From the sequence record MZ681930.1: a stretch of 64,000 bases of DNA. One strand, 5' to 3'. Source of the stretch: Enterobacteria phage phiC600P9. Position 1 is the first letter of the stretch, and the number at the start of each line of letters is the position of its first letter. Of this stretch, positions 1-64,000 are shown piece after piece. The notes beneath the pieces are model-generated. The model did not search any database, was not told where the DNA came from, and worked only from the letters and a program-made list of their open reading frames with translations. Both the position numbers and the translations under genes were made by a program.

Positions 1-162
1 GTTTGCGATACAACAAATAACACTCCGTCAGTAATTGATAGAAATGAGTTTGTTGCAACATTCTACATCCAACCGGCGCGCAGTATAAATTATATTACTT
101 TGAATTTCGTCGCAACTGCTACTGGTGCAGATTTCGATGAGTTAACTGGTCTTGCAGGTTAA
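1..162 (+). CDS. 18: Tail sheath protein gp18, C-terminal fragment (5' end lies outside the window)
   Basis: Frame 1 reads ...FVATATGADFDELTGLAG* with stop at 160-162, matching the T4 gp18 C-terminus as recalled; followed by a hairpin. Confidence 0.8.
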   Translation, partial: VCDTTNNTPSVIDRNEFVATFYIQPARSINYITLNFVATATGADFDELTGLAG

Positions 163-167
163 TTGAT

Positions 168-190
168 AAGGGGCTTCGGCCCCTGTTCTC
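168..190 (+). terminator. GC hairpin with UUCG loop (ggggc-ttcg-gcccc) downstream of gene 18
   Basis: Perfect 5-bp GC stem with tetraloop seen at 170-183; the T-tract is weak, so it may be an RNA stability or processing hairpin rather than a strong terminator. Confidence 0.5.
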
Positions 191-200
191 GAGGAATCAA

Positions 201-818
201 GTGATTATTTCTAAATTCATTAAAGTAAAAATTGTACCGTCAAATTTTAAACATTATCAGTCAAAGGGATATAAATTAACACCTCTTGGAGCGGTTAAAC
301 ACGGATTTAAGTATTATGAAATTGATGTTAAAGTTGAAGACATTAAAGGTAGTACCGCGTATGTAAAATGTCGTTGCGATAAATGTGGAATTGAATATAA
401 CCAACGCATTGGAAGAAACACTGATATTTGTTGTGATTGTCGTCATAAAGATAAAATGCATAATAATTCATATGGTTCAGCGAATAAAGGAAAAACCGTA
501 GAATGTATGCATGGCGTAAATCATCCAAGATGGAACCCAAATAAATCTGAAATGCGTGAATATATTTCATCGGTATATAGAGAAACTCGTAAGCATAGGA
601 AAATTTGGTCAAAATGGCCGAATGCTGATAAGATAGGAGTGTGTGGTACAGAAGGTGCTTACCAACTTGATCATAAGGTATCTATCAAATACGGTTTTGA
701 TAATTTAATTCCTGCTAAAATAATTGGCGGTATTAATAATTTAGAAATAATCACTTGGGAATCTAACCGAGAAAAGTCAAAAAGAAATAGTGTAGATCTT
801 TGGGATTTGCTAGAATGA
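201..818 (+). CDS. HNH-family (Mob-like) homing endonuclease, GTG start
   Basis: 205-aa ORF with Cys-rich stretch (CRCDKCG...CCDCRH) and an HNH-like core (YQLDHKVSIKYGF...NNLEIITWESNREKSKRN); GAGGA Shine-Dalgarno 5 nt upstream of GTG. Family assignment is from motif reading only. Confidence 0.6.
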   Translation: MIISKFIKVKIVPSNFKHYQSKGYKLTPLGAVKHGFKYYEIDVKVEDIKGSTAYVKCRCDKCGIEYNQRIGRNTDICCDCRHKDKMHNNSYGSANKGKTVECMHGVNHPRWNPNKSEMREYISSVYRETRKHRKIWSKWPNADKIGVCGTEGAYQLDHKVSIKYGFDNLIPAKIIGGINNLEIITWESNREKSKRNSVDLWDLLE

Positions 819-903
819 TTCTAAAGGCCTGTTTCGGCAGGCCATATAAATACACTATATCCTTAATTCTTTAATTCTATATGCCCTAGGTTAAACATAG
901 GGA

Positions 904-911
904 TATAAATA
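904..911 (+). promoter_or_regulatory. T4-type late promoter TATAAATA upstream of gene 19 (a second copy at 845-852)
   Basis: Exact TATAAATA about 15 nt upstream of the gene 19 ATG; the late promoter consensus is established T4 knowledge. Confidence 0.6.
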
Positions 912-925
912 CTACAGAGGCTAAT

Positions 926-1417
926 ATGTTTGTAGATGATGTAACACGAGCGTTTGAATCTGGTGATTTTGCTCGACCTAACTTATTCCAAGTAGAAATT
1001 TCTTATCTTGGACAAAATTTTACATTTCAATGTAAAGCCACTGCTTTACCAGCTGGTATTGTAGAAAAAATTCCAGTCGGATTTATGAACCGTAAAATTA
1101 ACGTAGCAGGCGATCGTACATTCGATGACTGGACTATTACAGTAATGAATGATGAGGCACATGATGCTCGCCAGAAGTTTGTTGATTGGCAAAGCATTGC
1201 TGCTGGGCAAGGGAACGAAATTACTGGTGGAAAACCAGCAGAGTATAAAAAGAGCGCTGTTGTTCGCCAATATGCTCGTGACGCTAAAACTGTAACAAAA
1301 GAAGTCGAAATTAAAGGCCTGTGGCCTACCAACGTGGGTGAACTTCAATTAGATTGGGATTCAAACAATGAAATCCAAACCTTTGAAGTAACTCTCGCTC
1401 TCGATTATTGGGAATAA
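926..1417 (+). CDS. 19: Tail tube protein gp19
   Basis: 163-aa ORF, same length as T4 gp19, immediately after gene 18 as in T4-like gene order. Confidence 0.9.
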   Translation: MFVDDVTRAFESGDFARPNLFQVEISYLGQNFTFQCKATALPAGIVEKIPVGFMNRKINVAGDRTFDDWTITVMNDEAHDARQKFVDWQSIAAGQGNEITGGKPAEYKKSAVVRQYARDAKTVTKEVEIKGLWPTNVGELQLDWDSNNEIQTFEVTLALDYWE

Positions 1418-1449
1418 AATGAATGGGGAGAAATCCCCATCCTGCTTAA

Positions 1450-3074
<1,625 letters not shown>

Positions 3075-3075
<1 letters not shown>

Positions 3076-3323
3076 TGGAAGGTTTAATTGAAGCTATTAA
3101 ATCAAACGACCTCGTAGCCGCTCGTAAATTATTTGCTGAAGCCATGGCTGCAAGAACGATTGATTTAATTAAAGAAGAAAAAATCGCTATCGCTCGTAAT
3201 TTCTTAATCGAAGGTGAAGAACCTGAAGACGAGGATGATGACGAAGACGAAGATAGTGATGATAAAGACGACAAAAAAGACAAAGACTCTGACGAAGATG
3301 ACGAAGACGAGGATGATGAATAA
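3075..3323 (+). CDS. 67: Prohead core protein gp67
   Basis: 82-aa ORF with a highly acidic C-terminal tract ([13 protein letters not shown]...); start overlaps the gene 20 stop (TAATG). Confidence 0.88.
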
Positions 3324-3748
3324 TGCTTCTGATCCCTGAAACTCATGAATTAGTTCTCGAGAATGTCGAAGCACTTATTCCTGAAGCACAGGGTCGCTTT
3401 GACGAATTGTCTTCTGCTTTAAATAAAGACGATATAAATACAATTGTCGAGAATATGCTTGATGATGAAACTGATTTAGCAGTTGCATTAGCTTCTATTA
3501 ATGAAAATATGCCGTTAAATGAATTCATTGTTAAGCACGTTTCAGCTCGTGGTGAAATTACACGTACTAAAGACCGCAAAACACGCGAACGTAATGCATT
3601 TCAAACCACTGGGCTGTCTAAAGCAAAACGTAGACAAATTGCTCGCAAAGCTACCAAAACGAAGATTGCCAATCCAGCAGGTCAATCTCGTGCTCAGCGT
3701 AAGCGTAAAAAAGCTCTTAAACGCCGTAAAGCATTAGGATTAAGCTAA
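3323..3748 (+). CDS. 68: Prohead core protein gp68
   Basis: 141-aa ORF with basic C-terminus, position between 67 and 21 as in T4. Confidence 0.85.
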
Positions 3749-4386
3749 TGAATGAACCCCAATTACTAATTGAAACTTGGGGTCAACCTGGCGAAATTAT
3801 TGATGGTGTGCCAATGCTTGAATCCCACGATGGAAAAGACTTAGGTTTAAAACCGGGTCTATACATCGAAGGAATATTCATGCAAGCAGAAGTCGTCAAT
3901 AGAAATAAACGTCTTTATCCAAAACGCATATTAGAAAAAGCGGTAAAAGACTATATTAATGAGCAAGTTTTAACTAAACAAGCTCTCGGAGAATTAAATC
4001 ATCCTCCACGCGCTAATGTTGACCCGATGCAAGCCGCTATCATTATAGAAGATATGTGGTGGAAAGGAAATGACGTATACGGACGAGCTCGTGTTATTGA
4101 AGGTGACCACGGTCCTGGAGATAAATTAGCAGCTAATATTCGTGCCGGATGGATTCCAGGAGTTTCTTCTCGTGGATTAGGTTCATTGACTGACACAAAT
4201 AAAGGTTATCGTATCGTAAACGAAGGATTCAAATTAACTGTAGGTGTTGATGCAGTATGGGGTCCAAGTGCTCCAGATGCATGGGTAACTCCTAAGGAAA
4301 TTACCGAATCACAGACGGCGGAAGCCGATACAAGTGCCGATGACGCCTATATGGCTCTCGCAGAGGCCATGAAAAAAGCGTTATAA
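3748..4386 (+). CDS. 21: Prohead core scaffold protein and protease gp21
   Basis: 212-aa ORF, same length and position as T4 gp21. Confidence 0.9.
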   Translation: MNEPQLLIETWGQPGEIIDGVPMLESHDGKDLGLKPGLYIEGIFMQAEVVNRNKRLYPKRILEKAVKDYINEQVLTKQALGELNHPPRANVDPMQAAIIIEDMWWKGNDVYGRARVIEGDHGPGDKLAANIRAGWIPGVSSRGLGSLTDTNKGYRIVNEGFKLTVGVDAVWGPSAPDAWVTPKEITESQTAEADTSADDAYMALAEAMKKAL

Positions 4387-4389
4387 ATA
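4382..4389 (+). promoter_or_regulatory. Late promoter TATAAATA upstream of gene 22
   Basis: Exact TATAAATA overlapping the gene 21 stop region, about 28 nt upstream of the gene 22 ATG. Confidence 0.55.
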
Positions 4390-4416
4390 TTATTATCTAA
4401 ACAACAGGACTACAAA

Positions 4417-5226
4417 ATGCTTAAAGAACAACTGATTGCTGAAGCGCAAAAAATTGATGCTTCCGTTGCTCTTGATAGTATTTTCGAATCAGTTAATATT
4501 TCTCCGGAAGCAAAAGAAACTTTCGGCACTGTATTCGAAGCTACCGTCAAGCAGCACGCCGTTAAATTAGCTGAATCTCATATCGCTAAAATTGCTGAAA
4601 AAGCAGAAGAAGAAGTAGAAAAAAATAAAGAAGAAGCCGAAGAAAAAGCTGAGAAGAAAATCGCTGAGCAAGCTTCTAAATTCATCGACCATCTTGCGAA
4701 AGAATGGCTCGCCGAAAATAAATTAGCAGTTGATAAAGGCATCAAAGCCGAACTGTTTGAATCCATGCTTGGTGGATTAAAAGAGCTCTTTGTTGAACAC
4801 AACGTTGTTGTTCCAGAAGAATCAGTTGATGTTGTGGCTGAAATGGAAGAAGAGCTGCAAGAACATAAAGAAGAATCAGCTCGTCTGTTCGAAGAACTCA
4901 ATATGCGCGACGCATATATCAATTATGTGCAGCGTGAAGTGGCATTGAGCGAAAGTACTAAAGATCTGACTGAGTCTCAAAAAGAAAAAGTCTCTGCTCT
5001 GGTCGAAGGTATGGATTATTCAGATGCATTCTCAAGTAAATTGAGCGCAATCGTAGAAATGGTGAAGAAATCTAATAAAGATGAAAGCACTATTACTGAG
5101 GGTATAAATACTCCTGATACTGAAGCAGCCGGACTGAATTTCGTCACTGAAGCTGTAGAAGATAAAGCTGCACAGGGTGCAGAAGATATTGTAAGTGTAT
5201 ATGCGAAAGTCGCATCTCGTTTCTAA
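4417..5226 (+). CDS. 22: Prohead core scaffolding protein gp22
   Basis: 269-aa ORF, acidic and coiled-coil rich (EEEVEKNKEEAEEKAEKK), same length as T4 gp22. Confidence 0.9.
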   Translation: MLKEQLIAEAQKIDASVALDSIFESVNISPEAKETFGTVFEATVKQHAVKLAESHIAKIAEKAEEEVEKNKEEAEEKAEKKIAEQASKFIDHLAKEWLAENKLAVDKGIKAELFESMLGGLKELFVEHNVVVPEESVDVVAEMEEELQEHKEESARLFEELNMRDAYINYVQREVALSESTKDLTESQKEKVSALVEGMDYSDAFSSKLSAIVEMVKKSNKDESTITEGINTPDTEAAGLNFVTEAVEDKAAQGAEDIVSVYAKVASRF

Positions 5227-5244
5227 TTTTAAAGGTTAACACAA

Positions 5245-6810
5245 ATGACTATCAAAACTAAAGCTGAACTTTTGAACAAATGGAAGCCATTACTGGAAGG
5301 TGAAGGTTTACCGGAAATTGCTAATAGCAAACAAGCGATTATCGCTAAAATCTTTGAAAACCAGGAAAAAGATTTCCAGACAGCTCCGGAATATAAAGAC
5401 GAAAAAATTGCTCAGGCATTCGGTTCTTTCTTAACAGAAGCTGAAATCGGTGGTGACCACGGTTACAATGCTACCAACATCGCTGCAGGTCAGACTTCTG
5501 GCGCAGTAACTCAGATTGGCCCAGCTGTTATGGGTATGGTACGTCGTGCTATTCCTAACCTGATTGCTTTCGATATTTGTGGTGTTCAGCCGATGAACAG
5601 CCCGACCGGTCAGGTATTCGCACTGCGCGCAGTATATGGTAAAGACCCAATTGCTTCCGGTGCTAAAGAAGCATTCCACCCAATGTATGGTCCAGATGCA
5701 ATGTTCTCTGGTCAGGGTGCTGCTAAGAAATTCACAGCTCTGGCTGCTAGCACACAAACCGTTGTAGGTGATATCTATACTCACTTCTTCCAGGAAACTG
5801 GTACTGTGTATCTGCAAGCTTCCGCTGTAGTAACAATTAGTTCAAGCGCAACTGATGCAGATAAATTAGATGCTGAAATTAAGAAACAAATGGAAGCTGG
5901 TGCACTGGTAGAAATCGCTGAAGGTATGGCTACTTCTATCGCTGAACTCCAGGAAGGTTTCAACGGTTCTACCGATAACCCATGGAATGAAATGGGCTTC
6001 CGTATCGATAAACAAGTTATCGAAGCTAAATCTCGCCAGCTGAAAGCTGCTTACTCTATTGAATTAGCACAAGACCTCCGCGCTGTTCACGGTATGGATG
6101 CTGATGCTGAACTGTCTGGTATTCTGGCTACAGAAATCATGCTGGAAATCAACCGTGAAGTTGTTGATTGGATTAACTACTCAGCTCAGGTTGGTAAATC
6201 TGGTATGACCCTGACTCCAGGTTCTAAAGCTGGTGTATTTGACTTCCAGGATCCGATTGATATTCGTGGTGCTCGCTGGGCGGGTGAATCCTTTAAAGCT
6301 CTGTTGTTCCAGATTGACAAAGAAGCAGTTGAAATTGCTCGTCAGACTGGTCGTGGTGAAGGTAACTTCATTATCGCTTCCCGTAACGTAGTTAACGTTC
6401 TGGCTTCAGTTGATACCGGCATTTCTTATGCTGCACAAGGTCTGGCTACCGGCTTTAACACTGATACTACCAAGTCAGTATTTGCTGGCGTTCTGGGTGG
6501 TAAATACCGTGTATATATCGACCAGTATGCTAAACAGGATTATTTCACTGTAGGTTATAAAGGTCCGAACGAAATGGATGCTGGTATTTACTACGCTCCA
6601 TATGTAGCTCTGACTCCGCTGCGTGGTTCCGATCCGAAGAACTTCCAACCAGTAATGGGATTCAAAACTCGTTACGGTATCGGTATCAACCCATTTGCAG
6701 AATCCGCTGCTCAGGCTCCGGCTTCTCGCATCCAGAGCGGTATGCCTTCTATTCTGAATAGCCTTGGTAAAAACGCTTACTTCCGCCGTGTATATGTTAA
6801 AGGTATCTAA
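5245..6810 (+). CDS. 23: Major capsid protein gp23
   Basis: 521-aa ORF beginning MTIKTKAELLNKWKPLLEGEGLPEIANSKQAIIAKIFENQ, recognised as the T4 gp23 sequence. Confidence 0.97.
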   Translation: MTIKTKAELLNKWKPLLEGEGLPEIANSKQAIIAKIFENQEKDFQTAPEYKDEKIAQAFGSFLTEAEIGGDHGYNATNIAAGQTSGAVTQIGPAVMGMVRRAIPNLIAFDICGVQPMNSPTGQVFALRAVYGKDPIASGAKEAFHPMYGPDAMFSGQGAAKKFTALAASTQTVVGDIYTHFFQETGTVYLQASAVVTISSSATDADKLDAEIKKQMEAGALVEIAEGMATSIAELQEGFNGSTDNPWNEMGFRIDKQVIEAKSRQLKAAYSIELAQDLRAVHGMDADAELSGILATEIMLEINREVVDWINYSAQVGKSGMTLTPGSKAGVFDFQDPIDIRGARWAGESFKALLFQIDKEAVEIARQTGRGEGNFIIASRNVVNVLASVDTGISYAAQGLATGFNTDTTKSVFAGVLGGKYRVYIDQYAKQDYFTVGYKGPNEMDAGIYYAPYVALTPLRGSDPKNFQPVMGFKTRYGIGINPFAESAAQAPASRIQSGMPSILNSLGKNAYFRRVYVKGI

Positions 6811-6823
6811 TCTTTGACGATTT

Positions 6824-6855
6824 AAGGGACCTTCGGGTCCCTTTAGTTGTTTTTA
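6824..6855 (+). terminator. Rho-independent terminator after gene 23
   Basis: Hairpin agggacc-ttcg-ggtccct followed by a T-rich tract (ttagttgttttt). Confidence 0.75.
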
Positions 6856-6858
6856 TGG

Positions 6859-6866
6859 TATAAATA
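6859..6866 (+). promoter_or_regulatory. Late promoter TATAAATA upstream of gene 24
   Basis: Exact TATAAATA between the gene 23 terminator and the gene 24 ATG. Confidence 0.6.
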
Positions 6867-6893
6867 AATCATATAAACCAAAAGGAAAGCGCA

Positions 6894-8177
6894 ATGGCTA
6901 AAATCAACGAACTTCTGCGCGAATCAACCACAACGAATAGCAACTCAATCGGTCGCCCAAATCTCGTTGCTTTGACTCGCGCTACCACTAAATTAATATA
7001 TTCTGACATTGTAGCAACGCAAAGAACTAATCAACCTGTTGCTGCTTTTTATGGTATCAAATACCTTAACCCAGATAACGAATTTACATTTAAAACTGGT
7101 GCTACTTACGCTGGCGAAGCTGGGTACGTAGACCGAGAACAAATCACAGAATTAACAGAAGAGTCTAAATTAACTCTCAATAAAGGCGATTTATTCAAAT
7201 ATAATAATATCGTTTATAAAGTATTAGAAGATACACCATTTGCTGATATTGAAGAAAGCGATTTAGAATTAGCTCTTCAGATTGCAATTGTTCTTTTAAA
7301 GGTTCGTCTATTTTCTGATGCTGCAGTAACAAGCAAATTTGAAAGCTCTGATAGCGAAATTGCGGATGCTAGATTCCAGATTAATAAATGGCAAACCGCA
7401 GTTAAATCTCGTAAACTTAAAACTGGCATCACAGTTGAATTAGCGCAAGATTTAGAAGCAAATGGATTCGATGCTCCTAATTTCTTGGAAGATTTGCTTG
7501 CAACTGAAATGGCAGATGAAATCAATAAAGATATTCTGCAATCTTTGATTACAGTATCAAAACGCTATAAAGTTACAGGAATTACTGATACTGGATTCAT
7601 TGATTTGAGTTATGCATCTGCACCTGAAGCTGGTCGTTCATTATACCGAATGGTATGTGAAATGGTTTCGCATATCCAAAAAGAATCAACTTATACTGCA
7701 ACGTTCTGTGTTGCTTCAGCTCGTGCCGCTGCGATTCTTGCTGCATCAGGTTGGTTAAAACATAAACCAGAAGATGATAAATATCTTTCACAAAATGCCT
7801 ACGGGTTCTTAGCTAATGGTTTACCGCTTTATTGCGATACTAACAGCCCATTAGATTATGTAATCGTTGGTGTAGTAGAAAATATTGGCGAAAAAGAAAT
7901 TGTTGGATCAATTTTCTATGCTCCGTATACAGAAGGTCTTGACTTAGATGACCCTGAACATGTAGGTGCATTTAAAGTTGTAGTTGATCCAGAAAGCTTA
8001 CAACCATCTATCGGTTTATTGGTTAGATATGCTTTATCTGCAAATCCTTACACCGTAGCAAAAGATGAAAAAGAAGCAAGAATAATTGATGGTGGAGACA
8101 TGGATAAAATGGCGGGTCGTTCAGATTTGTCTGTTTTATTAGGTGTTAAATTACCAAAAATTATCGTTGATGAATAA
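6894..8177 (+). CDS. 24: Capsid vertex protein gp24
   Basis: 427-aa ORF, same length as T4 gp24, a gp23 paralogue by position and size. Confidence 0.93.
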   Translation: MAKINELLRESTTTNSNSIGRPNLVALTRATTKLIYSDIVATQRTNQPVAAFYGIKYLNPDNEFTFKTGATYAGEAGYVDREQITELTEESKLTLNKGDLFKYNNIVYKVLEDTPFADIEESDLELALQIAIVLLKVRLFSDAAVTSKFESSDSEIADARFQINKWQTAVKSRKLKTGITVELAQDLEANGFDAPNFLEDLLATEMADEINKDILQSLITVSKRYKVTGITDTGFIDLSYASAPEAGRSLYRMVCEMVSHIQKESTYTATFCVASARAAAILAASGWLKHKPEDDKYLSQNAYGFLANGLPLYCDTNSPLDYVIVGVVENIGEKEIVGSIFYAPYTEGLDLDDPEHVGAFKVVVDPESLQPSIGLLVRYALSANPYTVAKDEKEARIIDGGDMDKMAGRSDLSVLLGVKLPKIIVDE

Positions 8178-8180
8178 AAC

Positions 8181-8207
8181 AAAGGGACCGAAAGGTCCCT
8201 TTTTTAT
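8181..8207. terminator. Bidirectional terminator between gene 24 (+) and rnlB (-)
   Basis: Hairpin gggacc-gaaa-ggtccc flanked by A-run and T-run, between convergent genes. Confidence 0.7.
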
Positions 8208-9212
8208 TTAACTTACCAATTCAATCCAAGCCGGACGAAGTACATCTTGTACCATTTTAACTAATTCCTTTTTAATCAAAGAAGGATTATCCGCTTGAGT
8301 TAAAGTAATACCTTCACGAGAAGTTTCTTCCAAAATATCTTGAACAGTTAGTCCCATCACCTTTCCAAAATCCTTTGGACCAATTTCGCCAATTTTAGAA
8401 ATAACGTTATTTACTCGGTTCAGTGTAACGTAGCAAGCTAAAATTCCCAGCAATTTATTATCAGCTTCTGACAGCTCAACTTTAGCTTTAATAGGCTTAT
8501 CAGACTTTTTCTTTTCGCTAAATTTAGAGTTCTTGCATTTAATAGCTACACGATTGCCATTAGGCATCCAAGAAGGATAACAAGGTTTCAATACATAACC
8601 TTCAGCGGTAAATACTTCGCCTTTTGCTTCGGCATTCCAAACGCATTTATTTGCATCAACTAATCCAGCATGGTCTACTGTAAAATTATAATCCTGGACG
8701 ACAGAATCTAAATCGTTTGGCAATTTAATAAGCTCTTCAAATTTACCGCGACCTAAAAGTGGAGCCATTTTAAATTTAAATGTATTACAGAATGATTCCA
8801 TCATATAATCATCGACATAAGTCACATCACCACTTTCGGTAGTAACAATAATGTCAAATACATAAAAATCTTTATCGCCATAATCGACATTCTTCTGAAT
8901 GCCAGGTCCAGCGAATTCGCCAAAGACTTGATAAGATACAACCGCTGAGGTTTCCATAATATCTTGTACTGCTTTAATGGAATCAGCGTAATTCTTTAGA
9001 ATAATTTCATACCCAAAGAAATCTTCAGCAGGAAGAATAGGACCAGTACGTTTAGCGCAAGTTACTTTATCGCGCTCAATAATCAATGAGAAATTTGTGC
9101 CGTGAATCTTTTCACGAGCTACCCACTCCCCACCAGTCAATCCCAAGCTATAAAGTTTTTCAATAAATTTAGAGTTGTAATGATTTTCAAGACTGCTATA
9201 CTTTTTAAACAT
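8208..9212 (-). CDS. rnlB: RNA ligase 2 (Rnl2)
   Basis: 334-aa ORF with nucleotidyltransferase lysine motif (EKIHGTN), matching T4 Rnl2 in length and sequence as recalled. Confidence 0.92.
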
Positions 9213-9221
9213 AATTAATCC

Positions 9222-9500
9222 TCAAAATGTAATTTCTAACCAATCACCATCACGCTGATCACTATTGACTTTAAAGCTGAATCCTTCTTTTCTCAGCCAA
9301 TCACCAATTTCTTCAGTAATCAATTTATCACGAGCAATACAATAATAATTAAAATGTGTTTTACCTTGTTCAGCTGCTTTATTAGCAAGTTCCGAAAAAT
9401 CTTTAATAAAACACTCTAGTTTAAACTGTTTACTTTTAAGTGCTTTTTCGCGTAATTGACTAGCAAAAGATTCATTTTCATAAAGATCATACTGTTCCAT
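9222..9500 (-). CDS. Hypothetical protein (T4 24.2-like)
   Basis: 92-aa ORF at the position of T4 24.2; function unknown. Confidence 0.6.
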   Translation of the reverse strand: MEQYDLYENESFASQLREKALKSKQFKLECFIKDFSELANKAAEQGKTHFNYYCIARDKLITEEIGDWLRKEGFSFKVNSDQRDGDWLEITF

Positions 9501-9702
9501 TTTTCACCTTCTTATTAATATGTCTTTTTCTATAGACAACTTTTTCTCGAGTCTCAAATTTATTCTTAGCAGTCATAGCTCGAGCCCATAATACAGCCAC
9601 TTCTTTCGCCTGTAAGTTCAATTCACGAGCAATTTCAATGAATGACTTTCCAGACTCATGGAGTGTAAACACCACAACCTCAGTTCTCATAATCAATCTC
9701 AT
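9487..9702 (-). CDS. Hypothetical protein (T4 24.3-like), possible helix-turn-helix
   Basis: 71-aa ORF; the segment HESGKSFIEIARELNL resembles an HTH. Start may be the second Met. Confidence 0.55.
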   Translation of the reverse strand: MRLIMRTEVVVFTLHESGKSFIEIARELNLQAKEVAVLWARAMTAKNKFETREKVVYRKRHINKKVKNGTV

Positions 9703-9790
9703 GTTATCGAGTTGGTGCCATTATATACATCGTTTTCCGATTGTGTTTTGTGTGCTTTCAAAATGAAGAAAGGGGCCGAAGCCCCTGAGA

Positions 9791-10921
9791 TTATGGATAG
9801 GTATAGATGATACCAGTTTCTAAAGCAGTTTTATGAATGATGTATCCATTACGTGATTCTTGAACATCAACTTCTGGATAGTCTTTCATCATCTTCTGAA
9901 GAGTGTAACGATGCAAGTAGTATTTACTATCTGGATCTTCAGTTTTCCAATCTTTACCTTCTTCAGTCATTTTTTGGATTTCATCCATAACCCACCAACC
10001 GCACCAGATATAAGCTGAAGTACGATGTGGAAGAGGATGAACATAAGGTAATTCACCTTCTGGTTCCGGAGCAACTTTATCAGTTACCTGAACTTGACCT
10101 TCTGCTGTGATAGTTTTGCTATCATAGTCAGTTGCTGTAACGACAGCAGTAACTTCAATAGTTTGACTTCCAATAGATGATGTATCAACGGTGTATACAT
10201 TAGTTGACCCTTCTACAGGAGAAGAATCTTTCTTCCATGAATACGTAATTTGCGCTTCTTCCGGGGCATCAGTGACATTAGCAGTAAATGTAGCCGAAGC
10301 ATCTTGCTGAACATTAATAGAAGGAGGAGTCAATGTAACTTGTGGATTCATTGTCTTCTTATTAACAGTCAGTGATACTTCATTAGAAGTAACTTCCTTT
10401 GCATCATAATCTGTCGCTGTTACTTGGGCTACGCATTTAATTCTTTTTACTCCACTTGTAGTTGGAGTATAGCTAAATGTAGCGGAAGTTGCTTCACTAA
10501 CAGGAGAATCATCTACATGCCACTGATACGTAGCAGATGCGCCTGGTGGTTGAGAAGCTAAAGCAGCAGTAAATTCAACAGGAGTTCCAATCACTCCAGC
10601 AGCAGGACTATCAGGAGTTACAGCTAAGGTAGTTGTCTGTGTCTTATTTTGAACTGTGATAGTTGTACTAATTTCAGCTGTTTCGGGACTACTATCGGCA
10701 ACTTGATTGGTTGCAACTACTTTAATAGTCTTTTGACCAGCAGGTCCTTTTAGTACATAACTAAAAGTTGCTTCAGCTCCATCTTGTGGAACATCATCTA
10801 CAGTCCAAACATATGTAATAGGTCCATCTCCAGTTTGACCACTGGGTGTAGCAGTAAACTGCTGAGTCTGATCTATAACTCCAGTAGGTGTTTTAGGAGT
10901 TATATCAACTGTAAAAGTCAT
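9791..10921 (-). CDS. hoc: Highly immunogenic outer capsid protein Hoc (Ig-like domains)
   Basis: 376-aa ORF, same length and position as T4 Hoc; repeated beta-rich segments rich in T, S and V. Confidence 0.88.
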   Translation of the reverse strand: MTFTVDITPKTPTGVIDQTQQFTATPSGQTGDGPITYVWTVDDVPQDGAEATFSYVLKGPAGQKTIKVVATNQVADSSPETAEISTTITVQNKTQTTTLAVTPDSPAAGVIGTPVEFTAALASQPPGASATYQWHVDDSPVSEATSATFSYTPTTSGVKRIKCVAQVTATDYDAKEVTSNEVSLTVNKKTMNPQVTLTPPSINVQQDASATFTANVTDAPEEAQITYSWKKDSSPVEGSTNVYTVDTSSIGSQTIEVTAVVTATDYDSKTITAEGQVQVTDKVAPEPEGELPYVHPLPHRTSAYIWCGWWVMDEIQKMTEEGKDWKTEDPDSKYYLHRYTLQKMMKDYPEVDVQESRNGYIIHKTALETGIIYTYP

Positions 10922-10930
10922 AAGTTATCC

Positions 10931-11611
10931 TTATTTTAATGTTACGAAAGAAGAATTGCGTGTTTCACGAATTAGAACTGATCCGTCACGATTAATGTAG
11001 TAAATTAAGCTAAATAAAGTTTGGTGTGCTGACGCATGCTCAAAACTGGTTGGGTGAGATTTCCAATCCGGAGTTTCAGCAATCCACTGGTAAATCCACC
11101 AAGGAACAGTGCAGAATCCTGGATTTTTTCCAATCAGCTGAAGATTCGGACTAAAGTTTTCCGGAAGAGTAAATACAGACGGCTTTTCAGATTCAATAAT
11201 CTCAGCTATAGCCTGTTCGAATTTTTCTTCAACAAAAGGAGTATCTTCAATCAAAACATCGGTATTTTCGGGAATTTTATCCGTTTCTACTACTTCAATT
11301 TTAATATCAGATTTAACCGGAGAATCAATTAGAAGTGCTGCTTCTGGATTGACTTCTTCATCGTCATATTTTAACCCCTCTGCGGCATCAGCAGCATTGA
11401 TTAAGTCTTTAATAGATAACCCATCAGTCTCTGGCATAGGTTCACTAGCGAGCTTCTGGAGGGCTTCTTCAATATCAACAACGATATTATCAAAAGATTT
11501 ATTCTTTTTGACCTTTATACCAAACTGTTCAGCATATTCAGCTAATTTAGCCTTAGCTTCTTTATTATCATCAAGAGCCTTCAGCTCTGCAATATAATCT
11601 TTATCTATCAT
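10931..11611 (-). CDS. inh: Inh, inhibitor of prohead protease gp21
   Basis: 226-aa ORF downstream of hoc, same length and position as T4 inh. Confidence 0.8.
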   Translation of the reverse strand: MIDKDYIAELKALDDNKEAKAKLAEYAEQFGIKVKKNKSFDNIVVDIEEALQKLASEPMPETDGLSIKDLINAADAAEGLKYDDEEVNPEAALLIDSPVKSDIKIEVVETDKIPENTDVLIEDTPFVEEKFEQAIAEIIESEKPSVFTLPENFSPNLQLIGKNPGFCTVPWWIYQWIAETPDWKSHPTSFEHASAHQTLFSLIYYINRDGSVLIRETRNSSFVTLK

Positions 11612-11660
11612 AATATTTCCTCAGTATAAATATAGATATATTTATTACTCGGAAAATAGT

Positions 11661-12278
11661 ATGTACCACTTTGTATATGAAACGACAAATCTAATAAATG
11701 GTAAAAAGTATATAGGAAAACACTCTACTGATGACTTGAATGATGGCTACCTTGGTTCCGGTAAGGCAATTCAGCAGGCTATAAAGAAATATGGTGAAAA
11801 GAATTTCTCTAGAACAATACTAAAAGAGTTTAAAACTTCCGAAGAAGCGTACATGTATGAAGAAGAAATTATAACTCCTGAACTAATAAAAAGCAAAAAT
11901 TATTATAATATGAAACCTGGTGGAATTGGTGGAATTGTTATGACTGCAGAGGTTATAGCAAAGATGAAAGAATCTTCCGCTAAGAGATTTGAAAACTCAC
12001 CGGGCACGGTATTAGGTACAACTTGTTACACTAATGGAACTAAAAATATTTTTATTAAACCTGGAGAACTTGTTCCAGAAGGATTTGTAAAAGGGATGGT
12101 TCATCTTAATAGAAAGTCCAGAAAAGGATGTAAAGTCAAACCGACTACCACAGGAACTTTTTGGGTCAATAATGGAGCAATAAATAAATTAATACAACCG
12201 GACGGTATTATTCCCGACGGATTTATTAAAGGTCGTCTCATGAAAAGAGACTCTAAAGGCAAATTTAGTAAGGCATAA
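11661..12278 (+). CDS. segE: GIY-YIG homing endonuclease, SegE-like
   Basis: 205-aa ORF with N-terminal GIY-YIG-type motifs (YHFVYETTNLINGKKYIGKHST) between inh and uvsW, the position of T4 segE; a TATAAATA lies at 11625-11632. Confidence 0.7.
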   Translation: MYHFVYETTNLINGKKYIGKHSTDDLNDGYLGSGKAIQQAIKKYGEKNFSRTILKEFKTSEEAYMYEEEIITPELIKSKNYYNMKPGGIGGIVMTAEVIAKMKESSAKRFENSPGTVLGTTCYTNGTKNIFIKPGELVPEGFVKGMVHLNRKSRKGCKVKPTTTGTFWVNNGAINKLIQPDGIIPDGFIKGRLMKRDSKGKFSKA

Positions 12279-12280
12279 TT

Positions 12281-13789
12281 ATGGATATTAAAGTACATTT
12301 TCACGACTTCAGTCATGTACGCATCGATTGTGAAGAGAGCACGTTCCACGAATTAAGAGATTTCTTTTCGTTTGAGGCCGATGGATATAGGTTTAATCCT
12401 CGCTTCAGATATGGCAACTGGGATGGACGAATCCGTCTTTTAGATTATAATCGTCTTCTTCCATTCGGCTTAGTCGGGCAAATTAAAAAGTTCTGTGATA
12501 ATTTTGGCTATAAAGCCTGGATTGACCCGCAGATTAACGAAAAAGAAGAATTATCAAGAAAAGATTTTGATGAATGGCTTTCTAAATTAGAAATCTATTC
12601 AGGAAATAAAAGAATTGAACCGCATTGGTATCAAAAAGATGCAGTGTTCGAAGGATTAGTTAATCGTCGTAGAATTCTTAATCTTCCAACATCCGCTGGT
12701 AAATCGTTAATCCAAGCTTTGCTTGCGCGATATTATTTGGAAAATTATGAAGGTAAAATTCTTATCATTGTTCCAACAACTGCTCTGACAACTCAGATGG
12801 CTGATGACTTTGTTGACTATCGTTTATTCAGTCATGCAATGATAAAGAAAATTGGTGGCGGAGCATCAAAAGATGATAAATATAAAAATGATGCACCAGT
12901 CGTCGTTGGTACATGGCAAACTGTAGTTAAACAACCGAAAGAATGGTTCTCACAGTTTGGAATGATGATGAATGATGAATGCCATCTTGCTACAGGAAAA
13001 AGTATTTCATCCATCATATCAGGTTTAAATAACTGCATGTTCAAATTCGGTTTGTCTGGTTCATTACGTGATGGCAAAGCCAATATCATGCAGTATGTTG
13101 GAATGTTTGGTGAAATATTTAAGCCAGTAACGACTTCTAAATTAATGGAAGATGGACAAGTAACTGAGCTAAAAATTAATAGTATTTTTCTTCGCTATCC
13201 CGATGAGTTCACTACTAAATTAAAGGGAAAAACTTATCAAGAAGAAATAAAAATTATTACTGGGCTTAGTAAAAGAAATAAATGGATCGCTAAATTAGCT
13301 ATTAAGCTTGCGCAAAAAGATGAAAACGCTTTTGTCATGTTTAAACATGTATCGCATGGTAAAGCTATTTTCGATTTAATTAAAAATGAATACGATAAAG
13401 TTTATTACGTATCAGGGGAAGTTGATACCGAAACCCGCAACGTAATGAAAACCTTAGCTGAAAATGGTAAAGGAATAATTATAGTAGCGAGTTATGGTGT
13501 ATTTTCTACTGGTATTTCAGTTAAAAATCTGCATCATGTTGTTTTAGCGCACGGCGTTAAATCAAAAATCATTGTATTACAAACAATCGGTCGTGTATTA
13601 CGTAAGCATGGTTCTAAAACAGTCGCAACAGTCTGGGACCTCATAGATGATTGTGGTGTTAAGCCAAAATCTGCTAATACGAAAAAGAAATATGTTCATT
13701 TGAACTATCTTTTAAAACACGGCATTGATCGTATTCAGCGCTACGCAGATGAAAAATTTAATTACGTAATGAAAACAGTTAATTTATAA
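12281..13789 (+). CDS. uvsW: UvsW RNA-DNA and DNA-DNA helicase
   Basis: 502-aa ORF with helicase motifs (LPTSAGKS Walker A, DECH box), same length as T4 UvsW. Confidence 0.92.
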   Translation: MDIKVHFHDFSHVRIDCEESTFHELRDFFSFEADGYRFNPRFRYGNWDGRIRLLDYNRLLPFGLVGQIKKFCDNFGYKAWIDPQINEKEELSRKDFDEWLSKLEIYSGNKRIEPHWYQKDAVFEGLVNRRRILNLPTSAGKSLIQALLARYYLENYEGKILIIVPTTALTTQMADDFVDYRLFSHAMIKKIGGGASKDDKYKNDAPVVVGTWQTVVKQPKEWFSQFGMMMNDECHLATGKSISSIISGLNNCMFKFGLSGSLRDGKANIMQYVGMFGEIFKPVTTSKLMEDGQVTELKINSIFLRYPDEFTTKLKGKTYQEEIKIITGLSKRNKWIAKLAIKLAQKDENAFVMFKHVSHGKAIFDLIKNEYDKVYYVSGEVDTETRNVMKTLAENGKGIIIVASYGVFSTGISVKNLHHVVLAHGVKSKIIVLQTIGRVLRKHGSKTVATVWDLIDDCGVKPKSANTKKKYVHLNYLLKHGIDRIQRYADEKFNYVMKTVNL

Positions 13790-13814
13790 GGGCTTCGGCC
13801 CTTTGGAGAAAAAG

Positions 13815-14045
13815 ATGTTACTAAAATTTAAACAATTTCTTTATGAAGCTTCTATTGATGAATTTATGGGTAAAATTGCCTCTTGTCAAACATTAGAAGG
13901 TTTAGAAGAACTTGAAGCTTATTACAAGAAAAGAGTCAAAGAAACTGAATTAAAAGATACTGATGACATCTCTGTAAGAGATGCTTTGGCAGGAAAAAGA
14001 GCTGAATTAGAAGATTCAGACGATGAAGTAGAAGAAAGCTTTTAA
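13815..14045 (+). CDS. uvsW.1: UvsW.1 small protein
   Basis: ATG at 13815 preceded by GGAG gives 76 aa (the T4 UvsW.1 length); the ORF-track start at 13803 is a TTG. Confidence 0.7.
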   Translation: MLLKFKQFLYEASIDEFMGKIASCQTLEGLEELEAYYKKRVKETELKDTDDISVRDALAGKRAELEDSDDEVEESF

Positions 14046-14100
14046 ATTAAAAAAGGCCCAACCAAAAAGGAAGGGCCAAAACTATAGACTAAAGGTCACA

Positions 14101-14268
14101 CTATAGCAAAAGTTGTGTTTCATTTAATTGTTCTTCCGAACTTTCTGAAACTGGTAGTTCTTTAATGTAATTATAGCAAGGCCCAGGATGTACAGGACCT
14201 TTGTCTGTTTCAACAACCAATGCAGAATCGATTGGAGTTTTACAGACAACACAAATCTTATCTGACAT
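14101..14268 (-). CDS. Small Cys-containing hypothetical protein (T4 uvsY.-2-like), 55 aa
   Basis: My own translation of the minus strand: MSDKICVVCKTPIDSALVVETDKGPVHPGPCYNYIKELPVSESSEEQLNETQLLL; below the 60-aa ORF-track cut-off. Confidence 0.45.
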   Translation of the reverse strand: MSDKICVVCKTPIDSALVVETDKGPVHPGPCYNYIKELPVSESSEEQLNETQLLL

Positions 14269-14296
14269 GATTGTCTCCTCTGAATTATATATCTAT

Positions 14297-14521
14297 TTAT
14301 ACAACTCTCATATGCATATCAATGCCCATATCTTTAGAATAAAAATATTCATCAAGATATCCGGCAAATTTTCCTTTAATATAAAGGACATCTTCACCAC
14401 ACGGGTGATCGGCCAGGATACGAATATCCTGACGCTTAAGATTATGCTTTTTCATTAAGAATTGAATTTCCGTTTCAAATTCTTCTTCATAATTAAAAGC
14501 ATCATCAATGCTATATCTCAT
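14297..14521 (-). CDS. Hypothetical protein (T4 uvsY.-1-like)
   Basis: 74-aa ORF directly downstream of uvsY on the same strand. Confidence 0.6.
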   Translation of the reverse strand: MRYSIDDAFNYEEEFETEIQFLMKKHNLKRQDIRILADHPCGEDVLYIKGKFAGYLDEYFYSKDMGIDMHMRVV

Positions 14522-14934
14522 TATTTTCCAGCCTCAAATGCCCGCATGTCTTGAATATGCTTAATAGCAAATCCACGTGATTTGATAGCATCAAGAGCTC
14601 CGCTACAGAAATCCAATAAAATCCCCCAATACTGCAGCGAGGTATCAACCTTTAAAACATCCTTATCAGCTGATAGAACTGTCTTCATTTCTGATTTCTC
14701 GTAACGATCCATACTAAATTCATCACCATCTCCTCGTCCCGAGTAGTAGTCTAATCTAGCTTTAAGAGCAACTTTTTTCTGTGCGTCAATTCTAAGCATT
14801 TCCTTTTTAATACTTGAATGCTTATTAAGCCATTTACTATATAACATCACATTATTAGCTGCTTCATACTGTAATTTAGTCGAATCTATAAACACATCTT
14901 TCTTCAATTCTTCTTGAAGATCTTCTAATCTCAT
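14521..14934 (-). CDS. uvsY: UvsY recombination mediator protein
   Basis: 137-aa ORF, same length as T4 UvsY. Confidence 0.92.
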   Translation of the reverse strand: MRLEDLQEELKKDVFIDSTKLQYEAANNVMLYSKWLNKHSSIKKEMLRIDAQKKVALKARLDYYSGRGDGDEFSMDRYEKSEMKTVLSADKDVLKVDTSLQYWGILLDFCSGALDAIKSRGFAIKHIQDMRAFEAGK

Positions 14935-14969
14935 ATTGTTCTCTATTCAATTGTTATTGGATGGACTTA

Positions 14970-15002
14970 GATTCATTATACCACGTTTTAACGTGAAGCA
15001 TT
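14970..15002 (-). promoter_or_regulatory. MotA-dependent middle promoter for uvsY
   Basis: Minus strand reads aTGCTTcA, then 13 nt, then TATAAT, matching the T4 middle promoter architecture (MotA box at -30 plus sigma70 -10). Confidence 0.6.
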
Positions 15003-15399
15003 ATACTCTATTACTGGAAGCCAGTTGCAGTTTTATCTGCTCAATATCATCGGGGTTATCGATGACCGAAAAGCGTATTTCTACTATCAGAGTATAATCA
15101 TCATAAACTGGTATTACATTAACTGATAATTTATCAATACGTGGCTCATAGTTTCTTACTGCGCTTTCGATATTGCGCTCAACTGTGTCAGCAGTAAGAG
15201 GAGTCATATTTTCAAAAAGCTGGTCGGACAAATCACATCCAAATTCAGGGTCAAACGGTCTTGAACCTTTTCTTGTTGTAATAATTCCCAAAAGACTGTT
15301 TTTAATTGACCTTAATCCAAGTGATCTGGAAACATCTTTGTTCCAATCCATTTTCATTTCCGGGTCAATATCAGAATAAAGCTTATTAATATTTGCCAT
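15001..15399 (-). CDS. 25: Baseplate wedge protein gp25
   Basis: 132-aa ORF, same length as T4 gp25. Confidence 0.9.
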   Translation of the reverse strand: MANINKLYSDIDPEMKMDWNKDVSRSLGLRSIKNSLLGIITTRKGSRPFDPEFGCDLSDQLFENMTPLTADTVERNIESAVRNYEPRIDKLSVNVIPVYDDYTLIVEIRFSVIDNPDDIEQIKLQLASSNRV

Positions 15400-16025
15400 T
15401 ATAGTAACTCAAAGAACTCTTTGAGGCCTCTTATTACGTGAGCATGGGTTTTTCCACACTCTGGACACTTAATTGGAACAGCCAAATAAACGGTAGGTTT
15501 TAAAAGCATATCTTTTATAGCTACAATATCTGACTCTGTGATGATAGAATATAAATCTTCTAGTTCCTTTTCATTTAAGTCTTCAACTGGAATGCTTTCC
15601 CCGTTAGCATGAATCGTTTCTATGCATGATACTATCATGTGGGCTATATTTTTATCATCAAAAATTTTAGGGTATCGGAATTTAATTTTAATGTCACCCA
15701 GTGTATACCAGAGGTCTTCTGGTGCATCTATTTGTGTATGTAATAGATTTATATGGGTTGGTATTTCAGTTCCACAGGTGCACTTCCAGGAGTTTTCGTG
15801 ATTAACTTCGCCGAGAGAATGTGCCCATAAATGAATCAATAATAGTTCTGATTCTTGGCGGTTTAAATCTTTTGCATTTGTGCAGTCTTTGATTAGCTTT
15901 TTAACAATTACTTCTACAGAACCATTATTTTTGGCAGTAATAAGTTCTAGATATTCTTTAAGCGTGAATGCGCGACAATTGATTATTTTAGAACCAACTC
16001 TCACATCAAATTTGTATTCATACAT
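15399..16025 (-). CDS. 26: Baseplate hub protein gp26
   Basis: 208-aa ORF, same length and position as T4 gp26. Confidence 0.88.
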
Positions 16026-16046
16026 ATTTAGCTCCTTTATTTATCA

Positions 16047-16058
16047 TATTTATAAATA
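16047..16058. promoter_or_regulatory. Overlapping divergent late promoters (TATAAATA on both strands) for gene 26 and gene 51
   Basis: tatttataaata contains TATAAATA on the plus strand (16051-16058) and on the minus strand (16047-16054), between divergent late genes. Confidence 0.6.
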
Positions 16059-16075
16059 GAATAAAAGGAGCATCT

Positions 16076-16825
16076 ATGGCAAACATTATTCGTTGTAAAT
16101 TACCAGATAGTGTTCATCGTTTTAAACCATTTACGGTAGAAGATTATCGAGATTTTTTGTTAGTTCGAAACGATATAGAACATCGGTCACCACAAGAACA
16201 AAAAGAAATAATTACTGATTTAATTGATGATTATTTTGGAGACTATCCGAAGACTTGGCAACCATTTATATTTTTGCAGGTATTTGTAGGGTCGATAGGT
16301 AAAACAAAAGTACCAGTCACATTCGTATGTCCAAAATGTAAAAAAGAAAAGACAGTTCCATTTGAAATATATCAAAAAGAATTAAAGGAACCTGTTTTTG
16401 ATGTAGCTAATGTTAAAATTAAATTAAAGTTTCCTTCTGAGTTTTATGAAAATAAAGCAAAGATGATTACTGAAAATATTCATTCTGTTCAAGTAGATGA
16501 AACATGGTATGATTGGAAGGAAATTAGCGAGTCCAGTCAAATAGAACTCGTTGACGCCATCGAGATAGAAACATTAGAAAAAATTCTCGATGCAATGAAT
16601 CCTATTAATTTAACTCTACATATGTCATGCTGTAATAAGTACATTAAAAAATACACTGATATAGTAGATGTGTTTAAGCTATTAGTTAACCCAGATGAGA
16701 TATTTACTTTTTATCAAATTAATCACACACTCGTAAAAAGTAATTATAGCTTAAATTCAATAATGAAAATGATTCCTGCTGAGCGCGGATTCGTATTAAA
16801 ACTGATTGAGAAGGATAAACAATAA
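16076..16825 (+). CDS. 51: Baseplate hub assembly catalyst gp51
   Basis: 249-aa ORF, same length and position as T4 gp51; AAGGAG SD. Confidence 0.88.
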
Positions 16826-18000
16826 TGAGTATGTTGCAACGCCCCGGATATCCAAATCTCAGCGTTAAATTATTTGATAGCTACGACGCTTGGAGTAATA
16901 ATAGATTTGTTGAATTAGCTGCTACTATTACCACATTAACTATGCGGGATTCTCTTTATGGCCGAAATGAAGGAATGCTGCAGTTTTATGATTCTAAAAA
17001 CATCCATACAAAAATGGATGGAAATGAAATAATTCAGATTTCTGTAGCTAATGCAAATGATATTAATAATGTTAAAACACGAATTTATGGATGTAAGCAT
17101 TTTTCCGTGTCAGTAGATTCAAAAGGTGATAACATCATTGCTATTGAATTGGGAACTATTCATTCTATAGAAAATCTTAAATTCGGTAGACCATTTTTCC
17201 CTGATGCAGGTGAATCTATAAAAGAAATGCTTGGTGTCATTTATCAGGATCGCACATTATTAACTCCAGCAATAAATGCTATAAATGCTTATGTTCCTGA
17301 TATTCCATGGACTAGCACATTTGAAAACTATTTGTCATATGTAAGAGAAGTTGGTCTAGCTGTAGGAAGCGACAAATTTGTATTTGTATGGCAAGACATC
17401 ATGGGAGTTAACATGATGGACTATGATATGATGATAAATCAAGAACCATATCCAATGATTGTCGGTGAGCCATCTTTAATAGGTCAATTCATCCAAGAAT
17501 TAAAATATCCATTAGCATATGATTTCGTTTGGTTGACTAAATCGAATCCTCACAAACGTGACCCAATGAAAAATGCTACTATCTATGCGCATTCATTTTT
17601 AGATTCTTCATTGCCAATGATTACTACAGGAAAGGGCGAAAACTCTATTGTAGTGTCAAGGTCAGGTGCTTATTCTGAAATGACTTATAGGAATGGATAT
17701 GAAGAAGCTATTCGTCTTCAAACTATGGCACAATATGACGGTTATGCTAAATGTTCTACTGTTGGTAATTTTAACTTGACTCCTGGTGTTAAAATTATTT
17801 TTAATGATAGTAAAAACCAATTTAAAACAGAATTTTACGTTGATGAAGTTATCCATGAATTATCCAATAATAATTCAGTAACTCATCTATATATGTTCAC
17901 TAATGCAACGAAACTGGAAACAATAGACCCAGTTAAGGTTAAAAATGAATTTAAATCTGATACTACCACTGAAGAAAGTAGTTCTTCCAATAAGCAATAA
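16825..18000 (+). CDS. 27: Baseplate hub protein gp27
   Basis: 391-aa ORF, same length as T4 gp27. Confidence 0.9.
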
Positions 18001-18478
18001 AGAAGTTTCTATTCCTAAAATGGGTCTTAAACATTATAACATTTTAAAGGATGTTAAAGGTCCTGATGAAAATTTAAAACTTCTTATTGATTCTATTTGT
18101 CCGAATTTATCACCGGCAGAAGTTGATTTCGTTTCTATTCATTTATTGGAATTTAATGGAAAGATTAAATCTCGTAAAGAAATAGATGGTTATACTTATG
18201 ACATTAATGATGTCTATGTATGCCAAAGATTAGAATTTCAATACCAAGGAAATACATTTTATTTTAGACCTCCTGGAAAATTTGAACAATTTTTAACGGT
18301 GAGCGATATGTTATCCAAATGCTTGCTTAAGGTCAATGATGAAGTTAAAGAAATTAATTTTCTTGAGATGCCAGCATTCGTTTTAAAATGGGCAAATGAT
18401 ATTTTTACAACTTTAGCAATTCCTGGCCCTAATGGTCCAATAACCGGAATTGGCAATATTATTGGATTATTTGAATGA
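17945..18478 (+). CDS. 28: Baseplate hub distal subunit gp28
   Basis: 177-aa ORF overlapping the 3' end of gene 27, same length as T4 gp28. Confidence 0.85.
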
Positions 18479-20247
18479 AAAAGCCACAAGAAATGCAAAC
18501 GATGCGTAGAAAAGTTATTTCAGATAATAAACCAACACAGGAAGCGGCTAAATCCGCTTCTAATACTTTATCTGGACTTAATGATATATCTACGAAATTG
18601 GATGATGCTCAAGCTGCCTCTGAATTAATAGCTCAAACTGTCGAAGAAAAATCGAATGAAATAATTGGAGCAATTGATAACGTAGAAAGCGCAGTGAGTG
18701 ATACTACTGCCGGTTCTGAGTTAATTGCTGAAACTGTCGAAATTGGCAATAATATCAATAAAGAAATAGGCGAATCACTCGGAAGCAAATTAGATAAATT
18801 AACGAGTTTATTAGAACAAAAAATTCAGACAGCTGGAATTCAACAGACTGGGACTAGTTTAGCCACAGTTGAAAGCGCTATTCCTGTTAAAGTCGTTGAG
18901 GATGATACTGCTGAATCTGTGGGTCCTTTATTACCGGCTCCCGAAGCAGTTAATAATGATCCTGACGCTGATTTTTTCCCTACCCCTCAACCAGTTGAAC
19001 CCAAACAAGAATCGCCAGAAGAAAAACAGAAAAAAGAAGCATTTAACTTAAAATTATCTCAAGCTTTAGATAAATTAACAAAGACTGTTGATTTTGGATT
19101 TAAGAAATCCATTTCAATTACTGATAAAATATCAAGCATGTTATTTAAGTATACCGTCAGTGCTGCTATTGAAGCTGCTAAAATGACTGCAATGATATTG
19201 GCTGTTGTTGTTGGAATAGACCTGTTGATGGTTCACTTTAAATATTGGTCAGATAAATTTTCAAAAGCCTGGGATTTATATGATACTAACTTTAATAAAT
19301 TCTCTACCGAAACCGGAACATGGGGTCCTTTATTACAGAGCATCTTTAGTTCTATTGATAAAATTAGACAACTTTGGGAAGAGGGAGATTGGGGTGGATT
19401 GACAACAGCTATCATAGAAGGACTCGGAAGTGTTCTTTTTAATTTAGGTGAACTTATTCAATTAGGTATGGCTAAATTATCTGCTGCAATTCTTCGAGTC
19501 ATTCCTGGCATGAAGGATACTGCTGATGAAGTAGAAGGAAGAGCACTAGAAAATTTCCAAAATTCTACTGGAGCATCTCTCAATAAAGAAGACCAGGAAA
19601 AAGTTGCAAATTATCAAGATAAACGAATGAACGGAGACCTTGGTCCGATAGCAAAAGGATTAGATAAAATTGCTAATTGGAAAACTCGTGCATCTAATTG
19701 GATTCGCGGTGTTGATAATAAAGAAGCACTAACTACCGACGAAGAACGTGCAGCAGAAGAAGAAAAATTAAAGCAGCTTTCACCTGAAGAAAGAAAAAAT
19801 GCTTTAATGAAGGCTAATGAAGCACGTGCCGCGATGATTCGTTTTGAAAAATATGCTGATTCAGCTGATATGAGTAAAGACTCAACGGTTAAATCTGTTG
19901 AATCTGCCTATGAAGACCTTAAAAAACGGATGGATGACCCGGATTTAAACAATTCACCGGCAGTTAAAAAGGAACTTGCTGCTAGATTTTCTAAAATTGA
20001 TGCTACTTATCAAGAGCTCAAGAAAAATCAGCCTAATGCCAAACCTGAAACTTCTGCTAAATCGCCAGAAGCGAAACAGGTCCAGGTTATTGAAAAGAAC
20101 AAAGCACAGCAAGCTCCTGTTCAGCAAGCATCTCCTTCAATCAATAATACTAATAATGTTATTAAGAAAAATACTGTCGTTCATAATATGACACCTGTCA
20201 CAAGCACAACTGCTCCTGGTGTATTTGATGCGACTGGAGTTAATTAA
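18475..20247 (+). CDS. 29: Baseplate hub and tail length determinator (tape measure) gp29
   Basis: 590-aa ORF, same length and position as T4 gp29. Confidence 0.9.
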   Translation: MKKPQEMQTMRRKVISDNKPTQEAAKSASNTLSGLNDISTKLDDAQAASELIAQTVEEKSNEIIGAIDNVESAVSDTTAGSELIAETVEIGNNINKEIGESLGSKLDKLTSLLEQKIQTAGIQQTGTSLATVESAIPVKVVEDDTAESVGPLLPAPEAVNNDPDADFFPTPQPVEPKQESPEEKQKKEAFNLKLSQALDKLTKTVDFGFKKSISITDKISSMLFKYTVSAAIEAAKMTAMILAVVVGIDLLMVHFKYWSDKFSKAWDLYDTNFNKFSTETGTWGPLLQSIFSSIDKIRQLWEEGDWGGLTTAIIEGLGSVLFNLGELIQLGMAKLSAAILRVIPGMKDTADEVEGRALENFQNSTGASLNKEDQEKVANYQDKRMNGDLGPIAKGLDKIANWKTRASNWIRGVDNKEALTTDEERAAEEEKLKQLSPEERKNALMKANEARAAMIRFEKYADSADMSKDSTVKSVESAYEDLKKRMDDPDLNNSPAVKKELAARFSKIDATYQELKKNQPNAKPETSAKSPEAKQVQVIEKNKAQQAPVQQASPSINNTNNVIKKNTVVHNMTPVTSTTAPGVFDATGVN

Positions 20248-20255
20248 GGAATAAT

Positions 20256-21350
20256 ATGGCAATTGTTAAAGAAATAACTACTGATTTAATTAAAAAGTCC
20301 GGTGAGAAAATTTCAGCCGGACAGAGCACTAAATCAGAAGTAGTAACTAAAACATACACTGCCCAGTTTCCAACTGGGCGTGCTAGTGGTAATGACACTA
20401 CAGGGGACTTCCAGGTAACAGATCTATATAAGAATGGATTATTATTTACTGCATACAATATGTCATCTAGGGATTCTGGAAGTCTTAGATCGATGAGATC
20501 TAACTACTCTTCTTCATCTTCGAGTATTTTAAGTACAGCTAGAAACACTATTAGTAGTACAGTATCAAAACTATCAAATGGATTAATATCAAATAATAAT
20601 TCAGGAACAATAAGTAAAGCTCCTGTCGCAAACATTCTTTTACCGAGATCTAAATCTGATGTTGATACATCAACACATAGATTTAATGATGTTCAAGAAA
20701 GCCTTATCAGTAGAGGCGGAGGTACTGCTACTGGTGTGCTAAGTAATATTGCTTCAACCGCAGTATTTGGGGCACTGGAAAGTATAACACAAGGTATAAT
20801 GGCTGATAATAATGAACAGATTTATACGACAGCCAGAAGTATGTATGGTGGTGCTGAAAATAGAACTAAAGTGTTTACATGGGATTTGACTCCACGTTCA
20901 ACAGAAGATTTAATGGCTATTATTAATATCTATCAATATTTTAACTATCTTTCTTATGGTGAAACAGGTAAATCTCAATACGCTGCTGAAATAAAGGGGT
21001 ATTTAGATGATTGGTATCGTTCTACGTTAATTGAACCTTTATCTCCGGAAGACGCAGCTAAAAATAAAACACTATTTGAGAAAATGACAGCAAGTTTAAC
21101 GAACGTTCTTGTAGTTTCAAACCCGACAGTTTGGATGGTGAAAAACTTTGGTGCAACATCTAAGTTTGATGGAAAAACGGAAATATTTGGTCCATGCCAA
21201 ATACAGAGCATTAGATTTGATAAAACACCTAATGGTAACTTTAACGGATTAGCTATTGCTCCAAACCTCCCTAGTACATTTACTCTCGAGATTACTATGA
21301 GAGAAATTATCACGTTAAACCGTGCTTCTTTATATGCGGGGACTTTTTAA
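20256..21350 (+). CDS. 48: Baseplate tail tube cap gp48
   Basis: 364-aa ORF, same length and position as T4 gp48. Confidence 0.88.
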   Translation: MAIVKEITTDLIKKSGEKISAGQSTKSEVVTKTYTAQFPTGRASGNDTTGDFQVTDLYKNGLLFTAYNMSSRDSGSLRSMRSNYSSSSSSILSTARNTISSTVSKLSNGLISNNNSGTISKAPVANILLPRSKSDVDTSTHRFNDVQESLISRGGGTATGVLSNIASTAVFGALESITQGIMADNNEQIYTTARSMYGGAENRTKVFTWDLTPRSTEDLMAIINIYQYFNYLSYGETGKSQYAAEIKGYLDDWYRSTLIEPLSPEDAAKNKTLFEKMTASLTNVLVVSNPTVWMVKNFGATSKFDGKTEIFGPCQIQSIRFDKTPNGNFNGLAIAPNLPSTFTLEITMREIITLNRASLYAGTF

Positions 21351-22315
21351 TGTATTCTTTAGAGGAATTTAATAATCAAGCAATAAACGCAGATTTCCAA
21401 CGTAATAATATGTTTAGCTGCGTTTTTGCAACAACTCCATCAACTAAAAGCTCTTCGTTGATAAGTTCAATTAGCAACTTTTCTTATAATAACTTGGGCC
21501 TAAATTCAAATTGGTTAGGATTAACTCAAGGTGATATTAATCAGGGAATTACCACGCTAATTACAGCTGGCACACAAAAACTGATAAGAAAATCAGGGGT
21601 TAGTAAATATCTTATTGGTGCCATGAGTCAACGTACAGTTCAAAGTTTATTAGGCTCATTTACAGTTGGTACATATTTAATTGACTTCTTTAACATGGCA
21701 TATAACTCATCTGGATTGATGATATATTCTGTAAAAATGCCAGAGAATAGATTATCCTATGAAACTGACTGGAACTATAATTCTCCTAATATTCGTATAA
21801 CTGGAAGAGAATTAGACCCTTTGGTTATTTCATTTAGAATGGATTCAGAAGCTTGTAACTATCGTGCAATGCAAGACTGGGTTAACTCTGTTCAAGACCC
21901 AGTAACTGGACTGCGTGCTTTGCCGCAAGATGTCGAGGCAGATATTCAGGTTAATCTTCATTCTCGCAATGGATTGCCTCATACTGCGGTGATGTTCACC
22001 GGATGCATTCCAATATCAGTGAGCGCTCCTGAGCTATCATATGATGGAGATAACCAAATAACTACATTTGATGTTACTTTTGCGTATAGAGTCATGCAGG
22101 CTGGAGCAGTTGATAGACAAGCTGCGCTTGAGTGGCTTGAATCTGCTGCTATAAATGGCATTCAAAGCGTTCTCGGAAATAGTGGAGGTGTTACTGGACT
22201 ATCTAATTCGCTTTCACGACTTAGTAGATTAGGAGGAACTGCTGGAAGCATTTCAAACATTAATACTATGACAGGAATTGTCAATTCGCAAAGTAAAATA
22301 TTAGGAGCAATATAA
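21350..22315 (+). CDS. 54: Baseplate tail tube initiator gp54
   Basis: 321-aa ORF at the position of T4 gp54. Confidence 0.88.
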   Translation: MYSLEEFNNQAINADFQRNNMFSCVFATTPSTKSSSLISSISNFSYNNLGLNSNWLGLTQGDINQGITTLITAGTQKLIRKSGVSKYLIGAMSQRTVQSLLGSFTVGTYLIDFFNMAYNSSGLMIYSVKMPENRLSYETDWNYNSPNIRITGRELDPLVISFRMDSEACNYRAMQDWVNSVQDPVTGLRALPQDVEADIQVNLHSRNGLPHTAVMFTGCIPISVSAPELSYDGDNQITTFDVTFAYRVMQAGAVDRQAALEWLESAAINGIQSVLGNSGGVTGLSNSLSRLSRLGGTAGSISNINTMTGIVNSQSKILGAI

Positions 22316-22317
22316 CA

Positions 22318-22350
22318 ATGGGGACCTTTCGGTCCCCATATTTTTATTTG
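22318..22350. terminator. Bidirectional terminator after gene 54
   Basis: Hairpin ggggacc-tttc-ggtcccc followed by atatttttattt. Confidence 0.7.
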
Positions 22351-22634
22351 CGGAATGAAATGAAAGCAGAAACTGAAGCAACTAAACTGTCTTCAATATA
22401 AACTTCAATTTTTACCGGAGCTTCTGACTCAAATTTACCTGTTACTACACCCTGAAAAATACTTTCAGTCTGTTCTGGCTTTGAAAAATTTTCAGAAGGA
22501 AAAATTCCGAACTTTTTATCTGTTCCAAAAATTTTAATAAATTCATCGTAAACCGCTTCGTTAAAAGCATTATCAGCAGGAATAACGCCTTCAACTACAA
22601 GTTCTTGACCTAAAAAGCGTAAAGAAGATTTCAT
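22344..22634 (-). CDS. Hypothetical early protein (T4 alt.-3 position)
   Basis: 96-aa ORF immediately downstream of a sigma70-type early promoter and a GAGGA SD. Confidence 0.6.
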   Translation of the reverse strand: MKSSLRFLGQELVVEGVIPADNAFNEAVYDEFIKIFGTDKKFGIFPSENFSKPEQTESIFQGVVTGKFESEAPVKIEVYIEDSLVASVSAFISFRK

Positions 22635-22640
22635 TTTGTG

Positions 22641-22700
22641 TTCCTCATGTTATGTCAGTAAGACTATTATAACACAACATAAGGAACTTGTAAACTACAT
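22641..22700 (-). promoter_or_regulatory. Early promoter cassette (GTTTACA, 17 nt spacer, TGtTATAATA) overlapping an imperfect inverted repeat
   Basis: Minus strand reads GTTTACAagttccttatgttgTGtTATAATAgtcttactgacataacatGAGGAacacaaaATG; the inverted repeat cctcatgtt/aacataagg flanks the -10. About 85 percent identical to the element at 38071-38130. Confidence 0.65.
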
Positions 22701-24752
22701 TTTGAACTTTTTAGACATTCCGTTAATGTTAACCAAAGAAGCTAAGATTTGAGAAACTTCGTTTTCCTCTTCTTTTGATTCTTCTACAAGGAATTGATTA
22801 AATCCAGCCATTGGACGAACTTCACCAGTTTCCATTAAATGGTCTCCATCATATACTGATTCTTCTAATTGTTCAGAAGGAGGAACGATTGCACCTTCGA
22901 TTAGATACTTGTTATAAGCAGTTTCTTTCATAAAGTACGTACTTACTTTATTAATCTTCAGTAAAATTCCACGCGGTAGAATAACTTCAGCTTCTGATGG
23001 AAATCCTGTTAAATGACCTGGAACGATAACTTTGATTCGCTCAGCTCCTTTAATTACCATACCCACTCTAGTTTCAGCATTTTCATTAGCGTATGTAGAA
23101 TGACTACCCATATGCATCAAATCTTCTGCATCAACGGAACCTTCTCCTTCACCAGAAAATACTGCGCCGGAATCATCTAAAGCCATATAGTTTTTACCAT
23201 GCTCGCCGAAGATATTTGGTTTAAGCGATGTAGATACGAAGTTCTTGAAATAGAACATTTTGTTTTCAATGTTATGACGCAAAGTTTTAAAGGTAACTTC
23301 TTGTCCACGGTAAAGTGTAGTTCCTGGAGGAAGAACTGAACCTTTAGCAAATGCAGAATCCAACGTCTCGATGTGTTTAATAGCTCGTTCCATATATTCT
23401 TCGCGGGTAGAATCAGGTTTACCCAAAAGGAACGAGTTCATTTCAACATATGAATCTGCACAATAATCTTCAATTACATCAGATTCAGCTTGAGTTAATC
23501 CTTTTGGAGTTACTTCGGTGCTTGCGTATTCATATGCCTGGGCAGCAGATTCATTAATCAATTTATAAATGCCATTCATTACAAATTGAATAATAGCTGT
23601 CTTTTCATCTGGCGTAGCTTTAGAACCTTTAACCAAATCATTGATAATTTTCTTAATAACATCAAAGCTATTAGAAATATTAATATCAGCAAGATCGCTT
23701 AAAATTTTATCAGTTTTATAATCAAAGAATTCTTTATTCTTTAAATATTCTTGAGAACCTTGATATGTTATATCGCTCTGCAACTTGATGGATGGATCAC
23801 GTAAACGTGCATGGGCTAATGCAATATGATTTCGGAAGTTTTCTAGTTCATAATCGCTAGATTTAAAACGAGAAGCACTTCTCATACCACCGATAGCTCC
23901 TTTGCTGAAGTTTGAACCAATCTGAATAACGCCAGAGTTCATTGGTCCTTCTGCTTTATATACCGGAACTTTAGATTCAAACTCTTGATATTTCTTGGCA
24001 GCGAAGCTATCACCCTGAAGTGAAGCATCAACAGTAGAATATTGAGCTTGTGCTGCTAATCGACGACTAATTTTAGTTTTCTGAATAACAGCTTGGTCCG
24101 TGCGCTTATCATTTTCTAAAGCAATAGAAGCAGCAACAGCGACAGCTTTAGGAACAGCATTACCTGTTTTAACGTCTACATAAACATCACCAACCTTTGA
24201 TTCAACTTTTGTGAATAACTCAGTTGAAATAGGAGGTACACCTGGAATGTCTTCTAAATTGGCATTTTTACGGTAAACCATAATATATGCATACTTTTTA
24301 TCATAGTCCCAGATTTCCTTTAAAAGAACATATCGACCTGCTCCTTTAGTACGTACTAAACGGTCAGCAATAACTTGCATTTGACGAGCAGCGCCATTTG
24401 TTTTACTCTTTAGTACACGGAATAAGCACGCGTCAATTTTATACTGTTTCATTGTTTGAAGAGCAGTATCAAAAACAGCATTAATGACGCCAATTGGATT
24501 TCCACCCAAGTTTCTAAGCTTAACCAGTGATAATTTCTCATTAACACCTATCATTACGATATGCATCATTTTATCGCCCGGCTTAACGTTTTTATTCGTA
24601 TCACCGCCAGAGGTGTATGTACAAAATCTAAATCCAGGAAGCACGCTTTCTTCGCCGGCTTGAATAGCAAAAATTTGTGGTATTTTATGCTTAGGATTTA
24701 AGTTAACAACCGGCGCCGAAGCGCCGTCAAATAATTCTGTAATAAGTTCCAT
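22695..24752 (-). CDS. Alt-like ADP-ribosyltransferase paralogue
   Basis: 685-aa ORF whose first ~230 aa are about 75 percent identical to the adjacent Alt; the C-terminal domain carries R/S-T-S/E-x-E ART motifs (LYRGQ, FVSTSL, SEAEVILPRG). Confidence 0.75.
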   Translation of the reverse strand: MELITELFDGASAPVVNLNPKHKIPQIFAIQAGEESVLPGFRFCTYTSGGDTNKNVKPGDKMMHIVMIGVNEKLSLVKLRNLGGNPIGVINAVFDTALQTMKQYKIDACLFRVLKSKTNGAARQMQVIADRLVRTKGAGRYVLLKEIWDYDKKYAYIMVYRKNANLEDIPGVPPISTELFTKVESKVGDVYVDVKTGNAVPKAVAVAASIALENDKRTDQAVIQKTKISRRLAAQAQYSTVDASLQGDSFAAKKYQEFESKVPVYKAEGPMNSGVIQIGSNFSKGAIGGMRSASRFKSSDYELENFRNHIALAHARLRDPSIKLQSDITYQGSQEYLKNKEFFDYKTDKILSDLADINISNSFDVIKKIINDLVKGSKATPDEKTAIIQFVMNGIYKLINESAAQAYEYASTEVTPKGLTQAESDVIEDYCADSYVEMNSFLLGKPDSTREEYMERAIKHIETLDSAFAKGSVLPPGTTLYRGQEVTFKTLRHNIENKMFYFKNFVSTSLKPNIFGEHGKNYMALDDSGAVFSGEGEGSVDAEDLMHMGSHSTYANENAETRVGMVIKGAERIKVIVPGHLTGFPSEAEVILPRGILLKINKVSTYFMKETAYNKYLIEGAIVPPSEQLEESVYDGDHLMETGEVRPMAGFNQFLVEESKEEENEVSQILASLVNINGMSKKFKM

Positions 24753-24755
24753 GAT

Positions 24756-26807
24756 TTATCCTTGAACGAACTTGTAAGGCATGTTTGCAATATCTATGCA
24801 AGACGCAATAATTCCAAGAGATGATTCTACTTTCTGTTTAACATTTGATGAAACAAATGATGCAAAGTCAACTCTATCTTCTATATCACCTGTCATTGTA
24901 ACCAATTCACCAGTTTCCATTAAATGGTCTCCGTCATAGATTACCGATTCGGTGAGCTCTTCCGTGGTCATAACTTCAGCTTGAATAAGCTTGTTGTTAG
25001 TTTTAACTGTTCCATCATTGTAAGATGCATCGGTTATTTTATTAACTTTGACCATTAATCCACGTGGCAAAATGACTTCCATTTCATTTGAAGGCGCTAA
25101 ACTTCCACCGGGTAAAACAACATTGACCTTATCAGCCCCAGTAATAACCCATCCAATTCCAACTAAATTATCGCTAGAATTTACTAGTCCTTCATCAGTT
25201 TTATCAATAGAAACACTTAGACGCTTTTCGTCTGGTAAAACACCTATAGATGAATCAGTCATCCAAGTACCAAAAATATTTGGATATAATGATGTTGACA
25301 CAAAGTTTCTAAAATAAAAAACTCGATTTTTTACCAATGCTTCATATATTGAAGGTAACATTCGCTGTGAACGATATAAAGTAATACCTTTTGGCAATCG
25401 ATCGCCATTTTTAAAGGCTGAATCTAAATTATCGATGGCTTGTTCTATTTCGGGTGCTGTCAAAATACTTGTACGCTCATCTGGATTATATAATCCCAAA
25501 AGAGCATTATTCATGTCTACATATCCTGAACCCACATATTCACGAATTCCGCGTTTTTGAGCCGGTGTGTATTTAGATGAATCTTTATTTTCGACTATAG
25601 AATGCAATGACCATCCAACGGTAAGAGCATATCCACGTAATTCTCTTCGAATAATCTTTGTTTTTATTGCATTCCAAGAATTTTGCACTAACTCATTTGC
25701 AGCATCTTGATTTAAATGCGAATGCTTGTTAATATTTCTTTCTAACCAAGCACTTTTATATTTTTCTAAAGTATCATCGACTATAGAAGCAATAGTTTCT
25801 AAAGTTTTTATTGAAGTAATAGATTCTTTTCGTAATCTTTCTAAAGCTTTATTTTTTATTTCTGCATTAACATCAGATTCTTTATCTTCAGGAATTATAG
25901 AAGCTTCTCTGAATGCCATCCCAGCTGTAACACTATTAAGAGCATTCTCTAGTGCAAATCCTGAAGTAGAAATTACCGTTAATTCATTAGAATCAGAAAT
26001 TAAAGGCGCGTCCGCTGGTTTATTTAATTCTGCCGCTGAAGCCTCAAATTTTTGAAACATCGGTGTTTCAAATCTAGAAGATTCCAATGACTGACTTTGT
26101 GCAATTGCTCTACGGGAAATTTTAACTTTAACGATTACAGCTTGGTCAGAACGTTTATCGTTTTCTTGCGCAATAGATGCTGCAATTGCCTCATTTTTAG
26201 TTACTTGAGCTCCAGTATCTTTATTGATATAAACATCACCGACCTTCGATTCAACTTTAGTAAAGAGCTCGGTACTAATTTCCGGAACTCCTGGAATGTC
26301 TTCTAGTGATACATTTTTGCGATGTATAAGAATATATGCATACTTTTTATCATAATCCCAGAGTTCCTTAAGAAGGACGTATCTGCCACCTGAACGACTA
26401 CGGATAAGTCTATCAGCAATAACTTGAATTTGTCGAGCTTGACCAGCGGTTTTAGACTTAAGAATACGAAGCATGCAGGCATCAATTTTATACTGGCGCA
26501 TTGTTTGCATTGCAACAGTAAAAACTGAATTGATATAATTAATTGGGCTTGGACCAAGACCTTTCAATTTAGCAATTGAACCTTTAGCAGTTAATGTAAA
26601 AGGAACAATGTGCATCATTTTATCGCCCATCTTTAAATCACGATTAGTATCACCTCCAGATGTATAGGTACATAAACGAAAGCCTGGTTGTTCAATTGCG
26701 TCATCAACATGAACTGAAAAAATTTGTGGTATTTTCTTCTTTGGATTTAAGTTTGTAATCGGAAGAGTAGTATCTTCGTCAAATAATTCTGTAATTAGTT
26801 CCATCAT
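24756..26807 (-). CDS. alt: Alt ADP-ribosyltransferase (virion-packaged, modifies host RNA polymerase)
   Basis: 683-aa ORF (682 from the second Met) beginning MELITELFDEDTTLPITNL, with ART motifs LYRSQ, FVSTSL, NEMEVILPRG; matches T4 Alt as recalled. Confidence 0.88.
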   Translation of the reverse strand: MMELITELFDEDTTLPITNLNPKKKIPQIFSVHVDDAIEQPGFRLCTYTSGGDTNRDLKMGDKMMHIVPFTLTAKGSIAKLKGLGPSPINYINSVFTVAMQTMRQYKIDACMLRILKSKTAGQARQIQVIADRLIRSRSGGRYVLLKELWDYDKKYAYILIHRKNVSLEDIPGVPEISTELFTKVESKVGDVYINKDTGAQVTKNEAIAASIAQENDKRSDQAVIVKVKISRRAIAQSQSLESSRFETPMFQKFEASAAELNKPADAPLISDSNELTVISTSGFALENALNSVTAGMAFREASIIPEDKESDVNAEIKNKALERLRKESITSIKTLETIASIVDDTLEKYKSAWLERNINKHSHLNQDAANELVQNSWNAIKTKIIRRELRGYALTVGWSLHSIVENKDSSKYTPAQKRGIREYVGSGYVDMNNALLGLYNPDERTSILTAPEIEQAIDNLDSAFKNGDRLPKGITLYRSQRMLPSIYEALVKNRVFYFRNFVSTSLYPNIFGTWMTDSSIGVLPDEKRLSVSIDKTDEGLVNSSDNLVGIGWVITGADKVNVVLPGGSLAPSNEMEVILPRGLMVKVNKITDASYNDGTVKTNNKLIQAEVMTTEELTESVIYDGDHLMETGELVTMTGDIEDRVDFASFVSSNVKQKVESSLGIIASCIDIANMPYKFVQG

Positions 26808-26827
26808 ATCCTCTCTAGTGTTTATTC

Positions 26828-26835
26828 TATTTATA
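26828..26835 (-). promoter_or_regulatory. Late promoter TATAAATA upstream of alt
   Basis: Minus-strand TATAAATA about 20 nt upstream of the alt ATG, consistent with late expression of a packaged protein. Confidence 0.55.
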
Positions 26836-26856
26836 AAATTAAAGGCCCGAAGGCCT

Positions 26857-27045
26857 TTAATAATCTATAGGTAAGAGAGTACGATATATTTCAAACTTTG
26901 GACCTTTTTCATAAGCATCAAATGTTTCTGTAAATTTATTATAAGCGTATGCATCTACAAATTCGAGAATGACTTGTGATACAGAAGTAGAAACATCTCC
27001 ACCTTCTTTTTGAGCCACGACAATTGTTTCTAAGTAAGCTTTCAT
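26857..27045 (-). CDS. Hypothetical small protein between gene 30 and alt
   Basis: 62-aa ORF whose start overlaps the gene 30 stop. Confidence 0.5.
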   Translation of the reverse strand: MKAYLETIVVAQKEGGDVSTSVSQVILEFVDAYAYNKFTETFDAYEKGPKFEIYRTLLPIDY

Positions 27046-28505
27046 AGACCAGTTACCTCATGAAAATCGCCAAATACATCTTCGAACGTATTAGCTTTAG
27101 TTTTATCTTCACGTAAACGAATCGCAATCGGAAGAAATAATTTAACGTAATCAGTGCGGCCATCAGATTTTAACCAACCATTGCATTCGCACTCTAGAAT
27201 TTTTCCAATATAATAATTTTGGTTTTCCATAATGCGAGTACGGTCAAGTTCATGCGATTTTACACCGGCTTTATCTTTTAAGCCTGAACCAGCATTTACC
27301 TTAATTTTTCCACACTCTGACTCAAGAATAAATCCACCTGCTTTAGTAGGGTCTTTACGGTGAGGATAAATTCCTACAATTTTTAAATCAACATCAATTA
27401 CTTCTTTAAATTTATAGAGATTTTTTGAACGAGCATTTTCCCATAATCCATCGATATTTTTGAGAATAATACCTTCAAGACCTTGGTCAATATACTTTTT
27501 ATAAATTACCTTAGCTTCATCTAGGTTATTTACTACCTGGTTTTCAATTAAAATTACTTTATCATATCCTGATGTCATTTGTTCTAGTTTAGAAAAACGT
27601 ACATCATATTTTAAACGAAACGCCGGAAGACCGTATATTTCTACCAACGGGACATAATCCCAGACCTGAAACTTCATACATTGAGCTTCTTTTTCAGAAA
27701 TGGTTCCTTTTAAGGATTTATTGGCGATTCCATTAGAAGTAGTACGAGATTCCGCTACTTCGGCGAATTCTTTAGCTTTACTAATTTCAGGATAAGCATC
27801 AAAAAGAAAATCTAGTCCTTCTGGTTCCTTTTTAACTTGCTCATGGTATACCAATTCGCCATCAATTAACACACCTTCTGGATGAATCTGGCGGGCTTCA
27901 GCAGTCATTTTGATTAATTCTTCCTTAAGAAGATCTAATCCTAGATATTCATTACCAGCTCGTGATAAAAGACGAACATCATCTAATTCATCACCTCGGA
28001 CTTCAGCAAAACACCGAGCTCCATCTGCTTTTAACTGTGCAAAAGCTGGAAACTTGATATTCTTACTAATGCCTTTTTCATCATAAGAACTTGCCAGCAT
28101 TTGAGGTTGTTCAGGAATTAAACCTGGCCAAACTTTGTTTGCAATAGATACTGAAGCACCGCATTCAAGGTCTCGCATCATAACTCGACGCAAAACTTCA
28201 ACATCATCCTTTTTACCATCGGTGATATATCCAGTCAATTCCTCAATTGCAGCATTTCCAGTCAATTTCCGAGTAGCTAACGTGAATTCAATGAAGTCAA
28301 GCATATCGGTAATGGTCAGCATTCCAAAACTCTGGGTAGCAATACCAGGTTTAGGCCATTTCTTGATATAATACTGCAACCCACGAGAATAAGTCAGACG
28401 ATATACTCGTTTAAGCAATTCATTATCTTTATTCTTTTCAAGAATTGCTTGCTTCTGCTTAGTTGAACCAATAGATGCTATTTCATTCAGAATTTTAAGA
28501 ATCAT
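27042..28505 (-). CDS. 30: ATP-dependent DNA ligase gp30
   Basis: 487-aa ORF with the adenylation motif KADGAR, matching the T4 DNA ligase length. Confidence 0.95.
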   Translation of the reverse strand: MILKILNEIASIGSTKQKQAILEKNKDNELLKRVYRLTYSRGLQYYIKKWPKPGIATQSFGMLTITDMLDFIEFTLATRKLTGNAAIEELTGYITDGKKDDVEVLRRVMMRDLECGASVSIANKVWPGLIPEQPQMLASSYDEKGISKNIKFPAFAQLKADGARCFAEVRGDELDDVRLLSRAGNEYLGLDLLKEELIKMTAEARQIHPEGVLIDGELVYHEQVKKEPEGLDFLFDAYPEISKAKEFAEVAESRTTSNGIANKSLKGTISEKEAQCMKFQVWDYVPLVEIYGLPAFRLKYDVRFSKLEQMTSGYDKVILIENQVVNNLDEAKVIYKKYIDQGLEGIILKNIDGLWENARSKNLYKFKEVIDVDLKIVGIYPHRKDPTKAGGFILESECGKIKVNAGSGLKDKAGVKSHELDRTRIMENQNYYIGKILECECNGWLKSDGRTDYVKLFLPIAIRLREDKTKANTFEDVFGDFHEVTGL

Positions 28506-28771
28506 TATTCATCCTTCAGAGTTTGGTTTACAGCTCTATTATAAATCAATTCATCATTAAGCTCAGGCAAAGACTTATGATATGTAGTTCTAACTTTATT
28601 TCCTTGCATCCAGTGCTTGACGTAAATGAAACCTTGCTCTACACATTTTTTAAAAATTCGTTCGTCTTTTTGAGCTCGGAATTCTGGATTGCATCTAAAA
28701 AATTGATTTACGTGACCGTAATCACGTGTAGTATTACCTTCATTTTCATAAATAGTGTGAACGACAAACAT
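28505..28771 (-). CDS. Hypothetical early protein (30.1-like)
   Basis: 88-aa ORF translationally coupled to gene 30. Confidence 0.6.
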   Translation of the reverse strand: MFVVHTIYENEGNTTRDYGHVNQFFRCNPEFRAQKDERIFKKCVEQGFIYVKHWMQGNKVRTTYHKSLPELNDELIYNRAVNQTLKDE

Positions 28772-29634
28772 TAGAATGCTCCTTGGAAAATATTATCACC
28801 ACTAGTAAATCTATTAAAATACCCTGCATCGCCAGGCTTGGTATAACTCCACGTATGGAATGGATTCATATGATACGGGTGTGTATAATATGGATTATAT
28901 GGATGTGTATAATATGGATTATACGGATTAAATCCAGGAGTTCTCCAGGTAGTGTTCCAACGAAAAGAATCGTTTTTAACCATCTTCTCAATTACATCTT
29001 TTATAGCTTTTTCACTATCAAAACTTTCTTTATTTTCCTTTGGTGAAAAAAGCTTATTTTCTACATCATTCCATGTATAAACTCGCTGCGCAGTTTTTGG
29101 AATATTGTCACGCTCTCCTCGAGCCATCCAATAAACCGGAACATTTAATATTTCACTCGCGTGGTCACAGTGGTGAGCGAGATCGTCAATATAACAAATT
29201 ACGTTATATTTCTCTTTTGCCTTTTTAAACAACTCTTCTTTTGAAGAATCATGGCCACACATCATTACTTCTGAGAAGGCACCAGGAAAAAGAGCATTCA
29301 AATTAAATTGACGATTCAACAGAGCGTCAATAGAATCACCCAATGCTGTAACAGCTACAAAATTATAATCTTCTTTTAATTTGTTAATTACACACAGGGC
29401 ATCTTTATACGGAGACAAGTAACGAATAAAATCTGAACGATTGTATTTTTCAATTAACTTGACGCCAAGTTCTTCATCACAATTAAAGAGTTTACCTGGA
29501 GAAATAAATTTCTCATCTTGGATCATTTTTAAAATATGTTCTAACGGAAGATTATATTTCTGAGCAAAATAAGGAAGGCCTGATTGCCAGCTTAAACATA
29601 CTCCATCAATATCAGTTAAAATAGTAGGCTTCAT
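28771..29634 (-). CDS. Hypothetical protein (30.2-like) with N-terminal DxDG motif and C-terminal Y/P-rich tandem repeat
   Basis: 287-aa ORF; N-terminus MKPTILTDIDGV resembles a HAD-type phosphatase motif I; C-terminus has NPYNPYYTHPYNPYYTHPYHMNPF. Confidence 0.6.
   Translation of the reverse strand: MKPTILTDIDGVCLSWQSGLPYFAQKYNLPLEHILKMIQDEKFISPGKLFNCDEELGVKLIEKYNRSDFIRYLSPYKDALCVINKLKEDYNFVAVTALGDSIDALLNRQFNLNALFPGAFSEVMMCGHDSSKEELFKKAKEKYNVICYIDDLAHHCDHASEILNVPVYWMARGERDNIPKTAQRVYTWNDVENKLFSPKENKESFDSEKAIKDVIEKMVKNDSFRWNTTWRTPGFNPYNPYYTHPYNPYYTHPYHMNPFHTWSYTKPGDAGYFNRFTSGDNIFQGAF
28878..28925. repeat. 24-bp direct tandem repeat x2 inside the 30.2-like ORF
   Basis: gggtgtgtataatatggattatat followed by ggatgtgtataatatggattatac. 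Confidence 0.8.
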
Positions 29635-30095
29635 AGAGAGTCTCTTAATAGGTTTAACACATCAATAAATTCAGCTTCGGTTAGTATTGTATCATCTTTT
29701 GTTAGACCACTAGCCATGCTGTGCTTCAAAACTTTTCCTTTCGAGGCTTGTAATGCATCGCGAAAACCCTTGTTTTGGAACGCTGCTTCAAAATATGCAT
29801 TTGTGTATAATTCTTTCCACGCCGGGGAATATCTTGAAAACGGAACTCCAAGCCAGAAGAGGGTCCCACGGTCCTGAGCTCTAGCATAAGACCTTCCAGC
29901 TTGTTGAGCGGCAAGCCCAGATAACCCAAATATACGACGTTGTTGTTCAACGTTTTTCACCTTGCATCCTTGGAGGAATCCTTCAAGACCTCCAAATTGA
30001 ATACCATCCATAACGAAAGGCCATTGGGCGAAATTACTTAATGCACATGATGGCCACCTAAAATTGCTTCTAATCTCTAACTCAGACATTTTCAA
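29631..30095 (-). CDS. NADAR (YbiA/DUF1768)-like protein (30.3-like)
   Basis: 154-aa ORF; N-terminal pattern FRWPSCALSNFAQWPFVMDGIQFGGLEGFLQGCK fits the NADAR signature as I recall it. Assignment by motif reading only. Confidence 0.5.
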   Translation of the reverse strand: MKMSELEIRSNFRWPSCALSNFAQWPFVMDGIQFGGLEGFLQGCKVKNVEQQRRIFGLSGLAAQQAGRSYARAQDRGTLFWLGVPFSRYSPAWKELYTNAYFEAAFQNKGFRDALQASKGKVLKHSMASGLTKDDTILTEAEFIDVLNLLRDSL

Positions 30096-30288
30096 TGCTT
30101 ATAATTTCAACATCAGCCCAATGACCATAGCAAGGAAGACGAAATTCAACTGGCCAGTTAGGGTCCTTTTCTAATATAATAGACTCAACTCGTGGTTCTT
30201 CATGTTCATCAGTATATGGATTTTTATCTGTTACTTTATATGTGACCTTAATGTACTGAATTCCAAAAATCTTATTAATTATATTCAT
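30082..30288 (-). CDS. Hypothetical small early protein (30.x cluster)
   Basis: 68-aa ORF in a tightly packed co-directional array. Confidence 0.5.
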   Translation of the reverse strand: MNIINKIFGIQYIKVTYKVTDKNPYTDEHEEPRVESIILEKDPNWPVEFRLPCYGHWADVEIISIENV

Positions 30289-30482
30289 ACTAATTCCTTT
30301 AATCCGTAGATAGGAGATAATTCATCACCCATACGAAGGTCTTCATTTCCATCTACCCAGGAAACAATATAAGCCTCTTTTATTTGAATACCACTCCATT
30401 TAAATGGAGGTAGAACCTTAGAAATTAATCCAGGTATACCAACTCCCTTTAATTCAACAGTTTGACCTAAAAAGAATTTCAT
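30285..30482 (-). CDS. Hypothetical small early protein (30.x cluster)
   Basis: 65-aa ORF with overlapping start and stop with its neighbours. Confidence 0.5.
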   Translation of the reverse strand: MKFFLGQTVELKGVGIPGLISKVLPPFKWSGIQIKEAYIVSWVDGNEDLRMGDELSPIYGLKELV

Positions 30483-30769
30483 TAGAACCTCATCTGAAAA
30501 CCGTGCGATTTAACATTACCGCCACCAATATCAGAGATATTAATTTCGCGCGCAATTGAAGGGTCAATGTCAATTTCACGATTGAGTTTAGTGATAGCTA
30601 AAGTATCGCGCCCATTTACAGTACGGAACTCTAAAGGGCAGACTACATTAACATAGTTTTTAATCGATTCACTAGTAGGCTGCAAATGAGCAGGAAGGTC
30701 TTTAGGCGCCTTAGAGAAAACAACTTCACAGAAATTTTTGCGGGTATCAAAATAAGTAGTCATAAACAT
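30482..30769 (-). CDS. Hypothetical small early protein (30.x cluster)
   Basis: 95-aa ORF; a GC hairpin (aggggc-cgaa-gcccct) lies just upstream at 30785-30802. Confidence 0.55.
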   Translation of the reverse strand: MFMTTYFDTRKNFCEVVFSKAPKDLPAHLQPTSESIKNYVNVVCPLEFRTVNGRDTLAITKLNREIDIDPSIAREINISDIGGGNVKSHGFQMRF

Positions 30770-30809
30770 AATATTTTCCTCAATAGGGGCCGAAGCCCCT
30801 CATTTTATT

Positions 30810-31175
30810 TTAAATATCAAATTCGTTAAGAACTACATCAAAGATCGCTTCAAGATGCTCAGGTTTAGCTCTGTTACTCAGAATATGACGAATCCAAGTT
30901 TTAACTAAGAGTTTACGATTAGCACCATTCCAGCAAGGATGAGTCCCTAAATCGCGTTGACGGAAATCATCATCTAATGCGATTTTAAAAGAAGAACCTT
31001 CTTTCGTGATTGAAACCGTGATGCCATTTTCAAATCGCATATAAACGTAGTTAGGAGTCATATACTGTTCAATTTCGCATACTGATCCATTTTGATGTTT
31101 CCAAAGGCAGATAGTATCAATAGAACCTGCAATACCGTTAGAAACATATTTACGTTCAAAGTTAATGTAGTTCAT
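30810..31175 (-). CDS. Hypothetical early protein (30.x cluster)
   Basis: 121-aa ORF. Confidence 0.55.
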   Translation of the reverse strand: MNYINFERKYVSNGIAGSIDTICLWKHQNGSVCEIEQYMTPNYVYMRFENGITVSITKEGSSFKIALDDDFRQRDLGTHPCWNGANRKLLVKTWIRHILSNRAKPEHLEAIFDVVLNEFDI

Positions 31176-31243
31176 TTTTATTCTCCGAGATGTTTAATTG
31201 CGGTACAGGTATATAATATCATATCCTGTACCAAAGTAAACAA

Positions 31244-31576
31244 TTATTTTACTACTTTCCAGTGCTGCATGTCAAGTTTACCAACTTTTTTCATCTTCTC
31301 AATTAAGCGTTCGGCACGTTGGCGAGCTGTAACATAATACCATTCACCCAACTCATTTTGTTCAATTTTTCCAACGATTACCGTATTCAGTTCATAAATC
31401 CAACCAGTAAAGAAATTATGAACTTGGATTGTAAAGGTGAAATCTGTTCCCATACCTTCTGTTGTTTCTACTTCAATAATATCACCTTCAACTGCCATTA
31501 AGAACCACATAGTTTCATCATATTTACCATTGAAGCATTTAGTTTTAACTGTGGCGTTCAGATTAATCGTTTTCAT
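31244..31576 (-). CDS. Hypothetical early protein (30.x cluster)
   Basis: 110-aa ORF. Confidence 0.55.
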   Translation of the reverse strand: MKTINLNATVKTKCFNGKYDETMWFLMAVEGDIIEVETTEGMGTDFTFTIQVHNFFTGWIYELNTVIVGKIEQNELGEWYYVTARQRAERLIEKMKKVGKLDMQHWKVVK

Positions 31577-31686
31577 TTTATTCTCCTTTGTTTGTGTAAG
31601 ATAATACTATCACAAAGGAACCATACTGTAAACAACTTTGTGCAATCTTTGGAAAATAAAAAAGGACTCCCGAAGGAGTCCTTAAC

Positions 31687-31863
31687 TTATGCTTTCTGCT
31701 TACCAAAACGAGAAGCATCATCTCGAAGAACCGCACGTGCTCGGCGCATGATCTTCTCAACAGTTTGATTGATACGAGAGTTCGACCCACGCTTGTAACC
31801 AGCGCGTTTAGAATCACCAACTTTCTTTTCAACTGCTTTCTTTGCTTTAGCTTGTTTTGCCAT
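31687..31863 (-). CDS. Small basic hypothetical protein (30.9-like)
   Basis: Lys/Arg-rich ORF MAKQAKAKKAVEKKVGDSKRAGYKRGS...; I prefer the internal ATG at 31863 over the ORF-track start at 31905. Confidence 0.5.
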   Translation of the reverse strand: MAKQAKAKKAVEKKVGDSKRAGYKRGSNSRINQTVEKIMRRARAVLRDDASRFGKQKA

Positions 31864-32261
31864 TATAAATTCTCTTTTAAATGAAAATGCAGGACTTATT
31901 GGCATTGCCTGCGCAAGCCCTCACGGGGAACATAGGTTTTTGAATATTTAACGACCAGGATAACCATAAACCCGTCATCATACCTTATAGCTCTTATCTG
32001 TTGCACACCGTTAGCTTAAAGGTTCCGGGTTCGATTTCTCGAGGATAAGATATATACTGATGGATATATAGGCCTTGAGGCGTACTCCCGATTGGCCATC
32101 ACCTCGGGGTAGCATGCACTTGCCGCTATAAGAATAACATTCAAGAGGTACACCGTAAAACTGCCGGGGTCTTAAAACTATAATGATTCGCAAATCATTA
32201 ATCAGACAGTTCGACGGCTCCTCGATTTTAGCTCACACTAAGGCAGTGAATCTCCAATAAA

Positions 32262-32510
32262 TTACTTCAGTGTTACCACAAAGTGACGAACTGCTTTTCG
32301 TGCAGCAGAAGCCAGAGGCTTAGCATATTTAAGTTCATCTTTTTCCTGGAGCTCAGCAGCTAATGCAGTTTGAGCAGGATTCAGATGTTTGAAATAACGC
32401 AGGATTTCAAGAGCTTCGGCTTCAACATCAATAGATGCGCCATAGTTTTCGTGACCATTATTCCATGCGTTTCGTTGCAGTTCAAGAGCGTGTTGTAATT
32501 GTTTAATCAT
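32262..32510 (-). CDS. rIII: rIII lysis-inhibition accessory protein
   Basis: 82-aa ORF, same length as T4 RIII, directly downstream of gene 31 as in T4. Confidence 0.8.
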   Translation of the reverse strand: MIKQLQHALELQRNAWNNGHENYGASIDVEAEALEILRYFKHLNPAQTALAAELQEKDELKYAKPLASAARKAVRHFVVTLK

Positions 32511-32657
32511 TTAAAAATTCTCGTTAGAGATTAAAACTCGGTAGTCACGTTCTTCTGAATTTCATCTTCTTTCGACAGATCTCTCAGTTGTAGACTACCA
32601 CGTAGAATTGTTCGGTTAACTTATTATTCCGACACCCAATTCATATTATTATTTATA

Positions 32658-32993
32658 TCACTTATAAAGACACGGAATAGCTTTATAGTGACAGGTAACG
32701 AATTTTTGTTTAATTTCTTTTGGCTGCTTAAGACCCAGAGCTACAAAAGGATGCGGAACGTTTCGAATTTGACCAACTGGAAGAGAAGTCAAATCACCAA
32801 CTTCGCAGAAACCTTCAGGAACATCAGGACCAACAGAGTGAACTACACACAGTTCAGGAACTTCACCTTGAACACGTTTACCGATAATGAGTCCTGATTC
32901 TGTAACTTCTTCATCACCAGCTTGCGCAGGTTCAGAAACTAAAATAACATATTCACCGACAGCACGAATTGGTAGCTGTTGTACTTCAGACAT
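32658..32993 (-). CDS. 31: gp31 co-chaperonin (GroES-like, needed for gp23 folding)
   Basis: 111-aa ORF, same length as T4 gp31. Confidence 0.9.
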
Positions 32994-33019
32994 CGTTTTT
33001 CCTTTTTGTTAACAGATGA

Positions 33020-33052
33020 ATTAATAATAACAAATAATTCTTAAAGCATTTA
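33020..33052 (-). promoter_or_regulatory. MotA-dependent middle promoter upstream of gene 31
   Basis: Minus strand reads aaaTGCTTTAagaattatttgtTATTAT, a MotA box followed at 12 nt by a TAnnnT -10. Confidence 0.55.
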
Positions 33053-33358
33053 TTTACCAATAAATTGAAGCAAATGCTCAACTTTCATACCATTAACGGA
33101 AATCAATTTGTCAATAGAAAAACCTCGCCATGCACCAAGCTCAACATCAAATACTGGAATCATATCAGTAGATTCTTTCCGAGTAGATTCAGTCAATTTA
33201 CCAGTTTGCATGGTTGGCATAAAGTCTGCATCACGAGTACCTTTCATAGTACGAATAGTACCATCAGACTTTTCAAAAACTACATTTGAAATACCCATGG
33301 ACAATTTAGTTTTCAAAATTTCACGAATTGCTACTTTTTGTTCAGTCGTCAGTTTCAT
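33050..33358 (-). CDS. Hypothetical protein (31.1-like)
   Basis: 102-aa ORF between cd and gene 31. Confidence 0.6.
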   Translation of the reverse strand: MKLTTEQKVAIREILKTKLSMGISNVVFEKSDGTIRTMKGTRDADFMPTMQTGKLTESTRKESTDMIPVFDVELGAWRGFSIDKLISVNGMKVEHLLQFIGK

Positions 33359-33595
33359 TTATTTACCTATCACAGTTTTAATATGAGTTGTTCCACGTTC
33401 TTTAAGTGTGGAAAGCAGTTTTTGGCATTTTTCTAAATCAGATTTCCAACTATATGGATTATCAATACAAACCCAGTTTGACTTATAATACTGTTTCCAT
33501 TTAGAGAAAAAATATTTCTTATACTCTACAGCAAATGAAATGTTCTCATTAGAATAAGAACTAATTGCTGTGAGTTGTACCAAACGAAATTTCAT
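33359..33595 (-). CDS. Hypothetical protein (31.2-like)
   Basis: 78-aa ORF. Confidence 0.55.
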   Translation of the reverse strand: MKFRLVQLTAISSYSNENISFAVEYKKYFFSKWKQYYKSNWVCIDNPYSWKSDLEKCQKLLSTLKERGTTHIKTVIGK

Positions 33596-34176
33596 TATTC
33601 ACCGCAGAATTCGTTGATATTTTCCCAGTTTAACTTATTCAAGTTTTTCTTAGGAACATTAAACACTTCAATACCTGCATTTCGCAGAATATCATCCCAG
33701 CCAGGTTTATTTTTATCGTATGTTTCGCAATAAACCAGCTTTTTAATACCAGATTGAGCTATCGCTTTTGCACAATCTGGGCAAGGAGAAAGTGTTACAT
33801 ACATAGTAGCACCTTCAATTGAAGAACCATTTCGTGCAGCAAACAAAATCGCATTTAGTTCAGCATGAATTTCATTTTTAGACGACCATTCAGAATGAGC
33901 GCTGCGGTGTTCTTTCGCCAAAACAAAACGATCAGTTGAACCAAACGATACGCATTCAGGCTTATGACCTTGAATGATAGTATGTTTAGGCTTATTCAGC
34001 AACCAACCTTGCTCGGCAGCATAATCACAGCAATTCACACCACCTGCCGGAGAACCGTTATATCCAGTAGAAATAATACGTCCATTCTTTTCAATTACTG
34101 CCCCTACCTTCCAGGAGCAACACTTTGATTCTTGTGATACTAAATATGCAATTTGAAGTACTGTACTCGCTTTCAT
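33595..34176 (-). CDS. cd: dCMP deaminase
   Basis: 193-aa ORF with cytidine/deoxycytidylate deaminase zinc motifs (HAELNAI, PCPDCAKAI), same length as T4 Cd. Confidence 0.92.
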   Translation of the reverse strand: MKASTVLQIAYLVSQESKCCSWKVGAVIEKNGRIISTGYNGSPAGGVNCCDYAAEQGWLLNKPKHTIIQGHKPECVSFGSTDRFVLAKEHRSAHSEWSSKNEIHAELNAILFAARNGSSIEGATMYVTLSPCPDCAKAIAQSGIKKLVYCETYDKNKPGWDDILRNAGIEVFNVPKKNLNKLNWENINEFCGE

Positions 34177-34511
34177 TTCATAATCACCAGATAAGCAGAT
34201 TTAGCAGTTTCAACACGATAAATTTCGTGACGAAGTTTAGTTATACTTTTAATAACAGAACTAATTATATTCTGCCCATCTTTAAAGCGGTTTTTCTTAT
34301 CAATAAAAATTGCACCAGCCATCTTTTTGTGAAGCTCAACTGGGTACTTCGTCACAATAATAGCATCATACACAGAAGGATGAATACTATTCACTAGAGT
34401 GTCATTCATTAAAGTTATTCTAATGAACTGTGATGTTTCAGAGTCAAGCGCTCTATGATCGCCAGTATCATTTTCAAGACAATTATCAATTATATCAGTT
34501 AAATTCATCAT
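34173..34511 (-). CDS. Hypothetical protein (cd.1-like)
   Basis: 112-aa ORF overlapping the cd start. Confidence 0.55.
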   Translation of the reverse strand: MMNLTDIIDNCLENDTGDHRALDSETSQFIRITLMNDTLVNSIHPSVYDAIIVTKYPVELHKKMAGAIFIDKKNRFKDGQNIISSVIKSITKLRHEIYRVETAKSAYLVIMK

Positions 34512-34744
34512 AGTACGCCATACACCCTTTGTGCTTCAACTAATCCATCAAAATCCAGTTTAAGATGTGTTATTTGGTCACCATCACCTGGATTCACAAT
34601 TACTAATACTGAACGAGGAGTTTCGGTAATAACACGAACCGATGTTTCTGGAAATCGTTCAGAAACCTTATTTACCAATTCCTGAGCAAATAGTTTAACT
34701 TTTTCTTGGAATTCTTTAACAGTAATTGGTTTTTCACTTAGCAT
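34508..34744 (-). CDS. Hypothetical protein (cd.2-like)
   Basis: 78-aa ORF. Confidence 0.55.
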   Translation of the reverse strand: MLSEKPITVKEFQEKVKLFAQELVNKVSERFPETSVRVITETPRSVLVIVNPGDGDQITHLKLDFDGLVEAQRVYGVL

Positions 34745-34806
34745 TTTGTTTTCCTCATTTGTTTTGGTAGAGCTATAATATCACAACTCTACCATAAAGT
34801 AAACCA

Positions 34807-35088
34807 TTAAATTGCTTTGAATTCTGATGTCTGTGATTCAAAGCGAATATCGCCTTTGATGACTAGCTCAGCATCAAGACCAAATACGACAATGATATGC
34901 GCGGAACCCGGATACAGCGTAATTGCAATAGAATCCACCTGGTCTGGAAGCAAAGTGTTCAATACATGAGTCACTTGAGCATGAATTCGAAGCTCGGCTG
35001 CGTTATCAAGCTTTTCAAACATATTATTAGCGATAATTTGACTAAACACTACTTCTACGATTTTAGAATAAGTCGGAAACATATTCAC
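34807..35088 (-). CDS. Hypothetical protein (cd.3-like)
   Basis: 93-aa ORF. Confidence 0.55.
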   Translation of the reverse strand: MNMFPTYSKIVEVVFSQIIANNMFEKLDNAAELRIHAQVTHVLNTLLPDQVDSIAITLYPGSAHIIVVFGLDAELVIKGDIRFESQTSEFKAI

Positions 35089-35277
35089 CCCACATAATTT
35101 TCTTCAAGCCAATTAATAACATCCAACGCATTATCAAAAGTTGAACCATCTACTATGTCTTCTGTTTCATAATCAAGAATATCTAAGTCTATTCTTCCAT
35201 CAACAATAGGCCATAAACAAAATAGATATTTCTTTTCTTTTTCAATTTTATCGCAAAGTTGATAAATCTTTTCTATG

Positions 35278-35285
<8 letters not shown>
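35085..35285 (-). CDS. Hypothetical protein (cd.4-like)
   Basis: 66-aa ORF. Confidence 0.5.
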
Positions 35286-36696
<1,411 letters not shown>

Positions 36697-36700
<4 letters not shown>

Positions 36701-36927
36701 TTATTTTTCTCAACCAATGATTGAATATAATCATGCAGGTCTTTAGATGCTTTACCCCACTTATTTTGATATTCATTTTTAAGATTAGCCCGAGATTGAG
36801 CTAATAAAACATCATTGGTTGGAGGTAAAGATTCTAATCGTTGAATCTGGCGTCCATAAATCATTGCAGCCATCTCAGATTCATAAATCAATCCTTTGAG
36901 ATGTTCAAATTGATGCCATGAAATCAT
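36697..36927 (-). CDS. Hypothetical small protein
   Basis: 76-aa ORF. Confidence 0.5.
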
Positions 36928-37223
36928 TTACATTTATCCTCTTTTAGCTCTTGACGATAATAACATATCATAGTTTTTTGGTCATGCACATATCGTTTTA
37001 CATCATTAAGCCAAATACGAAATTCCTGGGAGTCTTCAAATGGCATACCGACCCAAGCTTTACCATCAATAACTTTAACTTGCCAAGATAGTTTAGCTTC
37101 GTCATATGACTTTATTTGCACAGGCCAATTAGGATGAACTGTTTCTTTCTTTACTTCTAGAGGCTTTGTCGAACAACCAACTAGAAGACCAATAGATAAT
37201 ATTACTGCTGATAGTTTAATCAT
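36924..37223 (-). CDS. Outer-membrane spanin component (o-spanin, pseT.2-like lipoprotein)
   Basis: 99-aa ORF with a signal peptide and lipobox (MIKLSAVILSIGLLVGCS), directly downstream of a TM/coiled-coil ORF, the arrangement of the T4 spanin pair. Confidence 0.65.
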   Translation of the reverse strand: MIKLSAVILSIGLLVGCSTKPLEVKKETVHPNWPVQIKSYDEAKLSWQVKVIDGKAWVGMPFEDSQEFRIWLNDVKRYVHDQKTMICYYRQELKEDKCK

Positions 37224-37573
37224 TTAGAAAGTTCCTGGATGTCTTCTGCGAACTTGTTGAAGGAGTTGTTGATTTGTTTTTCAACCAATCCTGGCTTATG
37301 AGCCACCACATCCGCCTTCTTTGCATCTTTGCGCAGTTTTTCATTTTCACGCTCAATAGCAGCAATTGCCTCACGATTTTTATTATTCATCGCATCAATA
37401 TAATTATACTGAATTCGCAAATTATCTAATGCTAAAGCGTTTTCATTGGCCGTTTTTGTAATTTCAGTAACTGATGTTTCTAATCTTTCTACCTTATTTT
37501 TTAAAATAATAGATGTTCCGCCAAATGCTATTACAAGTAATAGCAATCCAGCTGTAAAATTACTTACATGCAT
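37220..37573 (-). CDS. Inner-membrane spanin component (i-spanin, pseT.3-like)
   Basis: 117-aa ORF with an N-terminal transmembrane helix (LLLLVIAFGGTSIIL) followed by a coiled-coil-like segment. Confidence 0.65.
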   Translation of the reverse strand: MHVSNFTAGLLLLVIAFGGTSIILKNKVERLETSVTEITKTANENALALDNLRIQYNYIDAMNNKNREAIAAIERENEKLRKDAKKADVVAHKPGLVEKQINNSFNKFAEDIQELSK

Positions 37574-38067
37574 AAAGTTTTAATAACCTCTACAATATCG
37601 TCTTGAGAAAGACCGTTAATTAAAATATGATGTTCAGCTGGAGATTTAGAAATTTTAAAGCATGCCTCAACATCTTCTGCCATATCTGATGCACTACGAT
37701 TTGGATTACTAATTCCAAGACGATGCTTTTCTGTCAAAGGATTAACGATGATGTAGCATTTACAGTTATTGATATGAACATTAGGTTGAGTCTGATTAAT
37801 GAACACTTCACAATCATATTTCGCAAGCTGATTTTCTAAAAAGACTTTCATCTCCTCGACTGCATCAGGAAGCATATCACGGGCTTGCTCAAGACGACGA
37901 TTTCGATATTCTTTAATGGTCGTTTTCCGCTTGACTTGCTTAGCTAAATCTTTCTTAAGATCAGTGATATATCCAACTCGACGATTTCCTTTGAATACAG
38001 AAATCCCATCTGTAGTATCACCGTATGCTTCAACGACCATTTCAGTAGTAATAAGCTGTAAATCCAT
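37564..38067 (-). CDS. alc: Alc, inhibitor of host transcription on cytosine-containing DNA
   Basis: 167 aa from the second Met, same length and position (between rnlA and pseT) as T4 Alc. Confidence 0.75.
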   Translation of the reverse strand: MDLQLITTEMVVEAYGDTTDGISVFKGNRRVGYITDLKKDLAKQVKRKTTIKEYRNRRLEQARDMLPDAVEEMKVFLENQLAKYDCEVFINQTQPNVHINNCKCYIIVNPLTEKHRLGISNPNRSASDMAEDVEACFKISKSPAEHHILINGLSQDDIVEVIKTLCM

Positions 38068-38070
38068 CAT

Positions 38071-38130
38071 AAAGTCCTCGTGTTATGTCAGTAAGACTAC
38101 TGTAACACAACACGAGGGACTTGTAAACAG
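38071..38130 (-). promoter_or_regulatory. Early promoter cassette (GTTTACA, spacer, TGtTACAGTA) within an inverted repeat
   Basis: Minus strand reads GTTTACAagtccctcgtgttgTGtTACAGTAgtcttactgacataacacGAGGActttATG; perfect inverted repeat cctcgtgtt/aacacgagg; second copy of the element at 22641-22700. Confidence 0.65.
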
Positions 38131-38131
38131 C

Positions 38132-39719
<1,588 letters not shown>

Positions 39720-39746
39720 AATAAAATGGGCCTTGCGGCCCACTCC

Positions 39747-40925
39747 TTAAAAGTATTTTTTAAAACTCATCATAACTTTATCATCAACATCATTATCAAT
39801 TTGTGCGACAAGATAAGAACTGATTTCAACTTCCTGAGGAGCTGCTTGAACTAAATCGGAGTTCAGATATTCACGAATCCAAGGATACGGATGCTTGGTC
39901 GGAGCATCAGTGATTGGGCATGGCAAACCACACTGTTTCATACGAGACACAGTCAAGTAATCAACAAAAGCACACATACTCTGCGTATTGATACCTGGAC
40001 ATGTACCGTCTTTAAAGAGGTGTGCAGCCCATTCCTTCTCTTGTCTATTTACTTCCATAAAAATGTTAACTGCTTCTTGTTCACATTCTTTAGCAATTTG
40101 AACCCACTCATCACCATCAGTACCAGATTGAAGTTGACGGATAATGTACTGAGTACCCTTGAGGTGGAGTTGTTCGTCACGAGCAATGAACTTCATAATC
40201 TTTGCATTGCCTTCCATAATTTCCATATTTTTATGGAAGTTAAAGGTACATGCAAATGATACGTAAAAACGAATAGCTTCCAAGGCGTTAATTACATGAA
40301 GGCAAAGATAAAGAGATTTCATTAGCTCACGCTTCCAATATGTCTCATGCTCAATAGCATCTTCAATAACGTCTTCGTCTGCATTAATTTCTTTTTGGTA
40401 TTCGATATCAGCTTTAGCGTTTTCCCAATAACGAGTTTTAACCAGAACATCATCGTAATATTTACCTATTGATTCAGCTCGTTTCATGATTGCTTCGTCT
40501 AATACAATCTCATCAAATACTTTGGATGGATCAGTATAAAGATTTCGCATAATATGAGTATACGAACGAGAGTGAATAGTTTCACTGAATGTCCATGTTG
40601 CAACCCATGTATCTAATGAAGGGTCAGAAATCAGTGCCATAAGTACCGCAGACGGGGCCCTGCCTTGGATAGAATCTAATAATGATTGATACTTAAGATT
40701 GTTTGTAAAGATGTCCTGTTGGAACTGAGGAAGCTTATTGAACTGCGCAGAGTCCAACATCAAGTTTACCTCTTCTGGGCGCCAAAAAAATGATAATTGC
40801 TTTTCGGTCAAATCTTCAAAAACTTTATGGCGTTGAATATCATAACGCGCAATACCAAGACCAGAACCAAAGAACATCGGTTCATTCAAAACATCGACTT
40901 GTTGTGTGTTAAAAACTGTACTCAT
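39747..40925 (-). CDS. nrdB: Ribonucleotide reductase small subunit NrdB (continuous ORF)
   Basis: 392-aa uninterrupted ORF at the nrdB position; no interruption of the kind the T4 group I intron would produce. Confidence 0.92.
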   Translation of the reverse strand: MSTVFNTQQVDVLNEPMFFGSGLGIARYDIQRHKVFEDLTEKQLSFFWRPEEVNLMLDSAQFNKLPQFQQDIFTNNLKYQSLLDSIQGRAPSAVLMALISDPSLDTWVATWTFSETIHSRSYTHIMRNLYTDPSKVFDEIVLDEAIMKRAESIGKYYDDVLVKTRYWENAKADIEYQKEINADEDVIEDAIEHETYWKRELMKSLYLCLHVINALEAIRFYVSFACTFNFHKNMEIMEGNAKIMKFIARDEQLHLKGTQYIIRQLQSGTDGDEWVQIAKECEQEAVNIFMEVNRQEKEWAAHLFKDGTCPGINTQSMCAFVDYLTVSRMKQCGLPCPITDAPTKHPYPWIREYLNSDLVQAAPQEVEISSYLVAQIDNDVDDKVMMSFKKYF

Positions 40926-40978
40926 TATATTTTCTCACTTAGTTTAACTCATCCATGAGTAAATTATAATAAAAAGTC

Positions 40979-43234
40979 TTAAAGCTTACAAGCAGAACAA
41001 TCTTCAGCTTTAGGTGTTTCTAATTCATAGTCATCTGTACCTGACCCATCACGAGTGTTATGATAGTAGAGGTTTTTTCCGCCAAAGTACCAGAAGTAAA
41101 GTAGATCGTCAAGCATTACTGACATTGGCACTTTACCTTTCTCAAATACTGCAGGGTCATAGTAAGTATTAGCAGAAGCAGATTGGCACACCCATTTCAA
41201 CATGATAGCAACTTGAGTCAAATAAGGTTTATTACCTTTCTTAGCAAGTTTCCACGCGTAGTCGTAAAGACTCATGTTATGTTCTATATTAGGAACAACC
41301 TGACGGAAGTTTCCTTCTTTAGATTCTTTAATACTTACCGGACCGCGCGGTGGCTCAATCCCGTTTGTAGAGTTTGATACTTGACTGCTTGACTCGCAAG
41401 GCATGAGTGCAGACAACGTTGAGTTACGAATTCCATGTTCTTTGAGTTCAGCTCGAAGTTCTTCCCAGTCACAGACGTAGTTCGGGGCTGCAATTTGGTC
41501 AATCTTTTTATTGTACCAGTCGATAGGTAATTCGCCTCTAGACCATTTAGTGTCTGAATAATACTCACAAGGTCCTTTTTCTTTGGAGAGTTTGATTGAA
41601 GCTTTGATAAGGCCATATTGCAATCTCTCAAACAATTCATGAGTCAAATCGTTAGCGTCTTCATATGAAGCAAAGTTAGAAGCTAACCATGCAGCATAGT
41701 TCGTAACACCAATACCCAAGTTACGACGCTTTTTAGCTTTTAAAGCTTCTGGAACCGGATAATCTTGATAGTCTAACAGGTTATCAAGTGCACGTACTTG
41801 TACTTCAGCAAGTTCATTAATTTTATCTTGGTCTTGCCAATCAAATTTATCTAATACAAAAGCAGATAATGTGCATAAACCAATTTCAGCATCAGGACCA
41901 TTCACGTCATTAGTCGGAATAGCGATTTCACAACATAAGTTACTCTGACGAATTGGAGCTTTTTCGCGAATAAACGGAGTGTAGTTATTCGTGTTATCAA
42001 CGAATTGTGGATAAATTCGAGCAGTGCCAGAACGTTCAGTCATGAACAATTCAAAGAGTTCTAGTGCTTTGATTCTTTTCTTTCTGATTGTCGGGTCTTT
42101 TTCAGCTTTCTCATAAAGCTCACGGAATTTATCTTGATCTTCAAAGAACGAGTAGTATAGTTCGCCTGACATTTCGTGAGGGCTAAATAAAGTAATATAA
42201 TCATTTTTACCAAGGCGTTCCATCATAAGGTCATTAATCTGAATTCCGTAGTCCATATGTCGAATACGGTTTTCATCCACGCCTTTGTTATTTTTCAGAA
42301 CTAATAGGTTCTCTACTTCTAAGTGCCACATCGGATAATACGCTGTAGCAGCACCACCACGAATACCACCTTGAGAACAAGATTTTACTGCAGTTTGGAA
42401 ATGTTTCCAGAATGGAATAACACCTGTATGTCGAACTTCACCCATACCGATCTTAGAACCTTCTGCACGAAGCATACCAACGTTGATACCGATACCAGCT
42501 CGTTTAGAAATATATTCAATAATTGATGCTGAAGTTTTGTTAATAGATTTTAACGAATCACCTGCTTCAATAACTACACAACTAGAGAACTGGCGAGTCG
42601 GAGTACGAGCACCTGCCATAATTGGGGTAGGCAATGAAACTTGATGAGTAGAAACGGCATCATAAAAACGAATAATATGTTTCAAACGGTCATGAGTTTC
42701 GTCTTGATGTAAGGCCATGCCAATAGCCATGATAGCAAACTGGGGAGTTTCATAAATCTTCCCGGTTGTTTTATCTTTAACTAGATATTTTTCTTTAAGC
42801 TGCATAGCACCAGCATAAGTCAGGTCAAAGTCTCGTTCATGTTTAATCTGTGAATCGAGATAAATGATTTCTTCTGCAGAATATCTAGACAACAACTCAG
42901 GGTCGTATTTGCCTTCATTAACACAATAAGAAATATGGTCGATAAAAGCAGGCGGTTCAAACTGTCCGTATACATCTTTACGGAGTGCAAACATTAGCCC
43001 TTTGGCGGCGACATACTGATAATCAGGTTCTTCGACAGAAATCGAGTTAGCTGCAACTTTAATACAAATCTTCTGGATATCTTTGGTGCTCATCCCATCG
43101 ACAAGATGGGTCTTAATTTCTTCGTACAATTCATATGGGTCAATTTGTGTTCCTTCACATTGCCAAGTTAAGACTTGAATAATTTTCTGTGCATCAAAAT
43201 TTTGGGATACACCACTGCTCTTAGTTACTTGCAT
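40979..43234 (-). CDS. nrdA: Ribonucleotide reductase large subunit NrdA
   Basis: 751-aa ORF with class I RNR catalytic motifs (NLCCEI, C-terminal CSACKL), close to the T4 NrdA length. Confidence 0.95.
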   Translation of the reverse strand: MQVTKSSGVSQNFDAQKIIQVLTWQCEGTQIDPYELYEEIKTHLVDGMSTKDIQKICIKVAANSISVEEPDYQYVAAKGLMFALRKDVYGQFEPPAFIDHISYCVNEGKYDPELLSRYSAEEIIYLDSQIKHERDFDLTYAGAMQLKEKYLVKDKTTGKIYETPQFAIMAIGMALHQDETHDRLKHIIRFYDAVSTHQVSLPTPIMAGARTPTRQFSSCVVIEAGDSLKSINKTSASIIEYISKRAGIGINVGMLRAEGSKIGMGEVRHTGVIPFWKHFQTAVKSCSQGGIRGGAATAYYPMWHLEVENLLVLKNNKGVDENRIRHMDYGIQINDLMMERLGKNDYITLFSPHEMSGELYYSFFEDQDKFRELYEKAEKDPTIRKKRIKALELFELFMTERSGTARIYPQFVDNTNNYTPFIREKAPIRQSNLCCEIAIPTNDVNGPDAEIGLCTLSAFVLDKFDWQDQDKINELAEVQVRALDNLLDYQDYPVPEALKAKKRRNLGIGVTNYAAWLASNFASYEDANDLTHELFERLQYGLIKASIKLSKEKGPCEYYSDTKWSRGELPIDWYNKKIDQIAAPNYVCDWEELRAELKEHGIRNSTLSALMPCESSSQVSNSTNGIEPPRGPVSIKESKEGNFRQVVPNIEHNMSLYDYAWKLAKKGNKPYLTQVAIMLKWVCQSASANTYYDPAVFEKGKVPMSVMLDDLLYFWYFGGKNLYYHNTRDGSGTDDYELETPKAEDCSACKL

Positions 43235-43321
43235 ATAGTCCTCAGTATAGGTTGATAGACATTACTCCAAACGGGATAGTATTTATCCCGTTAATTTATT
43301 ATACACTTTTAAACTGAAGCG

Positions 43322-43576
43322 TTAATTATCCTCAGCAATAATTTCTTCGTATTCTTTAGGTGTCAAGACTGTGATATCGAAATAAACCAATGGTTCTTTT
43401 TCTATACCGTAACCACCACAAAATTCACGATAGTCATAAATTCGTTCGTGTGAATAGCAAATAAATCGTTCACCTTTAACTGTGATTTCACTATTCGGTG
43501 AAGGGATATCCAGTTCGGTAGGATTTTTCATTTCAAAAATTGTGGTGCCATATGAATTAATAAAACGTAAAATCAT
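43322..43576 (-). CDS. Hypothetical protein (nrdA.1-like)
   Basis: 84-aa ORF between td and nrdA. Confidence 0.55.
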   Translation of the reverse strand: MILRFINSYGTTIFEMKNPTELDIPSPNSEITVKGERFICYSHERIYDYREFCGGYGIEKEPLVYFDITVLTPKEYEEIIAEDN

Positions 43577-43577
43577 T

Positions 43578-44438
43578 TTATACCGCCATTTTAGCTTTGA
43601 TAGCTGGATGTGATTCGTAATTTTTAAGAATAAAGTCTTTAGGACGAAGTTTTAATACATATTCGATTTGTTCTTCGGTTGATAGATGTCTAAATTTGTA
43701 TGGTAATCCGTTAATAACTAATTCACATAGTTCTTTAGGCTCACGACGTAAAATTTCTTTGCATTGTTCTACATGATTGCTGTAGATATGCGTGTTGCCG
43801 CCTGAGAACACTAAATCACCTGGGATAAGGTTACACATCTTCGCTACAATATGCGTCAAGGCAGCGTACGAGGCAATGTTGAACGGCAGGCCCAAGAAAA
43901 CATCTACACTGCGTTGATACCATTGTAAATCAAGATGACCATTACGCACATTGAACTGGTAGAACATATGGCAAGGAGGAAGTGCCATTTGATTTATTTC
44001 AGCTGGATTCCAGGCAGAAACAATTTGACGACGATCAGTTGGTAATTTTTTAATACGGTCGATTGTTTCAACTAATTGGTCTACACCGCCGAAATCACGC
44101 CATTGTTTACCATATATAGGACCAAGTTCACCGCTATGGTACCCAAGGTCTTTTGCCTGATTTTCGTAATTATCGTCCCAAATAGTTTTACCTTCAATTA
44201 GACTACCATGGGTACGAAGACGTAATTCGTTAACATTAGTAGAACCGGACATGAACCACAGTAGTTCGGCAATACAAGCTTTCCATGCAAGCTTCTTGGT
44301 TGTTACTGCAGGAAATCCTTTAGTAAGGTCCCATCGCAATTTAGTTCCGAACAGGGCAATAGTGCCGGTACCTGTACGGTCGTCTGTTTCGTAGCCATTT
44401 TCTAAGATATCTTTAATTAGGTATTGGTATTGTTTCAT
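43578..44438 (-). CDS. td: Thymidylate synthase (continuous ORF)
   Basis: 286-aa uninterrupted ORF with the TS active-site region (LPPCH); same length as T4 TS but clearly diverged in sequence from what I recall of T4. Confidence 0.93.
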   Translation of the reverse strand: MKQYQYLIKDILENGYETDDRTGTGTIALFGTKLRWDLTKGFPAVTTKKLAWKACIAELLWFMSGSTNVNELRLRTHGSLIEGKTIWDDNYENQAKDLGYHSGELGPIYGKQWRDFGGVDQLVETIDRIKKLPTDRRQIVSAWNPAEINQMALPPCHMFYQFNVRNGHLDLQWYQRSVDVFLGLPFNIASYAALTHIVAKMCNLIPGDLVFSGGNTHIYSNHVEQCKEILRREPKELCELVINGLPYKFRHLSTEEQIEYVLKLRPKDFILKNYESHPAIKAKMAV

Positions 44439-44482
44439 TTAGTACCTTATATAAATTATAATACATTTTATGAAGCTAATAA

Positions 44483-44830
44483 TTAATACGGTTTAGCATC
44501 AAATTTTCTCTCAATTTCAGGCGTGAAATATAATTCTTTACCGCGTTTGGAAAAGCGACCAATAATATGATAATTATTCTCATCAAACGTGATATTACCA
44601 ATATCCATAGCTTTCAACCAAATATCGATATTTCTATCCAGCTTTATGTCAAAATTCCAATACGGAGAACTATTACCGAAAATACTGCAAGCGGATTCAG
44701 TGAAACAACTGCTATAAATCTTGTCTTTAGGAACTACTAATTGATAGACGCCTTTAATAAACTGAGGACCCTGCCACTTTGGCTGTTTCTCGTCTTTTTC
44801 TAATAGAATAGGGTAATAATTAAAATTCAT
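44483..44830 (-). CDS. Hypothetical protein between frd and td
   Basis: 115-aa ORF (MNFNYYPILLEKDEKQPKWQGPQF...); no recognisable motif. Confidence 0.5.
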   Translation of the reverse strand: MNFNYYPILLEKDEKQPKWQGPQFIKGVYQLVVPKDKIYSSCFTESACSIFGNSSPYWNFDIKLDRNIDIWLKAMDIGNITFDENNYHIIGRFSKRGKELYFTPEIERKFDAKPY

Positions 44831-44849
44831 ATTTCCGCCACGCGTTATT

Positions 44850-45676
<827 letters not shown>

Positions 45677-45686
45677 ATTATTTTCC

Positions 45687-45929
45687 TTAAACAGACTTTT
45701 TCACAATTTTCCAATCAGCTTTAAACTGTTCAACGTCAGAATGATAAATCCAGAATCCTGCGCTTTCTCCATCCTCATAAAGAGGGCATCCATCGCATTC
45801 ATCTTCCCATCCCATATCACGCAAAAGATGTTCAGCTTTTTCAACAAGTTCAGAATCTTTACCGATGATATTAAAATACCATTTACCTCTAACTTCTGAA
45901 TCTTTAATGCTCTGGCGTTGTAATCTCAT
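45687..45929 (-). CDS. Hypothetical protein (frd.2-like)
   Basis: 80-aa ORF. Confidence 0.55.
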   Translation of the reverse strand: MRLQRQSIKDSEVRGKWYFNIIGKDSELVEKAEHLLRDMGWEDECDGCPLYEDGESAGFWIYHSDVEQFKADWKIVKKSV

Positions 45930-45983
45930 TTTATTCTCCTCAGTTGATAGGGTAATAGTATCACACTACTACCCTGTTGTAAA

Positions 45984-46364
45984 CTACTTTTTGAAAGTTT
46001 TTCGCAAAAGTTCAATGATTTCATCTACATTGTTTTCGTCTACAATGCAGTGAATTTTTGTTACGCCAGAAACCTTGTCTTCTATTTCATCTTCTTCAGA
46101 AGTCGGTTCTTTATACTCGCGGAAACAATGAAATTCGTCTTCGCAAATTTCTAAAAGTCTATCTTTGAGGTAAAAATGCTTTCCATTTGCGCATTCAATG
46201 TGTTTTACTGCTTTATATCCATTAGCGACGGAAACTTCTTTAACTTCAAACCATCCGCCATTATCTCGAATAGCTTTAACTATTGATGAATTAGAACGTG
46301 GGCTATAATTAATAAATGTATCAATAAGTCTTGGAACAAGTTCATACTTTCTACCAGTATACAT
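45984..46364 (-). CDS. Hypothetical protein (frd.3-like)
   Basis: 126-aa ORF. Confidence 0.55.
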   Translation of the reverse strand: MYTGRKYELVPRLIDTFINYSPRSNSSIVKAIRDNGGWFEVKEVSVANGYKAVKHIECANGKHFYLKDRLLEICEDEFHCFREYKEPTSEEDEIEDKVSGVTKIHCIVDENNVDEIIELLRKTFKK

Positions 46365-46408
46365 TGCGTTTTCCTCATTTTAATAGGGGCTTGATAGCCC
46401 CTTGATAA

Positions 46409-46636
46409 TTACTGCTCAATAAATCCTGTGTAAAATTCTACATCTTCAGCATCCATACCGTCACAATATTCATTAACCATAAATTGTTTAAGACGATTTA
46501 AAGGACCTTCAATAACAACTGAAACATTGCAATTGGGGTCATTTAGTGCGCTTGTAATACGGAGTTCAGGATAACGATTACGAATAATTTCTTCAATATA
46601 TTCAAAATCAACAACATCAATATCAATTTTAGCCAT
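46409..46636 (-). CDS. Small hypothetical protein, independently initiated ORF that is also in frame with gene 32
   Basis: ATG at 46636 preceded by aaagaggaaaataac gives 75 aa ([16 protein letters not shown]...). In this sequence it is in frame with, and not separated by a stop from, gene 32 upstream. Confidence 0.5.
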
Positions 46637-47587
46637 GTTATTTTCCTCTTTAATCATCATCAGCAGTATTGCCGATAGTTGTATAGTACCACAGTATGCT
46701 TTGAGGTCCGTGTCATCAGCACTAGATGAACTGCCAGAGCTTGAGCTCATAAAATCATCTTCAGTTTTTGTTTTGAAGTCATCAACATTGAATGCATCCA
46801 AATCATCAGCAACTTTATCGGCTTTCTTAGCAGCAGTTGCTGCGGCACCACCCATAGCAGCAGTTCCCATAACTTGACTGAACTTAGTGCTCAGTTCTTC
46901 AAACGATTTGAATTTATCTTTAGAAGTCATTTCAGAAAGGTCAACCATCTGTTCAAACAGTTCTTTCTGGAAAGATTCATCATCAATGTTTGGAATCGCA
47001 GATTGATTCAGGAATTTAGATTCGTCGTAGTTACTAAAACCAGAAACTTGTTTAACTTTCAGTACAAAGTTAGCACCTTCCCACGGACAAGTTACATCAA
47101 CCGGAGTTTCACCCATTTCAACATCAACTGCAATCATTGCATTGATTTTATCCCAGATTTTCTTACCAAAACGGTATTTAAATACTTTACCTTCATTTTC
47201 TGGAGCAGCTGGGTCTTTTACTACAAGAATGTTAGCCCAATAAGAAGTTTTGCGTTTAACAAGACTGTACTCTTTATTGTCAGTGTTGTACAAATCATTT
47301 TTACTGATATACTGACATACTGGACAAGAATCGTAATCACCGTGGGTAGATGAACAGTTTTCAATATACCATTTACCATTTTTCTTGAAACCGTGATTTA
47401 CAAGAATTGCGAATGGTGCTTGTTCATCATTTTTAGACGGAAGAAAACGAATTACTGCTTGACCGTTACCCGCATTGTCGAGTTTCAGTTTCCACTCGCC
47501 TTTATCTTCAGAAGAAAAACCACCTTTATTTCCAGCCAGTTTAGCCATTTGTGCAGCGAGTTCAGCAGTAGATTTACGTTTAAACAT
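46409..47587 (-). CDS. 32: Single-stranded DNA-binding protein gp32, as encoded here without its own stop codon (392-aa read-through ORF)
   Basis: The first 294 aa match T4 gp32 as recalled (zinc site, OB fold, serine-rich tail [15 protein letters not shown]), but the expected ending DDLLNDL-stop is replaced by ...[22 protein letters not shown] and the frame continues into the next ORF. Confidence 0.8.
46674..46703. repeat. 30-nt motif gatagttgtatagtaccacagtatgctttg, copy A, at the gene 32 3' junction
   Basis: 29 of 30 nt identical to 62836-62865; partial matches at 39281-39293 and 32586-32609. Confidence 0.8.
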
Positions 47588-47650
47588 TTTTATTTCCTTT
47601 TTAATTTAATTAACAGTTGGTGCTATGACGATGTATGACCTCATAGCTGG
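47588..47650 (-). promoter_or_regulatory. Gene 32 translational operator (autoregulatory 5' UTR)
   Basis: Minus strand upstream of the gene 32 ATG reads ...gttaattaaattaaaaaggaaataaaaATG, the A/U-rich unstructured tract recalled from T4; the structured part upstream was not folded here. Confidence 0.6.
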
Positions 47651-47670
47651 TCAGTGAGATAATTATAATC

Positions 47671-47678
47671 TATTTATA
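47671..47678 (-). promoter_or_regulatory. Late promoter TATAAATA upstream of gene 32
   Basis: Minus-strand TATAAATA between the gene 59 stop and the gene 32 leader. Confidence 0.5.
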
Positions 47679-47686
47679 ATAAGCAA

Positions 47687-48340
47687 TTAATACTTGCAAG
47701 ATTTCACAGTTTCAATGAAAACACTTTTAGCTTTCTGTGAATCAATATTTAAAATTTTTCTATAAGCCTTTAACTTTATAGAATAATTATTCCAGACTAA
47801 ATTATCAGTCTGTTCATCATGTTTATCAATTATATTTAAAAACGAATCAAGCAAGATAAACGTCTCAAACGAAATTATATTCGATTGAAGTAGTTTAAAA
47901 ATATAACTTGATTGAACTTTTGGATTATACTCAAAGATTTCTTTAAAAGCAGAAACTTCAACTTTTTTACTAAAATAATAAATGTTGCGAATATCTTCTT
48001 CAAACTTAAATTTAATTTGCTTTAAGCGTCCGATATATTCACGATAAAACACAAGTGCATCAGCGTCAGAGATGTCACCAATCCAAGCATCCTGGTTAGC
48101 AACAAGATTGCTTATAAAGATTAAAGCAAGTTCCTTTAATTTATATTTTTCTGATAACTTCTGGAAAAAATACTTATCCCTTCGCTTTTGATAAGCGGCA
48201 TCAGACACCCGCATGCACCAATTATACTTAATTACATCATACTTTCCATTCATATGTTGTTTTATCATTAAGTATAATTTATAAACTGATTTACCATCAA
48301 TATATCTTTCACCACCAGCAGGCATGCGGAGTTTAATCAT
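47687..48340 (-). CDS. 59: gp59 helicase loader
   Basis: 217-aa ORF, same length and position as T4 gp59. Confidence 0.9.
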   Translation of the reverse strand: MIKLRMPAGGERYIDGKSVYKLYLMIKQHMNGKYDVIKYNWCMRVSDAAYQKRRDKYFFQKLSEKYKLKELALIFISNLVANQDAWIGDISDADALVFYREYIGRLKQIKFKFEEDIRNIYYFSKKVEVSAFKEIFEYNPKVQSSYIFKLLQSNIISFETFILLDSFLNIIDKHDEQTDNLVWNNYSIKLKAYRKILNIDSQKAKSVFIETVKSCKY

Positions 48341-48675
48341 AGTAGAAAATCTAATGTATTAGTTTTTTCACAACGAACAACAGAAGGACGTAAAAGATTT
48401 TCGTCAATAGCTTCTGACTGAATTTTTTCAATTATACCCGAAGGAATAAATTTAGCAAATTGAGTTTCAGGAATAGAATTTTCTTCCAAGAATGCTGTTG
48501 TAGCTTCAAGATAACTCATTCCAAACTCTTCTACCATTTTTTCAATAATAAATCCATTTTCTTGACGATCAAGCAGTTTTGCTATTTCATCCTTTTCTTT
48601 CTTAATTGAAAGTTCTTTTTCTGAAAGACCGGTCTCATCGACCGGACGAATATCATTTAGAGAAAACTGTGTCAT
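48337..48675 (-). CDS. 33: gp33 late transcription co-activator
   Basis: 112 aa from MTQFSLNDIRPVDETG, same length and position as T4 gp33. Confidence 0.85.
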   Translation of the reverse strand: MTQFSLNDIRPVDETGLSEKELSIKKEKDEIAKLLDRQENGFIIEKMVEEFGMSYLEATTAFLEENSIPETQFAKFIPSGIIEKIQSEAIDENLLRPSVVRCEKTNTLDFLL

Positions 48676-48922
48676 AAAGTTCAACTACCTCTTCGGTTTC
48701 AGCTTCAAACACATCACGGTTATCTTTATGATACAAAGCTAAAAGACGATTAAACATCTTACCATCAACACCAAGTTCATCTTTGGCGCGAATTCGAATA
48801 TCTTTAATCAATTCATTATAACCAGAAATTTTCAGTTTATGATCAGATGCTTCTTTGATAAATTTAGCCAAGTCTTCGCCATGGATAGCTTCATCAAATT
48901 CAACCATTTCTTTTTTAGCCAT
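48653..48922 (-). CDS. dsbA: DsbA double-stranded DNA-binding protein
   Basis: 89-aa ORF, same length and position as T4 DsbA. Confidence 0.8.
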   Translation of the reverse strand: MAKKEMVEFDEAIHGEDLAKFIKEASDHKLKISGYNELIKDIRIRAKDELGVDGKMFNRLLALYHKDNRDVFEAETEEVVELYDTVFSK

Positions 48923-48930
48923 TATTCACC

Positions 48931-49848
48931 TCAAAATTCATTAATGCTATTAGTTAATTTAGAAAGACCCGCTTTTACAAAATATGAATAAATTTTGCCA
49001 CGCGGTGGTAATTTATATGAATTATAGTAATTCACAATGTTTGAAGCAATATTATCAGGAATATAATCAAAATCAATTAGAACTAAATTTTCTTTATAAC
49101 GATTATATTCAGATTCTGTGAGAAGCACCTTAGCTTGCTCACGATCATTAGCAATAGCTTCAACGATTGAAGTTTTCATTGAAGGAGTTCGTTCACCTTC
49201 AACTTTGGTAAACCAAAAGTCAGATCGTACTTTAACTGAAGCAACGTTATCCTTTTTGTCGCCTTTAAGGATTTTAGTCATACAGTCAATTTCAGCAGAA
49301 CCGCTTTTAATTTTAACCCATTTCTTGTGCATCGGTGACCATTGCTTAACATTTGGATATTTGTGAAGCTGTGTAAAGTCACCATCCGATGAAATGATTA
49401 AAATCTTGTGTCCTTCTAAAGAGAACTTTTTAACAAGAACAGCAATGTGGTCATCTGCTTCATACTTATCAATATCCATAACAATGTATGGCATATAAGC
49501 TTTCAATTCATCTATAACTTTATGGCTGGATTCAAAATAACCTTCCCAGTCCCAAGTAGATTCTTCTCGTGCTTTTCCGCGGTTTTTCTTATAGTAATAA
49601 GCGAAATCACGACGCCAGTATCCAGATTTCGCGTTATCAATACACAATACAATTTTAGTGTATCCAAGAGTTTTTGCTTTTTTGACATTAAACTTAATTG
49701 AGTTCAATATCAAATGACGAACCATTGATAAATTAATTTTTTCTTTATCTGGGAAGTTTACCAGAGCAGTTGAAAGCGCAATTTGACTAAAGTCAATTAA
49801 GCAGATTCCTTCTTTGTAATCTTCATCCAACATCATTTCTAAATCCAT
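48931..49848 (-). CDS. rnh: RNase H (5'-3' exonuclease, FEN-1 family)
   Basis: 305 aa from MDLEMMLDEDYKEGICLIDF, same length and position as T4 RNase H; the ORF track starts 5 codons upstream. Confidence 0.9.
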   Translation of the reverse strand: MDLEMMLDEDYKEGICLIDFSQIALSTALVNFPDKEKINLSMVRHLILNSIKFNVKKAKTLGYTKIVLCIDNAKSGYWRRDFAYYYKKNRGKAREESTWDWEGYFESSHKVIDELKAYMPYIVMDIDKYEADDHIAVLVKKFSLEGHKILIISSDGDFTQLHKYPNVKQWSPMHKKWVKIKSGSAEIDCMTKILKGDKKDNVASVKVRSDFWFTKVEGERTPSMKTSIVEAIANDREQAKVLLTESEYNRYKENLVLIDFDYIPDNIASNIVNYYNSYKLPPRGKIYSYFVKAGLSKLTNSINEF

Positions 49849-49910
49849 ATGAACCTCGTTCAATTAGTGAGATTTCTATTATATACCATCCAAATCTTAA
49901 AGTAAACAAG

Positions 49911-49918
49911 TATAAATA
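49911..49918 (+). promoter_or_regulatory. Late promoter TATAAATA upstream of gene 34
   Basis: Exact TATAAATA about 35 nt upstream of the gene 34 ATG. Confidence 0.6.
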
Positions 49919-49952
49919 CTTATTATTGAAAACACAATAGGAGCCCGGGAGA

Positions 49953-52900
49953 ATGGCCGAGATTAAAAGAAAGTTCAGAGCAGAAGACGGTCTGGACGCA
50001 GGTGGCGATAAAATAATCAACGTAGCTTTAGCTGATCGTACCGTAGGAACTGACGGTGTTAACGTTGATTACTTAATTCAAGAAAATACAGTTCAACAAT
50101 ATGATCCAACTCGTGGATATTTAAAAGATTTTGTAATCATTTATGATAACCGCTTTTGGGCTGCTATAAATGATATTCCAAAACCAGCAGGAGCTTTTAA
50201 TAGCGGACGCTGGAGAGCATTACGTACCGATGCAAACTGGATTACGGTTTCATCTGGTTCATATCAATTAAAATCTGGTGAAGCAATTTCGGTTAACACT
50301 GCAGCTGGAAATGACATTACGTTTACTTTACCGTCTTCTCCAATTGATGGTGATACTATCATTCTCCAAGATATTGGAGGAAAACCTGGAGTTAACCAAG
50401 TTTTAATTGTAGCTCCAGTGCAAAGTATTGTAAACTTTAGAGGTGAACAAGTACGTTCAGTACTAATGACTCATCCAAAGTCACAGCTAGTTTTAATTTT
50501 TAGTAATCGTCTGTGGCAAATGTATGTTGCTGATTATAGTAGAGAAGCTATAGTTGTAACACCAGCGAATACTTATCAAGCGCAATCCAACGATTTTATC
50601 GTACGTAGATTTACTTCTGCTGCACCAATTAATGTTAAACTTCCAAGATTTGCTAATCATGGCGATATTATTAATTTCGTCGATTTAGATAAACTAAATC
50701 CGCTTTATCATACAATTGTTACTACATACGATGAAACGACTTCAATACAAGAAGTTGGAACTCATTCCATTGAAGGCCGTACAACGATTGACGGTTTCTT
50801 GATGTTTGATGATAATGAGAAATTGTGGAGATTGTTTGACGGGGATAATAAAGCGCGTTTACGCATTATAACGACTAATTCTAATATTCGTCCAAATGAA
50901 GAAGTTATGGTATTTGGTGCGAATAACGGAACAGCTCAGACAATTGAACTTCAGCTTCCGACTGATATTTCTGTTGGTGATACTGTTAAAATTTCCATGA
51001 ATTACATAAGAAAAGGACAAACAGTTAAAATCAAAGCTGCCGGTGAAGATAAAATTGCTTCTTCAGTTCAATTGCTGCAATTCCCAAAACGTTCAGAGTA
51101 TCCGCCTGAAACTAAATGGGTGACTGTTCAAGAATTAGTTTTTAACGGTGAAACTAATTATGTTCCAGTTTTACAACTTGCTTATATAGAAGATTCTGAT
51201 GGAAAATACTGGGTAGTACAGCAAAACGTTCCAACTGTAGAAAGAGTAGACTCTTTAAATGATTCTACTAGAGCAAGATTAGGCGTAATTGCTTTAGCTA
51301 CACAAGCTCAAGCTAATGTCGATTTAGAAAATTCTCCACAAAAAGAATTAGCAATTACTCCAGAAACATTAGCTAACCGTACTGCTACTGAAACTCGCAG
51401 AGGTATTGCAAGAATAGCAACTACTGCTCAAGTGAATCAGAACACCACATTCTCTTTTGCTGATGATCTTATCATTACTCCTAAAAAGCTGAATGAAAGA
51501 ACTGCTACAGAAACTCGTAGAGGTGTTGCTGAAATTGCTACGCAGCAGGAAACTAATGCAGGTACTGATGATACTACAATCATCACTCCTAAAAAGCTTC
51601 AAGCTCGTCAAGGTTCTGAATCATTATCTGGTATTGTAACCTTTGTATCTACTGCAGGAGCTACTCCAGCTTCTAGTCGTGAATTAAATGGTACAAACGT
51701 TTATAATAAAAACACTAATAATTTAGTTGTTTCGCCTAAAGCTTTGGATCAGTATAAAGCTACTCCAACGCAACAAGGTGCAGTAATTTTAGCAGTTGAA
51801 AGTGAAGTAATTGCTGGACAAAGCCAAGAAGGATGGGCAAATGCGGTTGTAACGCCAGAAACGTTACATAAAAAGACATCAACTGATGCAAGAATTGGTT
51901 TAATTGAAATTGCTACGCAAAGTGAAGTTAATACAGGAACTGATTATACTCGTGCAGTCACTCCTAAAACTTTAAATGACCGTAGAGCAACTGAAAGTTT
52001 AAGTGGTATAGCTGAAATTGCTACACAAGTTGAATTCGACGCAGGCGTCGACGATACTCGTATCTCTACACCATTAAAAATTAAAACTAGATTTAATAGT
52101 ACTGATCGTACTTCTGTTGTTGCTCTATCTGGATTAGTTGAATCAGGAACTCTCTGGGACCATTATACACTTAATATTCTTGAAGCAAATGAGACACAGC
52201 GTGGTACACTTCGTGTAGCTACACAGGTTGAAGCTGCTGCAGGAAAATTAGATAATGTTTTAATAACTCCTAAAAAGCTTTTAGGTACTAAATCTACTGA
52301 AGCACAAGAAGGTGTTATTAAAGTTGCAACTCAGTCTGAAACTGTAACTGGAACGTCAGCAAATACTGCTGTATCTCCAAAAAATTTAAAATGGATTGCG
52401 CAGAGTGAACCTACTTGGGCAGCTACTACTGCGATAAGAGGTTTTGTTAAAACTTCATCTGGTTCAATTACATTCGTTGGTAATGATACGGTAGGTTCAA
52501 CACAGCCATTAGAATCATATGAGAAAAATAGCTATGCGGTATCACCATATGAATTAAACCGTGTATTAGCAAATTATTTGCCGTTAAAAGCAAAAGCTGC
52601 TGATACAAATTTATTGGATGGTCTAGATTCATCTCAGTTCATTCGTAGGGATATTGCACAGACGGTTAATGGTTCACTAACCTTAACCCAACAAATGAAT
52701 CTGAGTGCCCCTCTTGTATCATCTAGTACTGCTACGTTTGGTGGATCAGTTTCGGCAAATAGTACATTAACTATTTCTAATACTGGAACGGCAACTCGTC
52801 TGATTTTTGAGAAAGGACCTCAGACTGGAACTAACCCAGCGCAGACGATGGCTATCAAAGTTTGGGGAAATCAGTTTGGTGGCGGATCAGATACAGCACG

Positions 52901-53822
52901 TTCTACTGTATTTGAAGTTGGTGATGAAACATCTTATCACTTTTATTCTCAACGTAATAAAGACGGGAATATAGCGTTTAGCATTAATGGTACTGTAATG
53001 CCAATAAATATTAATGCTTCCGGTTTGATGAATGTGAATGGCGTTGCAACATTCGGTCGTTCAGTTACTGCTAATGGCGAATTCACCAGTAAATCAGCAA
53101 ATGCCTTTAGAGCAATAAATGGTAATTATGGATTCTTTATCAGGAATGATGGCGTTAGCACATATTTTATGCTCACTGCATCTGGTGATCAGACTGGCGG
53201 ATTTAATGGATTACGTCCTTTAGCTATTAACAATGCATCTGGTCAAGTAACGATTGGTGAAGGCTTAATCGTTGCCAAAGGTGTTACTATAAACTCAGGT
53301 GGCTTAACTGTTAACTCGAGAATTCGTTCTCAGGGTAATAAAACATCTGATTTATATACCCGTGCGCCAACATCTGATACAGTAGGATTCTGGTCAATCG
53401 ATATTAATGATTCAGCTACTTATAACCAATTCCCGGGTTATTTTAAAATGGTTGAAAAAACTAATGAAGTGACTGGGCTTCCATACTTAGAACGTGGCGA
53501 AGAAGTTAAATCTCCTGGTACACTGACTCAGTTTGGTAACACACTTGATTCGCTTTACCAAGATTGGATTACTTATCCAACAACTCCAGAAGCACGTACA
53601 ACCCGTTGGACACGTACATGGCAGAAAACCAAAAACTCTTGGTCGAGTTTTGTTCAGGTATTTGATGGAGGTAACCCTCCTCAACCATCTGATATCGGTG
53701 CTTTACCATCTGATAATGCTACAATGGGGAATCTTACTATTCGTGATTTCTTACGAATTGGTAATGTTCGCATTGTTCCTGACCCAGTGAATAAATCTGT
53801 TAAATTTGAATGGGTTGAATAA
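49953..53822 (+). CDS. 34: Long tail fibre proximal subunit gp34
   Basis: 1289-aa ORF, same length as T4 gp34; internal repeats (TATETRRGIARIATTAQ / TATETRRGVAEIATQQE). Confidence 0.95.
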   Translation: MAEIKRKFRAEDGLDAGGDKIINVALADRTVGTDGVNVDYLIQENTVQQYDPTRGYLKDFVIIYDNRFWAAINDIPKPAGAFNSGRWRALRTDANWITVSSGSYQLKSGEAISVNTAAGNDITFTLPSSPIDGDTIILQDIGGKPGVNQVLIVAPVQSIVNFRGEQVRSVLMTHPKSQLVLIFSNRLWQMYVADYSREAIVVTPANTYQAQSNDFIVRRFTSAAPINVKLPRFANHGDIINFVDLDKLNPLYHTIVTTYDETTSIQEVGTHSIEGRTTIDGFLMFDDNEKLWRLFDGDNKARLRIITTNSNIRPNEEVMVFGANNGTAQTIELQLPTDISVGDTVKISMNYIRKGQTVKIKAAGEDKIASSVQLLQFPKRSEYPPETKWVTVQELVFNGETNYVPVLQLAYIEDSDGKYWVVQQNVPTVERVDSLNDSTRARLGVIALATQAQANVDLENSPQKELAITPETLANRTATETRRGIARIATTAQVNQNTTFSFADDLIITPKKLNERTATETRRGVAEIATQQETNAGTDDTTIITPKKLQARQGSESLSGIVTFVSTAGATPASSRELNGTNVYNKNTNNLVVSPKALDQYKATPTQQGAVILAVESEVIAGQSQEGWANAVVTPETLHKKTSTDARIGLIEIATQSEVNTGTDYTRAVTPKTLNDRRATESLSGIAEIATQVEFDAGVDDTRISTPLKIKTRFNSTDRTSVVALSGLVESGTLWDHYTLNILEANETQRGTLRVATQVEAAAGKLDNVLITPKKLLGTKSTEAQEGVIKVATQSETVTGTSANTAVSPKNLKWIAQSEPTWAATTAIRGFVKTSSGSITFVGNDTVGSTQPLESYEKNSYAVSPYELNRVLANYLPLKAKAADTNLLDGLDSSQFIRRDIAQTVNGSLTLTQQMNLSAPLVSSSTATFGGSVSANSTLTISNTGTATRLIFEKGPQTGTNPAQTMAIKVWGNQFGGGSDTARSTVFEVGDETSYHFYSQRNKDGNIAFSINGTVMPININASGLMNVNGVATFGRSVTANGEFTSKSANAFRAINGNYGFFIRNDGVSTYFMLTASGDQTGGFNGLRPLAINNASGQVTIGEGLIVAKGVTINSGGLTVNSRIRSQGNKTSDLYTRAPTSDTVGFWSIDINDSATYNQFPGYFKMVEKTNEVTGLPYLERGEEVKSPGTLTQFGNTLDSLYQDWITYPTTPEARTTRWTRTWQKTKNSWSSFVQVFDGGNPPQPSDIGALPSDNATMGNLTIRDFLRIGNVRIVPDPVNKSVKFEWVE

Positions 53823-53830
53823 GAGGTATT

Positions 53831-54946
53831 ATGGAAAAATTTATGGCAGAGTTTGGACAAGGATATGTCCAAACGCCATTTTTATCGGAAAGCAATTCAG
53901 TAAGATACAAAATAAGCATAGCGGGTTCTTGCCCGCTTTCTACAGCAGGACCATACGTTAAATTTCAGGATAATCCTATCGGAAATCAAACATTTAGCGC
54001 AGGCCTTCATTTAAGAGTTTTTGACCCTTCTACAGGAGCATTAGTTGATAGTAAGTCATATGCTTTTTCTACTTCAAATGATACTACATCAGCGGCTTTT
54101 GTTAGCTTCATGAATTCTATTTCAAGCAATAGACTTGTTGCTATATTAACTAACGGAAAGGTTAATTTTCCTCCTGAAGTGGTGTCTTGGTTAAGAACCG
54201 CAGGAACGTCTGCTTTTCCATCTGATTCTATATTGTCAAGATTCGACGTATCATATGCTGCTTTTTACACTTCTTCTAAAAGAGCTATTGCATTAGAGCA
54301 TGTTAAACTAAGTAATAGAAAAAGCACAGATGATTATCAAACTATTTTAGATGTTGTATTTGACAGTTTAGAAGACGTTGGAGCTACCGGATTTCCAAGA
54401 AGAACGTATGAAAGCGTTGATCAATTTATGTCGGCAGTTGGCGGAACTAATAATGAAATTGCGCGATTGCCAACTTCAGCTGCCATAAGTAAATTATCTG
54501 ACTATAATTTAATTCCTGGCGATGTTCTTTATCTTAAAGCTCAGTTATATGCTGATGCCGATTTACTTGCGCTTGGAACTACAAATATATCTATCCGTTT
54601 TTATAATGCATCAAATGGATATATTTCTTCAACACAAGCTGAGTTCACCGGACAAGCTGGGTCTTGGGAATTAAAGGAAGATTATGTAGTTGTTCCAGAA
54701 AACGCTGTGGGATTTACGATATACGCGCAAAGAACTGCACAAGCCGGTCAAGGTGGCATGAGAAATTTAAGCTTTTCTGAAGTGTCAAGAAATGGAGGTA
54801 TTTCGAAACCCGCTGAATTTGGCGTCAATGGCATTCGTGTTAATTATATCTGTGAATCTGCTTCACCTCCGGATATAATGGTACTTCCTACACAAGCATC
54901 GTCTAAAACTGGTAAAGTGTTTGGGCAAGAATTTAGAGAAGTATAA
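53831..54946 (+). CDS. 35: Long tail fibre hinge protein gp35
   Basis: 371-aa ORF at the position of T4 gp35. Confidence 0.9.
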   Translation: MEKFMAEFGQGYVQTPFLSESNSVRYKISIAGSCPLSTAGPYVKFQDNPIGNQTFSAGLHLRVFDPSTGALVDSKSYAFSTSNDTTSAAFVSFMNSISSNRLVAILTNGKVNFPPEVVSWLRTAGTSAFPSDSILSRFDVSYAAFYTSSKRAIALEHVKLSNRKSTDDYQTILDVVFDSLEDVGATGFPRRTYESVDQFMSAVGGTNNEIARLPTSAAISKLSDYNLIPGDVLYLKAQLYADADLLALGTTNISIRFYNASNGYISSTQAEFTGQAGSWELKEDYVVVPENAVGFTIYAQRTAQAGQGGMRNLSFSEVSRNGGISKPAEFGVNGIRVNYICESASPPDIMVLPTQASSKTGKVFGQEFREV

Positions 54947-54949
54947 ATT

Positions 54950-54978
54950 GAGGGAGCCTTCGGGTTCCCTTTTTCTTT
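54950..54978 (+). terminator. Rho-independent terminator after gene 35
   Basis: Hairpin gggagcc-ttcg-ggttccc followed by tttttcttt. Confidence 0.7.
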
Positions 54979-54985
54979 ATAAATA
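54978..54985 (+). promoter_or_regulatory. Late promoter TATAAATA upstream of gene 36
   Basis: Exact TATAAATA about 23 nt upstream of the gene 36 ATG. Confidence 0.6.
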
Positions 54986-55008
54986 CTATTAAAATAAAGG
55001 GGCATACA

Positions 55009-55674
55009 ATGGCTGATTTAAAAGTAGGTTCAACAACCGGAGGCTCTGTCATTTGGCATCAAGGAAATTTTCCATTGAATCCAGCCGGTGACGATGTACT
55101 CTATAAATCATTTAAAATATATTCAGAATATAATAAACCACAAGCTGCTGATAACGATTTCGTTTCTAAAGCTAATGGTGGTACTTATGCATCAAAGGTA
55201 ACATTTAACGGTGGCGTACAAGTTCCGTATGCTATAAACAACACAAACCAATGTGGTATTTATCCAGGTAACGGTGATAATGCTACTTTTGCTGTAGCAA
55301 ATATTGATATTGTTTCGTGGAATGGTATTGGTTTTAAATCATCACAAGGTTCAGCGGAACGAAATGTTGTAATTAATGCACGTAATGGTGATATTAGTAC
55401 AAAAGGCGTTGTGACAGCAGTAGGTCAAATAAGAAGTAATGCAGTTTCTCCTGTATCAGCAAATGACCTTACTAGAAAGGACTATGTTGATGGAGCAATA
55501 AATACTGTTACAGCAAATGCGAACTCTAGAGTGTTGCGTTCTGGCGACACTATGACAGGTAATTTAACCGCGCCAAACTTTTTCTCGCAGAATCCCGCAT
55601 CTCAACCTTCACATGTTCCACGATTTGACCAAATCGTAATTAAGGATTCTGTTCAAGATTTCGGCTATTATTAA
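55009..55674 (+). CDS. 36: Long tail fibre distal subunit connector gp36
   Basis: 221-aa ORF, same length as T4 gp36. Confidence 0.9.
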
Positions 55675-55682
55675 GAGGACTT

Positions 55683-58600
55683 ATGGCTACTTTAAAACAA
55701 ATACAATTTAAAAGAAGCAAAACCGCAGGTGCACGTCCTGCTGCTTCAGTATTAGCCGAAGGTGAATTGGCTATAAACTTAAAAGATAGAACAATTTTTA
55801 CTAAAGATGATTCAGGAAATATCATTGATTTAAGTATTTCCGCTGGCGGTAATATCAGTGGAAATATCACTCAAACTGGTGATTATTTACAAAATGGAAC
55901 ATATAATCTTAATGGAAACCAGTTTGTTTATGCTGGTAAATATATTGAATTCCTGCCTAAAACCGCGGGTAATGGTGCTTGGGCAAACCAACATAAAAAT
56001 AAAGCTCCTATCTTTACCGATTTGAGTTCAACTACTTCTACTTCAGAATACCATCCGCTAATTAAACAACGCTATAAAGATGGAACTTTTTCTGTTGGTA
56101 CGTTAGTAAATGAAGGAAGTTTTAAAATTCAATATATCAATGAATCTGGTGATTCGAAATATTGGACTTTTAATCGAAACGGTAGTTTTATTGTAGATAA
56201 TGGCAATATTGAAGCTCGTGCTGGTAATATTTCGGCTTCAGGTAATATTAACTCGGCAACTGGATTTGTTTCTGCTCCACAGATTAATACAAAAACCATA
56301 GTTTTTGATACAAAAGCATTCGGACAATACGATTCACAGTCATTAGTTCAATATGTTTATCCTGGAACCGGTGAAACAAACGGAATCAATTACCTTCGTA
56401 AAGTTCGAGCTAAATCAGGCGGAACCATTTACCATGAAATCGCTTCTGCGCAGACCGGAAAAAGTGATGAAATTTCTTGGTGGACTGGAAATACAGCCGT
56501 TAATAAACAAATGGGTCTTCGTAATGATGGGGCTTTAGTATTACGACGCTCACTCGCAATTGGTACAATTACAACAGATGAAAACATTAATAACTACGGC
56601 TCCGCTGGAGCAATGGGCGAATGTTATATAGTTATCGGTGATGCATCAACAGGTTTATCATACAAAAAAACTGGAGTATATGATTTAGTTGCTAGCGGTC
56701 TTTCTTTAGCATCTATTACTCCTGATAGTTTCCGTAGTACTCGTAAAGGTATATTTGGCCGCTCAGAAGATCAAGGCGCAACTTGGATAATGCCTGGTAC
56801 AAATGCTGCTCTCTTGTCTGTTCAAACACAAGCTGATAATAACAATGCTGGAGACGGACAAACTCATATTGGATACAATGCTGGCGGTAAAATGAGTCAT
56901 TATTTCCGCGGTAAAGGCAAAACTAATATTAATACTCAGGAAGGTGTAGACGTTAACCCTGGTATATTGAAGTTAACCACCGGCGGTGAAAGTATTAGCT
57001 TTAATGCCGCAACTGGAAGTATTAATTCTACATTAGCTTTTCGTCTTAATAAAGGCATAATTATTGATGGACCTGATAATCAGGGATTCCAGTTTAACGC
57101 CCCGACGGCTGCAGATGGTACTAGAAGTATATACTGGAATAGTGGTACTCTCGCAGGTCAAAACAAAAACCCTGTTACAGTTAAAGTGTGGGGTAATTCA
57201 TTTAACGCATCTGGTGATCGTAATCGTGAAACCGTTTTTGAAGTAGCTGATGGGCAAGGTTATTATTTTTACGCTCAACGTACTAATCCTGCATCAGGTC
57301 AAACAGTAGGTCCGGTTAACTTTAAATTTAACGGAACTGTCGAAACAGGCCATATCGTAGGCCTTGGTAATATAAGTGCCTCCGGTACAGGTTCTTTTGG
57401 TGGTAATGTTACCATGTCTAATGGTTTGTTTGTCCAAGGTGGTTCTTCTATTACAGGCCAAGTAAAAATTGGTGGAACAGCTGATGCATTAAGAATTTGG
57501 AACGCTGAATACGGTGCAATTTTCCGTCGTTCTGAAGATAAGCTTTATATTATTCCAACTCCGCAGAATGCTGGTGAAACAGGTGGCATTTCTAATTTAC
57601 GTCCGTTCTATATTACATTAAGTAATGGTAAAGTTTCTATGGATCATGACGTAGATATCGGCGGCGGTAGATTTAAAGTAGAAACTAGTGGAACAACATC
57701 AGGGCAACGTATTACAGTTAATACTGCCTCCGATGCTATTAGAATAAATGCTCCAACACAAGAATCTTCTAACTTCATCCAAGGACGTAAAGCAGATGTT
57801 CCGAAATGGTATTTAGGTATTGGTGATGGCGGCAACGTCGTTCGTATGCACAGTTACACCTACTCCCATGGTATTGCATTAAACTCTGATACGGTTGATA
57901 TAGCTAAACCTCTTAGAATAGGTTCAGCCCAATTAGGTACTGATGGTAATATTACTGGTGGTTCTGGTAATTTTGCTAACTTGAATACCACAATAAATAA
58001 CCTTAAGACGGATATTGTCTCGAGTTACCCAATTGGTGCTCCGATTCCTTGGCCTACTGATACACCTCCTGAAGGTTATGCCATAATGGAAGGTCAAACA
58101 TTTGATGCTGGCTTGTATCCTAAGTTAGCTGCAGTGTATCCTTCCGGCACTCTGCCTGATATGCGTGGTCAAACTATCAAGGGTAAACCATCTGGGCGTG
58201 CTGTATTAAGTACAGAAGCAGACGGTGTTAAGTCACATAGCCATAGTGCAAGTGCATCAAACACAGATTTGGGTACTAAGACCACTTCTAGTTTTGATTA
58301 CGGTAGCAAAACGACTTCAAGCTTTGATTATGGTACTAAGACAAGTAGTACCACTGGCAACCATAACCATACAGTGAGTGGTAATACTAGTTCCGCTGGT
58401 GCTCACCAACACGCGCGTTCAGGCCCTCAGATGCAAGGCGGCATACCCACTAGCATATTCTATGATGGATACAATAGTGCGGGTCCAAACGGCAACGCTA
58501 AAATCACTGGAACCGTGAGCGGTGCTACTGCATCGTCGAATATGGCCAAAACTTCTTCAGACGGTGCCCACACCCATAGTTGGTCAGGAACTACTAGCGC

Positions 58601-58781
58601 TACTGGTAACCATGCTCATACTGTGGGTATTGGTGCTCATACACACACTGTAGGCATTGGTGCTCATTCTCATACTGTTGCAATTGGTTCCCATGGACAT
58701 ACAATAACTGTAAATGCCACAGGAAATACAGAAAACACAGTTAAAAACGTTGCTTTTAACTATATCGTTCGTTTAGCATAA
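55683..58781 (+). CDS. 37: Long tail fibre distal subunit gp37 (receptor-binding tip with His-x-His repeats)
   Basis: 1032-aa ORF; C-terminal region has GNHNHTVSG and [35 protein letters not shown], the His-rich motifs recalled from the T4 gp37 needle. Confidence 0.93.
58278..58337 (+). repeat. 30-nt tandem direct repeat x2 inside gene 37
   Basis: aagaccacttctagttttgattacggtagc followed by aaaacgacttcaagctttgattatggtact, encoding [10 protein letters not shown] / [10 protein letters not shown]. Confidence 0.75.
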
Positions 58782-58784
58782 GGA

Positions 58785-58808
58785 GAAGGGACTTCTGTCC
58801 CTTTTTAT
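58785..58808 (+). terminator. Hairpin with T-run after gene 37
   Basis: agggac-ttct-gtccct followed by ttttt. Confidence 0.6.
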
Positions 58809-58811
58809 AAT

Positions 58812-59363
58812 ATGAAACTCTATCACTATTATTTTGACACTAAAGAATTTTACAAAGAAGAAAATTATAAACCATTAAAAGGCGTAGGATTTCCGGCTCA
58901 TTCGACACCAAAAAAACCTTTAGACCCTAAAGAAGGCTATGCTGTTGTATTTGATGAACGCGAACAAGAATGGGTATATGTTGAAGACCATCGTGGAAAA
59001 ACAGTATGGACTTATGATAAGCAAAAAATTGTTATTGACACTCCAGGTGCTCTTCAAAATGTTACTACAGAAGAACCTGGTGAATTTGACGTTTGGACCG
59101 GCGACGGGTGGAAGGAAGATGAAGCATATAAACGCGTAGTTCAACGTGATAAGAAAATTCATGAACTCTATAAATTATTCAGTGTTTTAAGTTCTCTTAT
59201 TGACGCAGAGGTTGCTAATAGAGAAGAAAAACGAAAATTTAAAGAGCTCAAAAAATTCTTTGCCCTTTTAGAAAAACACGAACATCTTGGCGGTGAATTC
59301 CCTAAATTCCCTGACCTTGAAAACAAATCTATTGTCAAAGCGATTATAAATATCTTTAAGTAA
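58812..59363 (+). CDS. 38: gp38 tail fibre assembly chaperone (T4 type)
   Basis: 183-aa ORF, the T4-type short gp38 length rather than the longer T2-type adhesin. Confidence 0.85.
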   Translation: MKLYHYYFDTKEFYKEENYKPLKGVGFPAHSTPKKPLDPKEGYAVVFDEREQEWVYVEDHRGKTVWTYDKQKIVIDTPGALQNVTTEEPGEFDVWTGDGWKEDEAYKRVVQRDKKIHELYKLFSVLSSLIDAEVANREEKRKFKELKKFFALLEKHEHLGGEFPKFPDLENKSIVKAIINIFK

Positions 59364-59372
59364 GGAGGTATT

Positions 59373-60032
59373 ATGGCAACACCAAAAGTATCATTTTCAC
59401 TTAGTGATATTCTATTTGGGTTGCTAGATCGTATTTTCAAAGATAACGCTACTGGAAAGGTTTTAATGTCCCGAGTAGCGGTAATTATTCTTTTGTTCCT
59501 AATGGCACTAATATGGTACAAAGGAAGTATTTTGCTGGATTATTATGTAAGAGCTAAGTATGATACTTATACTGAAATAATCCAAAAAGAACGAGCTTTA
59601 CGTTTTGAATCTGCGGCTCTAGAACAACTGCAAATAGTTCATATCTCATCTGGTGCAGATTTTAGTGCTGTGTATTCTTTCAGACCTAAAAACTTAAATT
59701 ATTTCGTCGACCTTATAGCTTATGAAGGCAAACTACCTAGCACAATTTCTGAAAAGTCCCTTGGCGGATTCCCGGTGGATAAAACGGCTAATGAATATAT
59801 GGTTCATTTAAGTGGCCGTCATTTCTCATCTAAATCAGAATTTGCATTTTTGCCTACAAAATCTAAGACTGCCGAACTTTCTTATATGTATAGTTGTCCA
59901 TACTTTAATTTGGATAACATCTATGCTGGAACTGTGACGATGTATTGGTATAAGGGGAGTAATATACTTGAGGAAGATCGCTTAGCGGCTATATGCAACC
60001 AAGCGATCCGAATACTAGGAAGGGCTAAATAA
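59373..60032 (+). CDS. t: Holin T
   Basis: 219-aa ORF with one N-terminal TM segment (VAVIILLFLMALIWY) and a large periplasmic domain; matches T4 T as recalled. Confidence 0.9.
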   Translation: MATPKVSFSLSDILFGLLDRIFKDNATGKVLMSRVAVIILLFLMALIWYKGSILLDYYVRAKYDTYTEIIQKERALRFESAALEQLQIVHISSGADFSAVYSFRPKNLNYFVDLIAYEGKLPSTISEKSLGGFPVDKTANEYMVHLSGRHFSSKSEFAFLPTKSKTAELSYMYSCPYFNLDNIYAGTVTMYWYKGSNILEEDRLAAICNQAIRILGRAK

Positions 60033-60305
60033 TTAGTTGTTAGAATACATCGCTAAATGACGATAAATATTTTCAAAACCTTCATTGAATTCACTAATCA
60101 GTGTTTTCTTTTCTTCGGCAGTTAAATTTGTAATTAGTTTTCTGAACGAATTCTGATTTAGCTGCCGACCATCTTTTTTAATTCCAATCTCATTCAAGAA
60201 TCCGATGAAACTTGCTCGGTCTTCAACAATATCTTCCCTAGAGAATTTAATCAAAATAGAAGCAATAGTAATAATTTCACGTACGATTTCAATGTCTTTA
60301 TTCAT
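60033..60305 (-). CDS. asiA: AsiA anti-sigma70 factor
   Basis: 90-aa ORF (MNKDIEIVREIITIASILIKFSREDIVEDRA...), same length and close sequence to T4 AsiA as recalled. Confidence 0.88.
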   Translation of the reverse strand: MNKDIEIVREIITIASILIKFSREDIVEDRASFIGFLNEIGIKKDGRQLNQNSFRKLITNLTAEEKKTLISEFNEGFENIYRHLAMYSNN

Positions 60306-60351
60306 AACGTTTTATTCATTCCATTTAGTTGATATGGATATAGTACCAATA

Positions 60352-60567
60352 TTAGTGTTGATTGTAAACGGCCTTTTCTACGCTTTTAACGTAATTGGTA
60401 TAGTCTTCCTGTTCATACGAGTGTAAGGCCAAGAACGGAACTAATAGTTCATTATAGACTAAAGCCTCACGCTCACGTTCGGCCTCTACTACGTTCTGAA
60501 GATTATGACTCATATCGTTCCTTATAACTATCAATGTAGTCCTGTATGTCGAAGAATGACATTTCAT
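60352..60567 (-). CDS. Hypothetical small early protein (asiA-motA interval)
   Basis: 71-aa ORF; overlaps the next ORF by about 65 nt, so the true start is uncertain. Confidence 0.4.
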   Translation of the reverse strand: MKCHSSTYRTTLIVIRNDMSHNLQNVVEAEREREALVYNELLVPFLALHSYEQEDYTNYVKSVEKAVYNQH

Positions 60568-60802
60568 ATTCTAGGGCATTAAGAGCCCGTTCTTCAGTAT
60601 AGTCAGAACCAAAGACGATAGTGATTTCACCAGGCTTCATGTGATTGAAATCAACACTAAAAGGAATACGAGAACATACTTCGTCTGCCATATCTGCAAC
60701 AACACTACGATATACTTCTCGGTTAACCTGATAAAGCTCTGCAAGTTCTTCGCATCGAATAACAAGTTCAGTGGCAGGATTTTCTTTGATTTTAGTAAGC
60801 AT
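60503..60802 (-). CDS. Hypothetical early protein (asiA-motA interval)
   Basis: 99-aa acidic ORF. Confidence 0.5.
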   Translation of the reverse strand: MLTKIKENPATELVIRCEELAELYQVNREVYRSVVADMADEVCSRIPFSVDFNHMKPGEITIVFGSDYTEERALNALEYEMSFFDIQDYIDSYKERYES

Positions 60803-60876
60803 AGTCTTTACCCTTATGTTTTTGTTTACGTTTAGATTGAAGTTCTGATTTCTTCTTGTCCTTATGAACAGAAGCC

Positions 60877-61104
60877 TTATTGAAATCGTGTTTTGCTACA
60901 AGATTGTTCATAATGATTTATAACCTCATTTAAACATTTATCGGTAAAAGAAAACTTTTTAGCCACAGAACATTCGATAATGTGCTCTTTCAAATCTTTA
61001 GAGTCAGTATATCCCATCTCAGTAATAAAGTGGCGAATTAAAGCTTTATTCTTATCATTAACAGAATTAAAATAATCTACTTTAGAATCAATTATTCTCA
61101 TCAT
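60877..61104 (-). CDS. Hypothetical early protein (asiA-motA interval)
   Basis: 75-aa ORF. Confidence 0.5.
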   Translation of the reverse strand: MMRIIDSKVDYFNSVNDKNKALIRHFITEMGYTDSKDLKEHIIECSVAKKFSFTDKCLNEVINHYEQSCSKTRFQ

Positions 61105-61369
61105 CTAATTTCCTTAATTGATATTGCAACGAGCTAATAATTTCTTCGTTCATTTTAATATACATGTCACGCAAGAAAGATTTTAACCCGTCACGAATAA
61201 TTGCTAACGTATCACCTTTACATAAATTGACCAAATAAGGGTGGTCTAAAGCGTCCCAACCAGGCTGATTAGCATACATACCATAGTTTTCTTCCATCAT
61301 ATGATTAAGACGTTTGATATCTTGGATACGTGATTCAATAGCATCTTTCTGGAGTTGTTTAATATTCAT
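61088..61369 (-). CDS. Hypothetical early protein (asiA-motA interval; possibly arn-like)
   Basis: 93-aa ORF; T4 Arn is of similar size and lies in this interval, but I cannot confirm its sequence from memory. Confidence 0.45.
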   Translation of the reverse strand: MNIKQLQKDAIESRIQDIKRLNHMMEENYGMYANQPGWDALDHPYLVNLCKGDTLAIIRDGLKSFLRDMYIKMNEEIISSLQYQLRKLDDENN

Positions 61370-61830
61370 TAATAAAGGTCCTCAGAGTAAAGTTCTTTTT
61401 CACTACCACCACGTTCAATACGTACTTGTCCAGCGTAAGTTGCAATAATCATTGCTTCTTCACGTGTCCAATAATTACTATATTGGTCAATAAACCCTTG
61501 GTCATCATCACAAACTTGTTGAGTAACTAATTGTGGTTTAACTACATCTAAAACTGCTGCCATATCTTTAGAATAATGACGAGCACCTGGAATAACAAGA
61601 GTTCGTCCATCTTTTAATTTAAAACGGTTGGCTGCACAAACAATTCGTCGTTGATACTTTTGGTTTTCATCCCAGTATGCAGACTGCCAACAGATTTCAG
61701 GAACTTCTTTTAGAATATCTTCTTCTGTGCATTTATAACCATGCGCTTTAAATTTTTCAACAAGACTTTCTGGAGTTTCACGAGATAAAGGAACATTCAG
61801 CATTTTTAAACGATTAATAAATGGGTTCAT
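61369..61830 (-). CDS. Hypothetical early protein (asiA-motA interval)
   Basis: 153-aa ORF translationally coupled to its neighbours. Confidence 0.55.
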
Positions 61831-62156
61831 TTAAACCATCCTTTAATACGTTGCCACAAAGTTTTCTGTTGAGCTTTGTTAACACCAATTGAGCGAATAA
61901 CCGGTTGAGATTCCTGGAATTCTTTATAATCAGCAAGGTAAATTTCGTAAGCTGAATCTGTAAAGGAACTTATCGCTGCCATGAAATTATTGCGAATACC
62001 TACTGGAGCATCTTTACTTTCACGAATAATCATGTATTTACCAGTCTTAATCTTTACGATAGTTCCAAGATAAGCTCCATGGTACCAGATGTCCCACCCC
62101 TCTTGAGTGGGTTCTGCACAACGACGAAGTTCATTAACAATTTCTAACTTGTTCAT
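61827..62156 (-). CDS. Hypothetical early protein (asiA-motA interval)
   Basis: 109-aa ORF directly downstream of motA. Confidence 0.55.
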
Positions 62157-62166
62157 TATTTATTCC

Positions 62167-62802
62167 TCACAGTTCAGATGCTACAGTAATTACAGCTTCA
62201 ATGTTTTCTGCTGAGCGTTTAATGTCAAGATACACATTACCATTTTTAGCGATTTTACATGACATTCCGATATCAGTAAATTTCTGAATATGATGTTCCA
62301 TCATTTTGTATCCAAAAATTCGCATATTTCCATTGTTGTTAATTTCAAAATTACGAATTCCGTGAGTGCGTTTTTCTAAAATAGCGAGATAGTTACTACG
62401 ATAAGTTTCAACCTTTTTAAGAACAAATCCATTTTCATCTAAAAGTTTTAACATGAAGTCTTTATCTTCTTCCATATCAGAAGTAATCTCGCGAGCTTTA
62501 CGAGTTGCTCGTTTTTTCAGCAGTTCCGGAGCGTTTTCCTGTGCGTATAAAGTTGCTGCATTTGAAATAATATCCTGAGCTTCACCAGTAATGATTAATC
62601 CATCACCAGATTTCTCCACCAGGCCTTTTTTAATCAATACCCCAATATTACTATTAACTACTGCATTACCTAAATCTGGATGCACCTCACGAACTTCTGC
62701 AGCTGTAATGAAATCTTTCTTAGCAATGGTAATTAAAATCGCAGCAGTTTTTTCATTCAGAACATCGTTAGAAGCTTTGATGATGTAAGTTACTTTAGAC
62801 AT
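62167..62802 (-). CDS. motA: MotA middle-transcription activator
   Basis: 211-aa ORF, same length as T4 MotA. Confidence 0.88.
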   Translation of the reverse strand: MSKVTYIIKASNDVLNEKTAAILITIAKKDFITAAEVREVHPDLGNAVVNSNIGVLIKKGLVEKSGDGLIITGEAQDIISNAATLYAQENAPELLKKRATRKAREITSDMEEDKDFMLKLLDENGFVLKKVETYRSNYLAILEKRTHGIRNFEINNNGNMRIFGYKMMEHHIQKFTDIGMSCKIAKNGNVYLDIKRSAENIEAVITVASEL

Positions 62803-62835
62803 TTTCTAATCTCCGTAATTCTGTATCAGTAGTTG

Positions 62836-62865
62836 ATAGTTGTATAGTACCACAGAATGCTTTGG
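62836..62865. repeat. 30-nt motif gatagttgtatagtaccacagaatgctttg, copy B, upstream of motA and adjacent to a hairpin
   Basis: 29 of 30 nt identical to 46674-46703; immediately followed by hairpin ggagagc-cgag-gctctcc at 62865-62882. Confidence 0.8.
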
Positions 62866-62887
62866 AGAGCCGAGGCTCTCCCTAAAA

Positions 62888-63037
62888 TTACTGCATGACT
62901 GTGATAACTGTCATGATAACGCGTTGAATGCCGAACGCAAGAAGACCTCCTGCTACGGCTGGAACAACACCTAAACCCGCTAGTAAAATGCCGCCAGATA
63001 CTAACGCCGCGCTTGTAATACCAATGAATGGACTCAT
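62888..63037 (-). CDS. Small hydrophobic membrane protein, 49 aa
   Basis: My own translation: MSPFIGITSAALVSGGILLAGLGVVPAVAGGLLAFGIQRVIMTVITVMQ; the ATG overlaps the gene 52 stop (ATGA). Below the ORF-track size cut-off. Confidence 0.45.
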   Translation of the reverse strand: MSPFIGITSAALVSGGILLAGLGVVPAVAGGLLAFGIQRVIMTVITVMQ

Positions 63038-64000
63038 TTGATTTCCTCTAAATCTTTGGTGTATTCGGTAACTACATCAGTAGTTTTCCAATATTCGTTT
63101 TCTTCTTTCTTAGCTTTAGCTTCTTCAGCAAGTTTCTTTGCTTCATCAGAAGTCATATGAAAAATATTCATACCGACTAGTTTATCAACATAAGAAGAAT
63201 ACATCTCAATTTTAGAAAGTTCTTCGGTCAGTTCTTTACGAGTTTTACCCTGTACAACAATTTCACCTGAAATTACTTTCTTAATGAAATGTGCCTTGGC
63301 AAAGGCTAAACGAAAAGCTGACTCAGTTTCTTTGATTTTGTTATCAATTCGTTTTTGGACATAAGTTTTACGAACTTCAACGAAGTCTTTGATTAAATCA
63401 ACTACGTTATCGTAAACTTGTAGCTTTCCTTTCTCATTAATAACGGTAATATTCTGGGAACGACGCTCAATCAACCCGAAGTCTTTCATAATTTTTGCAT
63501 GGCGTTCTTCTTCATTATCGCTCAAAGAATATTCTTTACGGAATTTAACTTTAAAGCCAAAACCATGCTCACCACAAGCATCATCCCATGTAATGAAGCC
63601 TTTATCTTCAAGTGGGTCTAAGATTTTACTCACATAAGTTTCACGATCATACTTATACGGAATCTCAGTGATATGCATTTGAGTTCGTGAAGTAAACTTA
63701 TATGTTCCACGAATTTCATATTGTCCATCAATTTCAACGACTTCACCACGAAATTCTGGGAATTCTACCTTCGGTTTAGTTACTTTCTTTCCTTGAAGAG
63801 CTTGCAATACAGCTTTCTTGACAGAAGAAACACTATGAGGAAGAATGTAAGTTGCATAACCAGTTGCAATACCGGAAACACCATTAAGAAGAACAGTAGG
63901 AATAACAGGCAAATAGAAAGCAGGCGGAATGTGTTCTTTATCTTGATGTACCGGAGCATATTCAGTATCTTTATATACGTTATAGAAATTTTTACTTACA
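63034..64000 (-). CDS. 52: DNA topoisomerase II medium subunit gp52, C-terminal part (start lies outside the window)
   Basis: ORF open to the window edge and upstream of motA as in T4; the assignment rests mainly on gene order and size. Confidence 0.75.
   Translation of the reverse strand, partial: VSKNFYNVYKDTEYAPVHQDKEHIPPAFYLPVIPTVLLNGVSGIATGYATYILPHSVSSVKKAVLQALQGKKVTKPKVEFPEFRGEVVEIDGQYEIRGTYKFTSRTQMHITEIPYKYDRETYVSKILDPLEDKGFITWDDACGEHGFGFKVKFRKEYSLSDNEEERHAKIMKDFGLIERRSQNITVINEKGKLQVYDNVVDLIKDFVEVRKTYVQKRIDNKIKETESAFRLAFAKAHFIKKVISGEIVVQGKTRKELTEELSKIEMYSSYVDKLVGMNIFHMTSDEAKKLAEEAKAKKEENEYWKTTDVVTEYTKDLEEIK

What the first reader, a model, noticed from the sequence alone, without database searches (positions are those of the whole stretch)
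38071..38130. Duplicated early promoter / inverted-repeat cassette (copy 2, upstream of alc)
This is the second copy of the element at 22641-22700, with a perfect 9-bp inverted repeat (cctcgtgtt / aacacgagg) spanning the -10 and transcription start region, then GAGGA and the alc start. It lies between rnlA and alc.
Basis: seen in the sequence. Interest (0 to 1): 0.4.

Follow-up and report, generated by a model that had tools for sequence, protein, structure and literature searches.

The report
Early promoter inside a ribosome-site-masking hairpin
Upstream of the T4-type phage gene alc (and, as a near-identical second copy, upstream of alt.-3) an early promoter sits inside a long RNA hairpin, so only transcripts started at that promoter should have a free ribosome-binding site; it is a conserved example of a design already known in T4-like phages, not a new kind of element.

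Summary
The window is a Tequatrovirus (100% identical to phage phiC600P9). All genes discussed here lie on the minus strand. Between rnlA and alc lies a 54-nt cassette: GTTTACA (-35), a 17-nt spacer, TACAGT (-10) and GAGGA (ribosome-binding site). A second copy, 48/54 identical, lies upstream of alt.-3. About 500 T4-genus genomes carry both copies.

The 9-bp inverted repeat is the core of a roughly 22-bp hairpin (-27 to -30 kcal/mol, z about -5.8). Its 5' strand is the promoter spacer. Its 3' strand is the alc leader, including the ribosome-binding site. RNA started at the predicted start site lacks the 5' strand and is unstructured.

The same layout precedes alc in 10 of the 12 other Tevenvirinae/Bragavirus genera sampled, with different, co-varying stem sequences.

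Best reading: read-through transcripts have a masked ribosome site, and only own-promoter (immediate-early) transcripts are freely translated. That is the gene e/soc/49/I-TevI logic, here with an early promoter. The cassette also fits the published PeSL (promoter-early stem-loop) description. It is not an intrinsic terminator (no U tract). The start site and the translational effect are predicted, not measured.

The parts
38132..38134 (-). rnlA stop codon (TAA), 4 nt upstream of the -35 hexamer
38122..38127 (-). -35 hexamer TTTACA (with G38128 it forms the T4 early-promoter motif GTTTAC)
   Evidence: invariant across genera
38105..38121 (-). 17-nt promoter spacer AGTCCCTCGTGTTGTGT.
38099..38104 (-). 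-10 hexamer TACAGT (TATAGT in T4), preceded by TG; it lies in the apical part of the hairpin
38092..38092 (-). Predicted transcription start (an A, 7 nt after the -10). RNA from here lacks the whole 5' strand of the hairpin. This is predicted, not mapped.
   Evidence: inferred from promoter geometry; folding
38072..38122 (-). Full RNA hairpin predicted in read-through transcripts: 22 pairs, one bulged C, a 2-nt internal loop and a 4-nt apical loop
38075..38079 (-). Shine-Dalgarno GAGGA of alc, inside the 3' strand of the hairpin (38072-38093)
   Evidence: 10 of 10 SD-window bases paired
37564..38070 (-). alc coding sequence (168 aa; inhibitor of host transcription)
22642..22695 (-). Copy 1 of the cassette, upstream of alt.-3: -35 at 22689-22694, -10 TATAAT at 22666-22671, hairpin 22640-22687, SD GAGGA 22642-22646, ATG at 22634. 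The upstream stop codon TAG (22695-22697) abuts the -35.
22344..22634 (-). alt.-3 homologue (96 aa), the last gene of a late transcription unit. That unit starts at the late-promoter motif TATAAATA (26828-26835) and ends at a terminator-like hairpin (22318-22339).
31574..31632 (-). A third, more divergent element with the same layout, upstream of the 30.8 homologue. Arm TTCCTTTGT in the spacer pairs with ACAAAGGAG, which contains the SD.
   Evidence: found independently by a covariance model built only from other genera; gene named by ORF size and order relative to T4

Best explanation
[quoted passage not shown] The 17-nt promoter spacer is the complement of the gene's 5' leader, including the Shine-Dalgarno sequence. 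Transcripts that enter from upstream contain both strands. For alc these come through rnlA. For alt.-3 they come through the late alt unit. Such transcripts should fold into a hairpin of about 22 bp that buries the Shine-Dalgarno sequence, so the gene is translated poorly or not at all. Transcripts started at the embedded promoter begin in the apical part of the hairpin, lack the 5' strand, are unstructured and are translated freely. The net effect would be to tie synthesis of Alc and Alt.-3 to the activity of their own immediate-early promoters, whatever later read-through transcription does. Shown here: the sequence anatomy, the predicted structures, the duplication, and conservation with covariation. 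Inferred: the exact start site, that read-through transcripts exist, and that the hairpin lowers translation.
For: (1) Structure. Read-through RNA folds at -30.4 kcal/mol (alc, z -5.8) and -24.1 kcal/mol (alt.-3, z about -5). RNA from the predicted start site folds at 0 to -0.2 kcal/mol. The same contrast holds for 23 elements from many genera: 0 to -2.3 against -12 to -27 kcal/mol. (2) The Shine-Dalgarno sequence is inside the 3' strand, with 10 of 10 and 9 of 10 bases of the SD window paired. These are among the most stable leaders of 75 gene starts in the window. (3) Conservation with covariation. The rnlA-alc spacer in Gelderland-, Karam-, Moon-, Jiaoda-, Roskilde-, Dhaka-, Kanagawa-, Winkler- and Bragavirus, and in several metagenomic lineages, has the same -35 / arm 1 / -10 / arm 2 = SD layout with different stem sequences. 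A promoter spacer pairs with its own leader at a mean of -17.4 kcal/mol, against -9.6 kcal/mol with leaders from other genera (permutation p <= 1e-5). In a gapless alignment of 8 sequences from 5 genera, 91.9% of cells are paired, 4 pairs show compensatory double changes, and the covariation score is 0.204 against 0.097 in shuffles (0 of 500 reach it) and at most 0.097 when partners are slid. (4) Within Tequatrovirus, 96.7% of cells are paired. Almost all stem variation runs through G-C / G-U / A-U, for example pair 15-48 with GU 8, AU 3, GC 1. That fits an RNA made from the coding strand. (5) Promoter. It matches the consensus with an extended -10, and the hexamers are nearly invariant across genera. 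(6) Context. No terminator lies between rnlA and alc. alt.-3 lies at the end of a unit driven by a late-promoter motif with no terminator in between, so read-through RNA is expected. (7) Precedent. T4 genes e, soc, 49 and I-TevI use the same trick with late promoters (PMC3014915, section 29). (8) The same layout precedes regB in Kanagawavirus-like phages and the 30.8 homologue in this window.
Against: No start site, read-through transcript or translational effect was measured here. A published T4 dRNA-seq study exists, but its start-site table was not in the held supplement. Other early promoters in the window (upstream of the cd.2, 30.7 and probably frd.1 homologues) also have an inverted repeat flanking the -10 that does not reach the ribosome-binding site. 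So the repeat may have a more general role, with masking a by-product. Mosigvirus has lost the 5' arm (no structure, z +0.7). In Tegunavirus the repeat stops 5 nt before the Shine-Dalgarno sequence. Across genera the hairpin is no more stable on the sense strand than on the antisense strand, so strand-specific RNA selection is supported only within Tequatrovirus. Ribosomes terminating at the nearby upstream stop codon could partly open the stem, making the block leaky.
Confidence: 0.55

Rival explanations
1. PeSL-type attenuator or RNA-end element. The stem-loop acts on transcription or RNA fate rather than on translation. It would terminate, pause or attenuate polymerases arriving from upstream, which would also protect the strong early promoter from occlusion. 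Alternatively it would serve as a processing or stability hairpin (a 3'-end protector, or an RNase III site given about 22 bp of duplex) separating the upstream mRNA from the alc mRNA.
For: Arbiol et al. 2010 describe early-promoter/stem-loop cassettes in RB49 and phi1 whose stem-loops can overlap the -10 box. One such stem-loop cut downstream lacZ expression as strongly as a strong terminator (PMC2839356, section 14). Several other early promoters in this window carry -10-flanking repeats that do not include the ribosome-binding site, which argues for a role independent of masking. The duplex length in T4 (about 22 bp) is in the range of RNase III substrates (the range itself is from general knowledge).
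Against: No U tract follows the hairpin (CUUUAUGAUG after alc's, ACACAAAAUG after alt.-3's), and the terminator scan finds nothing there. In most genera the covarying stem specifically includes the GGAG/GAGG ribosome-binding site. Stems in other genera are 13-17 bp, which is short for RNase III.
Confidence: 0.2
2. Translational coupling device. On read-through mRNA the masked ribosome-binding site is opened only when a ribosome finishing the upstream gene reaches the stop codon, which lies 0-10 nt before the -35 and hence just before the 5' arm. Alc would then be made in proportion to RnlA, rather than being switched off.
For: The upstream stop codon abuts or nearly abuts the -35 in every genus (TAG-TTTACA in five genera; 4 nt away in this window). 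The first bases of the 5' arm are the ones that pair with the Shine-Dalgarno sequence. Unmasking by a terminating ribosome is a classic coupling mechanism (general knowledge).
Against: A ribosome at the stop codon would reach only 0-3 of about 20 pairs in the T4-type element, leaving a stable stem. An embedded strong promoter is unnecessary for simple coupling. Tight spacing may only reflect genome compaction.
Confidence: 0.15
3. DNA-level element. The repeat would form a cruciform or single-strand hairpin, or bind a dimeric protein, to modulate promoter activity. Alternatively the repeated cassettes serve mainly as homology patches for recombination and module shuffling (the PeSL evolutionary model), with the pairing incidental.
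For: The two copies are direct repeats of 54 nt. In T4 they differ at 1 of 54 positions but here at 6 of 54, which is compatible with occasional gene conversion. Copy 1 borders a segment that differs between T4 (alt.-1/alt.-2 fragments) and this phage (an intact second alt gene). Across genera, sense and antisense folds are equally stable.
Against: In most Tequatrovirus sequences the repeat has 2-4 G-U positions and a bulge. These are mismatches in DNA but pairs in sense RNA. Recombination alone does not explain why spacer and leader co-vary in each genus. Recombination between these two copies would delete 15 kb containing DNA ligase, gene 31, cd and pseT.
Confidence: 0.07

Closest known systems
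PeSL (promoter-early stem-loop) cassettes of T4-type phages (Arbiol et al. 2010, PMC2839356; Comeau et al. 2014, PMC4122927)
   Same: The order is the same: upstream stop codon, sigma-70-like early promoter (TTTACW-N17-TAYWAT in the PST/T4 pair), a stable stem-loop that may overlap the -10 box, then the Shine-Dalgarno sequence and start codon. The cassette is repeated within a genome. PST, one of the phages analysed in the 2014 paper, has both copies of this element.
   Different: Published PeSL stem-loops are described as terminators or attenuators. For PST/T4 they are drawn just upstream of the promoter. Here the stem spans the whole spacer and the leader, includes the ribosome-binding site and has no U tract. 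The two copies lie next to conserved genes (alc, alt.-3), not among ORFans. I could not see the paper's figure, so I cannot say whether these two sites are on its list.
Ribosome-binding-site sequestration with the promoter inside the hairpin: T4 genes e, soc, 49, I-TevI (Uzan & Miller 2010 review, PMC3014915)
   Same: Long upstream-initiated transcripts form a helix over the Shine-Dalgarno sequence and/or AUG. A promoter placed within or after the 5' strand yields transcripts that lack it and are translated.
   Different: In the known cases the internal promoter is late, so the device delays expression. Here it is an early sigma-70 promoter, so the device would confine expression to the immediate-early period. 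alc is not mentioned in that review. Nothing has been measured for alc or alt.-3.
Intrinsic (Rho-independent) terminators
   Same: A stable hairpin in an intergenic spacer at the end of the upstream gene.
   Different: No U tract follows it, and it is not called by the terminator scan. The 3' strand carries the next gene's ribosome-binding site.

Membership tests
PeSL (promoter-early stem-loop) cassette | Sigma-70-like early promoter with -35 and -10 boxes about 17 nt apart | tested here: met
   TTTACA / 17 nt / TACAGT with TG before the -10. Copy 1 is TTTACA / 17 nt / TATAAT, 11 of 12 matches. This fits the PST/T4 PeSL consensus TTTACW-N17-TAYWAT.
PeSL (promoter-early stem-loop) cassette | Stable stem-loop within or next to the promoter (five positional subclasses, including overlap with the -10 box) | tested here: met
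   The hairpin at 38072-38122 encloses the -10; -27 to -30 kcal/mol, z -5.8. Subclass definitions are in PMC2839356, section 14.
PeSL (promoter-early stem-loop) cassette | Bounded by the upstream gene's stop codon on one side and the Shine-Dalgarno sequence plus start codon of the downstream gene on the other | tested here: met
   TAA lies 4 nt before the -35 (alc copy) and TAG abuts it (alt.-3 copy). GAGGA and ATG lie at the 3' end.
PeSL (promoter-early stem-loop) cassette | Repeated motif within the genome | tested here: met
   Two copies are 89% identical over 54 nt, and about 499 Tequatrovirus records have two places each. A third, divergent element lies at 31574-31632.
PeSL (promoter-early stem-loop) cassette | Stem-loop acts as a transcription terminator or attenuator | not testable with these tools
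   This needs reporter or 3'-end data. From sequence alone there is no U tract and no terminator call.
PeSL (promoter-early stem-loop) cassette | Located at indel or replacement boundaries in hyperplastic regions | tested here: inconclusive
   Copy 1 borders the alt-paralogue segment, which is intact here but reduced to the alt.-1/alt.-2 fragments in T4. Copy 2 sits in the rnlA-alc junction, which is syntenic in all 13 genera sampled.
Promoter-in-hairpin RBS masking (T4 e / soc / 49 / I-TevI type) | Shine-Dalgarno sequence and/or AUG paired in a helix in upstream-initiated transcripts | tested here: met
   This is a prediction only. All 10 bases of the SD window are paired in the MFE fold, and the pairing is kept by covariation.
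Promoter-in-hairpin RBS masking (T4 e / soc / 49 / I-TevI type) | An internal promoter yields transcripts lacking the 5' strand of the helix | tested here: inconclusive
   Promoter geometry puts +1 at 38092, downstream of the whole 5' strand, and such RNA is unstructured. The 5' end has not been mapped (one search found no data).
Promoter-in-hairpin RBS masking (T4 e / soc / 49 / I-TevI type) | The internal promoter is a late (gp55, TATAAATA) promoter, so expression is delayed | tested here: not met
   There is no TATAAATA at either cassette. The promoter is of the early sigma-70 type. The mechanism is alike but the temporal logic is inverted.
Promoter-in-hairpin RBS masking (T4 e / soc / 49 / I-TevI type) | Demonstrated reduction of 30S binding or translation on the long transcript | not testable with these tools
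   This needs toeprinting or reporter fusions.
Intrinsic terminator | G+C-rich hairpin immediately followed by a U tract | tested here: not met
   The tails are CUUUAUGA and ACACAAAA.
Any Rfam RNA family | Match at or above the gathering score | tested here: not met
   The only hit is a chance miRNA-precursor match of 18 bits against a threshold of 135.

The most novel reading that the evidence does not exclude
In T4-like phages the 17-nt spacers of certain immediate-early promoters (alc, alt.-3, 30.8; regB in other genera) have evolved as anti-leader sequences. This would be a conserved, genus-by-genus co-evolving device that makes translation depend on where the transcript started. Immediate-early proteins would then be shut off at the translational level when their promoters are silenced, even though middle and late read-through RNA keeps covering the genes. 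That is the mirror image of the gene e/soc late-gene device. It would contribute to the incompletely understood decline of early protein synthesis.
Probability: 0.4. Interest if true: 0.55.

Novelty: new member of a known kind. Interest (0 to 1): 0.4.

Why it matters
If the hairpin works as predicted, synthesis of Alc (the factor that stops transcription of cytosine-containing host DNA) and of a few other immediate-early proteins is set by which promoter made the mRNA, not only by mRNA abundance. RNA-seq levels for these genes would then overestimate protein synthesis after the early period. It would also add a translational layer to early-gene shut-off in T4. The anatomy is small and well defined, and natural compensatory variants exist in about ten genera, so the system is easy to test. 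The compact promoter-plus-mask module might also be reusable in phage engineering. The principle itself is already established in T4, so this is an extension rather than a surprise.

Tried and rejected
Intrinsic terminator: rejected, because there is no U tract and no terminator call.

Known RNA family: no Rfam match.

MAFFT alignment of all genera (A2): it placed the 3' arms out of register, so I did not use it for pair counts. I used a gapless five-genus subset (A4) and an alignment-free test of cognate against non-cognate duplexes.

Covariance-model alignment A5: it mixes in reverse-strand hits to the same hairpins, so I used it only for detection.

Sense-versus-antisense stability as a test of RNA-level selection: informative only within Tequatrovirus and not significant across genera (Wilcoxon p = 0.73).

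Shuffle test of covariation within Tequatrovirus: not significant, because variation is too low (302 of 500 shuffles).

Whether the Karamvirus alt.-3 promoter is a copy of the Karamvirus alc cassette: it is not. It is a plain early promoter with a small spacer hairpin. The alc/alt.-3 pairing of copies is therefore specific to the T4 genus, although the Karamvirus alc cassette also has 2-3 similar places per genome, whose positions I did not determine.

Gaprivervirus loci L010, L011 and L014: I first read the wrong upstream region. A 77-aa alc N-terminal fragment ORF precedes the true alc there.

Literature: Miller et al. 2003 (PMC150520) is not held. The T4 dRNA-seq preprint's start-site table is not in the held supplement. 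No supplement is held for the 2014 PeSL paper. Four full-text searches found no paper describing the alc or alt.-3 hairpin. The library lacks most of the older T4 literature, so prior description cannot be excluded.

Full report
WHAT THE WINDOW IS. The region is 100% identical to Enterobacteria phage phiC600P9 (MT630408.1, genus Tequatrovirus) and 96-98% identical to about 500 T4-like genomes. All genes discussed here are on the minus strand. The finding lies in the 61-nt spacer between RNA ligase (rnlA, stop codon at 38132-38134) and alc (ATG at 38070). The other copy lies between a second, full-length alt paralogue and the alt.-3 homologue (ATG at 22634). T4 itself has both copies at the same two places.

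THE OBSERVATION. It is correct. The 9-bp perfect inverted repeat is at 38076-38084 / 38109-38117, and it extends to 13-nt arms at 92% complementarity. The duplicated unit is 54 nt (22642-22695 and 38075-38128), 48/54 identical. There are only two copies in 64 kb, with none expected by chance. The repeated unit runs exactly from the G of GTTTAC to the A of GAGGA, and the flanks are unrelated. An 81-nt query finds two places in essentially every one of 499 Tequatrovirus records.

ANATOMY ON THE CODING STRAND. The order is as follows.
- The rnlA stop codon.
- -35 hexamer TTTACA (38127-38122).
- 17-nt spacer AGTCCCTCGTGTTGTGT.
- -10 hexamer TACAGT (38104-38099), preceded by TG.
- A 22-nt leader containing AACACGAGGA.
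- The ATG of alc.

The simple promoter scan picks out this site, and it rates copy 1 as the best match in its region at 11 of 12. Across genera the two hexamers are nearly invariant while the sequence between and after them varies. That is what a functional promoter should look like. The start site (A38092) is inferred from the usual 7-nt distance and has not been mapped.

THE HAIRPIN IS MUCH LARGER THAN 9 BP. As RNA, the junction folds into a hairpin of about 22 pairs (38072-38122). The whole spacer pairs with the whole leader, and the -10 region pairs with the first transcribed bases at the tip. The MFE is -30.4 kcal/mol (z -5.8; 0 of 200 shuffles as stable). For copy 1 it is -24.1 kcal/mol (z about -5). 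For the two T4 copies it is -23 to -27 kcal/mol. RNA starting at the predicted +1 has essentially no structure, at 0 to -0.2 kcal/mol. Of 75 candidate gene starts in the window, the alc leader is the most stable and the alt.-3 leader is joint second to fourth. In both, the Shine-Dalgarno window is fully or almost fully paired to a partner 44-47 nt upstream.

CONSERVATION AND COVARIATION. I collected the rnlA-alc junction from 13 other genera and from metagenomes. rnlA-alc synteny and a -35-to-ATG distance of 60-63 nt are conserved. In the following groups the bases right after TTTACA are complementary to the Shine-Dalgarno region, with a different stem sequence each time:
- Gelderlandvirus: ATCTCCGTTT / AAACGGAGAT
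- Karamvirus and Moonvirus: TCTCCATTTGGTT / AACCAAATGGAGA
- Jiaodavirus: ATCCTCATCAG / CTGATGAGGAT
- Roskildevirus: TCTCCTCAG / CTGAGGAGA
- Dhakavirus: TCTCCTCAT / ATGAGGAGA
- Kanagawavirus: ATCCCATTTTGTT / AACAAAATGGGGAT
- Winklervirus: TCCTCATTTCGTT / AACGAAATGAGGA
- Bragavirus: AACCTCTCATTTT / AAAATGAGAGGTT
- Several unnamed metagenomic lineages, also with their own stem sequences.

Folding z-scores for these range from -2.6 to -6.6.

Three measurements support selection on the pairing.
- A spacer pairs with its own leader at a mean of -17.4 kcal/mol, against -9.6 kcal/mol with the leaders of other genera (permutation p <= 1e-5).
- On a gapless alignment of eight sequences from five genera, 91.9% of cells are paired and four pairs carry compensatory double changes. 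The covariation score is 0.204, against 0.097 in shuffles (0 of 500 reach it) and at most 0.097 with slid partners.
- A covariance model built only from those five genera finds three sites in this window and no others: 22636-22694, 38071-38127 and 31587-31632.

Within Tequatrovirus, 96.7% of cells pair. Variation runs through wobble intermediates (pair 15-48: GU 8, AU 3, GC 1; pair 14-49: CG 9, UG 3). The three substitutions that distinguish this window's alt.-3 arm (TTCCTTATG) from the common CCCTCGTG all keep pairing, and they remove the bulge.

Exceptions: Mosigvirus has lost the 5' arm, and in Tegunavirus the repeat ends 5 nt before the Shine-Dalgarno sequence. Acinetobacter and Aeromonas phages are different again.

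MOST LIKELY MECHANISM. The 3' strand is the ribosome-binding site and the 5' strand lies upstream of the start site. The simplest reading is therefore transcript-origin-dependent translation. RNA arriving from upstream is masked, and RNA made from the embedded early promoter is open.

Read-through is expected at both copies. No terminator separates rnlA from alc. alt.-3 is the last gene of a unit that begins at a late-promoter motif upstream of alt (TATAAATA, 26828-26835) and ends at a terminator just after alt.-3. For alt.-3 this would mean an early gene kept silent on late mRNA.

This is the logic documented for T4 genes e, soc, 49 and I-TevI, except that there the inner promoter is late (PMC3014915). 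alc is not mentioned in that review. I put this explanation at about 0.55.

RIVALS.
- PeSL-type role (about 0.2). The element fits the published description of PeSL cassettes: upstream stop codon, early promoter, a stem-loop that may overlap the -10, then the Shine-Dalgarno sequence and start codon (PMC2839356, section 14; PMC4122927). The stem-loops of those cassettes are proposed to attenuate upstream transcription, and the cassettes are proposed to mediate recombinational shuffling. An attenuator or processing role is favoured by one further observation. The early promoters upstream of the cd.2 homologue (the annotated T4 Pe133295), the 30.7 homologue and probably the frd.1 homologue in this window also have -10-flanking repeats that do not include the ribosome-binding site. 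Against it, there is no U tract, and the covarying stem specifically covers the Shine-Dalgarno sequence.
- Translational coupling (about 0.15). Ribosomes terminating at the adjacent upstream stop codon could open the base of the stem. In T4 they would reach very few of the roughly 20 pairs.
- DNA-level role (about 0.07). This is disfavoured by the G-U positions in T4-type copies. It is not excluded, because sense and antisense folds are equally stable across genera.

DUPLICATION. The alc and alt.-3 copies differ at 1 of 54 positions in T4 but at 6 of 54 here. In Karamvirus the alt.-3 promoter is not a copy of that genus's alc cassette. The pairing of copies therefore arose in, or is maintained only in, the T4 genus, possibly with gene conversion. 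Elsewhere the same architecture appears at regB (ATCTCCTTTTAGT / ACTAAAAGGAGAT).

NOVELTY AND LIMITS. The kind of element is known, both as a PeSL cassette and as promoter-in-hairpin ribosome-site masking. What I did not find described is that alc, alt.-3 and 30.8 (and regB elsewhere) use it with an early promoter, and that spacer and leader co-vary across about ten genera. The paper library lacks most of the classic T4 literature, and the PeSL figure listing PST sites could not be read. Prior description therefore cannot be excluded. Nothing about start sites, read-through or translation was measured here.

Noticed in passing
window 31574-31632 (- strand): A third early-promoter cassette with the same layout lies upstream of the 30.8 homologue. 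Spacer arm TTCCTTTGT pairs with ACAAAGGAG, which contains the Shine-Dalgarno sequence (-12 kcal/mol). It was detected independently by a covariance model built from other genera (E = 0.023).
   Followed up: partly
window -35 boxes at 34803, 31240, 45983 (- strand); weaker at 49906: Other early-promoter-like sites (upstream of the cd.2, 30.7 and probably frd.1 homologues; a weaker one upstream of rnh) carry a strong inverted repeat flanking the -10 box. One arm lies in the spacer and the other in the first transcribed bases, and neither reaches the ribosome-binding site. The Tegunavirus TG1 alc promoter (L030) carries this type (ATGGTAGGACT / AGTCCTACCAT). It resembles the cd.2 cassette, which suggests cassette swapping between genes.
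   Followed up: partly
window 22695-24752 and 24756-26804 (- strand): This phage has two full-length alt-type ADP-ribosyltransferase genes in tandem (about 72% identical DNA blocks; repeat families D1 and D2). T4 retains only the fragments alt.-1 and alt.-2 of the second copy.
   Followed up: no
window 39283-39308 (- strand), just upstream of rnlA: The sequence ATGCTTCC, 13 nt, TACTAT fits the MotA-dependent middle-promoter consensus. It starts right after the denA stop codon. No rnlA middle promoter appears in the list of about 60 mapped T4 middle promoters in PMC2988021.
   Followed up: no
window about 39720-39755 (- strand), upstream of the annotated denA start: A G+C-rich hairpin (GUGGGCC-GCAA-GGCCCAU, followed by UUUAUU) sits between an AAGGAG and the AUG annotated in phiC600P9. 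It could be a terminator after nrdB, or a 'split' ribosome site of the gene 25/38 type. T4 annotates denA 24 nt longer.
   Followed up: no
L010, L011, L014 (Gaprivervirus-like contigs), locus positions about 1420-1740: A 77-aa ORF resembling the N-terminal third of Alc precedes the full-length alc. The promoter cassette sits upstream of the fragment. Its -35 lies in the loop of a terminator-like hairpin (GGGG-TGTACAAG-CCCC followed by a T-rich run). A second hairpin pairs the Shine-Dalgarno sequence with bases between the -10 and the predicted start.
   Followed up: partly
L068 and L069, positions 248-307: In Kanagawavirus-like Enterobacter phages the regB (endoribonuclease) gene is preceded by the same promoter-in-hairpin layout (13-bp perfect stem including GGAG, -23 kcal/mol). 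Karamvirus genomes have 2-3 places similar to their alc cassette, whose positions were not determined.
   Followed up: partly
L027, L051-L053, L056 (Mosigvirus): The Mosigvirus rnlA-alc spacer keeps the T4-like 3' arm (AACACGAGGAG). It has replaced the 5' arm with a small hairpin inside the spacer (CACC-AAGGAA-GGTG), so the ribosome-site mask is lost in this genus.
   Followed up: no
window 46674-46703 and 62835-62864: A 30-nt direct repeat, 97% identical. On the minus strand it reads AAAGCAT(A/T)CTGTGGTACTATACAACTATC, with a TGTGGTACTAT extended -10 like the one upstream of rnlA. One copy lies inside the 3' end of gene 32. The other lies after a terminator and upstream of a gene start at about 62803. 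They may be promoters.
   Followed up: no

Follow-up and report, generated by a model that had tools for sequence, protein, structure and literature searches.

Gene 32 is open into frd.3 in the deposited sequence

The window analysed here is a 64,000-nt stretch of DNA from Enterobacteria phage phiC600P9, a T4-like Tequatrovirus (sequence record MZ681930.1). At 46409..47587, its minus strand carries an ORF of 392 aa with no stop codon at the end of gene 32, and this ORF was confirmed in the deposited sequence. The initial annotation had described gene 32 as reading in frame into a downstream 75-aa ORF, and Pfam searches bore this out by recovering both parts: the DNA-binding core of gp32 (PF08804) at residues 40-240 (E = 1.3e-66) and a complete Frd.3 domain (PF05798, Phage_FRD3) at residues 318-392. 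The shared part of the ORF was 99% identical to the canonical 302-aa gp32 over 75% of the query (protein match P0003). Two further matches from metaclust, P0002 and P0005 (528 and 440 aa), combined a very high score with coverage of 23-24% of the query and 10-15 unrelated Pfam families each; they look like chimeric or repetitive database entries. A 221-aa fragment (P0031), 99% identical to gp32, is filed as an Enterococcus faecalis hypothetical protein, which suggests that a T4-like phage contaminated a bacterial assembly.

The body of gene 32 occupies 46704..47587 (minus strand), as delimited by PF08804 and by alignment to phage KIT06; it comprises codons 1-294 and Leu-295 and lacks the last seven codons and the stop. 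The match to canonical gp32 continues to ...SSSSADDTD(L), after which DDLLNDL and the stop are missing. Thus the acidic end ...DDTDLDDLLNDL followed by a stop, which closes gp32 at about 301-302 aa, was not found here; the native part ends at D294/L295 and the frame stays open to residue 392. The Leu-295 codon (CTC, bases 46705-46703, minus strand) straddles a joint at 46703..46704 on the same strand, here termed scar A, whose position was set by alignments, by the boundaries of VecScreen-style blastn matches and by simulated excision.

On the other side of scar A lies what is left of the frd.3 early promoter (46672..46703, minus strand): the spacer and the extended -10 TGTGGTACTAT, with the -10 TACTAT at 46683-46688 (minus strand); the -35 GTTTAC is gone. 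The ORF crosses this stretch as a 22-codon linker (46637..46702, minus strand) made of normally untranslated promoter and 5'-UTR DNA, which includes the frd.3 Shine-Dalgarno sequence AAAGAGG. The remaining two frames across the linker DNA meet stops within 14-17 codons. The frd.3 gene itself, a 75-aa ORF with its stop, follows at 46409..46636 (minus strand). Its ATG at 46636 had been credited with its own Shine-Dalgarno sequence, and rightly so: AAAGAGG precedes a full-length Frd.3 whose 75-residue domain matched PF05798 from position 1 to 75 of 75 (E = 4e-33). All intact relatives have it as a gene of its own, annotated as a separate CDS in KIT06, GRNsp7, pSs-1 and phage 132.

Intact relatives carry about 106 nt more at gene 32

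Alignment to T4-like relatives, which the initial annotation had proposed, showed that the 3' end of gene 32 has been lost. Relative to intact Tequatroviruses the window lacks 106 nt; in about 490 related genomes this site is longer by 105-106 nt. Gone with the missing 106 nt are the DDLLNDL codons, the stops TAA TAG and the hairpin of the terminator, as well as an AT-rich block and the -35 of the frd.3 promoter, GTTTAC. In intact genomes, the order between 46703 and 46704 is GGATGACC..., the hairpin GGGGACCCTAGAGGTCCCC, a T-rich block and ...GTTTACAAC. The sequence on either side of scar A is 99-100% identical to that of intact relatives such as KIT06, in which the canonical frd.3 promoter GTTTACAACCAAAGCATACTGTGGTACTAT is present. 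Other early promoters in the window retain GTTTAC.

A second block is missing upstream of motA

A repeated 30-nt motif had been noticed next to the junction. The repeat is real; the coordinates given for it (46674-46703) were off by 2 nt, and the motif lies at 46672-46701. Its second copy is found at 62833-62862 on the minus strand with three mismatches, where 0 matches are expected by chance. What repeats is the spacer and extended -10 (TGTGGTACTAT) of an early promoter of the T4 type. The junction had also been placed at the very start of the motif; it directly adjoins it, and the joint itself is 46703/46704.

The second copy is the remnant of the motA early promoter (62833..62862, minus strand), likewise without its -35. 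It lies beside a second joint, scar B (62864..62866, minus strand), whose exact position is ambiguous within CC and where intact relatives have the 42 nt CCCTTTTTTATTTCAAAATTTTTTTCACAAAACGGTTTACAA. On the far side, the motA.1 terminator hairpin GGGAGAGCCTCGGCTCTCC (62864..62882, minus strand) abuts the promoter spacer and its T-run is gone. As deposited, the 42-nt loss equals the T-run plus the -35 of the motA early promoter. Locus A (32-frd.3) and locus B (motA) are about 16 kb apart. In intact phages, the two loci share a near-identical cassette of about 80 nt, a stem-loop followed by an early promoter, of the PeSL type. We concluded that scars A and B have the same cause. Some product names in this group are implausible: the T4 MotA activator is called 'flagellar motor protein MotA' in related records (EO1 and GEP001 among them), where small ORFs also bear the names 'naphthalene 1,2-dioxygenase' and 'sugar ABC transporter permease', and a 58-aa ORF of phiC600P9 (window 31687-31863) is called 'glycogen branching enzyme'.

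The same joints occur in nine phages

The gene 32 junction was found in 11 records, which represent nine distinct phages isolated in at least six countries, together with the RefSeq copy of CrRp10 and a second phiC600P9 deposit. Four of the phages, namely phiC600P9, vB_Eco-B1.1 (Poland), GEP001 (China) and CrRp10 (France), lack 106 nt and have the in-frame 392-aa ORF. The other five, TB004 (Malaysia), Sfk20 (India), SP21535 (China), 11B_SA_NWU (South Africa) and EO1, lack 105 nt, and their gp32 is a non-fused protein of 310-311 aa. Related records with the same junction followed by a stop, which the initial annotation had named as evidence against its reading, thus exist. The 42-nt block at motA is gone in seven of the nine (the phiC600P9 window, B1.1, GEP001, CrRp10, TB004, Sfk20 and SP21535); EO1 and 11B_SA_NWU keep the block upstream of motA and have lost that at gene 32.

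These phages do not share one local haplotype. To the right of the joint, at least four types of promoter spacer can be told apart, each identical or nearly identical to that of intact KIT06, GRNsp7, phage 132 or pSs-1, and the left flanks also differ among the affected phages, with the nearest intact relatives matching up to the joint. A single ancient deletion spread by recombination was rejected on this ground. Published methods, available for four of the genomes, name CLC as the assembler for CrRp10 and Sfk20 and SPAdes for EO1 and 11B_SA_NWU, the latter two having been sequenced with different library kits and read lengths; a CLC assembler bug was dropped, as EO1 and 11B used SPAdes. Replication slippage or a hairpin-bridged deletion was rejected as well: DNA folds of the intact region showed the terminator hairpin only, with the ends unpaired, and there are no direct repeats at the joints. 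SegG homing endonuclease was also discarded; only two of the nine phages have segG, whose place is upstream of gene 32. Because a precise deletion recurred without an evident mechanism, another cause was sought.

The two phiC600P9 deposits offered a close comparison. The window equals positions 96002-160001 of MT630408.1 (phiC600P9) except for one base, 46704, which on the plus strand is A in the window and G in MT630408, giving the codon CTC (Leu) versus CCC (Pro). The exact protein of the window is QYW08368.1, from the second NCBI deposit of the phage. The deposits measure 164,663 bp (second) and 164,691 bp (MT630408.1), and this 28-bp difference lies outside the window. The protein cluster of the fusion contained the two NCBI phiC600P9 deposits only, and a look-up of contigs encoding the protein gave no entry. 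In the CrRp10 record MG775043.2, protein accessions of the AVX4806x series, later than the AUV596xx series of the neighbouring genes, are attached to the gp32 CDS and to two further small CDS, and the genome is 171.5 kb in the paper versus 168,403 bp in the record; these mismatches suggest that the sequence was edited between versions. Literature searches on phiC600P9, on gp32 together with frd.3, and on the interposon found nothing.

The missing blocks coincide with matches to a cloning cassette

When the intact 240-nt region was compared with plasmids, three records matched at query positions 57-165, with two copies each, and the plasmid match starts exactly at the first missing phage base. 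In the tagged plasmid pIPO2T, two inverted copies of the T4 fragment flank tetA(C), beside luxAB. This arrangement is an engineered cassette with the architecture of an Omega-type interposon or mini-Tn5. Each fragment begins after a linker (..GATCCGG), runs from TGGATGACC to ...GGTTTACAA and is followed by GCATAAAGCTT; similarity to the phage is lost after GGTTTACAA. The Omega interposon of Prentki and Krisch (1984) is said to hold a resistance gene between inverted T4 gene 32 terminators, and the mini-Tn5 cassettes of de Lorenzo et al. (1990) reportedly carry T4 gene 32 terminators too.

Intact phages were then compared by blastn with the pIPO2T cassette as a stand-in for the vector library, using the VecScreen parameters (reward 1, penalty -5, gap costs 3/3). 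A strong internal match in VecScreen has a cut-off score of 30. At gene 32 of KIT06, the match ran from TGGATG to GTTTACAA over 106 nt with a score of 100. GRNsp7, phage 132 and pSs-1 gave a 105-nt match at gene 32, TGGATG..GTTTACA, which is one base shorter because their next base is T. Upstream of motA, the match in KIT06 ran from CCCTTTTTT to GTTTACAA over 42 nt and had a raw score of 30. Where the motA-upstream block is kept, the score was 23 (11B_SA_NWU) or 24 (EO1, without dust masking; with dust there was no match). The blastn intervals equal the intervals missing from the nine affected records, each with its own local spacer, across four haplotypes. The 105/106 split thus tracks the local sequence, and the locus B block is absent only where the blastn score reaches 30, copies below the threshold being kept.

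Simulated excision reproduces every junction variant

Excision was simulated on KIT06 (slashes mark the joints). Cutting the exact interval gave GGACC/CCAAAGC at gene 32 and GGCTCT/CCAAAGC at motA, the strings of MT630408, B1.1, GEP001 and CrRp10. Shifting the interval by +1 gave GGACCT/CAAAGC at gene 32, as in the window, and left the string at motA unchanged; the two phiC600P9 deposits thus differ at one base in 64 kb because the excised interval was shifted by +1. Keeping the last base of the flagged interval gave GGACC/ACCAAAGC and GGCTCT/ACCAAAGC, matching TB004 at each of the two loci. Every junction variant was reproduced by such excisions. Concordant coordinate slips at two loci 16 kb apart indicate editing of finished sequence, not DNA metabolism.

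We therefore consider it very probable that the stop-less gene 32 is a curation scar, left when native, vector-like sequence was cut out, and that it does not encode a gp32-Frd.3 fusion protein. The coincidence of boundaries, the second site, the dependence on the score threshold and the off-by-one variants are direct observations. The sequence of events would be as follows. The T4 gene 32 terminator long ago became part of the Omega interposon and of the mini-Tn5 cassettes descended from it, and would in this way have come to be present in vector-contamination libraries. A screen of the finished genome, most likely at submission and with NCBI VecScreen/UniVec or a similar tool, would have flagged two stretches as vector, namely the 106-nt match at gene 32 and the 42-nt partial match upstream of motA, and both flagged blocks would have been removed by coordinates from the finished sequence. 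Removal of 106 nt would leave gene 32 in frame with frd.3, so that gene callers would report a 392-aa 'single-stranded DNA-binding protein'. We infer the agent or tool that made the cuts, as well as the presence of the segment in the reads; the screening step is deduced from the stand-in cassette pIPO2T and from VecScreen parameters and thresholds. The real phage would then have a 302-aa gp32 ending in ...DDTDLDDLLNDL and a stop, a rho-independent terminator, an early promoter and a separate 75-aa Frd.3, and its restored gene 32 region would read ...GACCTGGATGACCTTTTGAATGACCTTTAATAG, hairpin, GTTTACAA. We accordingly attribute the missing acidic end of gp32 to the excision and not to the phage.

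Alternative explanations

One rival reading is a real deletion recurring at PeSL terminator/early-promoter cassettes. Such a deletion would yield a functional gp32-Frd.3 fusion or an alternative gp32 tail, for example as a means of evading a host defence triggered by the gp32 tail or by the repeated cassette. The occurrence of the junction in nine phages from different laboratories and countries would fit, as would the joint involvement of both PeSL copies and the fact that T4-like phages are known to recombine at PeSLs (PMC4122927). Nor would the loss need to be lethal: the Dda-binding helix of gp32 comprises residues 248-270, and the last 21 residues (281-301) have been judged non-specific for Dda, without specific contacts (PMC11551737), so a phage with such a deletion would probably still be viable. 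Since the helix would remain intact, viability alone does not speak against a real deletion; the boundary evidence does. Both ends match the boundary of an artificial cloning fragment to the nucleotide, and identical endpoints occur on at least four unrelated haplotypes, where neither microhomology nor a structure links the ends. Moreover, the locus B block starts exactly where similarity to the gene 32 copy starts and is removed only at score 30, and off-by-one variants agree at two loci 16 kb apart in one record. The junction pattern also had 0 matches in IMG/VR and JGI metagenome contigs, a weak point given that IMG/VR has only three intact copies. Taken together, a real recurrent deletion appears very improbable. 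We give similarly little credence to the view that the junction is physically present, yielding either the gp32-Frd.3 fusion or a new gp32 tail of 16-17 residues, and coincides with the cloning boundary by chance.

Slightly less credible still is an error of sequencing or assembly, whether a coverage drop-out, a polymerase jump at the GC hairpin and AT-rich block, or mis-resolution of the ~80-nt repeat. The region does contain a strong hairpin and homopolymer runs, and in intact genomes a near-identical repeat is common to both loci. Against this, kits, read lengths and assemblers (CLC, SPAdes) vary among the affected genomes, and hundreds of genomes produced with the same tools are intact. 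The loss at locus A runs 64 nt past the repeat into unique sequence and ends at the cloning-fragment boundary, and variants of a coordinate-style, off-by-one kind would not be made by an assembler. Also dropped were escape from CRISPR or from a defence, excision in the manner of a MITE (TG...CA ends), cleavage of a BstNI site (CC^TGG) and a -1 frameshift on C CCC AAA, as the vector-fragment boundaries explain both ends and the second locus.

Discussion

We regard the stop-less gene 32 as a recurrent database artefact and not as a biological novelty. The initial annotation had left the choice between recombination and a sequence error. The latter was right in spirit, except that the change is the clean removal of a 106-nt block and not an indel or frameshift. 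Its further proposal, a 43-kDa gp32 whose 98-aa extension alters the interactions of the acidic C-terminus, is not supported: both breakpoints coincide with the boundaries of the vector copy, and a second vector-homologous block has been removed too. There is no evidence for an extended gp32, and the importance of the case lies in data quality. In about 2% of deposited Tequatrovirus genomes, an essential replication gene lacks its true end and its terminator, and the -35 region of one or two early promoters is missing as well. We advise that affected records be masked when gp32 C-termini, terminators, early promoters or PeSLs are mined, and that contamination screens whitelist the T4 gene 32 terminator for submissions of T4-like phages.

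Naming of frd.3 shows a related irregularity. The gene is called '(putative) single-stranded DNA-binding protein' in several intact genomes: IsaacDaniel (MW749000), HZ_ZJUN4 (PP216085), Killian (OQ446694), Kelasse (MW749001), JLBYU22 (OK272484), S2_01 (OP137232) and IME537 (MT179807). The name was probably transferred by similarity from the artificial 392-aa entries.

Compared with the canonical 32-frd.3 region of T4 and other Tequatroviruses, the window has the same flanks and differs in lacking the 106 nt that include the hairpin GGGGACCCTAGAGGTCCCC and its T-run. Both loci, when intact, are stem-loop and early-promoter cassettes of the kind described as PeSLs (Arbiol et al. 2010; Comeau et al. 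2014, PMC4122927). In PeSL events, homologous recombination exchanges or removes genes between cassettes, whereas here parts of the cassettes themselves are missing and the joints are without homology. Natural gene fusions and programmed readthrough likewise give one ORF over two Pfam families, but the linker in the present case is promoter and UTR DNA, and the same edit leaves a non-fused gp32 of 310-311 aa in five records. A further correspondence is with the Omega interposon and mini-Tn5 cassettes as represented by pIPO2T, which hold the same T4 fragment (TGGATGACC...GGTTTACAA) with boundaries identical to those of the block missing from the phages. Linker and vector DNA border the fragment in the cassette (..GATCCGG/ and /GCATAAAGCTT..), whereas in the phage the fragment is native, so that a vector match at this site is a false-positive contamination call.

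Follow-up and report, generated by a model that had tools for sequence, protein, structure and literature searches.

Truncated early promoters of motA and frd.3 in a phiC600P9 genome record, very probably left by trimming of vector-like sequence

The motA and gene 32–frd.3 loci

The window analysed here is the whole 64,000-nt stretch from Enterobacteria phage phiC600P9 (sequence record MZ681930.1), read as one strand. At its motA locus a promoter remnant and a stem-loop lie between motA and motA.1, all on the minus strand:

62167–62802, minus strand: motA coding sequence (open reading frame list; annotated as MotA in phiC600P9, W143 and T4; Shine–Dalgarno region with GGAG)
62835–62864, minus strand: remnant of the motA early promoter, with spacer (CCAAAGCATTCTG), TGn (TGG), -10 (TACTAT) and start region (ACAACTATC), from alignments with T4 and W143
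62864–62882, minus strand: stem-loop belonging to the intrinsic terminator behind motA.1, GGAGAGCC TCGG CTCTCC as read on the minus strand
62888–63037, minus strand: motA.1, gene of a small membrane/periplasmic protein (open reading frame list and annotation); the stem-loop upstream of motA is its terminator

The second locus is the junction between gene 32 and frd.3:

46674–46703, minus strand: remnant of the frd.3 early promoter, with spacer, TGn, -10 and start region as in the motA copy, from an alignment with KIT06, T4_ev240 and T4
46409–47587, minus strand: fusion open reading frame of 392 aa, made of gp32 residues 1–294, a 22-aa read-through (promoter remnant and frd.3 leader) and Frd.3

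The two remnants are copies of one 30-mer, GATAGTTGTATAGTACCACAG[T/A]ATGCTTTG, which reads CAAAGCAT[A/T]CTGTGGTACTATACAACTATC on the minus strand. The frd.3 copy has an A for the T of the motA copy at one spacer position, so that 29 of 30 positions are identical, and 100 dinucleotide shuffles gave 0 matches of this kind. The repeat noticed in an earlier, sequence-only reading is thus real, with its 62.8 kb copy one base lower than proposed (62835–62864, not 62836–62865). From the end of the 30-mer it is 32 nt to the start of motA at 62.8 kb and 37 nt to the start of frd.3 at 46.7 kb. The hairpin that the same reading placed beside the repeat is also found: at 62864–62882 a 7-bp stem with a tetraloop is predicted by folding, with -14.6 kcal/mol and z = -2.96. 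No T-run follows this hairpin in the present record; the equivalent position in T4 is GGGAGAGCCGAGGCTCTCCCTTTTTT. The claim that all copies are intergenic does not hold here, since the 46.7 kb copy lies inside the 392-aa reading frame. We note that segG (T4 147909–148541, between genes 32 and 59) is absent, and positions 47588–47686 of the window form a short spacer between genes 32 and 59.

Identity of the repeat

The 30-mer makes up the downstream two-thirds of a sigma-70 early promoter, of which there are two nearly identical ones, and comprises the 17-bp spacer, the TGn, the -10 element TACTAT and the start region. Alignments with T4, T4_ev240, KIT06 and W143 give the intact form at both loci as TTTTTTCACAAAACGGTTTACAA-CCAAAGCAT[A/T]CTGTGG-TACTAT-ACAACTATC, that is, an A/T-rich tract, a -35 element GTTTACA, a spacer of 17 bp with TGn at its end, the -10 element and the start region. 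In the window, both copies carry TGG TACTAT (a TAnnnT -10 with an upstream TGn) on the minus strand, and the suggestion that the minus-strand core resembles an extended -10 element is borne out. Each copy lies upstream of an early gene (motA or frd.3) and on its strand.

Neither locus of the window has a -35 element GTTTAC(A/T) at the expected distance of about 17 bp before the -10, nor the A/T-rich UP-like tract upstream of that element, which is TTTTTTATTTTAAAAATTTTTTCACAAAAC in T4. The homologous loci of T4, KIT06 and W143 have the -35 element at exactly 17-bp spacing, and in the intact genomes T4 and W143 the full promoter TTTTTTCACAAAACGGTTTACAA stands directly upstream of the equivalent of the motA remnant; in this record the remnant lacks the UP-like tract and the -35 GTTTACA. 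The earlier statement that there is no canonical -35 is therefore right for this sequence but not for the promoter, which in intact relatives has GTTTACA and a 17-bp spacer. A MotA box, (a/t)(a/t)TGCTT(t/c)A centred at -30, was not found at these copies either. The minus strand reads CCAAAGCAT at that position, and ATGCTTTG occurs only on the strand opposite to the transcribed one.

The promoter belongs to a family. In T4 there are eight sites with the -10 core GGTACTATACAACTATC (at most one mismatch), each after a -35-like GTTTAC or ATTTAC, and five sites have a nearly identical UP/-35 region. A genome-wide loss of early-promoter -35 elements was considered and rejected, as nine other minus-strand promoters of the type GTTTAC-N-TAnnnT are intact in the window. 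The UP/-35/TGn/-10 organisation of the intact relatives fits the published architecture of T4 early promoters (PMC2988021).

Two weaker copies of the core had been proposed, at 39.3 kb and 32.6 kb, and neither belongs to the repeat. At 39281–39293 only TGTGGTACTATA, the extended -10, is shared, and it is part of a different site:

39270–39312, minus strand: distinct promoter-like site before rnlA; MotA-box-like ATGCTTCC, then 12 nt, then TGG TACTAT

The published list of mapped T4 middle promoters has none between denA and rnlA (Hinton 2010, PMC2988021). At 32587–32602 the match is 13 of 16 positions, and chance alone would give 0.53 matches of this quality across the window.

Two other features were seen in the neighbourhood of this second site. 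Between the 30.9-like region and rIII, the window carries 153 nt (31982–32134) that T4 lacks, inserted at the equivalent of T4 ~130659. This stretch is richer in G+C than its surroundings and gave no match in Rfam and no convincing reading frame. An Rfam scan of 31.5–33 kb gave only one match, below threshold: at 31648–31731 on the minus strand the Rhizobiales sRNA Atu_C8 scores 32.5 bits, where the gathering score is 50. A small basic reading frame overlaps this match, which is probably due to chance.

Missing DNA at the two loci

In a comparison of the window with T4, sizeable intergenic deletions were seen at these two loci and nowhere else:

62864–62865, no strand: presumed excision scar at motA; 42 nt (CCCTTTTTTATTTTAAAAATTTTTTCACAAAACGGTTTACAA, T4 163666–163707) absent
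46703–46704, no strand: presumed excision scar at gene 32; 106 nt of KIT06, the closest intact relative, absent

The exact cut at motA is ambiguous within CTCT(CC)AAAGC, and phage TB004 sets its left edge directly after CTCT. At gene 32 the missing 106 nt comprise the last seven codons and the stop (DDLLNDL*), the terminator hairpin GGGGACCCTAGAGGTCCCC and the T-run behind it, the A/T tract and the -35 element. The -35 elements are missing from the window at both loci because they fall within the absent spans. The shortened sequence thus loses the stop codon and terminator of gene 32 and the -35 of the motA promoter.

The 392-aa gp32–Frd.3 reading frame is best explained as an artefact of the removed gene 32 stop. 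The corresponding 1179-nt coding sequence is annotated as 'single stranded DNA-binding protein' in phiC600P9, GEP001, vB_Eco-B1.1 and CrRp10, compared with 906 nt for gene 32 of T4. The coding sequence is 1209 nt in IME537 and 936 nt in Sfk20, and SP21535 has no gene 32 annotation.

A second record of phiC600P9, MT630408.1, aligns with the window over a 25-kb stretch without gaps, and the bit score implies a single mismatch. The alignment places this mismatch at the gene 32 junction base, 46703 (T vs C), which would fit the same cut shifted by one base, although this is not certain. The coordinates of the window are offset from those of MT630408.1 by 96001, not 96000. Together, the mismatch and the offset suggest two versions of one genome that were processed separately.

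Match of the missing DNA to a vector fragment

Because the spacer of the T4 frd.3 promoter contains a HindIII site, we suspected a cloning-cassette fragment carrying the gene 32 terminator. A search of T4 against 72,556 plasmids found a 117-nt segment, TGGATGACC...AAGCTT, that is 100% identical to T4 and present in two copies in each of three records. The fragment, TGGATGACC...GGGGACCCTAGAGGTCCCC...GGTTTACAAGCATAAAGCTT, corresponds to T4 146857–146973, and its start, TGGATGACC, is the base right after the common left edge of the gene 32 gaps. In pIPO2T (tagged with mini-Tn5 luxAB-tet) an inverted pair of the fragment surrounds tet(C), and in pCoo an inverted pair surrounds aph(3')-IIIa, in both cases next to a BamHI-SmaI-EcoRI polylinker. 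We take this inverted-pair layout to be the omega-interposon architecture of Prentki and Krisch. The gene 32 terminator ('T32') is a documented part of the mini-Tn5/pBAM vectors (PMC4211546). A literature search on T4 terminators of the omega interposon, or on false positives of vector screens in phages, found nothing directly on point.

A contamination screen was simulated with blastn run at VecScreen settings, the 117-mer serving as the 'vector'. In T4 it flags 146857–146973 (117 nt, gene 32) and 163666–163707 (42 nt, motA). In KIT06 it flags exactly the 106 nt that are missing from phiC600P9, GEP001, B1.1 and CrRp10, and in the window itself no residual match is found. The missing spans thus coincide base for base with the alignments to the vector fragment.

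Outside the region covered by the window, T4 has further matches at 55366–55417 (score 40), 70690–70720 (score 25) and 27072–27101 (score 24). The equivalents of the first two sites are damaged in phiC600P9:

~50870–50925 of MT630408.1, downstream of nrdC.11: presumed scar; T-run, UP and -35 of the same promoter family missing
~66001–66060 of MT630408.1, upstream of the tRNA cluster: presumed scar; T-run, UP and -35 of the same promoter family missing

In the cassette downstream of nrdC.11, GGGCTCCC is joined directly to TTTATGGTACTATAC, and the stretch from the T-run through AAGCTT is missing. At the equivalent of the T4 70.7 kb site, exactly TTTTAAAAATTTTTTCACAAAACTGTTTACA is missing. The third site scores 21 in the own sequence of phiC600P9 and has kept its -35. 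All four predicted sites of phiC600P9 are thus excised and the site with score 21 is spared, under the thresholds assumed here. A promoter piece retained in IME537 scores 22 and was kept as well. The score thresholds of VecScreen, including that for internal matches, are assumed values, and 22 presumably lies below the internal-match threshold.

Junctions in related genomes

Junction-spanning searches over 50,697 phage records found the gene 32 junction in five distinct phages, namely phiC600P9, GEP001, vB_Eco-B1.1, TB004 and CrRp10. The motA junction is present in all five of them and also in SP21535, ZN18 and Sfk20, with a variant form in ZCEC15 and IME537. Each junction occurs in only about 1–2% of roughly 500 genomes. 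Both loci are readable in nine carriers (phiC600P9, represented by the window, GEP001, vB_Eco-B1.1, TB004, CrRp10, SP21535, ZN18, Sfk20 and IME537), and in nine of nine both spans are absent. In these nine the left edge at gene 32 is identical, after ...GACACGGACC, and the next base would be the first base of the 117-nt fragment.

The right edges vary in a telling way. In three different spacer backgrounds they follow GTTTACA(A) directly; in ZN18 and IME537, where the tracts are not those of T4, they come earlier, inside the T-run or the A/T tract. In each carrier the right edge is where the match to T4 downstream of gene 32 ends, across three spacer variants and two UP variants. The exact fit at the ZN18 junction and at the nrdC.11 junction of phiC600P9 requires an assumed length of the T-run in the unseen original. 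In TB004 one extra base (A) stands to the right of both junctions, GGACC joined to ACCAAAGC and GGCTCT joined to ACCAAAGC; the GGCTCT junction also sets the left edge at motA to the base with which the simulated match begins. This off-by-one is a signature of cutting by coordinates.

The recurrence of a right boundary just 3' of GTTTACA in several sequence contexts, together with the many Seg and Mob endonucleases of T-even phages, could point to the motif as the target of a site-specific nuclease, a homing endonuclease or an RNA-processing enzyme, with the deletions as scars of repair or as escape alleles. Alignment to the vector fragment predicts these boundaries in full, and the off-by-one of TB004 is not a biological signature. 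Neither locus adjoins an endonuclease gene, and with segG absent from the window a scar of SegG or of another homing endonuclease is rejected. We consider a nuclease or processing target extremely improbable, and the idea of such a site in the earlier reading finds no support.

Short-read collapse or mis-joining at a repeated promoter cassette of ~50–70 nt would also remove DNA. Repeats are classic break points of assembly graphs, and the DNA missing at motA is part of a cassette that is repeated elsewhere in the genome. At gene 32, however, 64 nt of unique sequence (gene end and hairpin) are missing too, and equally repeated promoters elsewhere are intact, on which grounds De Bruijn repeat collapse is rejected. 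The repeat is also shorter than usual k-mers and reads, the left edge is the end of the vector fragment, and the boundaries follow likeness to T4 and not the limits of repeats within the genome. An assembly artefact is highly unlikely.

The spans could also be genuine natural deletion alleles, either from one ancestor with recombination or recurrent, in which terminators and -35/UP elements were lost. Expression of motA and frd.3 would then depend on read-through or on a weak extended -10 promoter, and a gp32–Frd.3 fusion would be made. The records come from at least five countries, the extended -10 TGnTACTAT could keep some -35-independent activity, and T4-type cassettes are known recombination substrates (PMC2839356) whose copy number varies naturally, as in the tandem promoter of W143. 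Natural deletion nevertheless gives no reason for every gene 32 deletion to begin at the first base of an artificial fragment, or for each to end where that phage diverges from T4. Four separate loci of phiC600P9 are hit while sub-threshold cassettes are spared, the same extra base stands at both loci of TB004, and the C-terminus and stop codon of gp32 are lost. The junctions have no consistent microhomology either. Deletion mediated by microhomology or by the hairpin is rejected, as there is no consistent direct repeat and zero to three 'extra' bases stand at the junctions; gene conversion between the two loci is rejected as well, the left flanks being without homology. Natural alleles are very unlikely as an explanation. 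Only a very small probability is likewise given to a minority Tequatrovirus lineage with real paired deletions, i.e. with multi-locus loss of the T-run and the UP/-35 half, a gp32–Frd.3 fusion and a motA gene lacking the canonical early promoter. If true, such pairing would mean that deletion is directed by sequence or that the cassette is strongly selected against.

Origin of the truncated promoters

We conclude that the two loci hold known promoters whose truncation is very probably due to post-assembly trimming of vector-like spans, and not to phage biology. Trimming is favoured because of the boundary pattern, the co-occurrence at several loci, the behaviour around the score threshold and the off-by-one of TB004. 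In the real phage each promoter would very probably lie in a cassette of ~72 nt, made of a stem-loop, T-run, UP-like tract, -35, spacer and -10, and host RNA polymerase would start there immediately after infection. The spans at the end of gene 32 and upstream of motA would be flagged as vector by NCBI-type screens through their match to the 117-nt T4 fragment, and the flagged spans would then have been cut out of the phiC600P9 sequence after assembly. The vector part behind the presumed flagging is itself derived from T4. The trimming agent was, we infer, a contamination screen followed by cutting by the submitter or a pipeline, and the fragment is presumably present in UniVec. Post-assembly excision would account for the absent -35 at both promoters, the hairpin lacking a T-run and the gene 32–frd.3 fusion. 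The puzzle of an extended -10 with neither a -35 nor a MotA box would thus arise because 42 and 106 nt were removed from the deposited sequence.

The early promoters of motA and frd.3 and the type of cassette are already known, and biologically there is nothing new here. The finding concerns the records. Genuine phage DNA has apparently been excised from at least ten Tequatrovirus records, the nine carriers and ZCEC15. The consequences are false 'deletions', promoters seemingly devoid of a -35, terminators that have no T-run and SSB proteins with wrong annotations, including gp32 fusion proteins of 392–402 aa and the unannotated gene 32 of SP21535. Such records would mislead comparisons of promoter evolution, gp32 C-termini and indel hot spots in T4-like phages.

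Comparison with known systems

As regards the T32 cloning fragment, the window does not contain the fragment itself and has holes where the matching sequence very probably was removed. With the T4 early promoters of motA and frd.3, the window shares the spacer, TGn, -10, start region, position and strand. The motA remnant differs from T4 163635–163665 by one spacer base. The frd.3 promoter of T4 has a different spacer (AGCATAAAGCTTTATGG), whereas the KIT06/phiC600P9 lineage has the motA-type spacer at both promoters, which is why the 30-nt repeat was seen. Unlike T4, the window record lacks the A/T tract and the -35 GTTTACA, with 42 and 106 nt missing.

Another closely related class is the promoter-early stem-loop (PeSL; Arbiol et al. 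2010, PMC2839356; Comeau et al. 2014, PMC4122927), with which the intact genomes share a stem-loop terminator, an AT-rich tract and TTTACA-N17-TACTAT. The PeSL consensus of the PST/T4 group is TTTACW-N17-TAYWAT (PMC4122927); TTTACA-N17-TACTAT of the intact relatives matches it, and the window is unscorable without a -35. The suggestion of PeSL elements in the sequence-only reading was sound, since the motif is the downstream part of a unit of stem-loop, T-run, A/T tract and TTTACA-N17-TACTAT in T4 and relatives. In T4 and KIT06 the promoter follows a hairpin and T-run at both loci, in T4 directly, and the cassette of ~72 nt carries both promoters in T4 and about 500 relatives. The window has kept this coupling at 62864–62882, with the stem-loop directly upstream of the motA promoter remnant, and has no hairpin at the gene 32 locus.

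As with PeSLs, the cassette is repeated around the genome and tied to local indels, namely an extra reading frame in ZN18 and ZCEC15 and the tandem promoter of W143. In W143 (~620–760) two complete UP/-35/-10 units of the motA early promoter stand 63 nt apart, which shows natural variation in the copy number of the cassette. In ZN18 (17587–17814) and ZCEC15 (17594–17821) an extra 75-aa reading frame (MKFKIENEIV...) lies between motA.1 and motA, with a truncated cassette before it and, after it, a terminator of its own and an early promoter of the GTTTAC type that is intact. This arrangement looks like a genuine PeSL-type insertion of a module between cassettes. The two loci of the window differ from PeSLs in that they flank conserved genes of known function (32 and motA) and not ORFans in hyperplastic regions, and their truncation is unrelated to PeSL recombination.
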